This document shows, piece by piece, positions 1-64,000 of a DNA stretch of 64,000 bases. The stretch's first letter is position 1. The number at the start of each line of letters is the position of its first letter. The notes beneath the pieces were generated by a model that searched no databases, was not told the origin of the DNA, and was given only the letters and a program-made list of their open reading frames with translations. The DNA is from a virus. Both the position numbers and the translations under genes were made by a program. The stretch lies in IMG/VR virus record IMGVR_UViG_3300043424_000108, positions 17,370 through 81,369 of that record, one strand, 5' to 3'.

Positions 1-82
1 CCTAATATTATTTTAGTGGAAAGTAGAGCAGGATATGGTAAGAGAGAAAAAGTAGTTACTAGTACTTCTGAACAACTTAATA

Positions 83-784
83 ATGAAGAAGCTAATTGAT
101 ATACCAGATGACTGGTATCAACATTTAAAAGAAACAATAGAGAGTCCGTATTTTAAGAGCCTTGGGGGCTTCATCGCTAAGGAAAGAGCAAGTAAACAGA
201 TCTTTCCTAAAAGGGATGAAGTCTTCAGGGCTTTTAATTTAACTCCCTTTCAGAAAGTCCGTGTAGTTATACTAGGTATGGACCCTTATCCAAACAGACA
301 TAAGGGTGAGCCAGTAGCATGTGGACTTTCTTTTGCACCTAGAAACCGAGACTACGTACCTCCTTCTCTTAGGATTATGTACGATAGAATTAAAAAAGAC
401 ATTTATCCAGACGAGTTATCCTTCCCCATAGATATGAATATAGAATCATGGGCTAAGCAAGGAATTCTTATGATAAATGCAGCTTTAACTATCGAAGAAG
501 GTAAGTCAGGTTCTCACCTAGAACAATGGAAACAATTTACCGAAGAAGTATTTAAGACTCTAAGTAGCAGTACTACAGGTTTAATCTTCTGTTTCTGGGG
601 TAAAGACGCTTTAAAATTTGCTCATCTAGTAGATGACAAATTCCACCACGTATTAACAGCACCCCATCCTGCTTCTGCCATATATCAAAAAGGAGAATGG
701 GCCTGCGATCATTTCACAAGGATTAACGAAATTCTAATGGCTAACAATGGAGAGTCTATTGATTGGCTAGATAACTTAAAATAG
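83..784 (+). CDS. ung: Uracil-DNA glycosylase (family 1)
   Basis: VRVVILGMDPY (GQDPY-like), GLSF, PPSL, WAKQG..NAALT, SH..W..FT, FWG and HPAS motifs. Confidence 0.93.
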   Translation: MKKLIDIPDDWYQHLKETIESPYFKSLGGFIAKERASKQIFPKRDEVFRAFNLTPFQKVRVVILGMDPYPNRHKGEPVACGLSFAPRNRDYVPPSLRIMYDRIKKDIYPDELSFPIDMNIESWAKQGILMINAALTIEEGKSGSHLEQWKQFTEEVFKTLSSSTTGLIFCFWGKDALKFAHLVDDKFHHVLTAPHPASAIYQKGEWACDHFTRINEILMANNGESIDWLDNLK

Positions 785-799
785 ATTAAATAAAAACAA

Positions 800-997
800 A
801 TGAATTGGCAAGATTACGAGACCTTAGGTCATATCGAGTTTAAAGGTAAATTAGTAGAATACCTCAAAGAAAGAACAACAGAAATAAAGAAACTTGAGCA
901 GAACAGTGAGTATGATTACTGTGAGATTCAAGGAAGAACAAAAGAACTAGAAGAACTAACCAGATTTATCGAAACATTTAAAAGACCAGCACTATGA
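800..997 (+). CDS. Hypothetical protein
   Basis: 65-aa ORF after A-rich leader; ATGA overlap with next gene. Confidence 0.6.
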   Translation: MNWQDYETLGHIEFKGKLVEYLKERTTEIKKLEQNSEYDYCEIQGRTKELEELTRFIETFKRPAL

Positions 998-1842
998 ATA
1001 AACTAGATTTATTAAACTCATCAAGAACAAATTGGGTAGTAGAAAAGAAAGCCTTGTTTGGTCCTGATGGAGAACCAACACCAGCATTTGGAGTCTTCAG
1101 AACAGACAACAACAGATGTTTAGGTATTGTAGGAGCCAAGTATGTTCCTACACAGAACGAAGAAATCCTAGATATGCTACTTGAGGCAGCAGCCCGAGTG
1201 AATATCTCAGGTGAAAGAGGTGGTATGCTCGGAGAAGGACAGAAAGTCTATTACCAGTTCCCCCTACAAGATGTAAAAATCGGAGGATCTTATAACAAAA
1301 GATACTTAACTGCTTTGACTTCTCATGACGGCAGCTCTCCTATAGGCTTTGGTGCCACTAACGTAACTGTTGTATGTGCTAATACCTTTTACATGGCACT
1401 AAGGGACTCTCAGCGTGTAAGACACACTAAGAACTCACACGGACGATTGGCTATTATTATCTCTCAACTTCAAAGTTCTTTAACTCAAGAAGAACAGTTC
1501 ATTGAGAAACTAGTAGAGTTGAGTAAGATTAATGTTCCTGAAACTGTTTCAGATGAATTTATCTTAAACATTATCGGTGGAGATGTAGCTAACTCTAGAG
1601 GTAAGAACAGAGTAAATGACTTTAAACGAGCTATCACTACCGAGTATGAGACACATGGTAACACTGCTTATGCTTTGTTTAATGCAACTACTCGCTTTAC
1701 TAACTACATGATGGCACACAAGAGTGTAGAAGCTAAGCGTGAGTCTTTGATTCATGGTAGTGCTTACAGCATTAACAACAAAGGTTTAGAATTAATTTCT
1801 GAAACCTATACACCTTTGTACACACCTGAGTTATCTTTGTAA
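994..1842 (+). CDS. DUF932/DUF945-family phage/plasmid protein
   Basis: RTD..LGIVG..Y...QNEE, SHDGS, VVCANT, RHT and A..LFNA.T pattern. Confidence 0.8.
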   Translation: MNKLDLLNSSRTNWVVEKKALFGPDGEPTPAFGVFRTDNNRCLGIVGAKYVPTQNEEILDMLLEAAARVNISGERGGMLGEGQKVYYQFPLQDVKIGGSYNKRYLTALTSHDGSSPIGFGATNVTVVCANTFYMALRDSQRVRHTKNSHGRLAIIISQLQSSLTQEEQFIEKLVELSKINVPETVSDEFILNIIGGDVANSRGKNRVNDFKRAITTEYETHGNTAYALFNATTRFTNYMMAHKSVEAKRESLIHGSAYSINNKGLELISETYTPLYTPELSL

Positions 1843-1865
1843 TACCTGTTGCATGCCAAAAGATT

Positions 1866-1894
1866 AGGGGGTCATTAGATCCCCTTTTCTTTTT
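1866..1894 (+). terminator. Intrinsic terminator
   Basis: AGGGGGTC/GATCCCCT stem followed by TTTCTTTTT after the 994..1842 gene. Confidence 0.75.
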
Positions 1895-1907
1895 GTGTGT
1901 TCTCAGT

Positions 1908-1915
1908 TATATTTG
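1908..1915 (+). promoter_or_regulatory. Bacteroidota-type -7 promoter element (TAnnTTTG)
   Basis: TATATTTG 6 nt before the ATG at 1922, directly after a terminator. Confidence 0.6.
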
Positions 1916-1921
1916 TAGAGT

Positions 1922-2566
1922 ATGTTAAAGAGAACACCTAAAAAGATTCCCGTAAAGGGATTACCAGAAGAGAGAGATTTGCAGAAGCCTTGCTCTGAGT
2001 GTGGTAAGATTAAAGCAATAGCAAACAAGACAAAAAGATTGTGTGCTACATGCGTAGTAAAAGAGAAGAAGGCTAAACAAAAAGTCCGCAAAGAGATTAA
2101 GAGAAAGATCAAACAAGAAACTATCACTCAAACTAAGTTAGACCAAATAACTTCCTGGCTAGTAAGAGGGGCACACATTAACAAATGTCATGCTTGTGAG
2201 ATTACACTTGACCCTAAAGGACTCCAATGTGCACACTTCGTAGGAAGAACCAAAGTATCTACACGATACCACTTAACTAATCTTTTGCCCGCTTGTCCTA
2301 AATGTAACCTATATACTCCTCACCACGTGTGGAACTTAGGTAAGTCTTTGAATAGGATATGGGGAGAAGATACTACGGAAGATATGTTGCAACTCTCTAA
2401 CAAGATTCTTAAGCTAAGCAACCATGATAGAAAACTCATCTACGATGTGTATAGAACTTGCCTTACAGATATCGAACAAGGCAACTACACTCAAGTTGAG
2501 AAGTATCAGAAACTCCGTGAGGCATTACACGATTACAATAAAATAGTAGGACCATTATTAAAATGA
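1922..2566 (+). CDS. NinG/Rap-like HNH recombination nuclease with Zn fingers
   Basis: CxxC pairs, CHAC...QCAHFVGR...TRY...N..PAC.KCN. Confidence 0.8.
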   Translation: MLKRTPKKIPVKGLPEERDLQKPCSECGKIKAIANKTKRLCATCVVKEKKAKQKVRKEIKRKIKQETITQTKLDQITSWLVRGAHINKCHACEITLDPKGLQCAHFVGRTKVSTRYHLTNLLPACPKCNLYTPHHVWNLGKSLNRIWGEDTTEDMLQLSNKILKLSNHDRKLIYDVYRTCLTDIEQGNYTQVEKYQKLREALHDYNKIVGPLLK

Positions 2567-2572
2567 TTTAAA

Positions 2573-4543
2573 GTGATATATCTAGTAACAAAACAAGATA
2601 TCTCCCTACCTGATGTAACTCTCTGCTCCGTACAAGATTCCCTAGATTACTTAAATAAGTTAGACTCTATTGGTGTCGATACCGAGACTAGTGGTTTTGA
2701 TCCATATACTTGCAAGTTTTATACCTTGCAATTAGGAGACCAAGACGTACAGTATGTTGTAGACCTATCTACGATAGACATTCAAGAGTATAAGAATTTA
2801 CTAGAGACTAAGGAACTCATAGGTCATAACTTTAAGTTTGACTTACGATTCTTGTATCATCAGAGAATTGTACCCACTAGGGTATATGATACGTTTTTAG
2901 GAGAGAAAACATCCCGTTTGGGTATAGAAAGTCATAGATGTTCTTTAGCTGCTTGTGTAGATCGCCATTGCGGAATAACACTTAGCAAAGAAGAACGAGC
3001 AAACATTACAGGTAGACTAACCGAAGGGTTTGTTAAGTATTCTGCCTATGACGTAAAATATCTCCACGAGATTAAGAGTAAGCAAAACTTTAATCAATTT
3101 ACAGAAGGTACAGATGTGTCCATTCAATTGGACAATCGCTTTGTTCTAGTGCTAGCATATATCGAATACTGTGGTATGAAGCTAGACGTAGAACAATGGA
3201 CCAAGAAGATTGAAAAAGTACAGATACAAGCTGATGAGGCAGTAGAAGAACTTAATAAGTTTATCCTAGAGAACAGAATGTCTAAATTTATAGACACTCA
3301 GTTAGACATGTTCTCTACAGGTAATAAGATTAACGTGAATTGGAACTCACCCTTACAGGTTGTAGAATTCTTTGAAGCTATAGGTGTAAACACAACCGTA
3401 GTCGAGAAAGGAGTGAAGAAACAAACTATAGAAGCAAACCATCTAATTAAGTTTGTAGACAAGTACCCGATTATTAAAACCTATCTTTCATTCAAAGAAG
3501 CACAGAAAGACATAGGAACTTATGGTTACAACTGGATAGAACAAATCAATCCAGTAAGCGGAAGAATCCACACACAGTTTAAGCAGTTGATGAACACAGG
3601 ACGCTTATCTAGTGGTGGTAAATCTGGTAACGTAAAGAACTTTAACTTTCAAAACATTCCATCAGACCAAGAGACTCGTAGTTGCTTTGTAGCAGCAGAA
3701 GGGAATACTCTAGTAGGTTGTGACTATACAGGACAAGAACAGATTGTACTAGTCAACAAGTGCTTAGATAAAAACTTACTTGAGTTTTATGATAATGACT
3801 TAGGTGATATGCACTCGTTTATAGCGAGTAAGATGTATCCTGAGTTGGATGGTATGGACTTAGATGAAATCAAAAAGAAACATAAGGATAAGCGACAATC
3901 AGCTAAGGTTGCTGGCTTCGCTATTAACTATGGTGGCTCAGGTATTGGTATAGCAGACCAACTAGGATTAAATGTAGAGCAAGGTCAAAAGATCTATGAC
4001 GCATACTTTGCAGCCTTTCCTGGACTTAAAGCCTACTTTGATGAAACTAAGAAGTTTGGAATAGAGAATGGTTATGTGTTAATCTCTCCCGTAACAGGTA
4101 AGAGATCTTACGTAGATTATTACCAAGAGTTCGCAGAGATCAAAGGCGAATTAACAAAAGACTTCTGGGATAGATACAAATCCCTAAAGAACAGTGACAC
4201 TCCTACTGCTAGGCAAATGAAGGAGAAGGTCAGCAGGTTCTTTAGAAAACGAGGTGACATTGAAAGAATGTCATTGAATTATCCTATCCAAGGTGAATCT
4301 GCGGAGATTACTAAATTAGCTTGTGTATATTTTTGGAATAAGTATTTAGTACCTAATAATTTATTGTTTAAAGTATTGATAGTCAATATAATACACGATG
4401 AAATATTGGTAGAAACTCCTCTAAGAATTGCAGAAGAGACAGCAAAACAATTAGAAAAATCAATGGTAGATGCAGGTGCTAAGTTTTGCAAAAGAGTAAA
4501 GCTAAAAGCAGATCCTTGTATTGCGCCTTACTGGAAGAAGTAA
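2573..4543 (+). CDS. polA: DNA polymerase family A with 3'-5' exonuclease domain
   Basis: Exo motifs DTET, HNFKFD, YSAYD; TGRLSS, NFQNIP, motif A DYTGQE, motif B KVAGFAINYG, motif C IHDE. Confidence 0.96.
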   Translation: MIYLVTKQDISLPDVTLCSVQDSLDYLNKLDSIGVDTETSGFDPYTCKFYTLQLGDQDVQYVVDLSTIDIQEYKNLLETKELIGHNFKFDLRFLYHQRIVPTRVYDTFLGEKTSRLGIESHRCSLAACVDRHCGITLSKEERANITGRLTEGFVKYSAYDVKYLHEIKSKQNFNQFTEGTDVSIQLDNRFVLVLAYIEYCGMKLDVEQWTKKIEKVQIQADEAVEELNKFILENRMSKFIDTQLDMFSTGNKINVNWNSPLQVVEFFEAIGVNTTVVEKGVKKQTIEANHLIKFVDKYPIIKTYLSFKEAQKDIGTYGYNWIEQINPVSGRIHTQFKQLMNTGRLSSGGKSGNVKNFNFQNIPSDQETRSCFVAAEGNTLVGCDYTGQEQIVLVNKCLDKNLLEFYDNDLGDMHSFIASKMYPELDGMDLDEIKKKHKDKRQSAKVAGFAINYGGSGIGIADQLGLNVEQGQKIYDAYFAAFPGLKAYFDETKKFGIENGYVLISPVTGKRSYVDYYQEFAEIKGELTKDFWDRYKSLKNSDTPTARQMKEKVSRFFRKRGDIERMSLNYPIQGESAEITKLACVYFWNKYLVPNNLLFKVLIVNIIHDEILVETPLRIAEETAKQLEKSMVDAGAKFCKRVKLKADPCIAPYWKK

Positions 4544-4803
4544 TGAAAGAAGAAGAGATTAAGGAAGTTAGGAGAACATATCTCCTAGCTAGAGCAGTTA
4601 ACACACAGTATCAATTTATTCGTGAGTTTGTTAATCCAGACTTAAGGAAAGCAATTAACGAAGCTAAGGCAAAGAATGCTTACTTCATCAAGTTATTAGA
4701 CGGTTACTTAGAGAAAAGAAACGTAAGTAGCCAGATAGACGAAGATGAAGAGTTAGCATTCTTGCTATTAGAAGAAATAGAAAAAAGAACAGATGATAAA
4801 TAG
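4543..4803 (+). CDS. Hypothetical protein
   Basis: Start moved to the ATG overlapping the polA stop (TAATG). Confidence 0.6.
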   Translation: MKEEEIKEVRRTYLLARAVNTQYQFIREFVNPDLRKAINEAKAKNAYFIKLLDGYLEKRNVSSQIDEDEELAFLLLEEIEKRTDDK

Positions 4804-5230
4804 AGTTTACATTCCTGCATCTTTATCTCTTAATATAGATGGCACTGTACATCTTAAAGGAGATAGAGAACTAATGCAGTCTTATTTTAGAGAACTTATG
4901 AAACAGGACCCCAAAGTAGATGTAGAGATTTGTATTACACGAATCGACTCAAAGAAAACAAACCCTCAATTGGCTTATTTTTACAGTACCCTAGTACCTA
5001 TCATCCGAGGAGGATTTGAGTCGCTTACGGGGGAAGTATACACCAAAGAAGACGTAGTTGCTTTCCTTAAGGACAAGTATTTCTACGAGGAGATTATGTT
5101 TCAGGGACAATTTATCAAAACTCCTCTTTCACTTTCTAAGGGAAAGAAGGAAGAAGTCCATAAGTTTATCCAAGATGTTATTACCTTTGCAAGAGAAATC
5201 CTGGGAGTGGAAGTACCAGAACTAAGTTAG
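4793..5230 (+). CDS. NinB/Orf-like recombination protein
   Basis: KKTNPQLAYFY...V..FLK..Y...SLS...E...FIQ.V..FA.E.LGVEVP pattern. Confidence 0.65.
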   Translation: MINRVYIPASLSLNIDGTVHLKGDRELMQSYFRELMKQDPKVDVEICITRIDSKKTNPQLAYFYSTLVPIIRGGFESLTGEVYTKEDVVAFLKDKYFYEEIMFQGQFIKTPLSLSKGKKEEVHKFIQDVITFAREILGVEVPELS

Positions 5231-5235
5231 AAATT

Positions 5236-5508
5236 ATGTTATACATTATAGAACCAAGAACAGAAACAAACAAAGTGGAAGCCGTGGGCTTTCCTGGAAT
5301 TAGCCACTACTATGGTGAGAATTCAGTTACTTACAAAGACGAAAAAGGAGACAAAGGAGAAATTACAGTCTCTATAGGGTCTATCGTTAATTGTAATGGA
5401 ACTCCTGGAGTAGTCACAGAAGTTGTTACTATGAAGTTTGGAAGAGTTATCCTAACAGTTAAGTTAGATCATACTCCTAAAACTACTACAGGAGCTTTAA
5501 TGCGTTGA
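5236..5508 (+). CDS. Hypothetical protein
   Basis: 90-aa ORF in a tightly packed operon. Confidence 0.6.
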   Translation: MLYIIEPRTETNKVEAVGFPGISHYYGENSVTYKDEKGDKGEITVSIGSIVNCNGTPGVVTEVVTMKFGRVILTVKLDHTPKTTTGALMR

Positions 5509-5510
5509 TT

Positions 5511-6491
5511 ATGGCAAATGATTTCCCCGCTATGGAAGATTACAACGAGGGCACACAAGCACTTCGTTTTAACAAAGGCAAAGCACATTGGTCTCTAGTA
5601 GATTTTAAGTCTCTAGAGCCAATGGTGGAAGTCTTAGAGTTTGGAGCAAAGAAATATTCCTTGACAAATAAATTGGATATACTATCTTTGTTACAGTTAT
5701 GCCTAAAATCGGAATTTGTAACAACTGTGAAGATAGTAGACCAATTATCTCACGAGGACTTTGTAGTACCTGTTACAGAAAAGCTACGGAAAATTATGGT
5801 ACCTGCACAAGGTGTTCGGAACATAGACCTGTTAATAAAAAATCTATGTGTAGAGCCTGTGCTGAGTACGTCAGAGTGCACAGCTCTAATGAGTATACTA
5901 CCAAAGTCAGAGAATACCAAGCAAACTACAGAAAAAGAGAAGACTTCCGAGAGCAAGAACGAGTTAGATCGGCTAACAGAAGAAGTAATCCAGAGTATTT
6001 ACTTAGGAAAAAAAGATCAGACTTCTTACGAAGACTTTCCAACTATGGAATTACTGAGGAGTTTTATCTCTCTGAGTGCAAAAAAGGCTGTCAAATTTGC
6101 GGAAATAAAGAAAGATTACACATTGACCATGATCATACAACAAGAAAATACAGAGGTATTTTGTGTGGTAAATGCAACAACGCCCTTGGCTTGTTTGACG
6201 ACAATGTTAAAATTATTGCAAAAGCAATCTCTTATTTGCAAAAAAATAACAGTCAGTAACGGTGTATATACCGAATCTGGAAAAAACAATTGGAAAAAAG
6301 GAATGCCAGTAAGCGAAGTAGTTGAAAGCATGCTTAGACATACATTCAGTTTGTTGTCAGGTGAGTCTCACGATAAGGAGTCTTTGATTCACCATATAGG
6401 ACACATACAATGTAACGCTATGTTTATTGCTTACATCCTCAGAGAGAAGCCTGAATTTAATGACTTAACAGATGAAGGTAAAGTTCAGTAA
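5511..6491 (+). CDS. DUF5664 dATP/dGTP diphosphohydrolase-like protein carrying a ~207-codon in-frame insertion
   Basis: RFNKGK..WSLV...LE....VLEFGAKKY then GKNNWKKG......S.LRH.......E..D.ES...H..H..CNAMF; the two halves are separated by unrelated sequence. Confidence 0.85.
   Translation: MANDFPAMEDYNEGTQALRFNKGKAHWSLVDFKSLEPMVEVLEFGAKKYSLTNKLDILSLLQLCLKSEFVTTVKIVDQLSHEDFVVPVTEKLRKIMVPAQGVRNIDLLIKNLCVEPVLSTSECTALMSILPKSENTKQTTEKEKTSESKNELDRLTEEVIQSIYLGKKDQTSYEDFPTMELLRSFISLSAKKAVKFAEIKKDYTLTMIIQQENTEVFCVVNATTPLACLTTMLKLLQKQSLICKKITVSNGVYTESGKNNWKKGMPVSEVVESMLRHTFSLLSGESHDKESLIHHIGHIQCNAMFIAYILREKPEFNDLTDEGKVQ
5661..5690 (+). promoter_or_regulatory. Internal Bacteroidota-type promoter for the nested endonuclease
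   Basis: TTG(ACA) at 5661, 19-nt spacer, TATCTTTG at 5683-5690, ATG at 5699. Confidence 0.75.
5699..6259 (+). CDS. Endonuclease VII-family (His-Me) homing endonuclease, nested out of frame
   Basis: YGIT...CQICG...LHIDHDH.T.K.RGILCGKCNNALGLFDD...AISYL; N-terminal CxxC repeats. Confidence 0.9.
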   Translation: MPKIGICNNCEDSRPIISRGLCSTCYRKATENYGTCTRCSEHRPVNKKSMCRACAEYVRVHSSNEYTTKVREYQANYRKREDFREQERVRSANRRSNPEYLLRKKRSDFLRRLSNYGITEEFYLSECKKGCQICGNKERLHIDHDHTTRKYRGILCGKCNNALGLFDDNVKIIAKAISYLQKNNSQ

Positions 6492-6645
6492 CTTCTTTAG
6501 AGGAAAACAAGGACAACGAGATTATCCTTATTGGTTTTTTTACACAATCCCTACACTAACCTTTAGCAGAACACACTCTAAACAAAAGTTCAGTGTTCAC
6601 TTAGGGTTTTTGTGGTTTAATTTAACTTTAACAATAAACAAATGA
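6472..6645 (+). CDS. Small aromatic-rich hypothetical protein (57 aa; not in ORF track)
   Basis: MKVKFSNFFRG...LGFLWFNLTLTINK fills the gap; ATGA overlap with the gene at 6642. Confidence 0.55.
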   Translation: MKVKFSNFFRGKQGQRDYPYWFFYTIPTLTFSRTHSKQKFSVHLGFLWFNLTLTINK

Positions 6646-7610
6646 TTTTAGATCAAGGATACTTAGACAGTACAGCACAGAGTCAGAGCAGACTTAAAAA
6701 GCTATTGCAACACCCAAACCTTTATTATAATTATGACCCTAGCTCCGATACAGATGAGCCAGCAGAAGTAACTCTAATAGGTGATGGAGTTGATTTAATC
6801 TTAACTCAAGGAGAAGAAGTATTCAGATCAGAGTTCCACATCAGTAGTGTAGAAAGACCTACAGGACAAATGGGAGACTTTGTATGGCATCTTTATACTA
6901 ACCGAAATGATAGTATGGCTGAGACTATTGCGTATGAAGCAGCAAAGTTTAAGCGAGATACTCTCCCTAAGGTAAGAGAAAGATTCGCAATAGAAGGTAA
7001 GACCTATTACGAAGATTTGATTGCAGCAGAAGGAAAGAAAGTAATCTCTTTTGCCCAAGAAGCTCTGATCATTAATATCGCAGAAGGACTCAAGTCACAT
7101 GCCTTCACTTCTAAGTTTGTAAAAGGTAACTCACAGTACAAAGTATTTACCCAACAAGCTTTAAGCTTTGAGTATTTAGGAGTACAGTGTAAAGGTTTAC
7201 TAGATCTAGTAGTTGTTGATGTAGTAAACAACATTCTTTATCCTATCGACTTGAAGACTACTACTACTTCCTTAAATTTTTGGACAGATACTCTTATGAA
7301 GTATCGCTATGACTTTCAAGGAGCATTCTACACAGAAGCTTTGAAGCAAACAGACCTCAGTATCTATGGAGAAAATCTAACAGTTAACAACTTTAGATTC
7401 ATTGTAGAAAGCCAGAAGTTCCCAGGTAGTCCTTTAATCTATGAGCTGTCAGATGAAGCCATGGCTATAGGTAAGATGGGTGGAACTTTCCAAGGTAAGA
7501 CCTACGAGGGTTTTCACCAAGCTATTGAGAGACTTATGTGGCACTCAGAAAACGATTTGTGGGCATACACTAAAGAAGACTACGAGAATGACGGCATCAG
7601 AGTTATCTAA
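6642..7610 (+). CDS. PD-(D/E)XK exonuclease (RecE/Exo VIII-like)
   Basis: SQSRLK, KGLLDLVVVD...PIDLKTT, YRYDFQGAFY, FRFIV. Confidence 0.8.
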   Translation: MILDQGYLDSTAQSQSRLKKLLQHPNLYYNYDPSSDTDEPAEVTLIGDGVDLILTQGEEVFRSEFHISSVERPTGQMGDFVWHLYTNRNDSMAETIAYEAAKFKRDTLPKVRERFAIEGKTYYEDLIAAEGKKVISFAQEALIINIAEGLKSHAFTSKFVKGNSQYKVFTQQALSFEYLGVQCKGLLDLVVVDVVNNILYPIDLKTTTTSLNFWTDTLMKYRYDFQGAFYTEALKQTDLSIYGENLTVNNFRFIVESQKFPGSPLIYELSDEAMAIGKMGGTFQGKTYEGFHQAIERLMWHSENDLWAYTKEDYENDGIRVI

Positions 7611-8055
7611 TTACATAGGCGTGAACGAAGACACTAATAATACAACTAAGTTTATGAGTCCCCTGATATTTACTTCAGGGGCTCAAGCTGCTAGACTATT
7701 GTATAACTTTGGTTTAGTTAACGTTTACTTAGACGATTACGGGTTTAGAGCTAAGCATTCTAACTGTTTGTTCTTTTTATTCGAACCTGTAGACACTAGT
7801 GCTTTCAAAGCTTTTGAAGAAAAGATTACTAGTTTTGACTCTTTCTTTGACTACTACGAGGTAGATGAAAGGATCATGTATGTGTTCAAGCCTAACAAAG
7901 TTTATCACAGAGACATAGAGTTATTTAAGCAAGGTAGGTTTGATGAATTTTCTGAAGACTATAAACTACTACTACATAAAGATATAAAGTTTGATGGAGT
8001 GGTAGTGGATATTACAAAAGAAATTTATAGATTTGAAGAAAGTTTAAAACCGTAG
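7588..8055 (+). CDS. Hypothetical phage protein
   Basis: Likely start ATG at 7588; D.ELF..G.F..FS..YK C-terminal pattern. Confidence 0.6.
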   Translation: MTASELSNYIGVNEDTNNTTKFMSPLIFTSGAQAARLLYNFGLVNVYLDDYGFRAKHSNCLFFLFEPVDTSAFKAFEEKITSFDSFFDYYEVDERIMYVFKPNKVYHRDIELFKQGRFDEFSEDYKLLLHKDIKFDGVVVDITKEIYRFEESLKP

Positions 8056-8056
8056 T

Positions 8057-8497
8057 ATGCATAAAATACCAATCGTTTACAACGCAGTAGTAGGAGGTAA
8101 AGCTAGCCTTTACTTAGATTTAACTAAAAGGATAGCTTTAGAATCTTACTGTAAGAGACTACAGGTAGGATGTCTTATAGTAAAGAATGGAAACATTATT
8201 TCCTTTGGCTATAACGGAACTCCTTCTGGCTTTCCCAATGTATGTGAGTGTGACGATACCACTTTTGACTATGTACTACACGCAGAGTCTAATGCAATCA
8301 CTAAGGCATGCAAGAGTCCTATCAGTACAGAAGACGCAACTATGTACTGTACTCATGCATGCTGTGTGCATTGCGCTAAGTTGGTAATTCAGAGTGGAAT
8401 TACTACATTTGTATACCTAGAAGACTACAGAGATAGATCAGGAATAGAACTCTTAATCACTGCAGGTCTAGATGTCGTTAAAGCAAAAACAATTTAA
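8057..8497 (+). CDS. dCMP deaminase
   Basis: S.C.RLQVGC, GYNGTPSG, HAESNAI and C..C Zn motifs. Confidence 0.93.
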   Translation: MHKIPIVYNAVVGGKASLYLDLTKRIALESYCKRLQVGCLIVKNGNIISFGYNGTPSGFPNVCECDDTTFDYVLHAESNAITKACKSPISTEDATMYCTHACCVHCAKLVIQSGITTFVYLEDYRDRSGIELLITAGLDVVKAKTI

Positions 8498-8502
8498 AAA
8501 AT

Positions 8503-8784
8503 ATGAGCATCACGTTAAAAGGACACAGAGTATTACTCAATCGTCCCGTAAGAGAAGAAAGACTTATCAAACTAACTCCAGAGATGGAAGAAGCGATGGA
8601 GTTTGAAGAGTTGAAGAAGTTGAAGAACTTGGAAGTATTCGCCATCGGAGAAGAAGTACAAGGTATCAACGTTGGAGACAAGGTCTATGTACAGTTAATG
8701 GCATTGCAATCTGCAGAACTTGTAGAAGTAGAAGGCAATGAAAAAATTATGGTAAGATCTAGCGACATCGCTATCATCTGGTAA
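8503..8784 (+). CDS. groES: GroES-like co-chaperonin
   Basis: L.GHRVLL, V.AIGE.V..I.VGDKV, MVRSSDIAII. Confidence 0.75.
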   Translation: MSITLKGHRVLLNRPVREERLIKLTPEMEEAMEFEELKKLKNLEVFAIGEEVQGINVGDKVYVQLMALQSAELVEVEGNEKIMVRSSDIAIIW

Positions 8785-8795
8785 TAAAAAGCTAT

Positions 8796-9074
8796 ATGGA
8801 AGATACAAGCGCACCACAAAGAGAGTTGACACTTGGAGAAAAGAGATGTCACATCAACTTCAACCCATCAAGCGATGACAAGATTGGAACATTCAAACGT
8901 ATGATGGCGGATGCTATTGACTTTTGCGAAAGAGAAGTAATGCTATCAAGAAGTTTAAATACATTAACTTCTGATGAATACATGGAGCAAGTAAGATGCT
9001 TTAAAATTGCCCAAGAGCACTTGGAAACAGCACAAATGTATGCAGTAAAAGGAATCGCCAAAGGATTAAAATAA
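8796..9074 (+). CDS. Small helical-hairpin protein, Acb2/Tad1-like candidate
   Basis: LGEKR....FNPS...K...AD.ID and C-terminal R...IAQEHLETAQMYAVK. Confidence 0.5.
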   Translation: MEDTSAPQRELTLGEKRCHINFNPSSDDKIGTFKRMMADAIDFCEREVMLSRSLNTLTSDEYMEQVRCFKIAQEHLETAQMYAVKGIAKGLK

Positions 9075-9081
9075 AAAAGAT

Positions 9082-9405
9082 ATGTTATTCTACTATACAG
9101 AAAAAGAAAAGATCGAGAATGGTGAAGAGATGGAACTCATCGTTAAGAAAGGTTTCTCTTTTGACCTCAACAAGGTGTTGATGACCTATCCTACAGAGAA
9201 TGGATTGGCTATTGTTCTTGAGGGAGCAGCAGACAAACTTAACCCTGTAGACTATCAATACAAAATTGATCCTGCAACTAAGCAAAAAGTTCCAGTAAAA
9301 ATCACTAAATTTGAAATCACAAGTGAGCCTATCGTAGTTGAGTTAAAGGTAAAGGAAGAGATTCTTGCTTTCTTTAGCTTGACAGGAGGACCACAAGCGA
9401 TCTAA
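9082..9405 (+). CDS. Hypothetical protein, last gene of the + arm
   Basis: 107-aa ORF followed by a terminator. Confidence 0.65.
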   Translation: MLFYYTEKEKIENGEEMELIVKKGFSFDLNKVLMTYPTENGLAIVLEGAADKLNPVDYQYKIDPATKQKVPVKITKFEITSEPIVVELKVKEEILAFFSLTGGPQAI

Positions 9406-9443
9406 TAGTTTTAGTTTATTTAGTTTTAGTTTTTAGTTATTTT
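9406..9443. repeat. Degenerate TTTTAG tandem repeat
   Basis: TAGTTTTAGTTTATTTAGTTTTAGTTTTTAGTTATTTT. Confidence 0.7.
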
Positions 9444-9455
9444 ACCAACCAAATG

Positions 9456-9484
9456 AAAAGGGGCTCTTAATAGGGCCCCTTTTT
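9456..9484. terminator. Bidirectional intrinsic terminator between convergent genome arms
   Basis: AAAAGGGGCTCT-TAAT-AGGGCCCCTTTTT. Confidence 0.9.
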
Positions 9485-9497
9485 ATTTAAAGTCTTA

Positions 9498-9728
9498 TTA
9501 AAGTCTTATCACTCTCGGATACTCTAGTCCTACTGCTAGTATGACATCTAATCCGTATATACTTTCTATTGTGACATCGTCCTCTTCCTCTACTCCCATC
9601 TCTATGAGCAAGTCTTCGAACTGCTCTTCGGTAAGTAGGACTGCATTAGGCCTCATTGCCTGACCATCCTTCTCTGAGTCTAGATAGAACTGATTTATTA
9701 ATTTGTCTATATCTGCTAGGGTAATCAT
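9498..9728 (-). CDS. Small acidic hypothetical protein
   Basis: 76-aa ORF ending at the terminator. Confidence 0.6.
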   Translation of the reverse strand: MITLADIDKLINQFYLDSEKDGQAMRPNAVLLTEEQFEDLLIEMGVEEEDDVTIESIYGLDVILAVGLEYPRVIRL

Positions 9729-9735
9729 CTTATTT

Positions 9736-11058
9736 TTATTTAAAGCGAATATAAAACGAATAAATCGAATCCGTATCTTTTTCTACTAAATCAAAGGAAA
9801 CTCCTGGGTATCCAGGGCCAAAGTTGTTCATAATCCACTTAGAAGAGCCATACATAGACAATACATTACGGTATCTAAACTTATATGCTTGTTGCATACT
9901 CTCAGTATGTAGGTCTCCTTTTACTATAGAGATATTTTTATTCTCTCCTAAGTTATGGTGGTCGATGTACTTATTAAGGAAGTTTTCTGCTTTCTCGTTT
10001 AAGAAAAGGGGAAGACCATGCTTAAGATCTTCCGAATCTTTTCCATGAGTAAAGATAAACGTATGTTTGCCATAGTCAAAATGTTCTAAGAACTTCTCCA
10101 TTATCGTTACCTTGATGAATGGATAAGCTGTGTTTAAGTATAAGTTTAACGCTTGATTAGTAATGTAACCAAAAGAACCTGCATGGTTATCGTTAGTTTG
10201 CATTACTGCGTGGATGTTATTTGCTAAGTTTTTCTCTACTAAAGTGTCGAAGAATCTCTTATGAGCATAAAGGTAAGTCATAAAAGCTTCTTTACTGTCC
10301 ATATTCTGAGGTAACTGGTGACCACCTCTAGTAGTGTAGCCATTCCAACCATCTAAAGAATCTCCTAAGTCACAAATAAACAAGTCTTGTAGTCTTCCAT
10401 AAGTCCTAACTTGCTTCTCTATCTCTTCTAGAGTTCTATTCATCCTTTCTTCGAAGACATTCTCATTGTATTCGTTACCATAAAGAGCAGTAGGATGTGT
10501 AAGTGCACCTACATGTTTGTCACTCATGTATACAAATAAGCCTCTATTAGTGCTTACAAGGGCTTTCTTAGGTGTTGGATATACATTGATGCCAGACTCT
10601 AAGAAAACTTCTCTTAGAATGCTTTCTATGTCGTCATTAAAAGTATCCTCAGGCTTTATATGAGCAAATAAGGCTGACACTAGCCAGCCTGAACTCTTTT
10701 CTTTACTCCAATATTGAACTAACTTCCACTTAGTAGTGTCTATCTTGTGTATCTTAACTATCTCTTCAGGAGATCTAGGTTGTTCGGATACTAGTTTAGA
10801 TACTTCTAACGTACCTTTTTCTAGGTTTTCATTATAGGTACTTACAGAATCGGAATTAGATTGAGAATTATCTGGATAAGCATCCTCTCTTATAAGTTTA
10901 GCTACGGCTGTTCTTTTTAAGTCACGAACTTTTTTGCCTCTTAACTCGTTACTTAGTTCTGGGCAGAAGTTAAAACGGATAGCAACTTCAACAGCTGTCT
11001 CAGTTGTGTTTGGATTATCCATATAGTGACGGATAATCTGTTTAGAGATTGGCATCAT
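9736..11058 (-). CDS. Calcineurin-like metallophosphoesterase
   Basis: SDKHVG, LGDSLDG, NDNH, THG and GDLH metal-binding motifs. Confidence 0.85.
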   Translation of the reverse strand: MMPISKQIIRHYMDNPNTTETAVEVAIRFNFCPELSNELRGKKVRDLKRTAVAKLIREDAYPDNSQSNSDSVSTYNENLEKGTLEVSKLVSEQPRSPEEIVKIHKIDTTKWKLVQYWSKEKSSGWLVSALFAHIKPEDTFNDDIESILREVFLESGINVYPTPKKALVSTNRGLFVYMSDKHVGALTHPTALYGNEYNENVFEERMNRTLEEIEKQVRTYGRLQDLFICDLGDSLDGWNGYTTRGGHQLPQNMDSKEAFMTYLYAHKRFFDTLVEKNLANNIHAVMQTNDNHAGSFGYITNQALNLYLNTAYPFIKVTIMEKFLEHFDYGKHTFIFTHGKDSEDLKHGLPLFLNEKAENFLNKYIDHHNLGENKNISIVKGDLHTESMQQAYKFRYRNVLSMYGSSKWIMNNFGPGYPGVSFDLVEKDTDSIYSFYIRFK

Positions 11059-11069
11059 AGGCTTGGTGG

Positions 11070-11429
11070 TTAAAATATTAACCCTATGGTTAACAAAGCT
11101 ATAGCAATTAATCCGCCTTTCAAAACATTCTTCAATGTTTTTATAGTTTCTGCTTGAGATTTAACCTTAGTATCCAAGCGAACTATCTCTACCTTAGCTG
11201 TATCTAGGGCCTTTTGGTAGTTGGGAACTATAGAATCTTTATAATAATGTAGTTGGAGACTGTCTGCTTTGACAATCTTCTTTAGACTAACTACTCTTTC
11301 ACGTGCTTGAATTCCTTTTATGAACTCATTATTCAACTCCTTTAGCGGTAAGCTGTCTAGAGATTGTGAGTAGATACTTTGTGCCGTCAATGTCAGGCAT
11401 AGTGTCAATAGCAATCTGAATTGTGTCAT
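11070..11429 (-). CDS. Exported coiled-coil protein with C-terminal hydrophobic anchor (spanin-like)
   Basis: N-terminal signal-like segment, heptad region, GGLIAIALLTIGLIF tail; overlaps the upstream gene by 101 nt. Confidence 0.5.
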   Translation of the reverse strand: MTQFRLLLTLCLTLTAQSIYSQSLDSLPLKELNNEFIKGIQARERVVSLKKIVKADSLQLHYYKDSIVPNYQKALDTAKVEIVRLDTKVKSQAETIKTLKNVLKGGLIAIALLTIGLIF

Positions 11430-11646
11430 ACTTTAAGGTGATTTTTTCATAGTTGTGATACTCTTCGTGCTTGATATGCTCCAGAGAGTCTATCTTTTCA
11501 AAGTAAGTATCGTTGGCTTTATCTATAGAATCTATAAAAGATATTACTTGGTTAGTGTCTTGCTCTTGTACATATTCGTACCTATAAAGCAAGTATACAA
11601 TAACAAAGAAGAAGATAAAGTTAAGTTTAATCGAGAGGTTTTTCAT
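11329..11646 (-). CDS. Membrane-anchored helical protein (i-spanin-like)
   Basis: N-terminal TM FIFFFVIVYLLY plus helical domain, directly after the holin. Confidence 0.5.
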   Translation of the reverse strand: MKNLSIKLNFIFFFVIVYLLYRYEYVQEQDTNQVISFIDSIDKANDTYFEKIDSLEHIKHEEYHNYEKITLKYDTIQIAIDTMPDIDGTKYLLTISRQLTAKGVE

Positions 11647-12049
11647 CGTGGTTGAATTTATGTCTGTCTATCTTTTCTAAAACTTGAGATAGTACACTGT
11701 TATCTATAATTCCTACTGTGTGTGCATTTTTAAGTGCACTAATCAATTGGAAAATAATAAAAGGAGCACAAATAGTCTCACTTAGCCAAAATGTACCATC
11801 AAATCCTTTCTCCACTAAGAGAACTACAGATAGTATTACTACCCAACCAACCAAAGTTTTAATAACTTTTAGTGCCTTACGGGTTTGAAAACCCTCTTTC
11901 TTAGTTCCTGCCCATACACCAAAGAAACCATCCAAGCTAACAACAGACACTATAGCTAAGAACTGCTCGAAGTTATCAGCAGTCAACTTTAAAAAATATG
12001 TGCCTAAGAAGGCACATATTGTAGTGAAAGCTATTAGAAGGGTTTTCAT
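11627..12049 (-). CDS. Phage holin (holin_4-like)
   Basis: Several TM segments; LDGFFGVWA......F.TRK, QLISALKNA..VG. Confidence 0.75.
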   Translation of the reverse strand: MKTLLIAFTTICAFLGTYFLKLTADNFEQFLAIVSVVSLDGFFGVWAGTKKEGFQTRKALKVIKTLVGWVVILSVVLLVEKGFDGTFWLSETICAPFIIFQLISALKNAHTVGIIDNSVLSQVLEKIDRHKFNHDEKPLD

Positions 12050-12387
12050 TAAGCGTTATAAGCGATTACAGAACCTGAAGAAAGTGTGATAGAGGAGATA
12101 GTTGTACCTTTAGCTACGCTAACCTTCATTGTTGGAGCCAAAGTAATCCCAGACAAACCTAGTGTAGTCATAAGACTATTACCATCTTGATCTAAGATTG
12201 CTGTAACTACAGCAGATGCGTTTACTACAAAGTACTGAAAGCTTCCTGTAACAGGAGAAGTACCTGAGATAACCTTGCTACCGTTCATACCTGCCTCGGC
12301 AGTTACGCTAGCGTTGATGCAACAAAGTTGCCCTTCGATGTGGCGAAGTTTCTTTGATTGTTCTCTGAGAATGTCATGTGTTTCCAT
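12049..12387 (-). CDS. Hypothetical, probably structural protein
   Basis: Beta-rich C-terminus TISSITLSSGSVIAY; promoter upstream. Confidence 0.55.
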   Translation of the reverse strand: METHDILREQSKKLRHIEGQLCCINASVTAEAGMNGSKVISGTSPVTGSFQYFVVNASAVVTAILDQDGNSLMTTLGLSGITLAPTMKVSVAKGTTISSITLSSGSVIAYNA

Positions 12388-12433
12388 AATAATTATCTTT
12401 TACGACTTTAAGTCCGACCTAAGTCCGTTTACA

Positions 12434-12463
12434 CAAAAATACTTTTATTTAAAATAAAGTCAA
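12434..12463 (-). promoter_or_regulatory. Bacteroidota-type promoter for the lysis cluster
   Basis: TTG(AC)-N19-TATTTTTG on the - strand. Confidence 0.7.
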
Positions 12464-12464
12464 G

Positions 12465-15400
12465 TTATTCTTCTTCAGGTTCAGGAGTAACATCTAATCC
12501 CCTCCTATCTCCTAATAGATTCATAAATGGATAAGCAATAGGACTTGATTCATCTATTTTACCTGCCTTGATTCCTTCTATTCTTTTCTTATAATTATCT
12601 CTTAAGGTCTTAAGTTTGTTGTTTACACTTTCTGGTACTCTTTCTCCTCTAGAAACATACTTAGCAGTTTCTTCTTGAATCTCTTTAAGTTGTTTCTTAA
12701 ACAACTTTTTTTCTTGAGCTAAGCGAGTTCTAGTAGGCATAATCTCTAATCCTTCGTAATCTTTCTTATACCTAGTCCTTAGTTCTTTAGTATAAGTCTT
12801 AGGAGCGTAGTCATTGAATGCTCTGTTTTGAAATTCTACTGATTTAGGTCCAATAAAAGCTCCTTTAAGCCCTAAGAATTCCATACCCAATACAGCCAAT
12901 CCCATCTCACCTGCTTGCATAGGGTGTGTTCTATCCCAGTCTACTTTATTAGAGTTAGGGCGATACTTGTAATACGGATCTGTAGAGTAGAGATCACCGT
13001 CTGTAACAAACTTTCTCCAAACACTGAAGGGTCCCATAGCAGCCCAACCTATCTTCTCAAAGATAGATACACCGTTTGCTTGCTCGGCTACATAAGTAAA
13101 CATCATTTCATTTATTCCCCACCCAGTAAATACTCCTTCAGCTTCGTTAGCTGTTCTTTTTGCACCTAAACACACATAGTCTTTCCAATCTGATTCAGCA
13201 TCCTCTTCGCAATTCAAAGCCAATGACATCTGTACAATTAAATTTGCTAATACTGTATAGGTAGCTAACTGAACGGCAAACTGCTTTAAGCCTGCTTTTT
13301 GTGTGTCAGAACTATACTTCCAGGTATTATACATTCTACCTTTGTCAAAGTAAACTGTATCCATTAAGAAGTTTAAAGCAGCCCTATGAGAACCAATAGT
13401 TTTAATACCTGCTCCATAGTGAATAGTCTCAGAACCCCAAGTAGACTTAAGATCTGGAATAACCCATTTCTTCAAGAACATAATAGATCTAAACCAAGCA
13501 TGTTTAGCCATAGTAGGCTGTGCCTCTAACGAGTAGATACCTTGTGCTCTTTCATTAGCTAATTGTATTTCTTTTCTAACTCTCTGTACAAACTCAAAGC
13601 TTACATCTACACTAGGCTTAGGCTGAATAACTCCATCTCTAAGTTCGAAAGCATCTTTCAACCTAATTGTTTCTGTGCTACCTTTTACAGGAACTCTATA
13701 CTTATTTAAGAAAGCATAAGTAGTTACTGCAGCAATATCAAATTCAGTAAAGTCCCTGAGAGTAGAGACAGCTTTCCAAGCTTTACCGTACTTAGCAAGA
13801 CCTTTGTTGTTAATCTCACTTGCCTGGTTAGCTAACGCCTGAGTACCAGTAAAATAATCTACTAGAGATACACGGTAACTTTTAGCTCCAAACTGATTAT
13901 AAGTTAAGTAAAACTCTTTGCTAATACCCGAGGTATCTCCGTGAGCCCTTACCAAGTCTTTAGCAGTAATGTGGTAAAATCCTAATTGAGAAAGAATTTT
14001 AAGGTGACCACTAATCCAGTTTTGTGGGAGACTCATTAAGTTAAATCCTAATGTCTTGAATCCTGCAACATTACTTACTCCTGAGAATAGGCTATTACCT
14101 ACTCTTAAAGCAACAGAGTTGTTTTTATCTTCTAATACTTTGCCATAAAGTTCTCTATCAATCAAATCTGCAATTACTTTAGAAGCACCTGATTCTTCTT
14201 TACCTGCTGACATTACTTCTTCCATAGTAAGAACTGTTGACTGGTACTTACGCATTACTTTAAATCTCTCAGAAGAGGTAGCGTAAGAAGCCATAGCAGT
14301 CATAATATCGTAAGACTGTTCTTCAATGGGAAGAGTACGTGCATAACGATTAAATAGTCTACGGGATTCCCTTGTTACGGGATCTCCAAAGGCATCTGTT
14401 TGATAAGCGTCTCCGTAGATATCGTCCTCGTCTGAAAAAGAATCTCTGTCTCCCTTAAAGTAACTTAAGATATTCTTAAAGAATTGCTTAACTATATTGG
14501 CTTTAAGTTTTATTAGATCTACAAACTCACCCTTTGTTTTACGCATTCCAGGAATCAAATCTCCTAGTTTGTCTTTTTGATAAAGGTTCTCTTGGCTACG
14601 ATAATGAAGGACTCTCATACGTTCTAACAGTTGTTTCTGTGTAGAAGTAAGATTGTCATAGTTACTATTATAGTACTCGCCTCCTGTAACCTCTTTAAAT
14701 GTAATTTCTTTTGGTTTGTATTTAGGATTCTTAAACTCTGGCCTAATTACAGATTTATACCAAAGACTTGAGGGTGCATCCTTTTCTATGTAGTTAGGAT
14801 TGTTAGGTCTAGTTACCCTCCACATAAATAAAGGTTCAACTACCTCCTGAACTACTCTAGTCTCAGGATTAAATCTAAACTTAGTTATGTGGTTGTTTTG
14901 ATACCATACAGAATTCTTGTATCTGGCCTCTACTATTTTTTCTATAGACTGTGTATCTAAGTCTGGATTCTCTGTAGTTACTTGAGTACGAATAGAGTCT
15001 TTTTGGTTTCTTACAGCACTCTCATAATACTCAGAATTAACGTTACTCTGTAGATCTTGTAGCTTTTCGATAAGAGCACCTAGTTTACTTTTAGTATCTT
15101 TATCTAGAGGGCTATCTTGCTTAAGCAAAGATTTGATTTCCTCAATCTGTAACTCTAGTTCTTTTGCCTTAACTACTTGTTTATCAGTAACTTGTACAGG
15201 ATCGTAAACACCATTTCTATCCTTAGTTCCTAACAAAAGATTAAATAGACCAGAGTAAAGATCTTGCATAGAACCCCTATTACTTAGTAGACGTTGGATA
15301 TCATCTAAGATAATTTGTCTAGTGTCGTAGAACTCTTGTGTATAAGTAGTACGTGTGTGTACTGAAGCCCACTTATTGTAAGCATCTTGTGTGATTAAGC

Positions 15401-18400
15401 CTTTTGCTAAGTCTGCTTTCTTGCTAGCGAGCATCTTCTCGAATACAGCCCTACTATCATCAGTGAGAACAAAGTTCATGACTTCAGCATTTCTCTTTGT
15501 TTCTTTCCACTTTTGAATAGCAATAGCATCTTCGTATGCTTTACCTGTTTTCAGTTCTCCAGCCTCATCGTAGATTCTTTCTAGCTCGTAGATTTCTTTC
15601 TCTTTCTCTTTAAGTCTCTCGATTGTATGTTCGTCTATCTCTCCAGTACCAAACTCTTCTCTGATAGCACCAATTTCTTGATAGATTCTGTTTCTTTTTT
15701 CTTTTACGTCATCTGGTAACAGCTTTTGAATAGCATAATACTCATCTGTAAAAGGACGCTCTGTATACTCTTCGTAAAACTTCTTAAGATCCTCTTCTGC
15801 TTTATTTCTTATCTCCTCTGTCTCACCATACTCTACAAGATAATTAAGTTCAGTAGCCCTGTTTCTAAGTTCGATTGTCTTAATCTTTGTATTAAGGGAT
15901 ATAACTTTCTTGTCTTTTACAAGTTTGCCATCTATTACTTCATACAGTACAGTCTCTCGAATAAAAGGCTTATAGAAGTTTTTAGTATCCATAGCAGAAC
16001 CAAAGAAACTTCCTTCTGATGCCGCAATGTCATCCATAAGATCTTGCCAATCTCTTGCAATAGGCTTTAAGTTCTCTTGAAACTCGTTATTAATACCTCT
16101 AATATAGTTAGCAATAATCTGTACGCTAGGAGTCTTTGTAGACATTGCTGACTCCCAAGCAAGATACCAAGGAGAGTTAGGATCAGCTAAGAACTTTTTA
16201 ATATTCTCGGGAGTAGGAATACTCTCTGCCTTTTCTTTTTCTAACTCCGCAATTCTTTTTGCAATAGCAGGAGTTTGTGTACGAGACTTAAGTTTAGCAA
16301 TATCAGAATCAAACTGAGCTGCAATATCTACTGCTTGTTGAGATAGACTATCTGCTAATTCATTAAATACAGGAGCCTGTATATTAGTTGCATGATCTTC
16401 TTTAATAGTGTTGATAGCAGTTTTAATCCAAGAAAGATTCTTTAAGAAAGCGTCTTTCTGAACTTCTGCCCTATACATTTTCTTAAGGACACTAGTGTCA
16501 AATAAAGATTCAATCTTTTTAACATGCTTCTCGATAGCTAAAGCTTGCTTATAGGTTCTATGAAGATCCCCTAACTTCTTACCTGAAGGTATATTAGGAT
16601 CATTCAAAATGTTATCTAAGTGACGAATCAGTCCCTGTAGATAAATAGAATTGTATTCAAGATAATCAGCCAACTCTAGAACAGATGCAGCTACATCTTC
16701 TTTTGTTAGTATGTTCTTTACCTGCTTAATAGCATCTAGAGATCTTTGTAGGGACTCATTTCCTAAGCCAAGAAATCTATTGGTATCTAAGATCTTTTTA
16801 AACTCAGAGTCACTAATAGCTGAAGCAATTTTTTGAATCTTCTCTGCATAGGTTTGGAATTCAAACTGTCCACCAGGAGTAGTTACTACATACTGAGTCA
16901 AAGCATCTACTTGATCTTGAGGAACTATACGTTGGAACATATAGTCTTCGATTGCAGAGTTTGTAGGAATCACCTCAAACAAGTTAGAGGGATTAACAAG
17001 AGACTCCACTAAATTAGACATATTACTAATAGGAGTAACTCCTACTTTAAATGATCTAAGCAAAGACTTAAACCAATCAAAGACTTTATCAAACAAACTT
17101 CTATTAGCTTTAGTAACCGCTTGTCTACCTAACTCAGTTACAATAACCTCTTCCCAGAAAGATTCGCTTCCTACATAATCAGGATAAGCGTCTTCTACAA
17201 AAGAGTAAGCAGATGATGTGGGGGATTCTTCGTGTAATCTTTTTACCTCAGCCTTAAGCTGTTCAAATAACTCAGGATTAGATTCTCTAATACCTCTAAC
17301 TACAAAGTGTCCAAATTCATGCCAAGGGGTATCTTCCTGAATAAGTTCAGGATTAAGTTCAATCTCTCCTGTAGATAAGTTAACTCTAGCGGCCTCTGCA
17401 ATTTCGTTGTTCCACTTCCAAGTTACTCCAGGGAATCTAGAAGCAAGTTTATCTAACACCTGTCCATAAGCTTTTATCTTAGGATCTTTAAGTGCTTGTT
17501 TTAAACTAAAGTTCTTTTGGAACATTAATCCATTCAAAGGAAGTACTTCTCCATCAATCAAAAGTTCATTTGCTGATTGGAGTTTTTCCATAATAGCTGC
17601 TTTTTCTTTTCCTAGATTCTCTTGGATCTCAAACAACTCCATTTCAGTTCTCATAGACTCTTCTTCTAGAGTCTCAACTGCTTGTAGGAAAGGAATAGTA
17701 TAACTACCATTCAAGTCAAATTCAATTAAAGTCTGTCCATCAGACAACTCTCTTACGTATGCAGGAGGATTAGAGTATGCTAAAGGAAACATTGCATTGA
17801 TGTTTTCTTTTAATCTAACTGCGTAGTTATAAAGTGCACCAGGAGATTTAACTCTCTTTGTCTCAGAAAGATAAATTTTGTTTCCTTCTACTCGAACAGA
17901 GTCAAGACCTTGAATAGCTGGAAGTATTTCTTGGAAGTGTTTAGAAGCTACGTAACGCTTCTTCTCTTCCATTGACATGTTCCAGTACTCTGGACTAGTT
18001 TGAATGCCTCTAACAAAGTCGTATTGTCTTTCTAAACGAATAAATCTATCAGATACAAACTTTGCATCCTTCCTACTAAACATAGTAGTAGGCATTACAT
18101 TACTAGCTACAAACTTTTTAAATCCTGCTATGTCTTGTTTGTTTCCTAGTATGTGAACTTGTTCATCTTGATTTACAATGTAAATAGTTTTTTCACCAGC
18201 ATCATTATTTGTTAAGACAGTATCAAACTCTTGAGTATTAGTTAAATAGTTATTAAGTTCTTTTAGTTTACTTTCTTTTATATGCTCTGTTAATGGTTCC
18301 CAACCAGAATTGCGTTCAGAAAATTCAGTGGCTTCTGCTAAAGTAGGAAATACTTCTATTTCTACCACTTCGCCTATAAATTCTAACGCAAACTTTGAAT

Positions 18401-18905
18401 TTTTAATTGCATCAATCTCTGCTTGAATCTCCGCTTTACTTTGTGGTCTATTACCAAAAAAAGCATCTCTTTGGAATTGTACATTTTTTGCATTAATTAA
18501 TAAAGATACTATACTACCTTCTTTTTTAGCGTACCCTTTAGCCTCCCTTTTATCAGTACTTACATAGAAAACGTTACCTCCAAAAATGTTTTTTGAAAAA
18601 TCTACTTCATCAAACTTTTTCCCTTTAGTACCATGATAAACAATATCTTTTACTTTACTATCTGGAAAGATAGTATCTAAGTATGCGGAGTATTGTTCTT
18701 GTGTGCCTACAGAAGCTAACTCAGGATTGGTCACAAACAACTCCTCTACTCCCTCCTTAATGGTTGACTTAGGCAAGTTGTAATATTTAGCAGGTACTTC
18801 TCCCTGATACTTATCCCAGAGATAGTAAGCATACTCTGGGACTATAGATTGAAGTTTCTCAAATTGAGCCTTTATAGTTGGGTCTGATAGGTTAGGACAA
18901 AACAT
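12465..18905 (-). CDS. Giant polyvalent virion cargo protein (ART-like and zincin domains)
   Basis: 2146 aa; VYHGT...FYVS...A..YA ART-like segment; PWHEFGH...EE zincin motif; adjacent to the virion RNAP. Confidence 0.75.
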   Translation of the reverse strand: MFCPNLSDPTIKAQFEKLQSIVPEYAYYLWDKYQGEVPAKYYNLPKSTIKEGVEELFVTNPELASVGTQEQYSAYLDTIFPDSKVKDIVYHGTKGKKFDEVDFSKNIFGGNVFYVSTDKREAKGYAKKEGSIVSLLINAKNVQFQRDAFFGNRPQSKAEIQAEIDAIKNSKFALEFIGEVVEIEVFPTLAEATEFSERNSGWEPLTEHIKESKLKELNNYLTNTQEFDTVLTNNDAGEKTIYIVNQDEQVHILGNKQDIAGFKKFVASNVMPTTMFSRKDAKFVSDRFIRLERQYDFVRGIQTSPEYWNMSMEEKKRYVASKHFQEILPAIQGLDSVRVEGNKIYLSETKRVKSPGALYNYAVRLKENINAMFPLAYSNPPAYVRELSDGQTLIEFDLNGSYTIPFLQAVETLEEESMRTEMELFEIQENLGKEKAAIMEKLQSANELLIDGEVLPLNGLMFQKNFSLKQALKDPKIKAYGQVLDKLASRFPGVTWKWNNEIAEAARVNLSTGEIELNPELIQEDTPWHEFGHFVVRGIRESNPELFEQLKAEVKRLHEESPTSSAYSFVEDAYPDYVGSESFWEEVIVTELGRQAVTKANRSLFDKVFDWFKSLLRSFKVGVTPISNMSNLVESLVNPSNLFEVIPTNSAIEDYMFQRIVPQDQVDALTQYVVTTPGGQFEFQTYAEKIQKIASAISDSEFKKILDTNRFLGLGNESLQRSLDAIKQVKNILTKEDVAASVLELADYLEYNSIYLQGLIRHLDNILNDPNIPSGKKLGDLHRTYKQALAIEKHVKKIESLFDTSVLKKMYRAEVQKDAFLKNLSWIKTAINTIKEDHATNIQAPVFNELADSLSQQAVDIAAQFDSDIAKLKSRTQTPAIAKRIAELEKEKAESIPTPENIKKFLADPNSPWYLAWESAMSTKTPSVQIIANYIRGINNEFQENLKPIARDWQDLMDDIAASEGSFFGSAMDTKNFYKPFIRETVLYEVIDGKLVKDKKVISLNTKIKTIELRNRATELNYLVEYGETEEIRNKAEEDLKKFYEEYTERPFTDEYYAIQKLLPDDVKEKRNRIYQEIGAIREEFGTGEIDEHTIERLKEKEKEIYELERIYDEAGELKTGKAYEDAIAIQKWKETKRNAEVMNFVLTDDSRAVFEKMLASKKADLAKGLITQDAYNKWASVHTRTTYTQEFYDTRQIILDDIQRLLSNRGSMQDLYSGLFNLLLGTKDRNGVYDPVQVTDKQVVKAKELELQIEEIKSLLKQDSPLDKDTKSKLGALIEKLQDLQSNVNSEYYESAVRNQKDSIRTQVTTENPDLDTQSIEKIVEARYKNSVWYQNNHITKFRFNPETRVVQEVVEPLFMWRVTRPNNPNYIEKDAPSSLWYKSVIRPEFKNPKYKPKEITFKEVTGGEYYNSNYDNLTSTQKQLLERMRVLHYRSQENLYQKDKLGDLIPGMRKTKGEFVDLIKLKANIVKQFFKNILSYFKGDRDSFSDEDDIYGDAYQTDAFGDPVTRESRRLFNRYARTLPIEEQSYDIMTAMASYATSSERFKVMRKYQSTVLTMEEVMSAGKEESGASKVIADLIDRELYGKVLEDKNNSVALRVGNSLFSGVSNVAGFKTLGFNLMSLPQNWISGHLKILSQLGFYHITAKDLVRAHGDTSGISKEFYLTYNQFGAKSYRVSLVDYFTGTQALANQASEINNKGLAKYGKAWKAVSTLRDFTEFDIAAVTTYAFLNKYRVPVKGSTETIRLKDAFELRDGVIQPKPSVDVSFEFVQRVRKEIQLANERAQGIYSLEAQPTMAKHAWFRSIMFLKKWVIPDLKSTWGSETIHYGAGIKTIGSHRAALNFLMDTVYFDKGRMYNTWKYSSDTQKAGLKQFAVQLATYTVLANLIVQMSLALNCEEDAESDWKDYVCLGAKRTANEAEGVFTGWGINEMMFTYVAEQANGVSIFEKIGWAAMGPFSVWRKFVTDGDLYSTDPYYKYRPNSNKVDWDRTHPMQAGEMGLAVLGMEFLGLKGAFIGPKSVEFQNRAFNDYAPKTYTKELRTRYKKDYEGLEIMPTRTRLAQEKKLFKKQLKEIQEETAKYVSRGERVPESVNNKLKTLRDNYKKRIEGIKAGKIDESSPIAYPFMNLLGDRRGLDVTPEPEEE

Positions 18906-18913
18906 GGTTAATA

Positions 18914-18921
18914 CAAATATA
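18914..18921 (-). promoter_or_regulatory. TAnnTTTG promoter element
   Basis: TATATTTG in the 22-nt gap, 8 nt before the ATG. Confidence 0.55.
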
Positions 18922-18927
18922 ACTTAA

Positions 18928-21900
18928 TTAGCAATTTTTACTTAGATTATTATTTAGTTCACGAAGCTTACTGAAAGATTCTTGTAGAAGTTTTCCAGAC
19001 TCTAGGTCAGAGAACTGAGTAACATCAAAGGTACTAAGTTCGGGAGTAGCCTGAATTCGAGTAGCCTTATTATAAGAGTCTACGAGGAATCTAGCGTCAG
19101 CTGGAGTCATCTCTGTTCCTACTAAGCTTTTTCCTGCCTTCTGAAGGTCTCTCAGTGTTTCCAAAAACTTCTCCTTGAATTGGTTAAGACCTTTAGGATT
19201 CTCTGAGATAAAGTCTACAATATCCTGTACTTCAATCTCTTGACCACTTTGAGCAGATAAAGATAAAGCAACTTGGTCAATATTCTCATAAGGCTCTCCG
19301 CTCTTGCTTGTACGACCTACATAGTCTTTTATTCCAGGAGTATTAGATACATTAAAGAGTCTATTGTCGTAAGCCTGTCTAACACTCTCAGAATTAATCT
19401 TTCCTCCTAAAAAGAAGTCGTATATAACTCCGACTTTAGTCCCCCCAACAATACTTTCAAAGTTAAAGTTTTTATCAAAGAACACTATTTGTTGAGCAAT
19501 CTCGTAAGGGTTATTGCTTTTTTGGATTACCAAATCTACAGTCTCTTCTTCTGTAACAGGTTCAACAAATACTCCTGTATTAAAGATAGTAGGATTAATA
19601 CTAATCTGACTTCGTAAAGACTTTGATCTGGTCTCTGGAGACTTGTGTTTAGCAACTATTCCAGCCGAAGTCTTGAGGTAAATGCTAGCAACTTCAGTAG
19701 CAGAAATTTCTTCTTTCTCTTCCAGCTGCAATTCAGACTGTTTTACTACTGACATGTCTACTGTATTAGGTCTAGAAAGAACATAATCTTTATAGTAGTT
19801 TAGTGCAGGTGGTACATCAAGTCTTCTAAACTCAGGATGATTCTCATTAAACCTAGCTATAAACTGAGTAATGTAAGGAGTAGTACCTTCCTCAGGAGTT
19901 ACATCAAGCTCTTCAACAAAATTATTAATTATGTCTGTCATAGGAAGAGTATAGATAGACTCAGGAATTAATGGTAGGTAAGAGTCAAACTTTTTATTCA
20001 ACTGAGTACCTATGATTCCTGCATAAACAAAAGCTCTAAAGAATCCTTGCATATCCCCAATCAAATCGCTATCTGAAGGATTGTTAGGATCTAATGCAGG
20101 GTGAGACCAATTTAATCCTTTTTCAAACTCTTCTTTAAGAATATCTACTGAGTAGTTTAAATCTGTCTGAGTAATACCTGTACGTACATAATCGGAGTCT
20201 ACTTCTGAGTTGATTGATACCATATTAAAGACATCGTTCTCAGCTGTAATACCTCTTGAAGCCAATCTAGATTTTAAGTTAAGATACATTGATCCTATGT
20301 TACCAGGATTTTTCTTATCTAGGTAAGTCTCAAATTCTCTTACTTCTGGTACATTGTTAATGAACAGGCTATACAACAAGTCATTCTTAAACGTACGAGA
20401 CAGTTTGTCGTAGTCTAGTTTGCGGTTAGCAGTCTTAAGTCTAGCATACTCTACTAGGATTTTGTTAGTAATCTTAGAGTTAGCAGATATTGGGAATACT
20501 TCTACAAACTTGTCTAACACATCTTGTTGAATCTGATAAGGAGATACTACACTATTATAGATAATGTCATTAAGTCCTTCTTGGTTAAATATCTTATACT
20601 CTTTAGTACCTGGCTTTACATACTTAGCCAACTCTACTACACTTGATCTGAAAGACTCAAAGTTTTGTGGAGAAAATGTATCGTAGTCAACCGAAAGAGA
20701 TATAGTAGCAAGATCTCTAGTTTGATCCTCCAACTCCAAAAACAAACCTAACCTAGCCAAATCATGATAAGCATCTTCTACCTCTAACAAATTTTGTTTA
20801 GCAGTCTCAGGAGTGAGATTAGATCTAAACTTATTGTTAACGTTTCTCTTAAGTGCTGAACGACTTATTACGCCATACTTAGTAGTAGACTTTGCAATCA
20901 ATTCCCTAACTACGTGCCCCTCAGGTACTCTTGATAGTATGTCTTTTGTAATAGAATCTAAAGATTCTCCCTTTGAATACCTTAAGATAGAAGATCTTAT
21001 TTTCCTACCTTCTTCATCTAATCCTGCTGACCTATTGATTATATTTACAATATCATTGAAGCGAGTTCCTGCCATAGTAACATAGTTTACTACAGGAGTA
21101 ATAACGTTGTTCAATCCAATACGTGCAATACCATCATTCTTTTCAATGTCCACGTGTGCGTTAATCATTTCACCAGTCAACAAAGAAATAGGTTCTCCAT
21201 CTACATTATAAACTCTACTGAAGTCAATATATCCTTCTTCTGTACGATTAGCATCTAGTATGTATTCATAGATAGCAGCTTTATCTTGTCTGTAGAATTT
21301 AGTCTTCTGAAGTAAAGAATGGAATACGTTATTCTTAGCGTCAGTACCTAGAGAGTTTTTATAAGTATTCAAAGAGAACACATACAGCTGATAGATAGGA
21401 TTGATAATATTAGTTAAGTCTGCAGTTGCAGCAGGAGATACGTTACCAAATTCTTTTACTGCTGCATCAATCCTCTTGATTTCGTTAGGCGTAATTAATG
21501 CTTGGAATACTTCTGGCTGACTCATTCTTTCAGCCATATTAAGCAACAATGCATTTGTGTACTGACCTCTAATACTCTTTAACTGTTTAGTAAGACTAGT
21601 ATTCTCCTCAATAATATCTGCAATAGTGTCATTAATATACCCAATCTCTTGAGAAAGTTCTCTGTCGCTTGCTGTAGACAAAACAAAACGAATTGCTTTA
21701 ATTCTGGATTTAACTTCGTCACTAACCTTAGACTTAGTCTCAGAAATTCCACTAGTGAATTTTTCTTGTAGTCTAAGTAAGTCTGCTGCTGTAACTCCTG
21801 CTTCAACCAACTCTTCCTCTTCTACACCTTTCAAAGACTGTAATTCTAGATAAAGTTCTTTTAACTTAGTGTCAGGATTAAATCCTTTTTCAGTCAATAG

Positions 21901-24900
21901 ATCACGTAACTCATTGACTAATAGATTCTTGTCTGCAACGAAAGTTCTAATAGTTTCTTTGTTCTCGTGGATCTTATCAAGAATAGCATTCTTAGTTGCA
22001 AGTGCTTCTTCAGGAGACTGAAACTCACGAGTAGAAATCATAGTACCATCTTGTTCTAGGTGAGGATCATAACAGAACAATTTATCAATATCGTAATCCG
22101 AACCAGACTTAACAACCATCTCATCTGGAACCAAGATGATCTCTCCACTTTCCTCAGGTAGGAACTCAACTACTTCAAAGCTTTCAATAGTGTTGTAACC
22201 TGAACCTGGAATACGGATAGCCATCATAGCCAATTGAGAAGCATTATCCATCCTAAACTTAGGATTCTGTATTGCTTCGTTTAATCTAGTTAAAGCAGTA
22301 TGTGGATTAAATGGTTTTCCATTAGCATCCAATTCGCCAATAGGCTCTCCGTCTACAGGAGAGATAAGATTAAGCAAAGGATAGTAACCTTTAGAGAAAG
22401 ATACTATTACTTCTGCTTTAGTTACCTTTCCTCCCTGTACATCATAATAAGCAAGTTTTCTGCTTGGACGAATCAAAGAAACAGGATACTGTACTCTCTG
22501 TGCTCCAGGAACTTTCTGGCGTATTACTTGGTTTCGTACACTAGACACAATAGCACTCTCCATAATAGTACGATCAATCATACTATCTAGGGTGTGCATC
22601 AGAGTTCCGTCTGCTTTAAGTTGAAGAAGATCTTTAGTAGACTCGGAAGCGTTCTTCTTAGAAATTTCTCTAATCAAGAACTCTACAAGTTTCTGCTTAT
22701 CTGCTAACTGCTCTAGGAAATTAATCTTATCAAAGTTTGTAAGACTTTCAATAATATTTTTGTACTCTCCGTAAAGTTCTTCCTCTTTCTCACTAACCAA
22801 GTCTTTGTAAATAAGTTTACGCAACTGGGTACTGAAGATATTGTTAAAGTCTTCTTTGTTTTCTACTAGTACCTGTTCTTTCAAGTACTTCATATCAATA
22901 ACTCCAGTAGGACTAGCCTGTGGATCTACTTTATTCTTATCGTCGAACAAACTTACTGATTCTACTGTTTCGGCTATCTTAGTACCTGATTCAAATACAG
23001 CATAGTCTGCAGAAGAAGCGTGCAACTTTTGAAGAATTCCTTCTAGTTCAGCATCATTCACCATCTCCGAAGGAAGAATAGGCTTCATAGAGTACTTGTG
23101 GAATACAGGTACCGATTCTCCACTTTCTATCTTATTGTGTCCAGAGTACTGTAACTTCTTAATAGTAAACTTATAGAAGGGACCTTGGTTTAATAAATCT
23201 AACAATTCTTTCCTAAGTGCCTCTTGTTCATATTCTGGAGCAGTTTTGATCTCTAAATGTTTCTTGTAGATAGCATCCTGTCTCTTAAACTCATCTACCA
23301 TCTCAGGAGTAAGACCTGACTTAGTCAAAGCATAGAATTTACGGAAAAAGTCTAGGGTACAAAAAGCTGCAGCATCTTGTTTAGCTGCTTTTTTGTTATT
23401 AGTATATGCTTCTTTACTTTTACCGTATACTTTGCTTTTAGATGCAGTAACAGACTTAACTAGTTGGTCTTCTAAAACTAAGTAAGAGATCTGATCAGCA
23501 TTAGCTCTATTAGGATTAACCTTGATTCCTGTTTTGTTAGCATAGGCCTGGAAAGCGTCCCTACCAGAATACATAGTCAAACCAGACTTATTAGAAGTCA
23601 AGTACTCTAGATTCTGCAAATCTAAGGTAGCATAACTACCAAAGGCATTCCAAGCACTTAAACGCTTTTCAATGTCTTTAGGGTTCTTGTAATAGTAAGG
23701 ATGATTAAAGAATATCTTATGTTGTTCAATACGAGACACAGCAGAAAAGAAGTGATACTTCATCAATTCTGGAGTTGTAAGTGCGTAGTCATTCCCTAAG
23801 ATTGCCTTAGACTTATTTGCCTGTGCCCTTATGTAGAAGTTAAACCTAGTTAAAATGTCTTTGTACTCAGGCATTCCTTCAAAGATGTCTTTTAGACTCT
23901 TTCCAGGTTCTGGAGATTTGAAAGCATTAAGTAAAGCTGTTCTTTGTCCAGCATTAAATATTTTATGGAAGTAAGCCAACTTAGGACTAGAGTCCTCATC
24001 ATAAGCAGCAATCCTGTACTTAGAAGAGTTTTTAAGGGTAACATCTACCTCTGACTTAATTAATGGAAGTATGATACTATTAAACAAATCAGTAGGAACT
24101 CCGTTATACACAGAGAAAGCGTCAGCTTCATTATTTCCCACCTGTAATCCAATATGTTCACGTAACTTTCTTTCTAGTACTAAGGCTCTTGTAGTAGACT
24201 TACCACTTAAGCGGTTAATTTCTTCTATACCATAGCGAGTCAATCCAATAATATCTACATAGTGCTTCTTAGATTCATTTGCATCAATAGTCTTCTCACC
24301 TTCGTAGCTAGTCTTAATACCTAACAAGTTTCCTAACTCTACCTTACGAGGAACAAGTTGATTCCCGATTTTATCTACAATACGATTACCTCCATTATTG
24401 AATAAGTAAGTTAATACGAAAGATCCTTGTACACCTGGGTTATTCTTAGGGTTAAGGTGAGGCAACTCCTCGTACACACTATCTATAGTAGGGTAAAGGA
24501 CTGAGTCGTTAAGTACACCAAGTACCTTACTCATGAAAGTGTGTTGGTTAACAGACCATATTTGTTTTTGGTCTGCATTGTAACGCATGTCATCTACATA
24601 CTCAGGATTTGCTTGTACCTCATACTGAATGATTGCAGAAATGTTTCTATTCTCCCCATCTACTTTCTTTTTGCCCTTAGGTGTTGATATCTCGTGCTCA
24701 ATAGACAAGTCTGCTAAGGGAGACATTATGTACTTCTTTACCTGAGAAAGTGAAGATAGCTTTTCGTAAATAAGTCTAACTCTGCTTTCTTGGATAGTCG
24801 CATCTTCGTTCAAGAACAACTCTACTGCTGCAGGACTAAGATTAAATCCTAGAGGAGTCAACATGTTATACAACGCTTGGTTGTAGTCTCTGTAGTCTTC

Positions 24901-27900
24901 TTGATCCTTAGGAGCAGGAGGCACACCAGGGAAATTACCAAAGTACTTTTGTGTATTTAAGTAGAAAGTTCCTGTCTCTTCGTTCCTTGCTGTATAGGGA
25001 GTACTAGTAAGAGAGAAGTCTAGGTCATACTTTTTACGGATGTTTAGAGAATCCAAAGAGTTCGCTTGGAATACTCGTACCTCAGAAATGTTACCTTCTT
25101 CATCTCTTTTGATGTTTGCAGTATAACCCTCAATGTAAGGCATGCTGAACAAGCTAAAGAATTCATTCTTAAAGTTCATACTGCTTGTTCTAGCAATAGA
25201 ACTGTCTGGTGCTGGAAGATACTGCAGAAATTGATTGAATTGAGGATACTCTTCTGCAATCTCTTCTACACGACTATATAAGTCTGCATAAGAGTTTGTT
25301 CCAGATAACCTACGCTGAAGAATGTTCCAGTTAGTATTAAAGTCGCTTAGTATTGTTGTTCCATATATAGGATGGAATACCATACGTCCGTTTTCATACT
25401 TAGGCAGCGTTCTAAGAGCATTAACCAATACTTGTGAGGCTAACTGCTTATTCGACATTTCATTTACGCTAGCCTCATATGATGCAAATTCAGAGTTTAC
25501 TTTTTCAAACTCTTCGATACGCTCATTCAATATCTGTTTTTTGATATTATCTTCAAAGATGCTAGAGTTGAGTTTATGAAACTGTGCTGCAGACTGAAAG
25601 TTGTCTAGTAAGTCTACAAGTTGGTTTATCTTAGGAATTAAAGATTGATTGTTTGTTTTCTCGTATTCTTTTGTAAGTGCTTCATAGTCGTTAAACAAAG
25701 ACTTCTCCATGTAGGAATAAACTATGTTAGCATTCTTGCCACTAGATACAATGTTTACAAAGTTTATGCCCTTGTCTTTAAATTGATTGTTTGCAATACT
25801 TACGTAGATACTATCTAAGTCATCTAACAGAGCTTTTGAGTCCTTGAATGATAAAGTATGACTTACTCCTTCAGAATCTTGATAACTATACTTACCAGAA
25901 TACAGTTTAGTAAAGTACTGATTAGACTCGTTACGTTTGAACTGAGTCAAGTTACCTTTGTGCAAACGAGAGAAGTAATGATCTATTGTCTTCTTATCAG
26001 AGAATAGATTAGAGATAAAGTCCCAGATTTGTTTAAAGATAGATTTAGATTCCTTTGCTTTCTTCAAAGCTTCAGGCATAGTAACTCCACCACTTAAAGC
26101 ATAAGCTCTAAAGTCTTCTGCTAGTCTTTCCTCTAGTTCTACAAAAGACAAATCTCCATAGATGCTTCTTGCTTCTGCATACAAAGCTGATTTCTGCTCA
26201 GGAGTTAAATAAAGCTGAGAGAATTCATGCCATGCTTCATGGTAAGCCTCTGCGTAATTAGCTCCCTCAAACAAGAAGATACCTGCCTTAGACCACACAG
26301 CATAAGCTTCAGGATGACTGATAGTGTTATTAAAGATGAAAGGAGTATTCTTAAATATAGGGTGATTACTTACCCAGGCTTTTGCTTGTTGATTTTGTTT
26401 TTCAGTAATTTGATTGTCTAATAATCTTTCCCTAAAGAACTCTGACTCACTCGGACTGATATTATCAGGAAGCAAAGTAGGTCTAGTTCTTACTTTTCTA
26501 GGCTGTTGTCCAGTAGGTTGAGTGGGTTGATCAGCAGGTTGCTCTACAGGAAGGACAACAACAGGTTCAGGAATAACGTTAATGTTATCGTTTACTACGT
26601 CTACTGTAGAGTTATCAGATACTTTGTAGTCAGAACTGAATGAAAGACTTCTATTTTCCTCTCTTAAGAAGGTTGCACCAAACTCAGGACTTTTAATAAA
26701 GTCTGTATAAGTATCAAAGTTCTTGGTACTTATTTCATTGTTTTTATTTACAACTAATGCTTGGTAAGGTTTATTTTGTTTTACTAAAGACTCTCTTACT
26801 AGCTTGTAAGAAGTCTCACCCATCTTAAGCAAATCTTCTTGTTGGTTTTGAGAGTTTCTGTAGTAGTTCTTACCGTCTTGCCCAACTTCTACATACTTTA
26901 CTATAAGTTTTTGTGAAGCAGTTGCACACAAGTACAGATTTGATTTTTTAAAGAATCTAATTCCTGTGGTTTGCTTTCCTTCTTTAATGCCCTTAATATA
27001 AACAGAGTTTATCTGCTGGCTTAAATACTCTAAGAAAGCAGCAGCATTAGTTCTAATAGACTCATCTATGGTAGTAGGCAAAGTACCTTCGTTAAAGGCA
27101 TTAACTAGTACCTGCAACGTATTACCATTAGTAGGAATATTAACACCTGTATAAGGGTTACGTACATTTTCTTTTTCAAGATGAACACTACCAGGCTTAA
27201 GTAAATAGTCCTTTTGTGCACCTCGACGTGGGATTACAAGTCCATTAGGAGTAGTAATTACCTTAATAGACTCTCCTACCGCTTGACTCAATGGTCTAAC
27301 CTTGCTAAAACCAGGTACAATTCCTTCAATACGTGAGGTAACTATTTTTCCTTTTGCTACGGTAGCCCTAATTTCTTTTAGCTTAGGACTTGCAGTTGAG
27401 TCAGGAAGTAAAGCAACAAATACATTTCCAGTAGTGCTAGAAGTAGGTCTTCCTTGAGGGTTGAATCTAATAAGGTCTCCCTTAGAGTCTACAAACACAC
27501 TTCCTACACCTGACCCCAACAACTTAGGATTATTCAATACAGCTCCCACAAAACTCTTATCGTGTAAAGGAATCTGTTGTCTGTTGAAGACTTCAACTAA
27601 TCTAGCTTTCTCTTCTTCGTTTAATGACTTTTTCTGTCTAAGTTCTTCGATTGTTGCGTAGTCTTGGTCACTCAATATAAACTTATAGATTCCCATCATA
27701 GATTGAATCCGTATGCTCATATCTCTATAGGTACCAGAACGTGTATCTTCTGAGTAAGAAGTAATAATATCTGAACCTAAGTTAATAGTAGAATCATCAT
27801 AAGAGTTGTCAGTCACAGAATCTACGGTAGGCATAGAAAGATACAAGCCATCTATCGCTCTTAACTTTACTTCTTTGATCTCTGAATTTACATTATCTTG

Positions 27901-30900
27901 GTTAATCTCAAAGTTATCACTAAACACAACCTCAGGATCTTCTTCTTCTAGTATTCCTGATTCTTCTAGTACCTCATTACTTATAGTATCAGGGGTATTA
28001 GTTACTTCAGATTCATTAGCTACATTAGTAGGGTTATCTGATAAGTTCTGAATACTAGATAAGCGAGTTAATAACTGTTCTAGAAGATCTCTTCTTCCAG
28101 GACTTATAAAATCTAAAGAACTCACATCTACTACACCCGCTTTAATAGAATCAAAGACAATCTCTACCTCTGCTTCGTGATTAGAGAACAAAGCCAATAA
28201 TGCGCTTCTTACCTTACTAACACTTCCTAGATTAGAAACGTTGTTATAGATTGCAGTATTTCTTTGGGAGATAAAGATCTTTCTATCTTCGTCATCCATC
28301 TCGTTATCACTTAGTACTTCATTTAAGTCTTCTAAGTCTTGGATAAACGCATTGTAGACATCTTGATCTACATCATCTCTTCTTCCTGGGATATTAACTA
28401 CTGGACTAGGAGTTACTACTGGTGCAGAAGGAGTAGCGGAGAAGTTGTTGACTACGGAAACATTAGGCGCTACTTCCATAGCAATCTTATTCATCTCAAT
28501 AATCTTTGCTCTAGAGTTTTCACGAGATAATCCCCTAGTAGAGATACTGTAAAGGTTGTTTTGGATAGCGTCTACATCATTTTGCAGATCAGTAATAGTA
28601 TTTGGGTTCTGTTCTTTTTGGACTCTATGTTCTTCTAATTCAGCAGCAAGAACAAATCTCTGAAAATCGTTTAAATGATCGTGAGCACCTTCTTCTAATT
28701 CTCCAGTTGCCAACTCGTCCTCAGACAATTCAGCAATTGCAAGTTGTCTCTCTTGTATGTTTTTAGTTTCAGGGTTTCTTAAGTTCTTAGGTACTTCACT
28801 TTGGAACTCATCTCCTGTTAGCTGCATTCTTGTCTCTAATTCCTCTTGAATAGATCTAATAAGCTGAGGAACAGATTCATCATAGGTTTTAGGTCCCTGA
28901 ACTTGTTCAGCAACTAATGGAGCGTTCTGCAATTCAAACTTAGCATCAATACCTTGAATTCTATCAAGAGCAGGCATAAAGGTATCTCTTGCTAATGTTA
29001 ACTCCAAAGAAGTAAGTTGTTCTGGATTAGTCTCTAGAGTATTTCTGAAAGTGTTTACTCTTTCTACAATATTTGCATCGACTGTAGATTGAAACTTCTT
29101 ATATTGTTCACTTACAAACTCGTATCTCTCGTCCCCTACAGGTACACTCAATAAAGATTGTCTTGTTTGTTCTGCTATACCCAACAAAGAGGTAAGTCTG
29201 GTTTCAGGACTTATTGCTGCTTTTGCTTGACTATCAAACAACTTAGAGATAATTGCTTTTTTATCTGCTTCCTCTAAGCCAGCATATTTGTCAGCGAGTT
29301 TCTTTGTGGTAAGAATCTCTTTGCTAGTCTTAGCCAAAGAGTCTTCGTATTCTTTTAATTGTTCTGGGGATAGTTGAGTGGGGTCTACATTCAACAAATC
29401 TTCTTGAAACAACTGATTATTAAAATAGCTAAACTGAAGTTCTTTGTCATCTAACAGGTTTGTTAGATTCTTAATATTCTTCATTTCAGGAATAGAATCC
29501 AGTCTTCTAGATAGATTATCTACTGCGGCTGTTTGCTTTAATCCTTCTTCTTTAGTTAACTTATTTAATTGTACTTTGTTAGCAATAAGCTGTTTGTACT
29601 TTTCAGGGTTGTTTGCAATATTCCATCTTGCTTGGTCAAGTCGTTCCTTTTTTATAGCACTCTTAGAAAATGCAGTTGTAGCTCCTGAGACAAACAAAGA
29701 AGGAATAAACCCTTCTACAAATGTATCTAAGAAAGCATCTCCAGTAATTTGATTAGTTTCTTCTACTTCAAAGTTCTGAGAAGAAGCATACTTGTCTACA
29801 AAGTAATTTCCTACAAGTGAACCAAGTTCTTCTATAGACTCCTGAGATGCTCCTGACAAAGTTCTGCGTATTGCAGCAGGGGCCATCAACATAGCCGCCT
29901 TAGATGGACTCAATGCTCCCTTAGGTAACAATCCTAAAAGTAGATCTCTTTGAGTAGTTAAGCGACTTAAGTTAGCAGGGTCTAGTTTACCTAACTTAGC
30001 AAAAGCAGGATCTAATGCACCAAAGGCTACCTTGCCACTAAACATGTTAACATCAGGAACAATAGTTTCAGTAAGACCTTCTACTCCTGCCCTCATCAAT
30101 GCTACTTTAAATGCAGCATCTCCATTTTTAAAATTAGAACGTTCTTCTGCGTAGAATCTAGGGAAAGTAGTAGATGTTACTACACCCATGGTTGAGATTC
30201 TTGGTGCCCAGTTCTTTACAAAGCTAGCTGTACCTGCTTCACTTAATCCAGCAGCAGCTCCAATTCTTCCATAAGTTAGTCCAGCACCTCTACCGATAGC
30301 ACCAACTCCTTTAGACAAAAGAATAGTTGTAGCTACATCTGTAGCAATAGGCAATACCTGTTCTGCAGCAGACCAAAGATTCCAAGTTTTGTTACCGTTT
30401 TTATCTGTCCAACTAACTTGGCTCATAGTTACCCTGTTACCGTGAATGTCACGAGTAATCTCAGAGTCATCAATTTTGTTGTTTTTGTTTAAGTCTTTTC
30501 CTACAAAATATGTTGGAGGAGCAGCATACTCTGCATCTGACTTAATTTTGTATCCTAGTTCTTCTGCTCCAGCAAGGTAAGCTAGTCCTGATACCTGCTT
30601 AAGGAAGTTAGATTTAATTTGTTGACCTGATCTGTAGAGAGTTTCTCCTATAGAACCTTGATCACCTTCAGCCAACATTTCATTTCTATAGACTTCTTGT
30701 TTCTCTCTTTCCTTCTTACGAGTATACTGTTCGGGATAAAACTGCTTTAAGTAGTTGTCCTCTATAGTATACGGCTTCAGTTTGTTACTTAAGTTTTTAG
30801 AGTAGTTAAGTTCTTTACTTACGTTTGCTTTTTGTAAAGCTAAAGCGTTCTTTTCCTGTTGGTTTACAGACTGTTTAATTTGTGCATCGAGATCAGAAAT

Positions 30901-31716
30901 CTGTTTTTGGTAATTAGCAACTTTTTCATCTACAGCATTTTTCATTGCGTAGTTGTATTGCATCTCCATACCAGAGTATAGATCATCATCTGTCTTTAAA
31001 CGAGTCGACTTAAAAGTAGATAAGTCCTCTTCATTGTATATTCTTGATCCTACTCTATGAGACTCAAAGTCAGCCAATCCATCTAATATAGATTTATCGG
31101 TAGTCTGATTTGATTTAATGTTTAGAGAAAGCCTTTGATTAGGGTTAGAGGTATTTAACATCTTTTCTCTATCCTCCAAAGAATTCTCAGCAAAGAAAGC
31201 ATCAGCCTGAGACTTAGCTAGTTTAGAAGTGTTGATCTGATTTACTCTATCTACTAGTTCTGTATAGGACTTTCTCAAAAGCTCTTTGTTCTTACCGTTA
31301 AGACTAGAGTTAGATATACGGTTGTACTTATCCCTCAACTCACTTAAAGCCTTTTGACTCTCCTCTATAGTTCCTTCCCTAAGTATTCTATTAAATACAT
31401 TAGCAGATTCCTTTAACTCATTCTTAGTAGCTAAGTCAAGTTCTAGGTTAGGTATAGCGTAGGCACCAAAATCTCCTGTAATGTTTCTATAGGAAGCATT
31501 TATGTCTGCTGCACTAGCTTTTATATCCCCTTCTAAAATACTTTCTACCTCTTTACCGATAGTCAACTGTGCCTCAAATGGTTGGACAGCAGCACCACTT
31601 ACTTGAGCAGCCCTAGTTAAGTTGGTAGCACTTTCTAATCCTGAAAGTTGTTTAGATTTTGTAAAAGGATCTAATCCTTGACTTTGTAATAATGCAATTA
31701 TAGGATCTTGTGGCAT
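18928..31716 (-). CDS. Virion-packaged RNA polymerase of crAss-like phages, fused to a zincin domain
   Basis: 4262 aa; AIRIP and GSDYDIDKL catalytic DxDxD motif (~22081-22110); YHEAWHE...EERLAEDF zincin (~26224-26241). Confidence 0.88.
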   Translation of the reverse strand: MPQDPIIALLQSQGLDPFTKSKQLSGLESATNLTRAAQVSGAAVQPFEAQLTIGKEVESILEGDIKASAADINASYRNITGDFGAYAIPNLELDLATKNELKESANVFNRILREGTIEESQKALSELRDKYNRISNSSLNGKNKELLRKSYTELVDRVNQINTSKLAKSQADAFFAENSLEDREKMLNTSNPNQRLSLNIKSNQTTDKSILDGLADFESHRVGSRIYNEEDLSTFKSTRLKTDDDLYSGMEMQYNYAMKNAVDEKVANYQKQISDLDAQIKQSVNQQEKNALALQKANVSKELNYSKNLSNKLKPYTIEDNYLKQFYPEQYTRKKEREKQEVYRNEMLAEGDQGSIGETLYRSGQQIKSNFLKQVSGLAYLAGAEELGYKIKSDAEYAAPPTYFVGKDLNKNNKIDDSEITRDIHGNRVTMSQVSWTDKNGNKTWNLWSAAEQVLPIATDVATTILLSKGVGAIGRGAGLTYGRIGAAAGLSEAGTASFVKNWAPRISTMGVVTSTTFPRFYAEERSNFKNGDAAFKVALMRAGVEGLTETIVPDVNMFSGKVAFGALDPAFAKLGKLDPANLSRLTTQRDLLLGLLPKGALSPSKAAMLMAPAAIRRTLSGASQESIEELGSLVGNYFVDKYASSQNFEVEETNQITGDAFLDTFVEGFIPSLFVSGATTAFSKSAIKKERLDQARWNIANNPEKYKQLIANKVQLNKLTKEEGLKQTAAVDNLSRRLDSIPEMKNIKNLTNLLDDKELQFSYFNNQLFQEDLLNVDPTQLSPEQLKEYEDSLAKTSKEILTTKKLADKYAGLEEADKKAIISKLFDSQAKAAISPETRLTSLLGIAEQTRQSLLSVPVGDERYEFVSEQYKKFQSTVDANIVERVNTFRNTLETNPEQLTSLELTLARDTFMPALDRIQGIDAKFELQNAPLVAEQVQGPKTYDESVPQLIRSIQEELETRMQLTGDEFQSEVPKNLRNPETKNIQERQLAIAELSEDELATGELEEGAHDHLNDFQRFVLAAELEEHRVQKEQNPNTITDLQNDVDAIQNNLYSISTRGLSRENSRAKIIEMNKIAMEVAPNVSVVNNFSATPSAPVVTPSPVVNIPGRRDDVDQDVYNAFIQDLEDLNEVLSDNEMDDEDRKIFISQRNTAIYNNVSNLGSVSKVRSALLALFSNHEAEVEIVFDSIKAGVVDVSSLDFISPGRRDLLEQLLTRLSSIQNLSDNPTNVANESEVTNTPDTISNEVLEESGILEEEDPEVVFSDNFEINQDNVNSEIKEVKLRAIDGLYLSMPTVDSVTDNSYDDSTINLGSDIITSYSEDTRSGTYRDMSIRIQSMMGIYKFILSDQDYATIEELRQKKSLNEEEKARLVEVFNRQQIPLHDKSFVGAVLNNPKLLGSGVGSVFVDSKGDLIRFNPQGRPTSSTTGNVFVALLPDSTASPKLKEIRATVAKGKIVTSRIEGIVPGFSKVRPLSQAVGESIKVITTPNGLVIPRRGAQKDYLLKPGSVHLEKENVRNPYTGVNIPTNGNTLQVLVNAFNEGTLPTTIDESIRTNAAAFLEYLSQQINSVYIKGIKEGKQTTGIRFFKKSNLYLCATASQKLIVKYVEVGQDGKNYYRNSQNQQEDLLKMGETSYKLVRESLVKQNKPYQALVVNKNNEISTKNFDTYTDFIKSPEFGATFLREENRSLSFSSDYKVSDNSTVDVVNDNINVIPEPVVVLPVEQPADQPTQPTGQQPRKVRTRPTLLPDNISPSESEFFRERLLDNQITEKQNQQAKAWVSNHPIFKNTPFIFNNTISHPEAYAVWSKAGIFLFEGANYAEAYHEAWHEFSQLYLTPEQKSALYAEARSIYGDLSFVELEERLAEDFRAYALSGGVTMPEALKKAKESKSIFKQIWDFISNLFSDKKTIDHYFSRLHKGNLTQFKRNESNQYFTKLYSGKYSYQDSEGVSHTLSFKDSKALLDDLDSIYVSIANNQFKDKGINFVNIVSSGKNANIVYSYMEKSLFNDYEALTKEYEKTNNQSLIPKINQLVDLLDNFQSAAQFHKLNSSIFEDNIKKQILNERIEEFEKVNSEFASYEASVNEMSNKQLASQVLVNALRTLPKYENGRMVFHPIYGTTILSDFNTNWNILQRRLSGTNSYADLYSRVEEIAEEYPQFNQFLQYLPAPDSSIARTSSMNFKNEFFSLFSMPYIEGYTANIKRDEEGNISEVRVFQANSLDSLNIRKKYDLDFSLTSTPYTARNEETGTFYLNTQKYFGNFPGVPPAPKDQEDYRDYNQALYNMLTPLGFNLSPAAVELFLNEDATIQESRVRLIYEKLSSLSQVKKYIMSPLADLSIEHEISTPKGKKKVDGENRNISAIIQYEVQANPEYVDDMRYNADQKQIWSVNQHTFMSKVLGVLNDSVLYPTIDSVYEELPHLNPKNNPGVQGSFVLTYLFNNGGNRIVDKIGNQLVPRKVELGNLLGIKTSYEGEKTIDANESKKHYVDIIGLTRYGIEEINRLSGKSTTRALVLERKLREHIGLQVGNNEADAFSVYNGVPTDLFNSIILPLIKSEVDVTLKNSSKYRIAAYDEDSSPKLAYFHKIFNAGQRTALLNAFKSPEPGKSLKDIFEGMPEYKDILTRFNFYIRAQANKSKAILGNDYALTTPELMKYHFFSAVSRIEQHKIFFNHPYYYKNPKDIEKRLSAWNAFGSYATLDLQNLEYLTSNKSGLTMYSGRDAFQAYANKTGIKVNPNRANADQISYLVLEDQLVKSVTASKSKVYGKSKEAYTNNKKAAKQDAAAFCTLDFFRKFYALTKSGLTPEMVDEFKRQDAIYKKHLEIKTAPEYEQEALRKELLDLLNQGPFYKFTIKKLQYSGHNKIESGESVPVFHKYSMKPILPSEMVNDAELEGILQKLHASSADYAVFESGTKIAETVESVSLFDDKNKVDPQASPTGVIDMKYLKEQVLVENKEDFNNIFSTQLRKLIYKDLVSEKEEELYGEYKNIIESLTNFDKINFLEQLADKQKLVEFLIREISKKNASESTKDLLQLKADGTLMHTLDSMIDRTIMESAIVSSVRNQVIRQKVPGAQRVQYPVSLIRPSRKLAYYDVQGGKVTKAEVIVSFSKGYYPLLNLISPVDGEPIGELDANGKPFNPHTALTRLNEAIQNPKFRMDNASQLAMMAIRIPGSGYNTIESFEVVEFLPEESGEIILVPDEMVVKSGSDYDIDKLFCYDPHLEQDGTMISTREFQSPEEALATKNAILDKIHENKETIRTFVADKNLLVNELRDLLTEKGFNPDTKLKELYLELQSLKGVEEEELVEAGVTAADLLRLQEKFTSGISETKSKVSDEVKSRIKAIRFVLSTASDRELSQEIGYINDTIADIIEENTSLTKQLKSIRGQYTNALLLNMAERMSQPEVFQALITPNEIKRIDAAVKEFGNVSPAATADLTNIINPIYQLYVFSLNTYKNSLGTDAKNNVFHSLLQKTKFYRQDKAAIYEYILDANRTEEGYIDFSRVYNVDGEPISLLTGEMINAHVDIEKNDGIARIGLNNVITPVVNYVTMAGTRFNDIVNIINRSAGLDEEGRKIRSSILRYSKGESLDSITKDILSRVPEGHVVRELIAKSTTKYGVISRSALKRNVNNKFRSNLTPETAKQNLLEVEDAYHDLARLGLFLELEDQTRDLATISLSVDYDTFSPQNFESFRSSVVELAKYVKPGTKEYKIFNQEGLNDIIYNSVVSPYQIQQDVLDKFVEVFPISANSKITNKILVEYARLKTANRKLDYDKLSRTFKNDLLYSLFINNVPEVREFETYLDKKNPGNIGSMYLNLKSRLASRGITAENDVFNMVSINSEVDSDYVRTGITQTDLNYSVDILKEEFEKGLNWSHPALDPNNPSDSDLIGDMQGFFRAFVYAGIIGTQLNKKFDSYLPLIPESIYTLPMTDIINNFVEELDVTPEEGTTPYITQFIARFNENHPEFRRLDVPPALNYYKDYVLSRPNTVDMSVVKQSELQLEEKEEISATEVASIYLKTSAGIVAKHKSPETRSKSLRSQISINPTIFNTGVFVEPVTEEETVDLVIQKSNNPYEIAQQIVFFDKNFNFESIVGGTKVGVIYDFFLGGKINSESVRQAYDNRLFNVSNTPGIKDYVGRTSKSGEPYENIDQVALSLSAQSGQEIEVQDIVDFISENPKGLNQFKEKFLETLRDLQKAGKSLVGTEMTPADARFLVDSYNKATRIQATPELSTFDVTQFSDLESGKLLQESFSKLRELNNNLSKNC

Positions 31717-31751
31717 GTATTAAATATTAAAATGAAAGCTAAGATTATAAA

Positions 31752-31759
31752 CAAATATA
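31752..31759 (-). promoter_or_regulatory. TAnnTTTG promoter element
   Basis: TATATTTG upstream of the RNAP gene. Confidence 0.55.
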
Positions 31760-31777
31760 AGTAATTATAAGTGATTA

Positions 31778-33499
31778 TTACTTCTTGTCTATATCCCCAC
31801 TATACTTGGTTGTAGTACTTGTTTTTATAATTCCAGTACCGTCATCAGAAGTAGTAATACTAGTATCAGGAACTCCAATGTAGAAATTGCCTAAGTTAGC
31901 AGAGTTCCTCAAGAAGTCAAAGGATTGTATACCTCCCACTGTTTCACTGAATGCTCCTGTAACATTTACAGGAAGACTTGCATTAGCTCCAGATATATTT
32001 TGACTTATACCTGTTCTGATCTTTCCTAGGTCTTCTCTAAGTTTTCTGTTAGTGGTCTCATAATCTAATCCTTCCATACCTGTAAGTAAGGAAGTAATAG
32101 CTTGTTGGTATTTAGCATTGATTCCTCTTTTAGGAAGTTTAGCTAAAGCTTGTTCAATATAAAACAACTGTCTTTCTCCTGTAGCCTTCTGTGCCCTTCT
32201 TAGGTTATTTACAGCTTCGTTTAGGTTAGAGGTTGCTCCTGAGTTTCCGTCTTTACTTGCTTGATCAGCAATAATAGATAATCCTGCTGCAATCTTATCA
32301 AAGTTTTGGAATACAGGTTTAATAGCTGAAGTATCTACTTGATAACCTACCTTTTGAGTTAAGTTAGCTAAGTCAATTGCAGTTTTTCTATCTGCGTTAA
32401 TCTTACGCATTTGTCTAGCATCCTCGTTAGCTTGCTTCCAATACTCGTTAGTAATAAGATCTCTACTTACTTTTTGACTAGCGTACATGTTACCCATGTT
32501 GGTAGCAAACTTATCTTGGTAGATTTCCATGTACTCTCCTAAGTCAAAATCCTCTAGAGTAGTAGAAGCTTTTTGTTCGGCAAGTAATCTAGATTGTTCG
32601 TAGTAAGTTGCTTTTTGTTTAGCCTGCTCTAACTGAGATTTAACTGTAGCTGATCCAGTAGTGTTATATGCTCTTTCTAATCTAGCTGCCTCCTCCTTAA
32701 ACATCCTAGCATTTTCTCCTGCTGTAGCTGCCTTAGTCTGCATATCTTCTACATAACCTTGATAAGCATTATCTTTTCCTACTTGCTCTAAACTGTAACC
32801 TGCATCCATCTGAAACTGACGCAATTTATTTGGATCAGTAGCAATAAATGCCTTAAACTTATTAGCTAGGTCAGTTGTATTATATCCTTCTACTGTTACC
32901 TTTTCAATGTAAGCAGGTCCCATAGCAGAACGCATATTAAACGACTCATCTTGATTAGGTTTTTGAGTCTTCATAAACTCCATCCAATCTTTAGAAAGAT
33001 CTACATAAGGAGTATACTCTTTACCATAACCAATCTTCTGTCCCAACTTACCACTTTGCATGTAGTCATTAACGTCCTTCATATAGTAGAAGTCGTTAAC
33101 TACACTACGTTCTCCTGGCTTCATCTTAGACAATTGTTCTTGTCTACGAGCTACTTCTTTACCGTTAGAGATAGCAGTAGTTATATATTGATCTCTTTCT
33201 AAAGGCTTACCTATGTTAAGTACTGATTGTACGTTTGCTTTATTTGAAAAGTCTAGTCCAGCACTATTGCTGATAGCTTTAACTAGGTTACCCATAGACT
33301 TATCAAAGTACTCCTTCTCTACATCTGTAAGAATGGAACTTCTTAGACTGTGATAAGAGTCAATATTCTGTTGCACCTTAGCAACTCCCTCATCATACAT
33401 CTCTTGCTTTTTAGAAGCAAACTTGATTAACTCGTCTGCTGGTAGAGGAGAGATATAGTCTGGGTATTCAAACTTAGTATGTTGTGCTGAAATTGGCAT
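31778..33499 (-). CDS. Virion cargo/ejection protein
   Basis: 573 aa helical; YISPLP..L......KQ..YD N-terminus; directly upstream of RNAP as in crAss-like phages. Confidence 0.65.
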   Translation of the reverse strand: MPISAQHTKFEYPDYISPLPADELIKFASKKQEMYDEGVAKVQQNIDSYHSLRSSILTDVEKEYFDKSMGNLVKAISNSAGLDFSNKANVQSVLNIGKPLERDQYITTAISNGKEVARRQEQLSKMKPGERSVVNDFYYMKDVNDYMQSGKLGQKIGYGKEYTPYVDLSKDWMEFMKTQKPNQDESFNMRSAMGPAYIEKVTVEGYNTTDLANKFKAFIATDPNKLRQFQMDAGYSLEQVGKDNAYQGYVEDMQTKAATAGENARMFKEEAARLERAYNTTGSATVKSQLEQAKQKATYYEQSRLLAEQKASTTLEDFDLGEYMEIYQDKFATNMGNMYASQKVSRDLITNEYWKQANEDARQMRKINADRKTAIDLANLTQKVGYQVDTSAIKPVFQNFDKIAAGLSIIADQASKDGNSGATSNLNEAVNNLRRAQKATGERQLFYIEQALAKLPKRGINAKYQQAITSLLTGMEGLDYETTNRKLREDLGKIRTGISQNISGANASLPVNVTGAFSETVGGIQSFDFLRNSANLGNFYIGVPDTSITTSDDGTGIIKTSTTTKYSGDIDKK

Positions 33500-33502
33500 G
33501 GT

Positions 33503-35695
33503 TTAGGATTTAGATTTTTTATACATTCCCTTTTTAGCTGTGGTCTTCGACTGGTTCTCTTGTGCCTTCATGTAATTATAATAATCAAAAGCGGCTTTCA
33601 TATTTTCAGGAAGAGTTATTTGACCCTCTGAAGTAACATCGAATCCAGGCGCAACAATAGGGATACCCATAGCTTTAAGGTTTTCGTCTTGTTCAAATTT
33701 AGCTCTTTTATCTACTAAACTTGCAACTGCTGATTGTTTTTCTGCAGACTGAGCATCTCTTGCTTGTCCTACTAAGTTATTATATACACGATCAAAAGCC
33801 TGAGCATTGAACTGATCTGCACTCATAGACATTTGTGCATTAGCCATATCTGCCTGAGAACGTGATTGGGCATCATAGTTTTGTTTAGACTGAAAAGCCT
33901 TTTGCTTAGCATCTAGTCCTGCAATATAAGCCATATTAGGATCAGCTCCACTTCTAATAGCTGCTGTACCCATGTTATCAATATCCTGTAGTTCGCTTTG
34001 AATGTTCAAAGTCTGAGGACGAACATAAGGAGCATCTATCTCTGGAATAGCATAAGAGTAAATTTCTTGTGCTTGAGCAAGTCCCATAGCTTCAGGAATA
34101 GCTTGATACAAAGGAAAGTTACCTGGAGTATATTTACCTGTCTTAGCAGCTTGTGCATCAGAAACTTTTGTTCCTGAAGTATCTTGTGCAGCTTCAGTAG
34201 GAGTGGTAGCAGGGGTTTTAGGTTCAAAGTTAGGCAACTGTCTTGATGCAGTATACAAACCTAACTTAGAATCAATAGAACGTTGACTACCTTCTTCTGG
34301 AACAAAGCCCATCTCAGAAGCAAACTTATCTGCTTCTTCAGGAGTATAGCCAGCTTTTAATGCTCTGTTTCTAACTTCCTCAGTGTATGCAACCTGTGCT
34401 CTACGCATTTGATCCTTATTCTTAGGATCAAAGATTTCTCCTTGTGCTTCTACGTCCTTTATAAACCAATCATAATTCTTTTTAAATAAATCTAAGTTAG
34501 ACTCCTGACCATATACTCCTGAAGGAAGTGTAGATTGAAGTCCAGGAACTTCTGCCACCAACAAAGAAGTCTTGGGGTCCATCTTAGCAACCTTAGCACG
34601 AGTACCAGGTTGGTAAGTGGGGATAGGCTCTTTTACGTCTGATCCATCTAACATTACTAAAGGTGTTGTTTCTTTTTTAGTAACTCCTCCATATTTCATT
34701 TCTGCAAGTATTTTTTCTTGCACATTTTTGGGAAGTGCTTTGAAACCAGGATTATCTATGCCTGCACCATTCTTTGCCTGAAGTTCTCCATTAGAGTCAC
34801 CATTAAGAATTTGTTGGTCTCTAAAAAGATCATCAAGTATTTTTTGATTACGCTGCATCATTAAGCCTGCAGTGTCCTTATCTACTTGTTTAGCAAAAGG
34901 ATTCTCTAAAGTCTTCTTATATGGAGTAATATCGTAGTTCTTAGCAATCTGAGCAAAGGTCTTTTTAGATCCTTCTGGCTTTAGATTATTAGAATAGACA
35001 CGAGTTTGATCAGGTAGATTTGTAGGAATACCTCCATTACTATGAGAAGGGCCTGAAGCCATTTCTGTTTCTAGGTTTGGAAGCTGGATGTATTCTCCAC
35101 CTTCAATTTCTACATCGTTCATGCCTTCGCTAGCATAACGTTTGTTTATTTTTGCACCCATTTCTGCTTTAATTGTAGGTTGATACTCTGTACCTCCACT
35201 TGTTGTACGACCATACATATAGTTGTAGTCGTAGATGGGTTTAGAGTTTCTTTGTTGTATTGATTCGTTAAGTTTACGTTGATTCTCTAGATCTTGATTA
35301 TAGGTAAGACCTGCATCTATTCCTAATAATCCTAGACTAACTAAATCTTTTTCTTGGCCTTTAAACTGGTCAAAGAAGTTTTTATCTAAAGAACCTGAGT
35401 CTGTCTTCTTTGTTAACTCGTCTGACTTAGAGAATCTTTGGTCTTCTGTTGGTACTTGATTATCACTTAATTTAACAAAAGAATTTGCATCCAGAGATAG
35501 GTCTATCTTTGGATTAACCTTAGTTTGCCAATCCCACGTTTCTTGAGGACTGGGAATAAACCCAGGAATATTCAACAATTCTCCTGGATTATTCTCACTA
35601 TCTGTAAGTTGTGGATCGGATAGATTAGTAGGCTTTGGATTTAAGTCATTGCCTCCACCATTACCAAATCTTCTGAATAAGCGATTTCTTAACAT
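33503..35695 (-). CDS. Virion cargo protein
   Basis: 730 aa; VEIEGGE...GPSHSNGGIP...VYS..LK motif; Q/A/N-rich C-terminus. Confidence 0.65.
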   Translation of the reverse strand: MLRNRLFRRFGNGGGNDLNPKPTNLSDPQLTDSENNPGELLNIPGFIPSPQETWDWQTKVNPKIDLSLDANSFVKLSDNQVPTEDQRFSKSDELTKKTDSGSLDKNFFDQFKGQEKDLVSLGLLGIDAGLTYNQDLENQRKLNESIQQRNSKPIYDYNYMYGRTTSGGTEYQPTIKAEMGAKINKRYASEGMNDVEIEGGEYIQLPNLETEMASGPSHSNGGIPTNLPDQTRVYSNNLKPEGSKKTFAQIAKNYDITPYKKTLENPFAKQVDKDTAGLMMQRNQKILDDLFRDQQILNGDSNGELQAKNGAGIDNPGFKALPKNVQEKILAEMKYGGVTKKETTPLVMLDGSDVKEPIPTYQPGTRAKVAKMDPKTSLLVAEVPGLQSTLPSGVYGQESNLDLFKKNYDWFIKDVEAQGEIFDPKNKDQMRRAQVAYTEEVRNRALKAGYTPEEADKFASEMGFVPEEGSQRSIDSKLGLYTASRQLPNFEPKTPATTPTEAAQDTSGTKVSDAQAAKTGKYTPGNFPLYQAIPEAMGLAQAQEIYSYAIPEIDAPYVRPQTLNIQSELQDIDNMGTAAIRSGADPNMAYIAGLDAKQKAFQSKQNYDAQSRSQADMANAQMSMSADQFNAQAFDRVYNNLVGQARDAQSAEKQSAVASLVDKRAKFEQDENLKAMGIPIVAPGFDVTSEGQITLPENMKAAFDYYNYMKAQENQSKTTAKKGMYKKSKS

Positions 35696-35758
35696 GTTTT
35701 AATTATTTATGTTATTAACATAGAGAGTTAATAACTGCTTGAGAATAAGCTAGTTATA

Positions 35759-35788
35759 CAAATATACAAGATTAATAAAAAAAAGCAA
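35759..35788 (-). promoter_or_regulatory. Bacteroidota-type promoter
   Basis: TTG-N19-TATATTTG on the - strand. Confidence 0.7.
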
Positions 35789-35807
35789 GGGAGAATTAAC
35801 TCCCTTG
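35778..35807 (-). terminator. Intrinsic terminator
   Basis: Perfect CAAGGGAG/CTCCCTTG stem followed by a T-run on the - strand. Confidence 0.8.
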
Positions 35808-35954
35808 TCCTCTGCTTTTCTTAAGATAGTTTTTGCTAGACTTTAACTTTGAAGCTTTAGTCTTTGCTACAACTCCTTTCCTCCTGATCTTTGGTTTAAC
35901 TTTAAACTTAGAAGCTGTAGAGGTTGATTTTGATTTAGATGCTTTAGGTGCCAT
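35796..35954 (-). CDS. Very basic 52-aa protein (not in ORF track)
   Basis: MAPKASKSKS...KNYLKKSRGQGS; preceded by an AAACTA-repeat leader and followed by a terminator. Confidence 0.7.
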   Translation of the reverse strand: MAPKASKSKSTSTASKFKVKPKIRRKGVVAKTKASKLKSSKNYLKKSRGQGS

Positions 35955-35981
35955 ATATTTAGTTTTAGTTTTAGTTTAGTT

Positions 35982-36431
35982 TTAACACTTCCAACGCCTA
36001 CGTGCTTGTCTGATTCTGCTATTAGGATCATTCTGTGTAGCCTGTGAAGATCTACGCAACTGACCTAATGAACGAGCACAGTAGGACTTTCTACGATTAG
36101 CTGCTTTGCTACCTGGCTTTACCTTACCTGTAACAGCAGTACTTAATTTGGAACCTGGGTTAGCCCTTCTATAAGCCATGACTCCTTTCTTAGTCATACC
36201 AGCTCCTTGTTTAGTGGGGCGATAGTTAGCTCCTGGTCCCTTAGTTGTATGGGAGATAGTTCCTCCCTTAGCCATGTATGCCTTCTTTAAGCGACTTTCT
36301 TTCTTGATCTTAGTCTCTTGTTTAAGCATCTCTTTAGTAGGCTTTTTTCCAGAACCTTTATTAGCACGGATGTTATCCCACAATCCTCTTTGGGAGTATG
36401 ATCCGTCTTTACGTTTTATCATCTTTTTCAT
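35982..36431 (-). CDS. Basic virion-associated protein (DUF6321-like)
   Basis: GLWDNIRA, YRRANPGSKL.TAV, RRKSYCARS and RRWKC motifs. Confidence 0.65.
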   Translation of the reverse strand: MKKMIKRKDGSYSQRGLWDNIRANKGSGKKPTKEMLKQETKIKKESRLKKAYMAKGGTISHTTKGPGANYRPTKQGAGMTKKGVMAYRRANPGSKLSTAVTGKVKPGSKAANRRKSYCARSLGQLRRSSQATQNDPNSRIRQARRRWKC

Positions 36432-37117
36432 TTCTTTACATTTGATTTCTTTAAGAATGATTTTAAATCATAATTTACTTTTTCTCTATTAAATTGTTTA
36501 GCAAGTTTATTTGCTAACTGCAATCTATTAGTCTTACTCTTAACTCCTCTTAGGATACTTGCTACTCCATCTACCATTTCTTTATCATCATCCTCTACTT
36601 CTCCGCCTTCTTCCATCCTACGTAAATTAGGATTAGGCCTAAATTGTACTTGAGTATTATCTCTTTGAGGAACTCTCATAGTAGAATTGTAAGGAGAAGA
36701 TGTAAATTGATTAACAGTACCTGCAGCTCTAGTAACAGGTGCAACTTTTTTAGCCACTTTATTGACTGTTCTGCTTGCTTGTGCTGCATTTACAGCTAAG
36801 TTGCTATAAGGTCTAATAGCATTTGCAGCTCTAGCTACTCCCATTAATCCTTTAGCTGTGCCAAATGTTGCCATATTTAAAGCATCTAATCCTGCTCCTA
36901 CATAGTCTCCTTGATAAAGATTGGCTAGTGCACTAGCACCTGAAGCATAGGTACCCACAGGACCAGGAACATAGGTAGCTGCTTCTAAAGCCATGCCCAG
37001 TCCAGTACTTCCTCCATTAGGCATCTTACGCTTTCTAGAATTCTTATATGCACCCTTAAGTCTTGAACCTGAGGGTGCATTAGGAATTACAGAACCATTT
37101 ACTCCTGGAACAAACAT
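36428..37117 (-). CDS. Hypothetical basic protein with Gly/Ala-rich hydrophobic core
   Basis: VPGPVGT.ASGASAL..LYQGDYVGAGL segment; coupled to neighbours. Confidence 0.6.
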   Translation of the reverse strand: MFVPGVNGSVIPNAPSGSRLKGAYKNSRKRKMPNGGSTGLGMALEAATYVPGPVGTYASGASALANLYQGDYVGAGLDALNMATFGTAKGLMGVARAANAIRPYSNLAVNAAQASRTVNKVAKKVAPVTRAAGTVNQFTSSPYNSTMRVPQRDNTQVQFRPNPNLRRMEEGGEVEDDDKEMVDGVASILRGVKSKTNRLQLANKLAKQFNREKVNYDLKSFLKKSNVKK

Positions 37118-37119
37118 AG

Positions 37120-37941
37120 TTAATTTCTGTAGATAGGCTTACCTGATTGCATGTTAGATACTCTTCTACGTACAAGTGCTTCATTAGCACTCATCTTACT
37201 ATTAGACTTAGCTGCAGGAACTGCTTTTTTGTATTTGCTTACGTTACTCATAGCCTGAGTAACTTTAACTGGTTCCGCAGTTCTGAGAACTTCTTTAGTA
37301 GTTATAGGGGTTTTCTTCAGGTTGTTAGCTGTAGACATTACACTATTAGCAACTGGCCTTGCTTTATTTTCTGCCATAGACTTATCCCATTGTGCAGGAG
37401 TGTAGTTCCAACTTTGAGAAGAAGAAGTGCTAGTAGTCTTAGCGGCTGCCTTAGGAGCAGATGACATTGTCTTAGACTTGATGTAAGACTCGTAAGCCTT
37501 CTGTGTTTCAGCACCCCAAGCACCATCAGCTACAATATTATATCCCTTACTACGAAGCATTTCTTGGTAAGCTTTTACTTTAGGAGATGCACCTTTAACA
37601 GTAGTAGACTCTAGATTATTCAAAGTAGTCTTAGCTGCTAAGTTAAGTGGATCTATAGCTTTTACTCTTGGAAGAGTGTCCATCTCCATACCATTTTCCC
37701 CCTTACGCATCTTAGAGAGTGTCTTAGCCAAGTTAGCTCTTTTTACTGTAGTAGAAGAGTAAGCGCCTTTATTGCTTAGTACTTTGTCACGGAAAGCAGG
37801 TACAGACATTCCAGCTCTTTTAGCTTGTGCTGTAAAAGAACCTGGCTTCTTAATAGCAGACTGAATCCATTTACCTCCTGATTTCATTTTCTTACCACCG
37901 CAACTCATGCAAGTTGAGTAAGAATTCTTTAAGCGATTCAT
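37120..37941 (-). CDS. Basic protein with a peptidoglycan-binding (PG_binding_1-like) segment
   Basis: WIQSAIKKPGSFTAQAKRAG; VKAYQEMLRSKGY....DGAWGAETQKAY. Confidence 0.6.
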   Translation of the reverse strand: MNRLKNSYSTCMSCGGKKMKSGGKWIQSAIKKPGSFTAQAKRAGMSVPAFRDKVLSNKGAYSSTTVKRANLAKTLSKMRKGENGMEMDTLPRVKAIDPLNLAAKTTLNNLESTTVKGASPKVKAYQEMLRSKGYNIVADGAWGAETQKAYESYIKSKTMSSAPKAAAKTTSTSSSQSWNYTPAQWDKSMAENKARPVANSVMSTANNLKKTPITTKEVLRTAEPVKVTQAMSNVSKYKKAVPAAKSNSKMSANEALVRRRVSNMQSGKPIYRN

Positions 37942-37956
37942 ATAGTTTTATTTAGT

Positions 37957-38337
37957 TTAAGTTAGTGTAAGTTGATACAAAGTGCTAGTAATCAAACTAA
38001 TTACTTCGTCAATAGAGTTTTGTAAGTGAGTATTCTCCATACCGAATACTCCACGATGCTTCATCATGTAGTCTTTCATGTAGATCAAGTGAGTTTTTGC
38101 ATTCATATACTCGGATGCAGGAATCTTAAAGTTAAGTCTTTTACCTATTGTACCGAAGTAAGACTCTACGATATCATCAGTTAAGCCAATGATTTCAGTG
38201 TAGTAGCCGTCTAATGCTTTGTGCTCACTAAAAGAAGTAGTCTGCAAGTGTGCAATGTGAATGATGTCACGAGATTGGAACAACTGTCCAATTACTATCT
38301 CGGGTTTGACTGTGGTGAAAAGTTCTTTTTCTTTCAT
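37957..38337 (-). CDS. Ferritin/Dps-like protein (DUF5856-like)
   Basis: HIAHLQTTSFSEHKALDGYY......D..VESY.G; LQN.IDE......TLYQL. Confidence 0.75.
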   Translation of the reverse strand: MKEKELFTTVKPEIVIGQLFQSRDIIHIAHLQTTSFSEHKALDGYYTEIIGLTDDIVESYFGTIGKRLNFKIPASEYMNAKTHLIYMKDYMMKHRGVFGMENTHLQNSIDEVISLITSTLYQLTLT

Positions 38338-38341
38338 GGTA

Positions 38342-41300
38342 TTATGGGTTGGTTTGAGTTATTTGGATTGTATTTATAAACTTGAATCTAGAGTACTGAT
38401 CTTGAATCAATCTTAGTTTAGCAAAGTCTGACTTAATCTTAGACTTCTGGTAAGATACAGATACAGGTCTTACACTCTTAGTGTTTGGTACTTTATCTAT
38501 AGGATACTGACTTACTAAGTCACTCCACTGAGTAGACCAAAGTGGTTGGCCATTTCCTTGCGCTGCAACGTTCCAAAATCCGTTAAAGGTATACAAGTGT
38601 TCTCTACGAGAGATAAGCGCTTCTATGCCCGTTGCTGTCATTCTAGGGTAGGTAATCTTCTGTCTAGTGTTACCGAACTCTTCAGGAATCAACTTAATGA
38701 TACCAGAAGACTGTTCTTTGTTATAGATAATCGCCTTAGTAAAGTTTGCTAAGTTCTTTTTATTTGCAGTAGACAAAGAATAATATTCGTAGTCAGAATA
38801 GTATTCTTGGATGTCTTGCATCAAAGTAACAGAGTTAACTGTAGATACTTGAGGGAATGAGTTTACATTATACTCTAGAATGTAAGGATAAAGTCTATTG
38901 TAGTAAGTTTGGTAAGTATAAATAGACAAGTTATGATTCCAAGTAGATGCTCCTGTAGAAGTATTAATTAAAGTTTGGAAATGACCAAGTAAAGGAACAA
39001 AGAAGTTTGGAAGGAAAGAATAGAAAGAGATAAAGTTCTTTAACTTAGGTGAGTAAGCAACTGTCCAAGACTTATTCTCAAAGTAAGTAGGATCTCCAAA
39101 AGTAATAGTTACTTGAGTGTTACCTGACTCTAGTACGTACTTACGGTAATTACTATCCGAAGTATCTGTAATATATTTAATTACAGAAGAACTTCCTTCA
39201 CGATACTGAGGCTTAACTCTGTAATCTAGTTTGGTAATAAATACCCTCTCGTATCTTTCATCCCAACCCATTACAATACCTAATCCAATAGCAGGATTGT
39301 CTATGTCTGCATTAGGGATATCTTTAAGAATCTGGAAAGGTAAGTTTTGTTTAAACCAGTTGTAGTTGTTTTCTGTTTTAATCTCGTTAAACCCGTCTCC
39401 TGTAATCTGATAGATGTGACCACGTTTAGCGTCTACCCAGAATGTTCCATACTCACACTTAACGTAAGCTTTGTGTTGAGTTCCAATATAACCTAGATCA
39501 CTCTTAGCAAGATCAACAGGCTTCTGCTTAAACATTTCTGCATTACCAATCTCCAACTGATAAGGAGAAGTAGTGCTAAGAGTAATACGAGAGTTGTATA
39601 CTTTAGTAGTATTCTCGAATCTAGCATATACTCTTTCGTTTTCTCCTGCATTCAAATCAACTAGACGACCACCTTGCTTAGGGAAATCATAGAAGTTTCC
39701 TGGACGGAATACTCTCCAAGCATCTGAAAGATAGTTAGAAGAGTTAGCAGGATCGGAATAGATTACACGGTTATGGTGAATAGAAAGACACTCTAAAGAA
39801 GGATACTTTAATCTGTAGGGAAGATTAGGACTTAAGTTCTGTGCAGAATAAGTAGCGTTATAATGGTAGAAGTTGTCAAACTTGATAGGTACGTTAACTT
39901 CATGCAACCACTCATCTGGAATACCATCTCCTACATTAGGATAGAAGTTTTCTTCTAAGTCGTTTCTTCCATGACGTAGATCTACGTTGATATCAGACTC
40001 TACATAGAATACTGGAATACCGTAAGAAGCTGTATAGAAATAACCATTTCTAAGCAAAGAGTTCTCAATATTACTATCGTCTAAGTTTACTTTTGCTACA
40101 TAGTCATTTAAAATACTAGCAAGTGATGTCGCAAAAGCGGTTGTAGCTGCTACAGAAAGAAGTTGTGTAGAAAAAGGAGGAGGTAAGGGAGGAAAGGGAG
40201 GAGGCGGAGGAGTAGGAGACAATGCAAGGGCAGTAAGTCCTACACCTGTTCCAAATGCCAAAATTGTTCCCGCAATGTCTCCTGCAGTAATAGACTCCGA
40301 AGAGTTACCTGCATAGTACGTAGGATACCCTAAGTTAGGATACAACCAATAGTCAAAAGGAACATTGTCTACCTTAGCTGGTAAGTTAGCAAGGTTACGA
40401 GTGAAGAAAGAGTGTTTACGCTTAAGTGCAAACTGGTTGATATAAGTATCTCCTCCAAAAGCAGGATAGAAGGTTCTCTCTACTTTTAAGTATCCAGAAT
40501 CGTCTACACTTACATCAGCACTGTATCCAGTAGAAACATATTTAATATTTTCTATAGGACCATACTGATTTGGGAAGTTTCTCTTAATAGAAGAATAGTA
40601 AGCTCTAGTATTTGATTCTACAATCTTTGAAGGATTATCTTCTAATCCTGCTTGAGAGATTGTAAATCTTGTTGTATCTCTAATTAAAGGGAAGTTGTTT
40701 GCTAGAGGCTCGTTTGTTTTTAGATAAACAGAAGTTTCTCTAAGTCTATTGTGTAGAGGAAAATCATCGTTTAACTCAACTATTTTATCATTAGCATAAA
40801 GTCCAATCTCTAATACACGTCTTTTGTCTCCTGTATTAGGAATAGACTCATACTTAGTATAGTTACCTACAGAGTTATATTGCCAGGCCAACTCTTTGTA
40901 GGGGAGAGCCTTTTCAATAAGTTCTTTTATAAGAGTAGTATTATTTAACAAGTCTACTATCTTTGTTTCATATCTTGTTTTAAGAGAGGAAGTAGTTCCG
41001 ACTTGCGCTTCGCCATCTACAACATAAGATAAAACTGCTCCTATTGCTACAGAAAGGTTATTAGTGCCTTTACCGATAATTTTGTATTTAGGATGATCTA
41101 ATACAGGAACAAAGTGACCCTTTACAATTCCATATTCTAAGGTTTCTAATTTAAGCTCTGTGCCAATCTTAGGATATTGGAAGTGAGTATCAGGTGAATG
41201 GAAAGTAAATCTTTCTGTTCCATATAAAACGGAATTTACAAATCCAGTGTGAGTAGGGAAGTCAAACTCTCCCCTATCTCCTTTGTCGTAAAACTTAGAG

Positions 41301-43438
41301 TCTGTTTTGATAAAAGCATCAGGACCTCTATCATTGTAGGGATAGTTAGGATAGTAGTAGTTCTTACCAGTGTCTTCGTCATGGAAGGTTCCTACGTCAT
41401 ACACAAGTCCCTTAGCAATAACTGATTTATTATTTACACGATTACCTCTTACTAGTTCATAGCCACAGATAAGCTCACTAACAGGAATCTGATGATTACC
41501 ATAAGTATTTAATGGATCGTATACAGTAGTGTTATTTACTATATTTTCAAATATTGTTTCTTGCACACGTACACCTATAGGATAGATGATTGCTTCAGCG
41601 TTCTTATGGATGTGTGTAATAGCACTATCAGGAAACTTGTGATGACGAATAGGTTGACCAGCTAAGTCCCCCCACACTTCCTCATAACAAGGATAAGTTT
41701 CAGTAGATTCCCAATAAGCAAATTGTCCTGCCTCTCCTGGTATAATAGCACACGAGTATTGTTCTTCTTGCTTGTTTGGAGGATTCTCAGAGTACATTAA
41801 ACCTTTAGACCCTGTGTTGTATACTTGCCATCTCTGAAATTCCCCTGTCTTAATACAATCATCCTCTACAGAAAAAACATCTTTGTTGTCTGGAGATTCT
41901 TTAGCTTTGTCGTTGTCGTTTTTAAGTCTTCCAGGAATATGGAATACGTCTGTATACTTACCGTTCTTTAGTTTAAACTTAATACCGAAAGGATAAACCT
42001 CGTCCCTTTGATAGGTACGGAAGAAGTAAGCGACTTCTGGATTAGAGTAATCAAACTTTTTATCTACTGGCATTTGTACAGTTTCCCACCTAAGTTGAAT
42101 CTGATTTGCAATAGGTTGAAAGTTGTACTTAGGAGTCTCTACCAAATCAGCTAACATCAAGATGTCATTCTGTTTCTCAATAATCTCAGCATGTTCATAG
42201 TGAGGACTACGAATCAAAGGAACTATCGAGGAGAAAGTAGAAGAGTAATCTCCTGTATAAACTAAAGAGTCTGTTAAGCTAGATTGATTTACTCTGTAAG
42301 TACCTACCAGATGGTATGTAGTTACTTCGTTGATGTTCTCAGCAACAGTTAAATTAAAGTAATCGAAGATTGCAGTCTTATGATTAACAGAAACTCTGAT
42401 AGACTTAGAAGTCTCGTACTCAGTTTGTTCAGTAATAGCTCTTTCAAAAATTGGAATAGGATTACAGAAATCAATATAATCTGTAAGTTCTTTACCATTT
42501 TCATCTGCATATGCTACTGAGAAAGAATACACACCACCTTTAAGTCTTCCTCCTGAATCTACAGAAGTAGGATATACTTCAGGCTGACAGAAGTCTGGGA
42601 ATAATTTTAAGCGCCCACAAGCGTCTGTAAGTTGATTTATAGGATCACCACATTGATCACGACCTAAAGGTTCCTCTATTGAGAAGTAACGAGGTGGAAT
42701 ATTACGTGCTACAAAATAAACTCTAGTCTCACAGTTGTCTATACGATACTCTGCAAATACTGGAAAGTCTACTGATAACTTAAGGCAACAATACTCTGAG
42801 TCACAGACTGGATCTTCTGAGATTAAAGTCTTAGATAAAAGTTCTATGTCAGAAGTATAATTAGCACTTCTACCATCAAATCCGTAATAACCATTGGCCA
42901 AAATCCCAACAGTTTTGGGGTCCCCATTACAGTCTACGTAATTAATATCTTGATATTGACCATTGTTTCTTACTGCAAATCTATAGCAACCTACGTTATT
43001 AACACAACAATTATCTACAATCAACGGAGTAAATGTGCAGCAGGTGTCTGCACTAACTCCTATCTCAGAACCTACTGTACTAGTAACTACTGTACCAGAT
43101 GCACAACCACAGTCTGTTTCAGATTCTGTTAAGGTTGTACAATCCTTAGTTAGATTAGTAATCTCTCCAATAAGAGACTTACCATTTGGGTGAGCTAAAA
43201 ATACAACTAACTTAGATTGTTCTACAATATGTAAAGTTCCTACAATTTTGTATCCAGGATACTGAGTAGTAAAATCGTAACAGATCTGATTAGAAGGCTC
43301 ATTAGTATATGTGGTAGAGTTACCATCATGAGACTGTACGTTTGCATTCAAGGCATACGTAATCATGTTCTCCTTGATCTGGTAATTAACCGAATCAAGG
43401 TTTAAACCTGCTATGTTCTGATTGATTTTATTTTCCAT
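38342..43438 (-). CDS. Tail stabilisation/muzzle protein
   Basis: 1698 aa; GLNLD..., Y.RDEVY.FGI, YWESTETYP, IRHHKFP, FHSPD, FGGDTYI, SWTVAYS....FISF.SF.P. Confidence 0.8.
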   Translation of the reverse strand: MENKINQNIAGLNLDSVNYQIKENMITYALNANVQSHDGNSTTYTNEPSNQICYDFTTQYPGYKIVGTLHIVEQSKLVVFLAHPNGKSLIGEITNLTKDCTTLTESETDCGCASGTVVTSTVGSEIGVSADTCCTFTPLIVDNCCVNNVGCYRFAVRNNGQYQDINYVDCNGDPKTVGILANGYYGFDGRSANYTSDIELLSKTLISEDPVCDSEYCCLKLSVDFPVFAEYRIDNCETRVYFVARNIPPRYFSIEEPLGRDQCGDPINQLTDACGRLKLFPDFCQPEVYPTSVDSGGRLKGGVYSFSVAYADENGKELTDYIDFCNPIPIFERAITEQTEYETSKSIRVSVNHKTAIFDYFNLTVAENINEVTTYHLVGTYRVNQSSLTDSLVYTGDYSSTFSSIVPLIRSPHYEHAEIIEKQNDILMLADLVETPKYNFQPIANQIQLRWETVQMPVDKKFDYSNPEVAYFFRTYQRDEVYPFGIKFKLKNGKYTDVFHIPGRLKNDNDKAKESPDNKDVFSVEDDCIKTGEFQRWQVYNTGSKGLMYSENPPNKQEEQYSCAIIPGEAGQFAYWESTETYPCYEEVWGDLAGQPIRHHKFPDSAITHIHKNAEAIIYPIGVRVQETIFENIVNNTTVYDPLNTYGNHQIPVSELICGYELVRGNRVNNKSVIAKGLVYDVGTFHDEDTGKNYYYPNYPYNDRGPDAFIKTDSKFYDKGDRGEFDFPTHTGFVNSVLYGTERFTFHSPDTHFQYPKIGTELKLETLEYGIVKGHFVPVLDHPKYKIIGKGTNNLSVAIGAVLSYVVDGEAQVGTTSSLKTRYETKIVDLLNNTTLIKELIEKALPYKELAWQYNSVGNYTKYESIPNTGDKRRVLEIGLYANDKIVELNDDFPLHNRLRETSVYLKTNEPLANNFPLIRDTTRFTISQAGLEDNPSKIVESNTRAYYSSIKRNFPNQYGPIENIKYVSTGYSADVSVDDSGYLKVERTFYPAFGGDTYINQFALKRKHSFFTRNLANLPAKVDNVPFDYWLYPNLGYPTYYAGNSSESITAGDIAGTILAFGTGVGLTALALSPTPPPPPFPPLPPPFSTQLLSVAATTAFATSLASILNDYVAKVNLDDSNIENSLLRNGYFYTASYGIPVFYVESDINVDLRHGRNDLEENFYPNVGDGIPDEWLHEVNVPIKFDNFYHYNATYSAQNLSPNLPYRLKYPSLECLSIHHNRVIYSDPANSSNYLSDAWRVFRPGNFYDFPKQGGRLVDLNAGENERVYARFENTTKVYNSRITLSTTSPYQLEIGNAEMFKQKPVDLAKSDLGYIGTQHKAYVKCEYGTFWVDAKRGHIYQITGDGFNEIKTENNYNWFKQNLPFQILKDIPNADIDNPAIGLGIVMGWDERYERVFITKLDYRVKPQYREGSSSVIKYITDTSDSNYRKYVLESGNTQVTITFGDPTYFENKSWTVAYSPKLKNFISFYSFLPNFFVPLLGHFQTLINTSTGASTWNHNLSIYTYQTYYNRLYPYILEYNVNSFPQVSTVNSVTLMQDIQEYYSDYEYYSLSTANKKNLANFTKAIIYNKEQSSGIIKLIPEEFGNTRQKITYPRMTATGIEALISRREHLYTFNGFWNVAAQGNGQPLWSTQWSDLVSQYPIDKVPNTKSVRPVSVSYQKSKIKSDFAKLRLIQDQYSRFKFINTIQITQTNP

Positions 43439-43443
43439 TAAAC

Positions 43444-44286
43444 TTAGGAGATATAGAACTTATTAAAGCGAGTTCTGGTTCTAGCTACGTTATCTGCCAT
43501 TTGTTGCTTAGTATAAGTCAACAAAAAGCCGTTAGCAGCTTGTAGTTTATTTAGTTGATCTTGTCTGTAGTACTGAAACTTGGATTCTACTTGACGCTGA
43601 CTCTCGTCAACTACTGAATGCCAAAGTTGCTCAAAAAATTTAAACTTAAGATAAGACTTGATATACTCTTCAACCTCAAGAATTTCTGGCACCATAGGTA
43701 AGTTATCATCGTCCATTGGACGTGAGTAATATCTAAGGTACACACAACCTGTTTCAAACGTAGCAGTAATGCTTTTATTGGGATAAATTTGTAAAACATC
43801 AGGAGAGGAAACACTCAAGTTCTCACATCCTTCTGTACAAAGGGCTTTAGAGCCATGGTACACACGAAGCATCTTAGGATGCTTCATAGTAAGTTTAAAT
43901 CCAGGAGTAGGTACACTGATAGTCTCGTAGTAGTTTTCTTGCTTAGCGCAATCTCCTGCATCACAACCTCCTGTGCATTCGAGGTTTTGCCACCAGTACC
44001 CCTTCATGGAATTAACTCCTGCATACCACTCTACATCTGCATCATACAACAAGGCATGATCAAGTAGAGCAAAGTCACAAGGTAGTTCAGATTTATATCC
44101 AGAGAATGTAAGTACAGCTTCTTCAGGCTTAAGCACCATAACTCTAAGTTTACGGAGTGCCTGGTCTATAAAGGTGGGGATCAAAACCTCACTGATAGCA
44201 CCAGCTTCAAAGTACGACTTAAGCTCCTGCTTAACTTCAGCAATTAGAGGTTCAGAAGAGATAAAGTTAGTGTTATCGTATTTCAT
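43444..44286 (-). CDS. Tail ring/adaptor protein
   Basis: Position; F..G.VYLRYY..P.DD..LPM.P pattern. Confidence 0.65.
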   Translation of the reverse strand: MKYDNTNFISSEPLIAEVKQELKSYFEAGAISEVLIPTFIDQALRKLRVMVLKPEEAVLTFSGYKSELPCDFALLDHALLYDADVEWYAGVNSMKGYWWQNLECTGGCDAGDCAKQENYYETISVPTPGFKLTMKHPKMLRVYHGSKALCTEGCENLSVSSPDVLQIYPNKSITATFETGCVYLRYYSRPMDDDNLPMVPEILEVEEYIKSYLKFKFFEQLWHSVVDESQRQVESKFQYYRQDQLNKLQAANGFLLTYTKQQMADNVARTRTRFNKFYIS

Positions 44287-44290
44287 TGTT

Positions 44291-44794
44291 TTAGTATTGG
44301 GGAGGTGGTGAAATGTTTATTTTGTTATTATTAATTGCGTCTGACAATGCCTTCTTATGTTTGTTAGACATTCTTAGATCGTAGAAACCAAATTGTACTA
44401 CTCGTTTAGAATATGGATACAAGTGAAACTTATAGATGGCACCATCGGTATGTGAGTTTCTATAAGGCACTTTGATACCCGTCTCTTTATAGTACTTCCA
44501 ATTAATAATTGTATGTTTACCTTCTTTAAGTGCATTTTCAGTTTTTACAATTTTAATTGATCCAAAGTTTGGGAACCTCAGAGAGTATCTTCCTCGTAAC
44601 AACCTCTCTATAAGTTTTAAGTGAATCTTCTTTGGAACACCACAAAACTGCTTATAGGTAATGTCTTTACGTTTAGTTTCTTTTAAGAACATGTGATAGG
44701 CTTTGAGACTGAGAAAGTTAGTATCTGAACTAGTGTCTCTTTCTTTCTGCCTAACGTGGGTTTGTTTGTTTGGTTTTATAAAGTCTTTCGACAT
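44291..44794 (-). CDS. IHF/HU-like basic protein
   Basis: LRFPNFGSIKIVK...INW...N.H.DG..Y; position in the tail module. Confidence 0.6.
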   Translation of the reverse strand: MSKDFIKPNKQTHVRQKERDTSSDTNFLSLKAYHMFLKETKRKDITYKQFCGVPKKIHLKLIERLLRGRYSLRFPNFGSIKIVKTENALKEGKHTIINWKYYKETGIKVPYRNSHTDGAIYKFHLYPYSKRVVQFGFYDLRMSNKHKKALSDAINNNKINISPPPQY

Positions 44795-44796
44795 AA

Positions 44797-45438
44797 TTAG
44801 TTGGGTTCGTCTCTGTTGTTATCCTCTGTCTCATAAGGTAACTTATGATAGTTGATAAGCGACTGATTGCACATCTCGATCAATGTATCAGTCAAGTATC
44901 CAGGAAACTTAAACTGTTTGTCGTACATGCTCATACACTGACTACCGTCTAAGTCTTCGATAGACTCTGTAAAGTAAGCGTACATATTCACACACTCTAC
45001 ATCAGGATCCAACACATAAAGGTATCCATTGCGGATAGTATAGTATTTTTTTGGAACCTTAAAGCGTAAAGAATTGTGATTAATAAAATCTCTAATAGTA
45101 GTAGGAAAAAGTTCCTGCGAGTTAGAAGTGTTGAACACACCTTGGATAAAATAAGAATACAAGCCCTCATCAATGTTTGGTAGTTTGTTTTTAGTTCTAC
45201 GTACAGGGCAATTCAAATCACACTCTGAACCAGGAGCTTCAATTAAGTGTACACACTCGTAGGCTTGGTAAACATTATCTGAAGTAAGCAACCTTCTTAG
45301 GTTGATTTCTCTTCTTAGTAATGTAGAAGCCTTAGTCTTAAGTAACCCGTATATATAACGGTCGCTAATCATGTCATCATCACTAACAAACTTGTTAGCA
45401 CTTTTGACTCTAGCAATTAAATCCGAATTCGTGTACAT
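44797..45438 (-). CDS. Tail ring/tubular protein
   Basis: SDD..ISDRYI, RT..KLP, YY.I.NGYLY, D..F..P pattern. Confidence 0.65.
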   Translation of the reverse strand: MYTNSDLIARVKSANKFVSDDDMISDRYIYGLLKTKASTLLRREINLRRLLTSDNVYQAYECVHLIEAPGSECDLNCPVRRTKNKLPNIDEGLYSYFIQGVFNTSNSQELFPTTIRDFINHNSLRFKVPKKYYTIRNGYLYVLDPDVECVNMYAYFTESIEDLDGSQCMSMYDKQFKFPGYLTDTLIEMCNQSLINYHKLPYETEDNNRDEPN

Positions 45439-45474
45439 GTCAGAATATAGTTTGGGTTAATTTAAGGTCTATTA

Positions 45475-45505
45475 CAAATATAATTTAATTTTAAAGTTAA
45501 GTCAA
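45475..45505 (-). promoter_or_regulatory. Bacteroidota-type promoter
   Basis: TTG(ACT)-N20-TATATTTG. Confidence 0.7.
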
Positions 45506-45512
45506 GAGTTTA

Positions 45513-45553
45513 TTTAAGAACTAGAAGAGCCCACTTTCGCAGGCTCCTACTAG
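45513..45553 (-). terminator. Terminator-like hairpin with GAAA tetraloop
   Basis: - strand CTAGTAGGAGCCTGC-GAAA-GTGGGCTCTTCTAG then TTCTT. Confidence 0.65.
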
Positions 45554-45599
45554 CAAGATGACAGGAAAACCAACCAAAAAAACCCTGCCAAGATTTTTA

Positions 45600-47465
45600 T
45601 TATACTTTATAGGTGTTGCCGCCTAGTACAATTTCTAAAGAGTCACCTGCTGAGAAACTCAAAGTTCCTGCAGGATTAACTAAGTAAATCAAAACACTGC
45701 CTCCAGACAAAGCTGCAAGACCTTGAGCAACTGCTGTAGGAATTGAAGGAGAAGCTGCAGTGTAAGTATAGATTGCTACATGGAAGTACTCAGGATTAGT
45801 GTTTACATAACCAGCAGGAATATCCAAGAAATCAATCAACTGATGGTGTGCCCAGCTAGTAGATCCAGTAATTTGTACTGCAAATGTTCCAGAGATAGTC
45901 ACCATACCATTTACTCTGTGCAACTTAGGTAAGCTTCCAATTGAGTATCTAGTAGAAGGAACAACACTCATATTAGAAACAGTCCTAGGAGTAGTTATTC
46001 CTGTAGTGATACTTGAACCTGCTACTTCTAAGTTTACAGTAATGTCAGAAGCATTGTTTGCACGTGTGATTGCTACAGTACCTGCTGAAGAAGTAAAGAT
46101 AAGTTCTTTGTTTACATACTCAGATCCATTCCAGAACAAACTGTGGTATGCTGCAGGAGAAGTAGAAGTTACATCAGCCAAAGAGCTAATAGAACAACTA
46201 TTCAACTGAGAGCAAGTAAAGCGAACTCCTGAAGCCAAAGACACATTCAAACCATCAGAATCACTTGATGCTGTAAAGTCAGAAGCATTCAACTTCATCT
46301 TAAGTCTTCCCAATGTAGCAACAATCTTAGTTAACTGGTTAGAAAGAGTATCAGAAGTGTTAGTGTAGTTGAATGTATAACCGTAGTAAGGAGTAGTTCC
46401 AAAGTTAGTAGCCCAAGTTAAAGTGTAGTTTGTAGCTGGAATAGAAGCCAATGCTGTATTGATAGAACAGATTTGACTAGTAAACAAGATAGCTGCTGCA
46501 CTCAAAGTACTTGTAGCAGAACCTCCTGTGATACAAGAAGTATCAATAGAAGCAGGTACTGCACTACCACCTGAGATATAAGTCTTAAGATTATTAGCGT
46601 TTGTAGTTACTGCAGTTACGTTTGCATCTGTAGTTGTTTTAATAGAACAAACGTTAGTGATTACCCAATCAAACCAAGTCTGCAAATCAGCAGTAGTTGA
46701 AGGCGCAGTAGTAAAGCAAGAAGCGGTTACTCCTGTCAAATCTAACTGAGCATTAATGCTGCAGAGTCTGTTACCATATGCAGTCAAAATCTGACCAAGA
46801 GTAGAAACTCCAGAAGTCAATGACACACAACTAGGTACTGTAAATGCAGGAGTCTCTAATGCAGTAGTGCGAGTATTCAAAGAACACAAGGCACTTGCAG
46901 TAGATTCTACAAACTGTTGAGCAGTTGTAATAGCTGTACCAATACCTGTCAATGCTCCTCCTACTCTCAAACAACTGTATGAGTATGCAGAGTAGTCAAG
47001 ACCTGAAGCAGTCAAGTTACAGATACGTTGGTGTAGATTAGATACTACGCTGTCTAAGTTAGCTCCATTAGCAATAATAGCTGCAAGAGTTGTTACTTGC
47101 AAAGTCAAATCATTTGCTGGAGAAGCTCCACCCAAAAGAGTTCCTGCTACTGTAAGAAAGTTTCCTACTGTATAACCTGAACCTCCGCTAAGAACAACTA
47201 CTGTATAAACGTTAGAACCAGGAGTACGTGTAACTTTTACAGAAGCTCCTGAACCTGATCCTCCTGTAGGAGATACAGTGTATTCAGTTACTACTGAGGG
47301 ACTCAAAGCTAAGCCTGCTTTGCTTACAGTGCCAATAGCTCCTACTCCACAGAATAAAGGCAAACCAGAGTAAGTAATACACTTACCGTAGTTAGTTGAT
47401 AAACACCCTACTGAATCACAAGGAGTGTTTGTATATGTTCCGAAACAATCAAGACAAGTAGACAT
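45600..47465 (-). CDS. Tail fibre-like protein, Ser/Thr/Gly/Cys-rich
   Basis: TGGSGSGA..GGSGYTVG..LT module; helical repeats with periodic Cys; beta-rich C-terminal domain. Confidence 0.65.
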   Translation of the reverse strand: MSTCLDCFGTYTNTPCDSVGCLSTNYGKCITYSGLPLFCGVGAIGTVSKAGLALSPSVVTEYTVSPTGGSGSGASVKVTRTPGSNVYTVVVLSGGSGYTVGNFLTVAGTLLGGASPANDLTLQVTTLAAIIANGANLDSVVSNLHQRICNLTASGLDYSAYSYSCLRVGGALTGIGTAITTAQQFVESTASALCSLNTRTTALETPAFTVPSCVSLTSGVSTLGQILTAYGNRLCSINAQLDLTGVTASCFTTAPSTTADLQTWFDWVITNVCSIKTTTDANVTAVTTNANNLKTYISGGSAVPASIDTSCITGGSATSTLSAAAILFTSQICSINTALASIPATNYTLTWATNFGTTPYYGYTFNYTNTSDTLSNQLTKIVATLGRLKMKLNASDFTASSDSDGLNVSLASGVRFTCSQLNSCSISSLADVTSTSPAAYHSLFWNGSEYVNKELIFTSSAGTVAITRANNASDITVNLEVAGSSITTGITTPRTVSNMSVVPSTRYSIGSLPKLHRVNGMVTISGTFAVQITGSTSWAHHQLIDFLDIPAGYVNTNPEYFHVAIYTYTAASPSIPTAVAQGLAALSGGSVLIYLVNPAGTLSFSAGDSLEIVLGGNTYKV

Positions 47466-47467
47466 AA

Positions 47468-47974
47468 TTAGCAAATTTTCTCAATAATGGCGTTTAACAA
47501 ATCTTTTAAAGTTAAAATAGGGTGATTTAAATTATCACAGTATGTAGTCAAACAACCTAAATTTATTTTGTCATCTAAAGGAAGATCTAACCAATGAATG
47601 TTTCCACTATTAGTGTTGATGTTTCCTGCAGATAAATAATTCATACGAGAACGTAGTTCACAAATAACTCCTACCAACTTAATAACTACATCAGCAGAGT
47701 AGTACTTATCATCCTTTACTGTTACTCCTGTCATTGAGATAACTGGGGTAGTACCACAAGCAGTGTTAGCTGCATCAAAAGTAGTTTTATCTAAACCTAC
47801 TCGTGTGTCTAGATTTACTACCTTATCATCCAACAACTTAAGCAAGTCATTCAAGTAAGGATCACAAGAATCAAAGGAATCAATCAGACCTCCTGTAGTA
47901 GGAGTACCTGTATACTTTACGCACCCAGAAGGAACGATTTCTACGCAGTTGTTATTGGGGCAGCAGTTAGTCAT
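47468..47974 (-). CDS. Cys-rich structural protein related to the N-terminus of the next gene
   Basis: CV....SGCVKYTG resembles CL....GKCITYSG. Confidence 0.55.
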   Translation of the reverse strand: MTNCCPNNNCVEIVPSGCVKYTGTPTTGGLIDSFDSCDPYLNDLLKLLDDKVVNLDTRVGLDKTTFDAANTACGTTPVISMTGVTVKDDKYYSADVVIKLVGVICELRSRMNYLSAGNINTNSGNIHWLDLPLDDKINLGCLTTYCDNLNHPILTLKDLLNAIIEKIC

Positions 47975-47978
47975 TGTT

Positions 47979-48167
47979 TTAAAGTTTAATTTTCAAGGTT
48001 GCTTGTGTGTCGCAATCTAGACAATCAGCATACTTAAGGAAGCGTGCTAATGCTCTAGACTTTTTGTAATAGGGTTTTGTCAAGTACTTGATATGCTGCA
48101 ACTCTTTGTAGGCAGCATTAGCAAGTTTTTTCTTAACAGTCAAGCTCAATTCGTTTGAGTAGGTCAT
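47979..48167 (-). CDS. Small hypothetical protein
   Basis: Likely start MTYSNELS overlapping the end of the upstream gene. Confidence 0.5.
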   Translation of the reverse strand: MTYSNELSLTVKKKLANAAYKELQHIKYLTKPYYKKSRALARFLKYADCLDCDTQATLKIKL

Positions 48168-48639
48168 CGGCTTTCTTATATAATTCAGTAGCTTTTGCAG
48201 GGTTGCATAAGTCAGCATGTGCCTCAGCTCCCTTCAACAAAAACTCAATTTTGTCCAAGTAATAAAGTGTCTTCTCATCCTCACAGCAGTCTACATACTT
48301 AGCCCACTGTACGCCTAGACGACAATCAATCTTACAAGTCCTCAAATGATAACGAGTGTTAACTCCTGTATCAGGACAAGTAGTAATGGTTAATGTATAA
48401 ACGCCATCAGGTAAAGCTGTAAAGCCAGTAGTAGCCGAAGTAGTAAATCCAAAGTTGTAAGAATTAAATACATTGATCTCACCAATAGTGTAATCAAAGG
48501 TAAATGGATTATCATACCCTGGTACTGAGATAGAGATCTCTGCTGTATCAGGAGCTAATGGGTATACTGATGTATCAAGGATTGACAAGTAAGCGCAATC
48601 CTTTGCTTTAAGTGCTTCTAAGTTGAGTTGTACGTTCAT
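48133..48639 (-). CDS. Structural protein (tail hub/fibre-attachment candidate)
   Basis: LPDGVY.L motif and C-terminal helical, Cys-containing segment. Confidence 0.55.
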   Translation of the reverse strand: MNVQLNLEALKAKDCAYLSILDTSVYPLAPDTAEISISVPGYDNPFTFDYTIGEINVFNSYNFGFTTSATTGFTALPDGVYTLTITTCPDTGVNTRYHLRTCKIDCRLGVQWAKYVDCCEDEKTLYYLDKIEFLLKGAEAHADLCNPAKATELYKKADDLLKRIELDC

Positions 48640-48646
48640 AGTTTTT

Positions 48647-48676
48647 AAAAAGGGGGGAGTATTACCTCCCCCTTTT
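48647..48676 (-). terminator. Intrinsic terminator
   Basis: AAAAAGGGGGGAG-TATTAC-CTCCCCCTTTT. Confidence 0.8.
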
Positions 48677-48685
48677 ATTTAGTGA

Positions 48686-48982
48686 TTAGTGAAGGGCTGT
48701 CCAAGCACTACCGTCCCAAACTTTAACTTTGTTCAGAGTAGTATCGTATGCCAAGGTACCTTCTGGCTTAGTAGTCAATGCAGCTAAGTCTGTAGTGCTG
48801 TAAGACAAAAGAGTAATGGTAGAATTGTTAACTGTTCCATAAGCAAAAGTTTTGTCGCAGCAAGTAGAGCTACTAGACAAAACCTTCAGGATAAATTTTA
48901 CAAGTGATTTCCCAGGACCTTTGCCAGAAGCATTTTCCAAGGGTTCACTGAATGTTCCAGGTTTTAGAGTGATATCTTTCAT
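48686..48982 (-). CDS. Small head fibre/decoration-like protein
   Basis: C-terminal GTLAYDTTLNKVKVWDGSAW module. Confidence 0.55.
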   Translation of the reverse strand: MKDITLKPGTFSEPLENASGKGPGKSLVKFILKVLSSSSTCCDKTFAYGTVNNSTITLLSYSTTDLAALTTKPEGTLAYDTTLNKVKVWDGSAWTALH

Positions 48983-49005
48983 TTTGATTTAAGTTAATAG
49001 GTTAG

Positions 49006-49033
49006 AAAAAGTGGGGGAGTAAGTTCCCCCACT
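49006..49033 (-). terminator. Intrinsic terminator
   Basis: GTGGGGGAG/TTCCCCCAC stem with a T-run on the - strand. Confidence 0.8.
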
Positions 49034-49047
49034 AAATCTTAAGTTAA

Positions 49048-50232
49048 TTAGACTGTTACGTCCCAAGCTGAACCATCCCAAACGTTGAACAAACCAGTAG
49101 TAGTGTTATAGATAACAGTTCCTATAGGCATGCCAGTCAAGGCATCACGTTGAGTAGTAGTGTAGCTATTTACAGTCAACTGAGAGCTAAACAAGTTATT
49201 GATAAATACTTCAATAGCAGCGGCATTAGCACTTCCAGTTTCAACCAAAATAATCACAGAATGAGTGTTTTGAGTCTTCTTCTCAAAACCTACTGGAGAA
49301 TCTTCCAAATAAGTGATTTCGTACATAGTAAAACCGCTAGCAGCAGTATAGGTAGGTACGTAGAAAAATTTGTTAGCATCCTCGTTGTAGATAGGATTCC
49401 AGTAGTAGCGAGCTTCAGCAACAGCAGGCAAGTTGTTAGTGAAGTAGTTACGCTCCATTTCAGCCATAGCTGCTTTAGCACCTACTGGGTATTTAACAGG
49501 AGTAGTGTAAGTGATAGTCCAAGCAGCGCAAGAATCTTCGATGTCGAAATCTTGAGTGTTGTAAGGACCAGCATGTACATGAGCCTTGAAACGTACCAAG
49601 TTGAATACGTAAGGAACTGCATCAGGAACACAAGCGTTTCCGAATTCATCCAAAGCCTTACCTACCAACTTAACACCGTAGTTAGAACCGCTAGATACCA
49701 AAGAAGCAACTACATACTTGCTCAACAAAGGAGAAGCGTTGATCTTGTTAACAATAGCAGTCATGTAAGTAGATGCAGACAAAGCATCGCAGTCACCACC
49801 ACAATCAGAGCAGCAAGCAGTTTTAACTACTACTGACTCTTGGATCATTGGCTGGTAAATGCCTTTGCTCCAGTACTCGTCAATTTTCAAAGTAACAACG
49901 TACTCTTCGTCACATTTGAAAACAGGAGTAGCAGCAGAAGCTTCATCCCAACCCAAATAAGAAACTTGCTGAGTTACAGTCAAGTCAGGACTAGTCTTTA
50001 CTACAGACAAAATGTTGCTCTGTTTGATAACACTAGTTTTGAAAGTACCGTATTTGTTGTTGGTACCTGTTCCGAAAACCAATTTAAAAGCATCGGGAGT
50101 AGAAGGAGTAGCACCCAAGTTAGAGTTGCCATCAGCGTCAAAAGCAGCAATAGTCTTTTCAGCCATTGCATAAGTACTTGTAGCAGCAGAGATTGCGCTA
50201 GGTACGAAGATTTGTGTGATCTTGTGATTCAT
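49048..50232 (-). CDS. Auxiliary capsid protein candidate
   Basis: 394 aa; codon bias like the MCP; position; C-terminal GTVIYNTTT...VWDGSAW module. Confidence 0.65.
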   Translation of the reverse strand: MNHKITQIFVPSAISAATSTYAMAEKTIAAFDADGNSNLGATPSTPDAFKLVFGTGTNNKYGTFKTSVIKQSNILSVVKTSPDLTVTQQVSYLGWDEASAATPVFKCDEEYVVTLKIDEYWSKGIYQPMIQESVVVKTACCSDCGGDCDALSASTYMTAIVNKINASPLLSKYVVASLVSSGSNYGVKLVGKALDEFGNACVPDAVPYVFNLVRFKAHVHAGPYNTQDFDIEDSCAAWTITYTTPVKYPVGAKAAMAEMERNYFTNNLPAVAEARYYWNPIYNEDANKFFYVPTYTAASGFTMYEITYLEDSPVGFEKKTQNTHSVIILVETGSANAAAIEVFINNLFSSQLTVNSYTTTQRDALTGMPIGTVIYNTTTGLFNVWDGSAWDVTV

Positions 50233-50243
50233 AGTTTTATATT

Positions 50244-50960
50244 TTATTCATTATTTTTGTTTAAACGATCTTCAGCAAACACTGCCTGAGCCTGGTTGTC
50301 CGTAGATTGAGCAGCAAACTTTACAGCTAAATCGACTAGGTCTGACTTAGCATACTCAGGGAGTTCTGAGTCTTGATTCTTAGATGTTGTTCCGTCAAAC
50401 TTAACGTAGCCCTCTACATCTATATTGAGGGGATAACGTAAGTACGTCATAAACACTTTTTGAATCTGAAACTTACTATCAGTATAGACGGTCAAATTAT
50501 CGTTCCCCAGTGTGGCTATAGTTGTTCTCCACTCAAACGAAGGGTTGTAATTTGCATCTAGATACTTAGTGGTAAGTTCTCCATGTCTAATTAAGTCTAC
50601 AGTTATTGGCTCAACACAAGTGCCGTTTTTAGCCATAGCATAAGACGAAATGTAGAACATATAGTTTGCTGCATCTTTCAGTGAACAATCATATCCGACA
50701 TGAAAGAGATCATTTGTTTTTATTGGCTTTAAGGGAACATTGCTTTCCTTCAGAACCTGAAGATCATCAATCCGTTTCCTTATTGAATCGTACCCTACCT
50801 TATAAACATTGTTAGGATTAATCTTTGTCTTAACCCAGCTGATCTGAGCCTTGTTGAGGTAAACTATAATATCTTCAATCGGGATATCAATGTTATCCTG
50901 ACGGTTGATTTTATTTAAAGTTAGTTTAAACTCATAGATGAGTTCCTCAACAGGGATCAT
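50244..50960 (-). CDS. Head-tail connector/ring protein
   Basis: YLNKAQ, KRIDDLQVL, YLRYP, ELPE.....LVDLAV pattern. Confidence 0.7.
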   Translation of the reverse strand: MIPVEELIYEFKLTLNKINRQDNIDIPIEDIIVYLNKAQISWVKTKINPNNVYKVGYDSIRKRIDDLQVLKESNVPLKPIKTNDLFHVGYDCSLKDAANYMFYISSYAMAKNGTCVEPITVDLIRHGELTTKYLDANYNPSFEWRTTIATLGNDNLTVYTDSKFQIQKVFMTYLRYPLNIDVEGYVKFDGTTSKNQDSELPEYAKSDLVDLAVKFAAQSTDNQAQAVFAEDRLNKNNE

Positions 50961-50977
50961 ATCAGTTATTTAGTTTA

Positions 50978-51916
50978 TTATAGAGCGTCAATTCGTGCTT
51001 TGTTCTTTAGTTTTTCCTTAAAGGCTGTGTACTCTTCAGTGTTCTTAGGATCTGCCAAGAAAAGTTCAAACTCTTCAATTGACTTAGACCACACATGCTC
51101 ACCTTCGTATACAATAGAACCTTTAATTCTAACTATGTTTTTATCTACTAGATCTCTAACTAGAGACTTAACATCTAACAAGTCATCACTATAAGCCATG
51201 ATTCTGTTAAACTGTTCGATAGGGTCTCTATCTAGAGCAGAGGCAGGTGTACGGAGGAACTCGTCTACTGCATTGTAAACTTCTTCTTCTGTAGCATCCA
51301 TAGGCAAACCTAAGCCGATAAGTTTCTGAACCTTCTTACGCTTGCTTGCAGTCATCTTATCCAGAGATGCAATAGCGCTGTTGATCTTCTTCTTACGCTC
51401 AAAGGTTGTCTTGGTTTCAACATCACCATTGTAAACGTAGAACTTTACAATTGATGTATCAACCTTACCACTTTCTATGTCATCCATAGAGGCAGCAACC
51501 ATATCAGTTTCCATTAACCAATAGAAGTTGATTGCGTCTCTTGGATTCTCCATATTGAAGAGGTTGTCACCGTCTTCTAGGGTATAGCCATTTTCTTTGA
51601 TTTCGTCATAGAACGTACTGTTAGGCAACAAGGACTCGTCTAGGATAGACTCGTAGTATTCTCTAAGTTGTGTAACTCTTTGAATCTCTTGCTCTCTAAC
51701 TTTTAGGTCTAAGATTCCACGGAACTTTGGAGAGTTCTCGTCTAATCCTGTCCGAATTACTCCACGTGAATCAACTCGTGGGAAAAATTTTCTTACTGTT
51801 CCTGGAATGAAGTTATATCCATTCTGGTACAATGAACCCTCTAAGGTGCGCATGCTAGATGGTTGACGTTTGAAGGGACGAATAATACGCACTCCCTGTG
51901 CTATTTGTTTACTCAT
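50978..51916 (-). CDS. Conserved crAss-like capsid-module protein
   Basis: 312 aa immediately downstream of the MCP; TGL...E, L..P.D, FL.DPKN. Confidence 0.65.
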   Translation of the reverse strand: MSKQIAQGVRIIRPFKRQPSSMRTLEGSLYQNGYNFIPGTVRKFFPRVDSRGVIRTGLDENSPKFRGILDLKVREQEIQRVTQLREYYESILDESLLPNSTFYDEIKENGYTLEDGDNLFNMENPRDAINFYWLMETDMVAASMDDIESGKVDTSIVKFYVYNGDVETKTTFERKKKINSAIASLDKMTASKRKKVQKLIGLGLPMDATEEEVYNAVDEFLRTPASALDRDPIEQFNRIMAYSDDLLDVKSLVRDLVDKNIVRIKGSIVYEGEHVWSKSIEEFELFLADPKNTEEYTAFKEKLKNKARIDAL

Positions 51917-51956
51917 TTGGTTTGGTTTTGGTTTTAGTTCTAACTTTATCTAATTA

Positions 51957-51980
51957 GGAGGGGGCTATTAAACCCCCTCC
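51957..51980 (-). terminator. GC-rich hairpin after the major capsid gene
   Basis: GGAGGGGG/CCCCCTCC stem; weak U-tract. Confidence 0.6.
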
Positions 51981-51995
51981 GTCATAGATTCGCAA

Positions 51996-53519
51996 TTAGA
52001 TGCGAGGGAATTCTTTAATGATTACAGTCTTGGTAGGATCTTCCAAGAAGATACCACAGAAGTCCTTCATGATGTAGGTACTGTAAGGATCTTTGTTAGC
52101 GATTGATGTCTGTTGAGCACCGAATCCTACTGAACCTGCAATGTACTGGTAGTACATGTTAGGACGAGTAGACAATTTTACCTCACGGATACCAGCGTCT
52201 TCTTGACCACTTACATCCAAGATGATGAAGATTGGAGGAGTCTTCTTGTTAGGACCCAACTCCAAGAAGGTAGCATGCTCGTTCAACTGTTCCAATTCTA
52301 CGAATTCTACAGGACCAGTTTCGGTGGTCATGAAGTGATCGAATTGGAAAGCGTAACCTTGCTTGGTACGATCTTTACCATCCAAGAACTTATCAGCAGA
52401 TACAGTGAAGTTCTGACCGTTGAAGTCTTTGCGGATAGCAGTAGAAGCCAACTCCATACCAGAACGGTTAGTGTAGATCTTCACGCTACGATCTTTAATC
52501 AACACACGGTTGTAGAACAAGTCACCGATAGCAGTACGAATCAAGTTCAAAGAGAATTGACCACGATCGTAGTAGATAACGTTACCCAAGTGCAATTGCT
52601 GCCACAAACCTTGCTTGGCACGAGTAGGACGACCTTTTTCGTCTTTACCGTTACCTTGACGACCCCACATCAAAGTGTTAGCCTTCATACGCAACATTTC
52701 CATACGCAACAAACGAGATACAGTAGGCTCCCAACCAACAATCTTGGTCTTTTCGCCTTCAGCCATAGGATCAGAAACTGAGTAGTAGGTGATATCCATA
52801 GGATTACCAGCTGCGTCAGTTTGCATACCCAATTTGGTAGCATCAGCCCAGTCAGTGATAGTGTGTTCAACACCATACTGTTGCAATACGTCAGCCATTA
52901 CTTCCAAGTTACCATCGAACAATCCCAAGCTAGAGAATGAAGTGGTGTACTCACCCAATACGTTACCGATCTTGAAGTACTCAACTCCTACAGCCAAGAA
53001 ACGAGCATCTACGAAATCAGCAGCAGAAGCGCCAACAGCAGTACACTTGTATTTGAAACCGTTTTGGAATTTCTCTCCCTCAGATACGATCTGGATTTGA
53101 GTCTCTTGCTCGTAGCGGTGAGCAGTTACGATATCGTTTACAACGAATACGTTCTTGTCAAACACCAATTCGAATACAGAACCATCTCTACCAGGATTAG
53201 AAGCAGAAGTACCGATGATGATTTTAGGCAACTCAGCACGCTTCTTGATTTTGTAGGTGAAAACACCGTTAGGATCGTTAACCATGAAAGGCTTACCAGT
53301 CTTCATGACCAAATCCAAAAGGTCGTTCTTGTACAATTTAGTGTCAGTGAAAAGACGGATCATCATTTTGTCATACTGGTCAGGCTTAGTGCGCAACATA
53401 GTTTCAACAAAATTCTTGTCTGTCAATTTACCCAAACCATTCTTAGAATAGAATGAGCTTGTCATGTGAGCGTTAGCTATAACTCTCCCATTAACATGTG
53501 GAATACTTTGATTAGGCAT
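51996..53519 (-). CDS. Major capsid protein
   Basis: 507 aa after portal and scaffold; GLWQQL, YT..SGM, DPTK pattern; strong codon bias. Confidence 0.85.
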   Translation of the reverse strand: MPNQSIPHVNGRVIANAHMTSSFYSKNGLGKLTDKNFVETMLRTKPDQYDKMMIRLFTDTKLYKNDLLDLVMKTGKPFMVNDPNGVFTYKIKKRAELPKIIIGTSASNPGRDGSVFELVFDKNVFVVNDIVTAHRYEQETQIQIVSEGEKFQNGFKYKCTAVGASAADFVDARFLAVGVEYFKIGNVLGEYTTSFSSLGLFDGNLEVMADVLQQYGVEHTITDWADATKLGMQTDAAGNPMDITYYSVSDPMAEGEKTKIVGWEPTVSRLLRMEMLRMKANTLMWGRQGNGKDEKGRPTRAKQGLWQQLHLGNVIYYDRGQFSLNLIRTAIGDLFYNRVLIKDRSVKIYTNRSGMELASTAIRKDFNGQNFTVSADKFLDGKDRTKQGYAFQFDHFMTTETGPVEFVELEQLNEHATFLELGPNKKTPPIFIILDVSGQEDAGIREVKLSTRPNMYYQYIAGSVGFGAQQTSIANKDPYSTYIMKDFCGIFLEDPTKTVIIKEFPRI

Positions 53520-53551
53520 AGTAGTAATTTATTTTTTTTGTTTTTGTGTTT

Positions 53552-54688
53552 TTATTTGAAGTACCTTGAGAATAGGTCGTCATTAGATTTTGAGGGCTTA
53601 GTCGACTTTTTGCTCTTGGTCTTTAAATCATTGAAGAGAGAATTAGTTTCTTCGGTAACAGCTTTTCTTTTTACAGGAGTCAAGTCCAAATCACTCTGAA
53701 CAAGTTTTGCTACAGCTAGAAACTTACTTGGGTCTTCTTGACGCATCTTAGCTAGTTTGTATTCAAACTCACTAATACGCTGACCATTGGGAAGAACGTG
53801 GGGTTTAGAAAGAACAAAGTCAAAAAGCTCACTTGCAGACTGTTCATTGATTGGGTATCCTTCGATAGCTCCAGAAGCAATTGCTCCATCAAGTACGTCA
53901 GCATATAACTGTTCTCTTTCTTCTTCTTTCTGTCTCATCGCCTGTACTCGTGCTTCACTCTCTTGTGCGAGTGCTGCTCTTTCCTGCTGCATCTTCTCTA
54001 CCAGTTTACCATGGTATTTCTGAGAGTATGCTTCTAAGCGATCATTGTCTCTAGCATAGTTAAGTTGATCCGTGATTTCATCTTCGTCCATTCCTGTCTT
54101 AGCTAGATACAAACGGAAAACTCTTTCTTGGTTTGCTTCTACGCTCAAGTCTACATTCTCTACAATCTGTTCATTAGAGAACATCTGTAAGTATTCTTGA
54201 ACAGGGACTTTATTGATGAAGATATCTTCGATCATCTGTACTCCTGCTTCTCCGTAGGTCTCTGTAGCCAACTGCTCTAACTGATTCCATGCTCTGTCTT
54301 CGATGGTTTCATTCATCTTTTCTAAGAACGTTTGTTCAGTCCACTCGATCTCTTCATCCTCATCTACGTTAAGCATTCCTGCTTTTGCAAGACCTTTACC
54401 GAATACTTCGAAGTAGTTTTCTTCTTCGTCATCGTTATCGTCTAGGTCTATTTCTTCTTCCTCTTCTTCCTCTTCTGTAGGAGGAGGCGTAGGAGTCTTA
54501 GGCGGTGTTGGTGGTGTTGGAGGATTATCTAAATCTTCATCTTCCAAAGGATCAAACTCTTCTCCTCCTAGGATATCGGGTTTGATGTTTGCATTGGGAT
54601 CTTCAACAGGAGTATCCAGGTCTAGTGGATCATCTACGGAAAAACTGTCAAAGAACTCTAGATTCTCTAAAGAACTATTAGGTGTCAT
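53552..54688 (-). CDS. Acidic scaffolding protein candidate
   Basis: D/E- and Pro-rich N-terminus, coiled coil; between portal and MCP. Confidence 0.7.
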   Translation of the reverse strand: MTPNSSLENLEFFDSFSVDDPLDLDTPVEDPNANIKPDILGGEEFDPLEDEDLDNPPTPPTPPKTPTPPPTEEEEEEEEIDLDDNDDEEENYFEVFGKGLAKAGMLNVDEDEEIEWTEQTFLEKMNETIEDRAWNQLEQLATETYGEAGVQMIEDIFINKVPVQEYLQMFSNEQIVENVDLSVEANQERVFRLYLAKTGMDEDEITDQLNYARDNDRLEAYSQKYHGKLVEKMQQERAALAQESEARVQAMRQKEEEREQLYADVLDGAIASGAIEGYPINEQSASELFDFVLSKPHVLPNGQRISEFEYKLAKMRQEDPSKFLAVAKLVQSDLDLTPVKRKAVTEETNSLFNDLKTKSKKSTKPSKSNDDLFSRYFK

Positions 54689-54708
54689 AAGGTTAGTTTG
54701 GTTTAATT

Positions 54709-54738
54709 CAAAAGTAATATTTTAAAAAATTAACACAA
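54709..54738 (-). promoter_or_regulatory. Bacteroidota-type promoter for scaffold/MCP
   Basis: TTG-N19-TACTTTTG. Confidence 0.65.
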
Positions 54739-54775
54739 GAGATTAATAATTTTGGTTATGATATACACATTAAGT

Positions 54776-54810
54776 TAAAATAGGGGATTTTCAGGCTCAA
54801 AAACCCCCTA
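54776..54810 (-). terminator. Intrinsic terminator after portal
   Basis: TAGGGG/CCCCTA stem extended by A/T pairs, T-run on the - strand. Confidence 0.7.
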
Positions 54811-54823
54811 CTTTAAGCCCATT

Positions 54824-57277
54824 TTATTTCTTTTTTGAGCCTGAATCGTATTTGTTTTTATTTGTTTGAGCTATTTTTAGCTTGGTATCTATGTCTTTCT
54901 CCTTGAGAGACAACTCTTTCTCCTTTAAACTTAGCTCTTTATTCTTAGTTACTTTTTCAAAAGTTTGCTTAGAAATATCTTGAGCTATTTTAGTTTGTTC
55001 AATTAGGAGTCCAGTAGTATCTACTTCAGGATTATAAGAACCTTCGTTAGCAATACCTTGAAGCTGTACTACCTGAAGTCTGTTCTCACGATCAAGTTGC
55101 TTGTTCATATCCTCTCTGCGTGCATCTTCTGCTTTCTGAGCTGCCTCCATCTGCATCTTCTGTTCGAACTGTGCTTGTTGCTGTTCCAACTGTTGTTGCT
55201 TGATTGCTTGCTCTTGTTGACGAATAGCTTCTTTACGAGTCTGTACATCAGCCAAGGTCTTACGAAGACTTCTCTCAGAGTTAGCAGTAAACAAATCTAC
55301 CATTTCAGAAAGCTCTGCTCCATTCTGCATAGCAGGTTGAGCCAATTGCTTCAACTGTTCTAGTGTTACTTTATCCTCAGCATAAGAAGAAACAAATACA
55401 AATAGTTCATGAAGGAGTTCGTTCTTGCTTACTTGTAAGAATACAGTCTCTAATTCAGAGTTCAAGTAGTTAAGCGTAGAAGTAGGCTTCTGCAATTCGA
55501 TGTACTGAGCCATGTCCAAAATAGTCTGGTAAACTTTCTGCAAGATGTTATCATGCCAAGCAAACCAAGTCTCTGTCTGAGCAAAAGATTGAATCAAGGC
55601 ATTGTTCGCAGCAGTTGCTGTATCTGATGCTTGAGAGTTACCTAGACGTTGACGAGTAAGACCTACCAACTCATAAGCTTCCAAACGAAGTTGCTGAGCT
55701 AATTGAATACGTGCTTGGATTTCTTGAGAACGTGTAAGATCTAAGCGAGAGAATTGGTTGAACTGTACAGCTCCTCCTGTATTCTCAATCGAAGTATCAA
55801 TCAAAAGAGTACCTCTGTTCTTAGCATTCCACAACATTGTCTCGATAGGATCTTGAGAATCTTTCTTAGGAACAACCTTAAGGTCACCCAAGAACACAAC
55901 TCCAATCTCTTTTTCAAGCAACTCCCACAACTGGTTCATACAGATGTTGTAAAGAACCTGATAAGGCTTAAGGAGATCTAGAAGAGATTTACCTTGAGTG
56001 TTACGAGTAGTATTGATAATACCTACGATAGGAGCCTGTTGAGTAAACTCTAGAGGTTCTACGTTTACGTAGATGTCTGCTCCAATTTTGATACCTCTCC
56101 ACCATTCGTTAATCCAAAGTTCTTCAAGCATAACATCACCTAAGGTTTTGTCCATCTTATAGTCTTCAGATACAAACATCTCTTGTTGGAATCCTTCTTC
56201 GTCTAAGTAAGTTCTTTTGAAGATTTTCTTTTTAGACTGCCAGTAAGAAGTAACAACTGTATAAGAGTGCTGAGAGTTAAAAGAGAATACGTTATGGTCA
56301 ATACCTCCATTAGCAAAGTCACCTACGTTCTCAAATGTCAACTGCCACAAAGGATCATTAGGATCTGGAAGAGCAGGAGCCAAAGGAGAGTACTCGTTGT
56401 TTCTTAAGTTCTGCAGAGAACGATTCTTAAGATGCTCTACTTCTTCTCCTGTTAGGTTGTAGCGTTCTACAATCTCAGTCATAGAAAGAACTTCAATAAG
56501 ACCGAGTGCCCAACAATCAGAAGTGTACTGAGCATTACGATTAGCCAAGTACCATACGTTAGATGGGTTTTCTACTTTATAGTTAAAGCCTAAGCGAGAA
56601 TTGTCAGGATAGAAGTGGTGAAACTCTTTACCTGTTACCAAGAAGTCTAAGAATGCTCCCTGTGATTTTTCTCTAAAGTTAAAGTGATACTTAAGAGCGT
56701 TAAGAGTTTTGTTACCCCACTCTTCTGCAACTGAAGTATAATCCAAGATTTTATCCTGAATCTCTTTCTGCATTTGAGCCTCTTGTTCTGGATCTATAGG
56801 TTGTCCTTCTAGCTGTGCTTGCAATTTCTGAAGGAAATGTTCCTTGATCAACTCAGTCCTAAAGTCAATAGTCTCGTTAATAGCCTCATCATCTACAGCT
56901 TTTACTTTGTATTTGTGAGGACGATTAATCAACTCACCCTTCAACTGATTGATAGGGGGGTTAACTATTGGATAGTGCTTCAAGTGTTGAGGTACTTCAG
57001 GTTCCTGATCTGGAACATCGCTTAAGTAACTCATCAACTCCTGATACTCAGGCACGTTTGTGTAGTCAGCAAAGTTGAATTCACCGTTGAGCAAACGGTA
57101 GTTCTTTCTGAAGTTGATATTTTGCTTATACTGCGAGAACGCAATATTTGCAAAGTAGTCCATAGTAGACTTAATCCATTGCTCTTTCTCTTTCTCCGAT
57201 AAGCTTATAAACTGCTCAGGGTAGAAATAGGCGTGATTTAGTGGATCAGTGTACTCTTTAAGAGATTCAATAATCAT
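54824..57277 (-). CDS. Portal protein
   Basis: 817 aa; HYPI..P.IN.L.GE..RP, W..EWW.G.KIG, SL.D.LKPYQ.LYN, G.TRQR.G; follows terL. Confidence 0.88.
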   Translation of the reverse strand: MIIESLKEYTDPLNHAYFYPEQFISLSEKEKEQWIKSTMDYFANIAFSQYKQNINFRKNYRLLNGEFNFADYTNVPEYQELMSYLSDVPDQEPEVPQHLKHYPIVNPPINQLKGELINRPHKYKVKAVDDEAINETIDFRTELIKEHFLQKLQAQLEGQPIDPEQEAQMQKEIQDKILDYTSVAEEWGNKTLNALKYHFNFREKSQGAFLDFLVTGKEFHHFYPDNSRLGFNYKVENPSNVWYLANRNAQYTSDCWALGLIEVLSMTEIVERYNLTGEEVEHLKNRSLQNLRNNEYSPLAPALPDPNDPLWQLTFENVGDFANGGIDHNVFSFNSQHSYTVVTSYWQSKKKIFKRTYLDEEGFQQEMFVSEDYKMDKTLGDVMLEELWINEWWRGIKIGADIYVNVEPLEFTQQAPIVGIINTTRNTQGKSLLDLLKPYQVLYNICMNQLWELLEKEIGVVFLGDLKVVPKKDSQDPIETMLWNAKNRGTLLIDTSIENTGGAVQFNQFSRLDLTRSQEIQARIQLAQQLRLEAYELVGLTRQRLGNSQASDTATAANNALIQSFAQTETWFAWHDNILQKVYQTILDMAQYIELQKPTSTLNYLNSELETVFLQVSKNELLHELFVFVSSYAEDKVTLEQLKQLAQPAMQNGAELSEMVDLFTANSERSLRKTLADVQTRKEAIRQQEQAIKQQQLEQQQAQFEQKMQMEAAQKAEDARREDMNKQLDRENRLQVVQLQGIANEGSYNPEVDTTGLLIEQTKIAQDISKQTFEKVTKNKELSLKEKELSLKEKDIDTKLKIAQTNKNKYDSGSKKK

Positions 57278-57302
57278 TTCAGTATATGTATTTTAGTTTT
57301 AG

Positions 57303-59312
57303 TTAATAACGGAAGGGAGATGATGTAGTACGAAATAGAGAGTTCCCTTTCTTCTCTCTAAAGTATGCTTGCATTCTAGTGTCTTGACTTGCATCAGATA
57401 CAATTACCTGAGTGTTCAATGATTTAGCCATTGCCAATGTTAAACCAAAAGATATAACTCGGTCAACATTTAACTTAGGTGTGAACTTAATTAATTCCTT
57501 AATCAGTACAGGGTCCAATATTCTAGTCACTCCTAGACGTTCTTTAACTATGTTTCCATCTGCGTCTCTTTCTATTTCTACTACTTCGGTAATGTACTCA
57601 ATGATTAGGGACATTAGATAGTTTTTAATATCCTTAGTCATGTGAATACCGTAGTCACGATTAACTGTAGAGTTAGGGTGAATATCGTTCAAAAATCTAG
57701 GCGTCTTTTCAAGTACTCTAGGAGACTCGTTTTTATCTACACAGTGTTGAATAAAACCGTAGTCCATGTTTTCACAAAGAGTCTTAGCATTATAATACTT
57801 AAGAAGCATCTTAGTAGTCTCATACCAAGTCTCAATCTTCTTAGGACGACCTGTGTAACAAGCAACAACCATATTCTGCCACCCTTCTCCGTTTAAGTTG
57901 TGGACCCTTTTGTAAATATAAGTAGACCCCAAAGAAGTTGAGTAGTGAGCTTGTGATTGTTTGTATGGATCCGTTCCTGCTGTATAAAGGCCATAGGGAG
58001 CATCTGACAGAGGATATTCCCAAATCTGTACGCAACCCTCAATGTCGTCTGTTGGCTTCACTGGGAACGTTGTAACGGCTTTCTTATCTGTAAACTTGTG
58101 TCTAATAGTTCCGTCAGATCCTGTATACAACTCTACGTTATCAGCTGCAATCTCTTGGGCTGTTAGTTTCTGTAATTGTTCTTGAAGCAAATCAACTGGA
58201 AAGATGTTCTGAGATAACTCCAAGAAACACTCCTCATGAGTTAGTGGGTAGTACATTACTTCTTTCAAGTAAGTCTCTAATCCACTAGACTTTTTAATTT
58301 GTTCTCTAGACTTAAGGATCTGATCTTTTCCTTTCTCTTCGTCCGCTACCCAGATCTTAATTAAATCTAACTCAGATTGATCTTCCTTACCTAAGTAAAG
58401 ACCTAAAGACTTTTCTTCTTTTGGTACTTTTAAAGAACGAGTTCCTGGAATAAACAATCCATAAGACTTTCCTGACTCATTAGATTCTACAGGAAGAAAG
58501 TTATAGGCTTCTGGGTTATTGAAAAGCTCCTCTAGGTCAGCAGCCTTGCTCATATCTCCAGATGTACCAATTACAAAAGGAGAACAACGCCATCCATAAG
58601 GACTATCAAAACACGGAGTAGTTGCCGCTAGACAACTAAGAATCTTTCCTTTTCCTCCTTCTTCCAAAAGAAAAGAAGATAGAGTAAGACCTGCCGCAGC
58701 TTCCGTATTGTTACCTTCATCAAAGTTCCTGACGTGAAACTTAGACCACTCATTACGAGCATTAGTCTTCTTGTCTTTAAATCCTAAAGTTACCTGCTTC
58801 TTCCAGTCATCCTCAATACGAGGAAATCTAAAATAGTCAGGAAGATTCCTAAGACCTAAGTCTACATAGTCTGTGATTACTTTTAAGTCAGGCTGGTTAA
58901 GGGCAGAAATAAGGTTATCAGATCCTCTTTGTGTTACAGCTTTGTGAGCCATGTAGGAAGAAGTAAGAACTGACTTAGATATACGTCTAGATCCTACCAT
59001 AACAACTCCTTTCTTACCGTCTTCATGATTCTCCGCTTTGTTAATGGTTTCATCTACATCTAAGTAAGTGTCCCACAACTGAGGTTTATCCAGTTTACGA
59101 ACCTGACGCTTGCCTATCATAGTGTCCACATAAATGGACCAGTAGTTTAAGTGCCAGTAGATAAAAGGAGAAAAATAGAATCCGTTAATAGTTACACCCT
59201 CTGTAATCTTTTTGTCTTCGTTTTCCCAGAACGCAGTATACTCCTCTGAACCATTATCAGGGAGATTACGTACGTTAATAAGAAATTCAGGACTGTCTAG
59301 ATTTGGATACAT
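57303..59312 (-). CDS. terL: Terminase large subunit
   Basis: Walker A-like GSRRISKS, Walker B LLEEGG, IGTSG, nuclease GTDPY and NVDR. Confidence 0.92.
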   Translation of the reverse strand: MYPNLDSPEFLINVRNLPDNGSEEYTAFWENEDKKITEGVTINGFYFSPFIYWHLNYWSIYVDTMIGKRQVRKLDKPQLWDTYLDVDETINKAENHEDGKKGVVMVGSRRISKSVLTSSYMAHKAVTQRGSDNLISALNQPDLKVITDYVDLGLRNLPDYFRFPRIEDDWKKQVTLGFKDKKTNARNEWSKFHVRNFDEGNNTEAAAGLTLSSFLLEEGGKGKILSCLAATTPCFDSPYGWRCSPFVIGTSGDMSKAADLEELFNNPEAYNFLPVESNESGKSYGLFIPGTRSLKVPKEEKSLGLYLGKEDQSELDLIKIWVADEEKGKDQILKSREQIKKSSGLETYLKEVMYYPLTHEECFLELSQNIFPVDLLQEQLQKLTAQEIAADNVELYTGSDGTIRHKFTDKKAVTTFPVKPTDDIEGCVQIWEYPLSDAPYGLYTAGTDPYKQSQAHYSTSLGSTYIYKRVHNLNGEGWQNMVVACYTGRPKKIETWYETTKMLLKYYNAKTLCENMDYGFIQHCVDKNESPRVLEKTPRFLNDIHPNSTVNRDYGIHMTKDIKNYLMSLIIEYITEVVEIERDADGNIVKERLGVTRILDPVLIKELIKFTPKLNVDRVISFGLTLAMAKSLNTQVIVSDASQDTRMQAYFREKKGNSLFRTTSSPFRY

Positions 59313-59317
59313 AACTA

Positions 59318-59635
59318 TTAACTAAACTGTTTCATTTTACCATTGATTTCTTGAGAACCTCTAGCTTCTGCTTTCTGTTCTTCCTTCTCTCTCAATCTAT
59401 CTACTACTTCTAAAAGAGCTAAATACTCTTTCATAGTATCTCTGAGAGATTTGATTTGAGACTCTTGACTAGCAATAACCATAGGCATAGTTCCGCCTTT
59501 GGCTGTTGGCTTCCATTCAATCCTGTCTTTGAGTCCATTGATAGGATTGTTATCAATGTATGCCCTCCACTCAGTTAGGCGTTGTTCTGCCCACTCTAAC
59601 TCTGCTGATATATATGATAATTTCTTAGTTGCCAT
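59318..59635 (-). CDS. Helical protein upstream of terL (small terminase candidate)
   Basis: Position, size and C-terminal ARG motif. Confidence 0.45.
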   Translation of the reverse strand: MATKKLSYISAELEWAEQRLTEWRAYIDNNPINGLKDRIEWKPTAKGGTMPMVIASQESQIKSLRDTMKEYLALLEVVDRLREKEEQKAEARGSQEINGKMKQFS

Positions 59636-59831
59636 TGTTGTACTTTTTTAGGAAGTCAATTTGATTCATATTCATGATGTCCTCAAGGACACGTGCATAG
59701 AAATCTTCATCCCTTCCTGTCTTTCCATAAGAGTAACCTGCCTTCCAGAAGATCTTAAATGTTTCAAATAAGTTATCTTGGAGAGTATTGGCTACGTGAG
59801 GTTGAGGACTAGGGGCTTGGTGGTTTTCCAT
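59625..59831 (-). CDS. Hypothetical protein
   Basis: 68-aa ORF coupled to its neighbours. Confidence 0.55.
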   Translation of the reverse strand: MENHQAPSPQPHVANTLQDNLFETFKIFWKAGYSYGKTGRDEDFYARVLEDIMNMNQIDFLKKYNNGN

Positions 59832-59835
59832 AATC

Positions 59836-59967
59836 TTATTTTTTAGAAGAAACCTGTGTTAGAGGTTTGTCAGCAGGCAAGAAGTAGATTTGAACTCCAC
59901 ACTTGCTTCCTGGCTTTTTGTCACAACCATTCTTGATTGTGGTCTTTTTTACTCTGTTCTTTTCCAT
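59836..59967 (-). CDS. Small basic protein (43 aa; not in ORF track)
   Basis: MEKNRVKKTT...VSSKK exactly fills the gap between two genes. Confidence 0.45.
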   Translation of the reverse strand: MEKNRVKKTTIKNGCDKKPGSKCGVQIYFLPADKPLTQVSSKK

Positions 59968-60332
59968 AATAGTTCTAAGTGTTTTTCTGGGTTATTGGGA
60001 TTTGAATTATTCCAAGTCTCTATTCCACAATCTGAAGATAGAGATGCTGTTTTGTAGGTACAGACGCAACCACAAAACGAACAGTGTAGTTCTGTCCTTG
60101 TGGTGCTGTAGTGTTCGCCCGTAAGTTGTAGGTACTCAGGGGAAGTGACTGCATTTGTTGAATTGTAGGGACACTTGATACAAATATCCATTCTCTCTGC
60201 GATAATGTTCTGTTTTTCATTACTCAATAGTTTAAATTGATTCGCTGTCTTCGTTGCTACTCCCTCCAAGACTTTGTTCAAATTCTTCAGACCCTTCAGG
60301 CTCAGGGCCATGTACTCTTTGTAAGGATTCAT
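59949..60332 (-). CDS. Zn-binding protein
   Basis: R..IC..CP and C..CGC....KT......C...W motifs. Confidence 0.7.
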   Translation of the reverse strand: MNPYKEYMALSLKGLKNLNKVLEGVATKTANQFKLLSNEKQNIIAERMDICIKCPYNSTNAVTSPEYLQLTGEHYSTTRTELHCSFCGCVCTYKTASLSSDCGIETWNNSNPNNPEKHLELLWKRTE

Positions 60333-60774
60333 ATAGGTTTTTGTGGTTTTGTTTTTGTCTTATTAATTCTCTGTCCATGTAATCCACTACTACGTCTGTG
60401 TATAGTTTCTTGCTCTTTCCTCTTTCATATCTTTCTTCGAAAAGTCTAAGCCACTCTTTGAGCATATAATAATTGTTATATCCTCTGAGTGCTGTACAGT
60501 CTTCTCTAGACTCTTGGGTAATCAGGTACTCAGACTTAATCTTAGTAGCAATGATCTTAATTGCTTTGTTAGGATTAAATACAAGTACTCCTAAGCCAGA
60601 CATTCGTACTTTAACAGTGGGAAGGTCTCGTATGTCTTCTATCGTCTTCTTCAAGTACCACTCATAGATAGTACTTACTTGGTCGATAGTCATATCATTT
60701 TCCTTTGCAACTTCTGAGTAAGCTGCGTAGGTTTTTATTTCAATGCCTTCATACCTGTCTTTTATCTTCCTCAT
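60232..60774 (-). CDS. HU/IHF-like DNA-binding protein
   Basis: EVA.E......V..I......I.......VRMSGLG.L. Confidence 0.55.
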   Translation of the reverse strand: MRKIKDRYEGIEIKTYAAYSEVAKENDMTIDQVSTIYEWYLKKTIEDIRDLPTVKVRMSGLGVLVFNPNKAIKIIATKIKSEYLITQESREDCTALRGYNNYYMLKEWLRLFEERYERGKSKKLYTDVVVDYMDRELIRQKQNHKNLYESLQRVHGPEPEGSEEFEQSLGGSSNEDSESI

Positions 60775-61127
60775 ACTGCTACTGCACTCTCTGCCTTATT
60801 CTCAGTTACTCCGTTACCTGTTGAAAGAACCAATGTGAGTGTAACACCTTGCTTGCTAGTAGGACACAGTCTTGGGTTGACTATGTTTTTTTCTAAGATG
60901 CCCATCTTTCTTAATCTAGTAATTCCATTAGAGATTACCTGAATTGATGTGTTAAACTCACCAGCGATTCTTTCTTTTACTTCTTTGTCTAAAGTGCCGT
61001 AGTAGGAACTATGGGCTAATATACTAGTGTATAGATCTGATAATCTATACCCTGCAAGTCTAAGCAATACATCAATATATGCCTGATGTAACTTAACTCC
61101 TTCTTCATATCTACGTGCTACTTTCAT
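60771..61127 (-). CDS. Winged-helix/HTH protein
   Basis: Start moved to MKVARR; IA.EFNTS...ISN.ITRLRKMGIL...VNP. Confidence 0.6.
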   Translation of the reverse strand: MKVARRYEEGVKLHQAYIDVLLRLAGYRLSDLYTSILAHSSYYGTLDKEVKERIAGEFNTSIQVISNGITRLRKMGILEKNIVNPRLCPTSKQGVTLTLVLSTGNGVTENKAESAVAV

Positions 61128-61151
61128 TGGTTTGGTTTGTTTTTTGCTAAA

Positions 61152-61181
61152 CAAATATACGATTGTAACAAAAAAAGTCAA
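61152..61181 (-). promoter_or_regulatory. Bacteroidota-type promoter heading the packaging/structural arm
   Basis: TTG(ACT)-N19-TATATTTG. Confidence 0.75.
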
Positions 61182-61312
61182 GTTAAATGTTAAGTCTAGA
61201 CAGGTAATTAATATCAAATGTTACATGTGTTAACTCAATTTGTAACTTAAATAATTATTTTAGGTTATATATAGAATTAGACAAACACTATAGACAAAAC
61301 TTTATTTAAACC

Positions 61313-61320
61313 TATATTTG
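61313..61320 (+). promoter_or_regulatory. Divergent TAnnTTTG promoter element
   Basis: TATATTTG 18 nt before the ATG at 61339; TAGACA about 19 nt upstream. Confidence 0.6.
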
Positions 61321-61338
61321 TATTAAACAATTACTGCT

Positions 61339-61611
61339 ATGTCGATGGAAAAAGTTAAAAAGCCAACCTCAGAGGAACTGTTCGAACTCTTCCTTTTAGC
61401 CTTACAGGATGAAGAGGTCAAATTAGCAGGAGACATAGGTGGATTCAAGGATGCCCTTTATCAAGGATTCAAAGATTACACCTATAGAAAGAAGTATACA
61501 GAAGAGATGCTCTTCGATTATATTGACTATGCTCTAGAATCTATTCTAGGAGATGATCAACCTATGCAACAAACAGACTATACTATGGGTCAGAATGTAG
61601 CTGGACTCTAA
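61339..61611 (+). CDS. Small acidic hypothetical protein
   Basis: 90 aa, own promoter, opposite strand to neighbours. Confidence 0.65.
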   Translation: MSMEKVKKPTSEELFELFLLALQDEEVKLAGDIGGFKDALYQGFKDYTYRKKYTEEMLFDYIDYALESILGDDQPMQQTDYTMGQNVAGL

Positions 61612-61672
61612 GTTAAGAAAGAATTCTTTCACAATTTTTCCACAGAGACATCTACTTATCTGTAAGTCGCTT

Positions 61673-61680
61673 TATCTTTG
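61673..61680 (+). promoter_or_regulatory. TAnnTTTG promoter element with no downstream ORF
   Basis: TATCTTTG immediately before the structured region. Confidence 0.55.
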
Positions 61681-61684
61681 ATCC

Positions 61685-61958
61685 CCCGACACCATTTCTT
61701 AATGTTCGCAGACGAGGATTAAAAAGTAATCTGCTAGAAGTTGGATAGTATGAGTAGCCCTCAGAGGTGAAAAGAGGTTTCTCCGATAGTGTCAAAATGT
61801 TCTAATGAAGTTTGCAGTGCTCTGACCTACAAGTAATAGACCGTAGGCAATAAGTGGACAGAACAGAGACTTAGCTCCGAGAGCTATTTGGTTAAAAACT
61901 GCTGCAATATAAGTTAGAATAGAAAGTCAAAATAGACTACTTCTCAGAATGAGAAGGA
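61685..61958 (+). ncRNA. Candidate structured non-coding RNA
   Basis: No ORF of 60 aa or more; about nine nested complementary segments; starts just after a -7 element. Confidence 0.55.
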
Positions 61959-61965
61959 ACAAAAA

Positions 61966-62412
61966 CTATTTCAAATTCTCAAATCCATTCTTGAAAGACT
62001 TCTCCAATGCCTTAGAGTAAGCTTTTCTGTTATGAGGAATACCTTCTACAGAAACAAACATAGCATTAACATAGACAGTCTTTTTAGCCTCTCCGATAAC
62101 AATTACTCCATTTAGATTTATCTCAGTGATTACAATATAGTCTCTCTTGAGAAACTGTAACCCTACGATATTTAAGAGTTCTTCAGGCATAGCGATGGAT
62201 TTGATTGTTCCTGAAATAGGACTGCCCTCATTACATAATTGGTATTTTGATGCTGCTATTTCTTCTAGAGTTGTTTGTGCTCCAAAGATTATAGGTCTTC
62301 CTCCTACCTCTGTTACAGAAGCAATTGATGTTACAGTGTCAACTTTGTAGCATTGAGCACTCAGAGAAGTCATCATAGTGACTAGAAAGCAAAGTATAAA
62401 TAGTTTTTTCAT
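61966..62412 (-). CDS. Exported protein with Sec signal peptide
   Basis: MKKLFILCFLVTMMTSLSA/Q signal with Gln at +1. Confidence 0.7.
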   Translation of the reverse strand: MKKLFILCFLVTMMTSLSAQCYKVDTVTSIASVTEVGGRPIIFGAQTTLEEIAASKYQLCNEGSPISGTIKSIAMPEELLNIVGLQFLKRDYIVITEINLNGVIVIGEAKKTVYVNAMFVSVEGIPHNRKAYSKALEKSFKNGFENLK

Positions 62413-62414
62413 GA

Positions 62415-63398
62415 TTAGTATGTTACTTGTCCAGCATAGCCAGGAGCTATTATGTATAAGTTTAAACTTCCTCCAGAAGTCAAAGTAGTCGTAGTATAAG
62501 TAGTAACTCCAGGATAAGTGGATCTTACGTTTGTTGTTGCTGCTTTAATTGAATTGTATTGAGCAGTAGTAAAGATCCTTACATCAGGAGCTGTTCTCCA
62601 TCTAGAGAATAAGCCAGCTTTCCTAGCAGCCACATAATACTTGTCTGCTATTGATATAAATCCATCATCGTTTACATCGTACATGTGAAATGACAATCCA
62701 TTTCTTACACTCTTTCCTAGAATAACATTAGATACTCCTTGGATGTCTGAAGTTGTATACGATTGAATTCTAGTAGGAGCATCTATCTCAATGTAGTATT
62801 CCTTAGAAGGATCGTAAGTCTCAGAGATAGAATAATAACCCGAAGAGTTAGTATAGATTGTTTTATATAAAGTCCAAGAAGAAGTTGTTACTATGTAATC
62901 AAACTCTATTACGTAAGCCAAACTGCTAGTATTATTTAAGTCGTTCCATTTACCGCCACCTACAAATTGGATATAATCTTCGTTACCTGAGTTATTAGGT
63001 TCTCCTGAGTTCCAGTTTGTATAAGAAAAAGTTTCTCCTGTTACCCATCTCCAAGTTCCTTCTGTTGCCTCGTCTGTTAATCCTATCCAACCTGAAGGCC
63101 ATAATCCAAAAAGAAAACTATTCTCTCCAGAAGTAGTAACAGTTACTAAGTGCCCACCCATAGCAGTACAGTTAGATCTAGCAGTAGTCCAGTTAGCTGT
63201 TCCTGTAGAACGATAGTAAGAGTGTCCGTTATAATTGTTCTGAGAAGTGAATCCTGTAATAGTAGAGTTTGTTCTTCTATACAGCTTTATAGCCACGTTA
63301 TTTGCTCCAGATCCATTTGCATTATACAAGTATCCAGAATAAGTGAATTGTGCGCTTAGAGGGCTTGCAATAAAGAATAGAATAACTAACCACCTCAT
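62415..63398 (-). CDS. Secreted C-type lectin domain protein with dockerin/EF-hand-like loop
   Basis: Signal peptide ..LSA/Q; W..AR..C...GGHLV, WIGL, NW..GEPNN, KWND; DVNDDGFISIAD. Confidence 0.85.
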   Translation of the reverse strand: MRWLVILFFIASPLSAQFTYSGYLYNANGSGANNVAIKLYRRTNSTITGFTSQNNYNGHSYYRSTGTANWTTARSNCTAMGGHLVTVTTSGENSFLFGLWPSGWIGLTDEATEGTWRWVTGETFSYTNWNSGEPNNSGNEDYIQFVGGGKWNDLNNTSSLAYVIEFDYIVTTSSWTLYKTIYTNSSGYYSISETYDPSKEYYIEIDAPTRIQSYTTSDIQGVSNVILGKSVRNGLSFHMYDVNDDGFISIADKYYVAARKAGLFSRWRTAPDVRIFTTAQYNSIKAATTNVRSTYPGVTTYTTTTLTSGGSLNLYIIAPGYAGQVTY

Positions 63399-64000
63399 AT
63401 TAATAACTTAGCTCCCATCAATAGTTGAAAGTTTAATATATCCTGTCCTGCTACATATGTTCCTCCTCCAGTAATACCTAAGCCAAAAGTCTTGGTCATT
63501 CTGTAGGTAAAGTTAAAGAAAGGAATCACAATAGGCTTAGCTTCAAATAAAGACTCTGTGTAATACTTAGAGTATGGAGAATAGATACCAGCCGCAATGA
63601 TTGTAGCATCTATACTCTTAGTAAGTTTACCTTTATACATAAAACCTGCTATGGCAATAGTAGAAATCATTTCCTCTCCGTATAACTTGCCATAGGTTCC
63701 TGCTCCTCCATAGAGTGCTGTAAAGTTTTTAACTGAATTAACTCTTACAAATAGAAGAGTATTTGACATTGACTTAGGCATCAAGCTAAGTCCATCGGAT
63801 ACAACACTAATATGTTTGTTTCCTTTTTTGTTTGCTCCTATCCAGGAACGTACGCATGAGAAGTTTCCTATCTTAGCGTTGACCATGTAGTCTGCTGAAA
63901 AGCCAAGAGAAGAAGTACCATCTCCTTTTACTCTTGTAAAGGAGGCAGTACCTCTTGCATCTTGTGCTCCATCAGACTTAGTCTGAATACCAACTAAATC
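63395..64000 (-). CDS. Outer-membrane beta-barrel-like protein (5' end outside window)
   Basis: Frame is open to the window edge; alternating amphipathic strands; ends FQLLMGAKLLI. Confidence 0.55.
   Translation of the reverse strand, partial: DLVGIQTKSDGAQDARGTASFTRVKGDGTSSLGFSADYMVNAKIGNFSCVRSWIGANKKGNKHISVVSDGLSLMPKSMSNTLLFVRVNSVKNFTALYGGAGTYGKLYGEEMISTIAIAGFMYKGKLTKSIDATIIAAGIYSPYSKYYTESLFEAKPIVIPFFNFTYRMTKTFGLGITGGGTYVAGQDILNFQLLMGAKLLI

Follow-up and report, generated by a model that had tools for sequence, protein, structure and literature searches.

To our knowledge, homing endonuclease genes were formerly thought to persist in essential or useful genes only through self-splicing introns or inteins. 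A third way was proposed with the ShiLan domain, an unspliced in-frame insertion in the DNA methylases of actinophages that hides an HNH endonuclease read out of frame and remains in the protein, the host frame being kept open (Arsenault, Gosselin, Gogarten 2025, Genes 16:178, PMC11855218). Out-of-frame nucleases have also been described in inteins, namely a LAGLIDADG homing endonuclease in a cyanobacterial dnaX intein (bioRxiv 10.64898/2026.09.14.751524) and endonuclease VII genes in an actinophage intein preprint, whereas F-CphI of cyanophage S-PM2, a free-standing homing endonuclease, uses the catalytic motif of Endo VII (Mob DNA 2018, PMC6083498).

Here we analyze an endonuclease VII-type gene nested within a phage dATP/dGTP diphosphohydrolase gene, found in a 64,000-nt stretch of IMG/VR record IMGVR_UViG_3300043424_000108 (herein referred to as the window). 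A first-pass annotation of the window, made from the sequence alone, had named the ShiLan domain as a conceptual analog, and correctly so (PMC11855218). In both systems, the insertion is missing from close relatives, contains zero host-frame stops and lacks an intron or intein signature; a complete His-Me-finger nuclease ORF nearly fills it in the third frame, starting a few tens of nucleotides inside the insert and stopping just before its end; predictions give the in-frame product no structure or have it looped out; and leaderless or short-leader translation has been proposed. The window nuclease belongs to PF02945 (endonuclease VII) whereas that of ShiLan is an HNH enzyme, the two being set apart by Pfam family; it resides in a diphosphohydrolase rather than a methylase gene, is carried by uncultivated phages of fresh water, of which one is crAss-like, rather than temperate mycobacteriophages, and starts at an ATG behind a promoter-like leader site rather than at a GTG. 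The element in the window is best classed with the ShiLan "hidden HNH" of 2025 and is new in nuclease family, host gene and phage group, providing an independent case of the third way in a freshwater crAss-like phage. Relative to the ShiLan report, the present analysis adds a nuclease-anchored sample that is unbiased for openness, statistical tests of the open frame by codon shuffling, per-frame estimates of selection, filled and empty alleles co-occurring in one sample, and start signals borne by the element itself.

The intein systems share other features with this locus. Endonuclease VII-bearing inteins have the same nuclease family, the same frame-3 phase and a structureless host-frame overlap; there, however, a flanking Hint/intein domain excises the overlap, whereas the window has no Hint domain and its passenger has no known means of removal. 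The dnaX intein likewise combines an overlapping-frame nuclease under purifying selection with a relaxed host-frame overlap and with filled and empty alleles in one population, but it differs in being an intein, in its nuclease family and in its cellular genome. F-CphI indicates that proteins with the Endo VII motif act as phage homing endonucleases, although it lies between genes and is not overprinted in a host ORF.

Layout and Mobility of the Insertion

The host gene (table 1) was identified by a match of the long ORF to PF18909 (dGTP_diPhyd_N; 74.8 bits against a Pfam cut-off of 27) in two stretches that cover both halves of the domain, and by a match to phrog_801; homologs in named phages, recovered by tblastn, are annotated as dATP/dGTP pyrophosphohydrolase. 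The ORF list places its start at a TTG (328 aa), but the ATG at 5511 (326 aa) is more likely to be used because the homolog P0001 begins MANDF..., matching this ATG. A PDDEXK-like gene lies downstream of the host gene, at 6642–7610.

The first-pass annotation had claimed that 621 nt (207 codons), free of host-frame stops, split a conserved host motif, and had called for insert-less alleles to fix the boundaries. Comparison with two such alleles, L004 and L005, bears out the claim: the window is collinear with both as far as ...AAATAT (5657), collinearity resumes at AATTGG (6288), the net surplus is exactly as claimed, the flanks are otherwise near-identical, and the host parts are about 97–100% identical. 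The insertion separates GAKKY from NWKKG in a loop of the PF18909 gene, and its right boundary is fuzzy by 9 nt (6278–6287), the next three codons encoding GKN in the window and APN in L004. Read in the host frame, the insert ends ...VYTES and is followed by Gly. The complete 186-aa endonuclease VII ORF that had been reported in another frame was recovered from its ATG at the same coordinates, with 41 nt of insert sequence 5' of the ATG and 19 nt 3' of its TAA, as also noted previously; position 1 of each nuclease codon is position 3 of a host codon (5699 − 5505 = 194 = 3 × 64 + 2).

Table 1. Features of the nested locus (window coordinates)
Feature	Position	Strand	Basis
Host gene, PF18909 dATP/dGTP diphosphohydrolase (MazZ/MazG-like), predicted to be read through the insert	5505..6491	+	ORF list; Pfam; start of homolog P0001
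N-terminal host part, ending ...VLEFGAKKY	5505..5657	+	Collinear with L004 and L005; AlphaFold2 pLDDT
Mobile insertion, 621 nt = 207 codons, zero host-frame stops	5658..6278	+	Absent from L004, L005, L006, L009 and L017; shuffle tests
Promoter-like site in the 41-nt insert leader	5661..5690	+	Sigma-70-like score; motif counts; allele comparison
Gene for a putative 186-aa homing endonuclease of the endonuclease VII type (His-Me finger)	5699..6259	+	PF02945; phrog_2914; conservation; dN/dS
Three loop codons GGA AAA AAC = GKN (empty allele GCA CCA AAT = APN)	6279..6287	+	Comparison with empty allele
C-terminal host part, NWKKGMP... to stop codon	6288..6491	+	Nucleotides nearly identical to L004 and L005; pLDDT

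Filled and empty forms occur together in each of two freshwater DNA runs (X5 and X8), and a joint from 5657 to 6284 with five replacing letters is present in X5. The histories of insert and host are discordant: proteins P0002 and P0003 have inserts that are 96% identical in host parts that are only 62% identical, while P0003 and P0012 are 87% identical in their host parts and 32% identical in the insert. This discordance reflects mobility; the selfish, out-of-step nuclease layout is both real and mobile at this locus.

Comparison of 79 motif-matched loci identifies the insertion site, KY-xxx-NW, as a permissive, naturally variable three-residue loop; it has exactly three codons in 68 of them and 96–102 nt in seven, and L042 carries a 435-nt in-frame insert without a nested ORF. 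The first loop residue is Gly in 22/22 insert-bearing proteins compared with 5/68 empty alleles, indicating from the alignment that this Gly travels with the insert. Among GenBank phages, a "distant" blastn search with positions 5200–6700 gave zero matches, and tblastn with the 328-aa ORF gave 34 records, none covering at least 80% of the query; at this sensitivity, the insert is therefore absent from the deposited phages of that collection.

The Nested Gene and Its Start Signals

The nested ORF matches PF02945 (Endonuclease_7) at 58.1 bits (Pfam cut-off 23.6) and phrog_2914 at 3.5e-24, and the closest solved chain is Hpy99I (7.7e-6). Two CxxC...CxxC fingers lie at its N-terminus and a catalytic core at its C-terminus. 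H141, D143, H144, H146 and N160, together with C131, C134, C156 and C159, are invariant in four sequences and visible in 9/9 alleles. Given the fold, we take these residues to be the catalytic residues of the His-Me finger and its zinc-binding cysteines, respectively.

Codon-level comparisons point to the nuclease frame as the protein frame under selection within the insert. Nucleotide conservation follows the order position 2 > position 1 > position 3 of the nuclease frame in 36/36 pairs of alleles, and amino-acid identity is higher in the nuclease frame than in the host frame in all 36 (host-frame insert identity is 15–49% where nuclease identity is 34–65%). Nuclease dN/dS is 0.19–0.31. These nine-allele tests of conservation and dN/dS, like the permutation test below, exclude L002, which is 99% identical to L162. 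An intact nuclease of this kind would be expected to cleave the empty site.

The leader contains the site TTGACA-16-TATCTT, which can also be read as TTG-N19-TAnnTTTG and ends 8 nt before the nuclease ATG. This is the best sigma-70-like site of the region (10/12), and the motif TTG-N18-20-TAnnTTTG occurs 11 times against 4.2 expected, with five of the 11 lying 20–63 nt upstream of long ORF starts. The leader signal TTGACA...TATCTTTG is conserved in L001 and L162; the leader of L097 has TTGACA-17-TATAAT, and that of L114 has AAGGAGGTG in place of the TTGACA site. Transcription may thus start within the cassette, to judge by these motifs. A programmed frameshift producing a fusion of the N-extein and the nuclease was considered and rejected, because each allele retains a separate nuclease ATG together with start signals upstream of it.

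The Open Host Frame Is Not Explained by Chance

The first-pass annotation had proposed two checks on the open host frame: whether homologous inserts also stay stop-free, and whether shuffling of synonymous codons yields an open frame by chance. Host-frame stops are absent from all 10 insert-bearing contigs for which DNA is available, namely the window and nine others (L001, L002, L162, L041, L082, L083, L085, L097 and L114), five of which came from a nuclease-anchored search and are hence unselected for an open host frame. Non-nested nuclease homologs, by comparison, contain 4–25 stops in the equivalent frame (median 10; n = 64, GC <0.5, ORF of at least 100 aa). The nuclease-anchored sample comprises 132 loci, of which 24 are nested and eight fall in neither class (ORF <100 aa, or a profile match in a short segment). 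One locus, L188, was rejected as nested: its profile match began within a short stretch of ORF, and its diphosphohydrolase gene, which lacks an insert, lies separately 1.2 kb downstream. The 21 insert-bearing database proteins came from a search restricted to 180–574 aa, a restriction that favors open frames.

Shuffling likewise makes an open frame improbable. Resampling the nuclease codons from the codon usage of the window gives a mean of 5.84 host-frame stops (P(0) = 1.5e-4), and permuting the synonymous codons of the window nuclease itself gives a mean of 2.3 (P(0) = 0.029). Over nine alleles the product of the permutation probabilities is 10^-16.7, if the alleles are treated as independent, the weakest alleles being L162, L085 and L097 (P(0) 0.11–0.31). 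Chance does not explain the open frame.

A Proposed Read-Through Homing Element

In the interpretation that we favor, with a probability of roughly 0.7, the locus carries a homing element that does without splicing and is translated as part of the host frame. The cassette would consist of the 41-nt leader with its promoter-like site, the 186-aa endonuclease VII-type gene and the 19-nt tail, lodged in the variable three-residue loop of the diphosphohydrolase gene. The nuclease would be translated from its own ATG, probably on a transcript with a very short leader begun inside the cassette, and would cut insert-free copies of the gene during co-infection, whereupon recombinational repair would copy the cassette in. 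The host would be spared without a ribozyme or Hint domain through a choice of codons that leaves the host frame, one base ahead of that of the nuclease, free of stops; ribosomes would finish the N-terminal host part, translate the 207 passenger codons and continue into the C-terminal host part, and the product would be a 326-aa enzyme bearing a mostly disordered loop. The central proposal of the first-pass annotation, that the overlapping frame is kept open and the host of the homing element thereby spared, is supported by the empty alleles, the stop-free inserts, the shuffles, the discordant identities and the searches for Hint domains and introns described below.

The structure model is consistent with such a product. 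AlphaFold2 gives the host parts a pLDDT of 83–98 (84–97 for residues 21–50, 83–98 for the C-terminal part), residues 69–176 and 185–200 of the insert fall below 50, and most of the insert is accordingly modeled as disordered; insert residues 201–255 (pLDDT 62–83) may be partly folded, or their scores may be an artifact of conservation imposed by the nuclease frame. The empty-allele protein had 0 sequence matches in the PDB at E ≤ 1, and Foldseek found none for the 326-aa model in the PDB at E ≤ 0.001. In a wide VIA-align search, the best row was 2p06_B (Z 6.0, 83 aligned residues, rmsd 5.1, host parts), and dsRBD/HPF-like rows matched model residues 51–243 at Z 5.0–5.8, all of these scores lying below the tool's caution level.

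It is unlikely, in our view, that the insert is read through in an enzyme that is dead or dispensable and that the frame stays open for other reasons, such as avoidance of polarity or premature termination on the PDDEXK-like gene, stability of the nuclease mRNA, or a recent invader that has yet to decay. The coexistence of filled and empty alleles implies that the gene may lack strong pressure, and a 207-residue, mostly disordered loop is placed between invariant motifs that elsewhere mostly lie three residues apart. However, exteins of insert-bearing lineages are under purifying selection (dN/dS 0.10–0.22) and keep all invariant residues (ten, over 59 sequences of which 17 bear the insert), and the loop accepts other insertions of 32–145 residues. 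From this conservation, we infer that the loop-bearing enzyme is active, although frequent re-invasion of functional alleles could mimic constraint on the host parts. The identities of extein and nuclease are also correlated (Pearson 0.84, 36 pairs), co-varying down to about 30% identity, which suggests long co-residence and likewise argues against a dead enzyme. In the three least saturated pairs, nuclease dS (0.59–0.94) is lower than extein dS (1.15–2.7), and this fits either an extra constraint from the overlap or an insert acquired more recently; the latter would weaken the argument from co-divergence.

The first-pass annotation had left the fate of the passenger between a tolerated loop and removal by an undescribed route. 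The tolerated loop is favored, with the frame kept open by selection, and removal at the RNA level and ribosomal bypass are disfavored because an open frame kept by selection means that ribosomes read through. We would give very little weight to a novel route by which the passenger residues are removed or skipped, be it non-Hint protein splicing, proteolysis with re-ligation (post-translational removal being compatible with the open frame) or very long-range ribosomal bypass. The insert begins with Ser or Thr in most alleles and is followed by Gly in 22/22, which could mark a processing site; yet at E ≤ 0.01 the host ORF matches only PF18909 in Pfam and no Hint, intein or protease family, the insert has no terminal His-Asn, and the +1 residue is Gly, which is not a nucleophile, rather than Cys, Ser or Thr, so that the reported lack of intein hallmarks is confirmed. 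The same Pfam library does detect Intein_splicing (PF14890, 1e-16 to 1e-20) in the terminases L189, L194, L198 and L202, which carry a related out-of-frame nuclease. The mostly disordered model and the poorly conserved host-frame sequence of the insert also weigh against removal, and bypass has no need of an open frame.

Group I and II introns typically combine any ORF with a non-coding RNA core that measures about 200 nt or more, and phage homing endonuclease genes are common in group I introns. A self-splicing intron (group I, group II or a new ribozyme) nearly filled by the nuclease ORF, with an incidental open frame, is nevertheless scarcely credible despite the precision and mobility of the insertion: the non-ORF sequence falls below the size of a typical core, as the first-pass annotation had argued, no Rfam intron family was found at E ≤ 10 on either strand of positions 5000–7000 (seven weak matches, E 0.42–8.1, were at chance level, in a covariance-model scan that is blind to a new ribozyme class), every allele has an insert length divisible by three, and the selection implied by open frames in 10/10 contigs against a median of 10 stops in free-standing homologs would not act on a spliced intron. 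In the metatranscriptomes X19 and X20 (0.04 of words each), no contig lies over 5677–6264, and the only RNA contig to span the site matches the empty allele in its letters, a result that bears on neither splicing nor expression. Translation of the host enzyme straight through the insert, without splicing, is most likely.

Implications and Relation to Inteins

Gene callers report a gene of this type as a single long "hypothetical protein" and overlook the nuclease, and loops of the KY-xxx-NW sort mark sites that tolerate insertions of about 200 residues. Both the nuclease and its conserved target would lend themselves to easy testing. More tentatively, and with rather less than even confidence, we propose that one endonuclease VII lineage has specialized in "frame-3 overprinting" as a general lifestyle inside genes, residing either in inteins, where it is spliced out, or in bare permissive loops, where it is retained, with start signals adapted to the host (a promoter of Bacteroidota or sigma-70 type, or a Shine-Dalgarno sequence). 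The boldest version of this proposal would have the loop-form passenger leave the protein along some undescribed route that involves no Hint domain. If the overprinting reading is true, intein-free read-through would be an evolutionary alternative to splicing that is widespread in uncultivated phages. The endonuclease VII intein layout of the actinophage preprint recurs in the terminase large subunits of 15 IMG/VR loci.

A nuclease gene nested in an uninterrupted diphosphohydrolase frame

The host gene and the ORF nested within it are read in different frames, nuclease codon position 1 falling on host codon position 3, and each has a clear family assignment: the long ORF matches PF18909 (dATP/dGTP diphosphohydrolase, N-terminal) in two separated stretches (Pfam, 74.8 bits, cut-off 27) and the nested ORF matches PF02945 (endonuclease VII; Pfam, 58.1 bits, cut-off 23.6), with PHROGs concordant on both. 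The database homologue P0001 starts at the residue equivalent to ATG 5511, which gives a host protein of 326 aa. The source record, an 81,369-nt IMG/VR virus contig contained mostly in freshwater metagenome runs, has one endonuclease VII gene and also carries ORFs of 2146 and 4262 aa; its DNA polymerase is closest, among named phages, to those of crAss-like phages (37-41% identity to IAS virus, cr108_1 and crAss001; 48% to Leptolyngbya phage Lbo-JY46). The small ORF that overlaps the host gene end is conserved in a related phage (L001:3759-3950; ..RGQRDYPYWFFY.. versus ..RGQRGYPFWFFY..) and so may be a genuine small membrane protein gene, and the position of the gene immediately downstream is likewise conserved in L001.

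Features of the window and loci with the terminase-intein layout
Feature	Position or loci	Strand	Remarks
Long host ORF	5505..6491	+	328 aa from TTG
Nested nuclease ORF	5699..6259	+	186 aa, inside 5505..6491 ORF
Sigma-70-like site, TTGACA-16-TATCTT	5661-5688		10/12; entirely within insert leader
Small hydrophobic ORF	6472-6645	+	57 aa
Downstream gene	6642-7610	+	PDDEXK-like; PF12684 DUF3799, 5.4e-11
TTG-N19/20-TAnnTTTG motifs	54709-54738, 45475-45505, 35759-35788, 12434-12463, 11094-11123	all -	Before long - strand ORFs
Terminase-intein-layout loci	L189, L192-L199, L201, L202, L208, L209, L211, L212		IMG/VR metagenome examples

Insert boundaries and mobility

The first-pass annotation had proposed a homing element whose boundaries insert-less alleles should fix, and such alleles were found. 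An IMG/VR scan anchored on the exteins (the two host parts) gave 80 loci, and L004 and L005 encode a 121-aa protein with flanks near-identical to the window and exactly 621 nt missing: the sequences are collinear through ...AAATAT (5657) and resume at AATTGG (6288), the three loop codons between being GCA CCA AAT (APN) in the empty form versus GGA AAA AAC (GKN) 3' of the insert. Public DNA sequencing run X5 contains the filled and empty forms together: a 699-nt contig at depth 24.5 runs across both junctions of the insert, and a 78-nt contig at depth 48.2 links 5657 with 6284 via five empty-allele letters; run X8 holds an insert-bearing contig and loose ends resembling a second empty-allele type.

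Among the 79 loci matched by a motif script, KY-to-NW spacing is exactly three codons in 68 and 96-102 nt in seven (L024, L057, L059, L062, L064, L076 and L079), a variation that marks the site as a naturally variable, permissive loop. L001/L003 and L002 have 630 nt at this loop, and L042 has a 435-nt in-frame insert (L042:2599-3034) without a nested ORF of at least 60 aa, in an ORF whose only Pfam match is to PF18909. Gly opens the loop in 22/22 insert-bearing proteins versus 5/68 empty ones, and the Gly therefore travels together with the insert. Identities of insert and host parts are also discordant: P0002 and P0003 have inserts 96% identical and host parts 62% identical, and P0003 and P0012 have inserts 32% and host parts 87% identical. 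Together with the empty alleles, this is, judged from sequence comparison, the pattern expected for a homing element and supports the original proposal.

The host frame is open beyond chance

Over the nuclease ORF, the window has no stops in the host frame and 26 in the third frame. Permuting the nuclease's own synonymous codons gave a mean of 2.3 host-frame stops (P(0) = 0.029), and drawing codons at random from the long ORFs of the window gave a mean of 5.84 (P(0) = 1.5e-4); these long ORFs themselves carry 7.9 stops per 100 codons in the corresponding shifted frame. The host frame is thus open beyond chance. For nine alleles (a set that leaves out L002, 99% identical to L162), permutation P(0) ranges from 0.0003 to 0.31, with a product of 10^-16.7 assuming independence.

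At the protein level, 21 more database proteins have a 163-214-residue insert at the KY/NW site, with identity down to 32%, from a search that favours open frames. Two nuclease-anchored scans, used to escape the bias of protein searches towards long ORFs, yielded 132 loci with a profile hit; the nuclease lies within a split diphosphohydrolase gene at nine, all nine without host-frame stops, and 64 non-nested homologues (GC <0.5, ORF of at least 100 aa) have 4-25 stops in the corresponding frame (median 10). Across the window and the extein- and nuclease-anchored loci there are ten contigs with DNA, and the host frame is open and the nuclease intact in 10/10; that homologous inserts should be stop-free, a point raised at first reading, thus holds in all ten.

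Selection on the two frames

Amino acid identity is higher in the nuclease frame than in the host frame over the same nucleotides in 36/36 pairs of nine alleles (for example, 64% vs 47% and 43% vs 24%), and nucleotide conservation in these pairs follows nuclease codon position (pos2 > pos1 > pos3). The two CxxC...CxxC pairs of the nuclease are invariant, as are its catalytic His/Asp/Asn and Cys residues, and its dN/dS is 0.19-0.31 (Nei-Gojobori, three least saturated pairs). These data indicate that the nuclease is a working protein, and the frame comparison indicates that the passenger peptide is largely a side product, under constraint to stay free of stops. The main rival explanation, that the host enzyme is dead or dispensable, has to accommodate a dN/dS of 0.10-0.22 for the host parts in the same pairs and ten residues of those parts that never vary among 59 sequences (17 with the insert); the host parts are thus still constrained in insert-carrying lineages. 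Extein and nuclease identities are correlated (Pearson 0.84, Spearman 0.69, n=36 pairs). One caveat is that, in the least saturated three, dS is lower for the nuclease (0.59-0.94) than for the exteins (1.15-2.7), as would be seen if the overlap were under additional constraint or if the insert were younger.

Proposed mechanism and expression of the nuclease

In the best-supported mechanism, the permissive loop is occupied by a homing cassette that consists of a leader with a putative promoter, the endonuclease VII gene and a short tail. Its nuclease, made independently of the host protein, would cleave empty alleles, whereupon repair would copy the cassette in. The host gene is most probably spared by cassette codons that leave its frame open and not by splicing, so that the enzyme would carry a loop of 207 residues, for the most part disordered. 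Indeed, in an AlphaFold2 run on the host protein with the 59-sequence alignment, pLDDT is 84-98 for the host parts, below 50 for insert residues 69-176 and 185-200, and 62-83 for residues 201-255; the last correspond, in the host frame, to the conserved catalytic core of the nuclease, and the moderate confidence there may be artefactual, arising from conservation that the nuclease frame imposes. Structure searches with the host-protein model gave no reliable match.

The sigma-70-like site is the best in 5400-6700, and the same leader bases also fit TTG-N19-TAnnTTTG, which we take to be the Bacteroides-type promoter consensus. The window has 11 copies of this composite motif where 4.2 would be expected; five of the 11 are intergenic and precede the start of a long ORF by 20-63 nt, as candidate promoters of the phage or its host type. 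With the nuclease ATG 8 nt downstream of the leader site, the leader of the transcript would be very short. TTGACA...TATCTTTG is kept in L001 and L162 and TATCTTTG in L083, L097 has a perfect TTGACA-17-TATAAT, and L114 has AAGGAGGTG five nt ahead of the ATG; judging from such allele-specific sequences, the element seems to come equipped with start signals that suit its host.

Removal of the passenger and comparison with known systems

Alternatively, though much less probably, the passenger may be removed post-translationally by a non-canonical route. The Pfam search of the host ORF found no Hint or intein family at E <=0.01 and the insert ends ...TES before a Gly, in agreement with the lack of intein hallmarks originally reported. 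Removal from the RNA and ribosomal bypass are both argued against by a frame kept open by selection, which implies that ribosomes traverse the insert; only 41 + 19 nt of the insert lie outside the nuclease ORF, and an Rfam E-value scan of 5000-7000 gave seven chance-level matches, none to intron families.

Terminase ORFs served as a positive control for Pfam intein detection. The same nuclease profile found 15 IMG/VR loci (listed in the table) at which the nuclease is encoded out of frame, with the phase seen in the window, within ORFs of up to ~800 aa; the translations examined, those of seven (L189, L194, L198, L201, L202, L208 and L212), contain terminase large-subunit sequence, and in each of four ORFs searched with Pfam (L189, L194, L198 and L202) Intein_splicing matches of 1e-16 to 1e-20 flank the overlap on either side. 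The nuclease there sits where the intein endonuclease domain normally is. L200:1189-1746 has the layout of L194-L199 with two stops in the host (+1) frame, which may reflect decay of the allele or a mistake in assembly. Inteins with an out-of-frame endonuclease VII have already been described in actinophages (bioRxiv 10.1101/2025.01.02.630785); the window insert differs from these in having no intein, and in host gene and phage group.

The likeness to the ShiLan 'hidden HNH' insertion of actinophage DNA methylases, drawn in the first-pass annotation, is upheld: the window insert is the same kind of element as that system (PMC11855218), with a different nuclease family, host gene and phage group. 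Our literature search found no report of a diphosphohydrolase gene combined with an endonuclease VII nuclease. Another host-sparing layout is seen at L084:287-1293 and L086:58-1161, where a related endonuclease VII gene adjoins a gene for the same enzyme: the diphosphohydrolase gene (~102 aa) is complete and has a stop of its own, and it is followed by a free-standing nuclease (11-14 stops in the +1 frame) and by a second, diverged copy of the C-terminal part of the enzyme gene. Here the cassette appears to have supplied a new 3' end in place of the original, which it displaced.

Follow-up and report, generated by a model that had tools for sequence, protein, structure and literature searches.

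What does a gap between two converging phage genes contain, and if it contains an RNA gene, of what kind? The DNA analyzed here (the window, 64,000 nucleotides) spans positions 17370-81369 of an IMG/VR virus record that is 81 kb long and has an estimated completeness of 69%. The source phage is crAss-like and from lake water. The nearest relatives of its large terminase ORF (57303-59312, phrog_6681) are in Leptolyngbya phage Lbo-JY46 (38%), Cellulophaga phages, and gut crAss-like phages; the window also encodes ORFs of 4262 and 2146 aa. ARAGORN found no tRNA or tmRNA genes in the 64-kb window or in L151. A gap of about 350 nt had been noticed by a sequence-only reading, and it measures 354 nt (61612-61965), is ORF-poor, and is entered from both sides: a + strand 90-aa ORF (61339-61611) and a - strand, signal-peptide-like 148-aa ORF (61966-62412) converge on it. 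The evidence described below indicates that the gap probably holds a real, free-standing + strand RNA gene with a two-domain fold, whose product would act by itself as a folded molecule.

Homologues, fold and covariation

Through the two flanking proteins, 46 IMG/VR loci were gathered. By blastn, the core of the gap is present in 34 of them, from query position 77 (61688) to ~347-349 (61958-61960), and the limits first drawn for the element match this conserved core. No core was found by blastn in the 12 loci L020-L031, where the homologue of the 148-aa protein is only ~50% identical, and neither the models of domain 2 (R1) and domain 1 (R2) nor an nhmmer profile gave a match there. An exact 18-mer scan of IMG/VR returned 33 stretches, 29 with the element; the other four are coding-like sequence of unrelated contigs that the profile does not match. 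Among metagenome contigs, a 19-mer scan picked out 25 stretches, 23 of them matching the profile, and a gapped pattern gave 28 new stretches, three of which are divergent members (L117, L133, and L108). The IMG/VR contigs from the motif scans total 32, and a final degenerate scan (32 stretches) added none. A single stretch came from 185,579 species genomes; it matches by chance and lies in coding-like sequence of one Flavobacteriales MAG. Neither the element nor its flanks have a DNA match in the INPHARED phage records, and R1 has no match near the terminase of Leptolyngbya phage Lbo-JY46, which is a sample and not proof of absence. Collecting homologues, a check proposed with the original reading, thus yielded 34 distinct sequences with covarying helices. 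These full-length sequences, from viral and metagenome contigs, make up alignment A2, which omits L085 (cut at a contig end) and L090 (carrying an insert).

Domain 1 (61688-61793, + strand; 138 bits with R2) is a four-way junction with helices P1-P5. These are P1 (GACAC/GUGUC, 61688-92/61789-93), P2 (CAUU/AAUG, 61693-96/61701-04), P3 (GCAGA/UCUGC, 61708-12/61730-34), P4 (GUUGGA/UCCGAU, 61740-45/61782-87), and P5 (GCC/GGU, 61757-59/61766-68). The sequence-only reading had drawn a longer outer pairing, of which the first five base pairs stand as P1 while the three bases that follow are taken up by the local helix P2. Its GCAGA/UCUGC pairing is present and supported on the 34 homologues; the P3 loop that it closes has 17 nt in the window and 17-20 nt among homologues, with a constant GAGG start. 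A CCUC/GAGG pairing drawn in the same domain is not supported, as the near GAGG would leave a 1-nt loop and the far one is UUGG in 13 of the 34 rows; the GCC/GGU of P5 fits in its place. P5 is flanked by AGUA (61753-56) and GAA (61769-71), both invariant in 34/34 rows. We read these flanks as a loop E/sarcin-ricin (bulged-G) motif, whose consensus we take to be AGUA opposite GAA; the likeness is local and sequence-inferred, and is not a family assignment.

An AAAA linker (61794-61797), A or G in the first place and otherwise invariant, joins domain 1 to domain 2 (61798-61921, + strand; 167 bits with R1). The latter contains P6 (61798-806/61913-21), P7 (61812-18/61901-07), P8 (CUCUG/CAGAG, 61820-24/61864-68), P9 (CCUAC/GUAGG, 61826-30/61843-47), and P10 (UAGCUC/GAGCUA, 61872-77/61881-86), the last differing in length among relatives. 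Here the pairings proposed at the outset were borne out on the 34 homologues: UUCUAA/UUAGAA lies inside P6, UUGCAG/CUGCAA is P7, and the other three are P8, P9, and P10. The most conserved single-stranded tract is CAAUAAGUGGACAGAA, followed by the 3' strand of P8 and ACU (together 61848-61871); its positions 61848-61863 form 16 successive columns that are invariant in 34/34 rows.

The fold is supported by covariation. In A2 the 23 pairs of domain 1 are 99.7% paired with 8 changed on both sides, and the 32 pairs of domain 2 are 93.8% paired with 13 changed on both sides; over the whole RNA 21 of 55 pairs changed on both sides, and the ten helices are 94-99.7% paired. In neither domain does any of 500 shuffles equal the alignment in pairing, in both-side changes, or in covariation score. 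Relatedness inflates this control, and the 34 sequences fall in ~5 lineages and represent few independent events. Four of the five covariation measures stand at 0/500 in both domains; the measure of further pair types is not above shuffles (392/500 and 258/500 reach the observed value). Slid controls are 23-47% paired for domain 1 and 26-42% for domain 2. For example, P3 is compensated as GUAGG/CCUGC and ACCUG/CAGGU, P7 as UUACAG/CUGUAA, UGUAG/CUACA, and UAAAG/CUUUA, P8 as CUCUA/UAGAG and CCCUG/CAGGG, and P9 as CCUGG/CCAGG. P1 and P4 show one-sided changes only, so their support rests on conservation. The figures for P6 and P10 are lowered because MAFFT places the L117 group one column off register in outer P6 and in P10.

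An all-against-all column scan of the alignment gave no further helix that survived inspection. A contact between the P5 loop and P10 reaches up to 13 bp in L013-type copies and is absent in L015, L036, L083, and L117; it was rejected because P10 is itself a covarying perfect hairpin and the complementarity is missing in several copies. A candidate helix between J3/4 and P10 shares positions with P3 and P10 and is broken in L083.

Folding energy had been suggested as a further check, and the minimum-energy fold is no better than that of shuffles for the gap (z -1.15), the core (z -0.61), or domain 1 (z 0.04), and is modestly beyond them for domain 2 (z -2.38). Since the single-sequence energy does not exceed shuffles, the case for the RNA rests on covariation. 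P6-P10 all appear when domain 2 of the divergent L117 copy is folded by minimum energy. Paired cells of the alignment contain 170 G.U vs 14 A.C, so only the + strand is able to fold. The RNA core is under stronger conservation than both flanking genes; its identity to the window is 95% in L019, 94% in L013, 83% in L039, 80% in L036, and 76% in L117, against 74%, 72%, 75%, 76%, and 59%, respectively, for the DNA of the 90-aa ORF. That the pairings are chance ones in a non-functional spacer, or that the region is an unrecognized small ORF, is barely credible. The weak folding z-scores and a 47-aa ORF on the - strand (61652-61795), which overlaps the RNA region, would suit such an explanation; the conservation above the neighbours, the compensatory changes, and the 1-nt indels and variable-length hairpins found among relatives all oppose it.

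Promoter-like box, transcript ends and RNA libraries

A promoter-like -7 box, TATCTTTG, of the form TAnnTT(T/C)G, is conserved on the + strand ahead of P1 (61673-61680). Its letters T, A, T, T, and G are invariant in 34/34 rows, and it matches TAnnTTTG, which we take to be the Bacteroidota -7 consensus. Box and P1 are separated by 4-7 variable nt, and the sequence farther upstream is unalignable across lineages. The motif is frequent in the window (95 sites vs 71 expected), so the evidence lies in the conservation of the box and not in its presence. The RNA's own promoter, claimed from the first, thus corresponds to a promoter-like box kept in 34/34 rows between variable flanks, and the RNA would be transcribed from this Bacteroidota-type promoter.

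Two DnaA-box-like tandem T(T/C)CACA words, TCTTTCACA and TTTTCCACA (61625-61644, + strand), lie 30-50 nt upstream of the box and possibly form a putative operator. Paired words of this kind are seen in the main, L039, and L036 lineages, and none in the L117 lineage; the strict consensus is matched in 3 of 22 loci checked. These words bear on another explanation, that the element is a signal at the DNA level such as a replication origin or packaging site. The element also lies ~0.5 kb upstream of the packaging operon, and bacterial relatives of domain 1 (described below) are found at the edge of a chromosomal island. A DNA signal is nevertheless very improbable: the G.U excess means that one strand folds, pairing is compensatory rather than kept as conserved duplex words, a conserved promoter box stands at a fixed short distance, and the cumulative GC skew has no turning point at the element.

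On the 3' side, sequence beyond P6 differs between lineages. The tail (61922-61960, + strand) includes an AGUC/GACU hairpin (61925-38) and a CUUCUCA/UGAGAAG hairpin (61940-56); both had been picked out in the sequence-only reading and both exist, but they are conserved only in the window's own lineage. The second (61940-61956) is also scored as a terminator for the - strand gene that faces the RNA. In L117, a hairpin and T run on the + strand follow directly after domain 2. GAAGGA (61953-61958) is invariant in 34/34 rows despite differing downstream genes. From these features the 3' end of the RNA would fall at about 61921-61960, an uncertain placement.

The element is present in RNA libraries of four studies, presence there being distinct from transcription. 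Five runs contain a small part of the stretch, four of them recorded as RNA; four runs were aligned at at least 85% likeness, and each gave a contig over the element. By their labels, three of these runs are freshwater and one is marine. The contigs cover 61704-61899 (X1, 208 nt), 61688-62382 (X2, 739 nt), 61764-62028 (X3, 264 nt), and 61703-62070 (X5, 459 nt); they represent relatives, 90-95% alike, and are assembled sequences without strand, ends, or level that may contain DNA. X2 has 35 additional unaligned upstream letters that include a promoter-type box, and so begins 35 nt ahead of the proposed start and crosses the box. X5 starts 2 nt inside P1; contig ends carry no weight. The region of the 90-aa ORF (61300-61669) is uncovered in the four runs, and gaps in contig cover likewise carry no weight.

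Three of these contigs extend from the RNA into the convergent gene, as might be expected if the element acted in cis, either as a long leader, or riboswitch-like sensor, of a gene downstream or as a regulated antisense transcript reaching into the envelope operon that converges on it. The RNA of the L039 lineage is followed by a co-directional 96-aa ORF with no evident TAnnTTTG box, and the bacterial relatives of domain 1 lie directly upstream of small ORFs; a cis-acting leader suits both of these settings better. A co-directional downstream ORF is found only in L039 and L036, and that of L036 has a TATATTTG box of its own. No co-directional gene lies downstream in the window, in its close relatives, or in the L117 lineage; in the window and L117 the gene there is convergent. 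L117 also has the hairpin and T run immediately behind domain 2. Conservation stops at P6, the supposed expression platform is different in each lineage, and no known aptamer family matches. A cis-acting RNA is thus rather improbable, and a free-standing RNA gene is the preferred reading.

The cassette, its endonuclease insert and known RNA families

The acidic 90-aa ORF has its own TATATTTG box at 61313-61320 and lies immediately upstream of the RNA in every locus examined. Its product gave no Pfam, PHROG, PDB-profile, or ESM-Atlas lead and no match in INPHARED by tblastn; all 54 of its 54 near homologues are unnamed or 'hypothetical', and more distant relatives are P0055-P0067. The acidic character does not suggest an RNA-binding role. 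In the sister phage L022, the one in which gene order was inspected, both the 90-aa ORF and the RNA are missing: only 150 nt separate a 146-aa gene from the next one, which is homologous to the window gene at 60771-61217. That the two are missing together points to an inverted two-gene cassette, and the cassette is dispensable at the phage-clade level. The 90-aa ORF and RNA would form a small accessory cassette, inverted between the envelope-protein and packaging operons of an aquatic crAss-like phage; the divergent - strand operon has a TAnnTTTG-like box at 61159-61152. Since the neighbours abut in L022, no gene is interrupted by the element, in agreement with the first impression that an interrupted host gene was not evident.

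One relative carries an insert. In L090 (metagenome contig Ga0114960_10004578), 414 nt closed by GGGA...UCCC replace P5 and contain, on the RNA's strand, a 126-aa ORF that matches Endonuclease_7 (PF02945, 1e-24) and PHROG endonuclease VII families. The remainder of the RNA is intact (162.7 bits with R1, and 60.5 bits with R2 on the 5' part). The insert occurs in 1 of 36 distinct copies. We read it as a homing-type endonuclease gene that may have settled in a loop which its highly conserved target can spare. Such an insert alone does not make the RNA an intron.

The endonuclease ORF recalls intron-borne homing endonucleases, and the sequence-only reading had mentioned a free-standing or derived ribozyme as a possibility, with an alternative reading of group I-like elements that included a P3-like GCUCU/AGAGC and a P7-like GACUU/AAGUC, both of which can be drawn in the window. 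Neither helix withstood comparison. GCUCU/AGAGC is 83.8% paired vs 83.7% in shuffles, 297 of 500 of which reach the observed value; GACUU/AAGUC has no both-side change and is likewise at shuffle level; and both break in divergent lineages and clash with the covarying P8 and P10. The group I model (RF00028) gave no cmscan match at E<=10 in 2.5 kb around the locus, the 301-nt element, or the L117 copy. The phage RNA resembles group I introns in size range, multi-helix build, phage occurrence, and the looping of an endonuclease ORF from a peripheral hairpin in one relative. It differs in having no exons, its own promoter box only 4-7 nt ahead of P1, and two separately closed domains, and no joined gene is seen in L022, where the element is absent. 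That the element is a group I intron or ribozyme, whether free-standing or decayed, is therefore highly unlikely.

The Infernal-type search advised at the outset was extended to all of Rfam 15 (4227 models, among them RNase P, tmRNA, 6S, SRP, pRNA, GOLLD, ROOL, HEARO, riboswitches, and small ribozymes), and no family matches the element; no model comes near its gathering threshold within it. The hits to uup (14 bits vs a threshold of 36.8) and sR35 (9.4 vs 60) are local word matches, and presumed word-level likenesses to rRNA and RNase P motifs were given no weight. The RNA family was found neither in Rfam 15 nor in a full-text literature search. The family is thus new, in the sense of being in no catalogue or paper searched, and its description as an undescribed phage ncRNA holds for a multi-stem RNA with covarying homologues and no Rfam 15 match.

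Two comparisons are instructive. GOLLD and ROOL are large orphan structured RNAs tied to phages and prophages, and both are Rfam families. The phage RNA shares with them carriage by a mobile element, independent transcription, a complex fold with conserved junctions, and a function that is not evident from context. It differs from them in size (~250 nt vs ~600-800 nt) and in having no sequence or structure match in Rfam 15, and the host-phage range of the phage RNA, as seen here, is narrow by contrast. The phi29-type pRNA is a phage-encoded packaging RNA with a structured fold and its own promoter. It too is a separately promoted phage RNA, and the RNA of the window lies near the packaging operon. 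The two differ in that there is no Rfam match and the phage of the window is crAss-like with a large terminase ORF; ring-forming loop-loop pairing of the phi29 type is not supported here, the P5-P10 complementarity not being conserved.

Possible roles and bacterial relatives of domain 1

A free-standing RNA with this structure would act in trans as a compactly folded molecule, the invariant junction strands and the AGUA/GAA platform offering a binding surface for a host or phage protein. A trans-acting protein-binding scaffold, decoy, or regulator is our tentative preference, held at somewhat less than even confidence. The protein partners expected of a retron or other RT-associated RNA (PF00078, reverse transcriptase) and of a Ro60-associated RNA (PF05731, TROVE) were not found in the 81-kb record, which at 69% completeness does not prove them absent. 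Five relatives retain a 15-nt antisense match to the ORF at 9736-11058. G152 carries the RNA but yielded no copy of the target gene, and antisense pairing was therefore rejected as a general function.

The same features could belong to a ribozyme of a new, non-group I fold, since invariant junctions with a variable periphery are typical of catalytic or ligand-binding cores. Sixteen invariant columns stand beside variable peripheral hairpins, a large insert is tolerated, and the RNA is conserved above the neighbouring genes. The pattern suits protein-binding RNAs as well, the sequences show no sign of a substrate, of a cleavage-site signature, or of a processing site that is conserved, and no covarying long-range pairing joins the invariant strands. 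A new ribozyme is accordingly judged unlikely, and binding of a protein in trans is retained as the working reading. Strongly covarying RNAs of this size with a complex fold are rarely found, and earlier ones were later identified as ribozymes, as riboswitches, or as the core of an RNA-protein machine. The carriers here are abundant aquatic crAss-like phages, of which few have been cultured and whose RNA biology is almost unexplored, and the sequence set and secondary structure suffice to begin in vitro probing, structure work, and pull-downs.

Beyond the phages, 151 Bacteroidia genomes were sampled, a set in which R1 (domain 2) has no match, a sample rather than proof of absence. R2 (domain 1) gave one weak match, in G105, with an E-value of 0.038 per genome that is not significant over 151 genomes. 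The match lies in an ORF-free stretch of ~450 nt that is conserved in 5 of 58 genomes of that bacterial family; R2 matches four of these five bacterial copies (19-35 bits), the G193 copy being the one not matched. In the reverse direction, the five best matches of a profile of the bacterial stretch in 138 kb are phage domain 1, with E-values of 1.9e-4 (L117), 4.3e-3 (L133), 0.047 (L013), 0.087 (L019), and 0.14 (window). The bacterial copies share, in order, a compensated P3 with a loop opening UGAGGG, AGA(A/C), P4, GUA-hairpin-GAA, GAGGUUUCUCCG, the P1 3' strand, and AAAA(A)UGGUU. P2 and domain 2 are absent from the bacterial stretch, which matches no Rfam family. Domain 1 is thus probably kin to this non-coding stretch of some Bacteroidia chromosomes, as judged from the shared order of motifs and the reciprocal matches.

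The bacterial relatives lie upstream of small ORFs. In G105 the stretch is located between sodA and a ~9-kb island ending at glmS, which encodes an 83-aa ORF, an HTH_17/excisionase-like ORF, several unknown ORFs, a resolvase, and a large serine recombinase. On its left side the G184 copy adjoins a gene that looks, by eye, glyceraldehyde-3-phosphate-dehydrogenase-like, and no recombinases were seen within the 12 kb inspected. From these surroundings the domain 1 module seems to belong to mobile or variable DNA. It is conceivable, though improbable, that the phage RNA is the first member seen of a new class of mobile-element RNA in which domain 1, whose probable kin open the ~450-nt bacterial stretch, is a portable functional module with a role in traffic or conflict between phage, island, and host. 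If so, an island might copy its helper phage's RNA, or the RNA might be a decoy against host defence; alternatively, it might be a new catalytic RNA or a ribosome-directed one using the invariant GAAGGA tail. The probable bacterial kin of domain 1 provide a second, genetically tractable setting in which the module can be studied.

Conserved and variable blocks of the RNA

The hexamer GAAGGA in the 3' tail of the RNA (window 61953-61958) is invariant in all 34 homologues. Despite this invariance, the hairpin that precedes it and the gene that lies downstream of it vary by lineage. GAAGGA resembles a Shine-Dalgarno sequence, but there is no conserved start codon after it. The internal loop between P4 and P5 contains two variant blocks (window 61746-61751 and 61773-61777), which read either AGUAU and AGAGG or UGUGA and UUGGU. 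The two blocks always switch together, yet there is no complementarity between them; the joint switching could stem from a single recombination tract or from a tertiary contact.

The P5 hairpin of the copy in a single lake metagenome contig (L090) houses an ORF for a 126-aa endonuclease VII of the HNH type, at 1567-1980 on the minus strand, the same strand as the RNA, and a GGGA/UCCC stem closes the ORF. Motif scans call for caution: the 18-mer GGCAATAAGTGGACAGAA was also found in four related, otherwise unrelated viral contigs (L061, L064, L071 and L078), where it lies in coding-like sequence and matches by chance.

Complementarity to a distant gene and words upstream of the promoter

The inter-domain linker region of the RNA (window 61791-61805) is perfectly complementary over 15 nt to window 10075-10089, the partner being the mRNA sense strand of a 440-aa ORF (9736-11058). 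The complementarity is retained in five related genomes, with changes that are compatible with G.U pairing. The gene for the 440-aa ORF was not found in the genome G152, though this genome carries the RNA. Upstream of the RNA promoter box, by 30-50 nt, are two DnaA-box-like words in tandem, TCTTTCACA and TTTTCCACA (window 61625-61644); word pairs of a similar kind are present in three of the four lineages.

Gene neighbourhood

The cultured phage with the nearest terminase is Leptolyngbya phage Lbo-JY46. Upstream of its packaging operon (118.7-123.2 kb of the record) lie about 20 tRNA genes in an array, together with a homing endonuclease. At this place the window has the RNA cassette and no tRNA. 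The ORF that heads the packaging operon (window 60771-61217, minus strand) is listed with a TTG start at 61217, which is upstream of a TATATTTG box (61159-61152); translation more probably begins with the ATG at 61127 (MKVARKY...). Inspected by eye, the product of this ORF looks like a winged-helix DNA binder.

In the L039 and L036 lineages, the convergent 148-aa gene that follows the RNA is replaced by a small membrane-protein ORF (MNT...) on the same strand as the RNA (L039:3678-3968; L036 from about 3715). The L036 ORF has its own TATATTTG box; none was seen for that of L039.

An ORF-free stretch in Bacteroidia chromosomes

Among 58 genomes from a single Bacteroidia family, 5 share a conserved ORF-free stretch of about 450 nt that has no match in Rfam (L151:1501-1950 in the genome G105, and L153, L154, L155 and L156). 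In G105 it borders a ~9-kb island beside glmS that carries an excisionase-like gene, a resolvase and a large serine recombinase.
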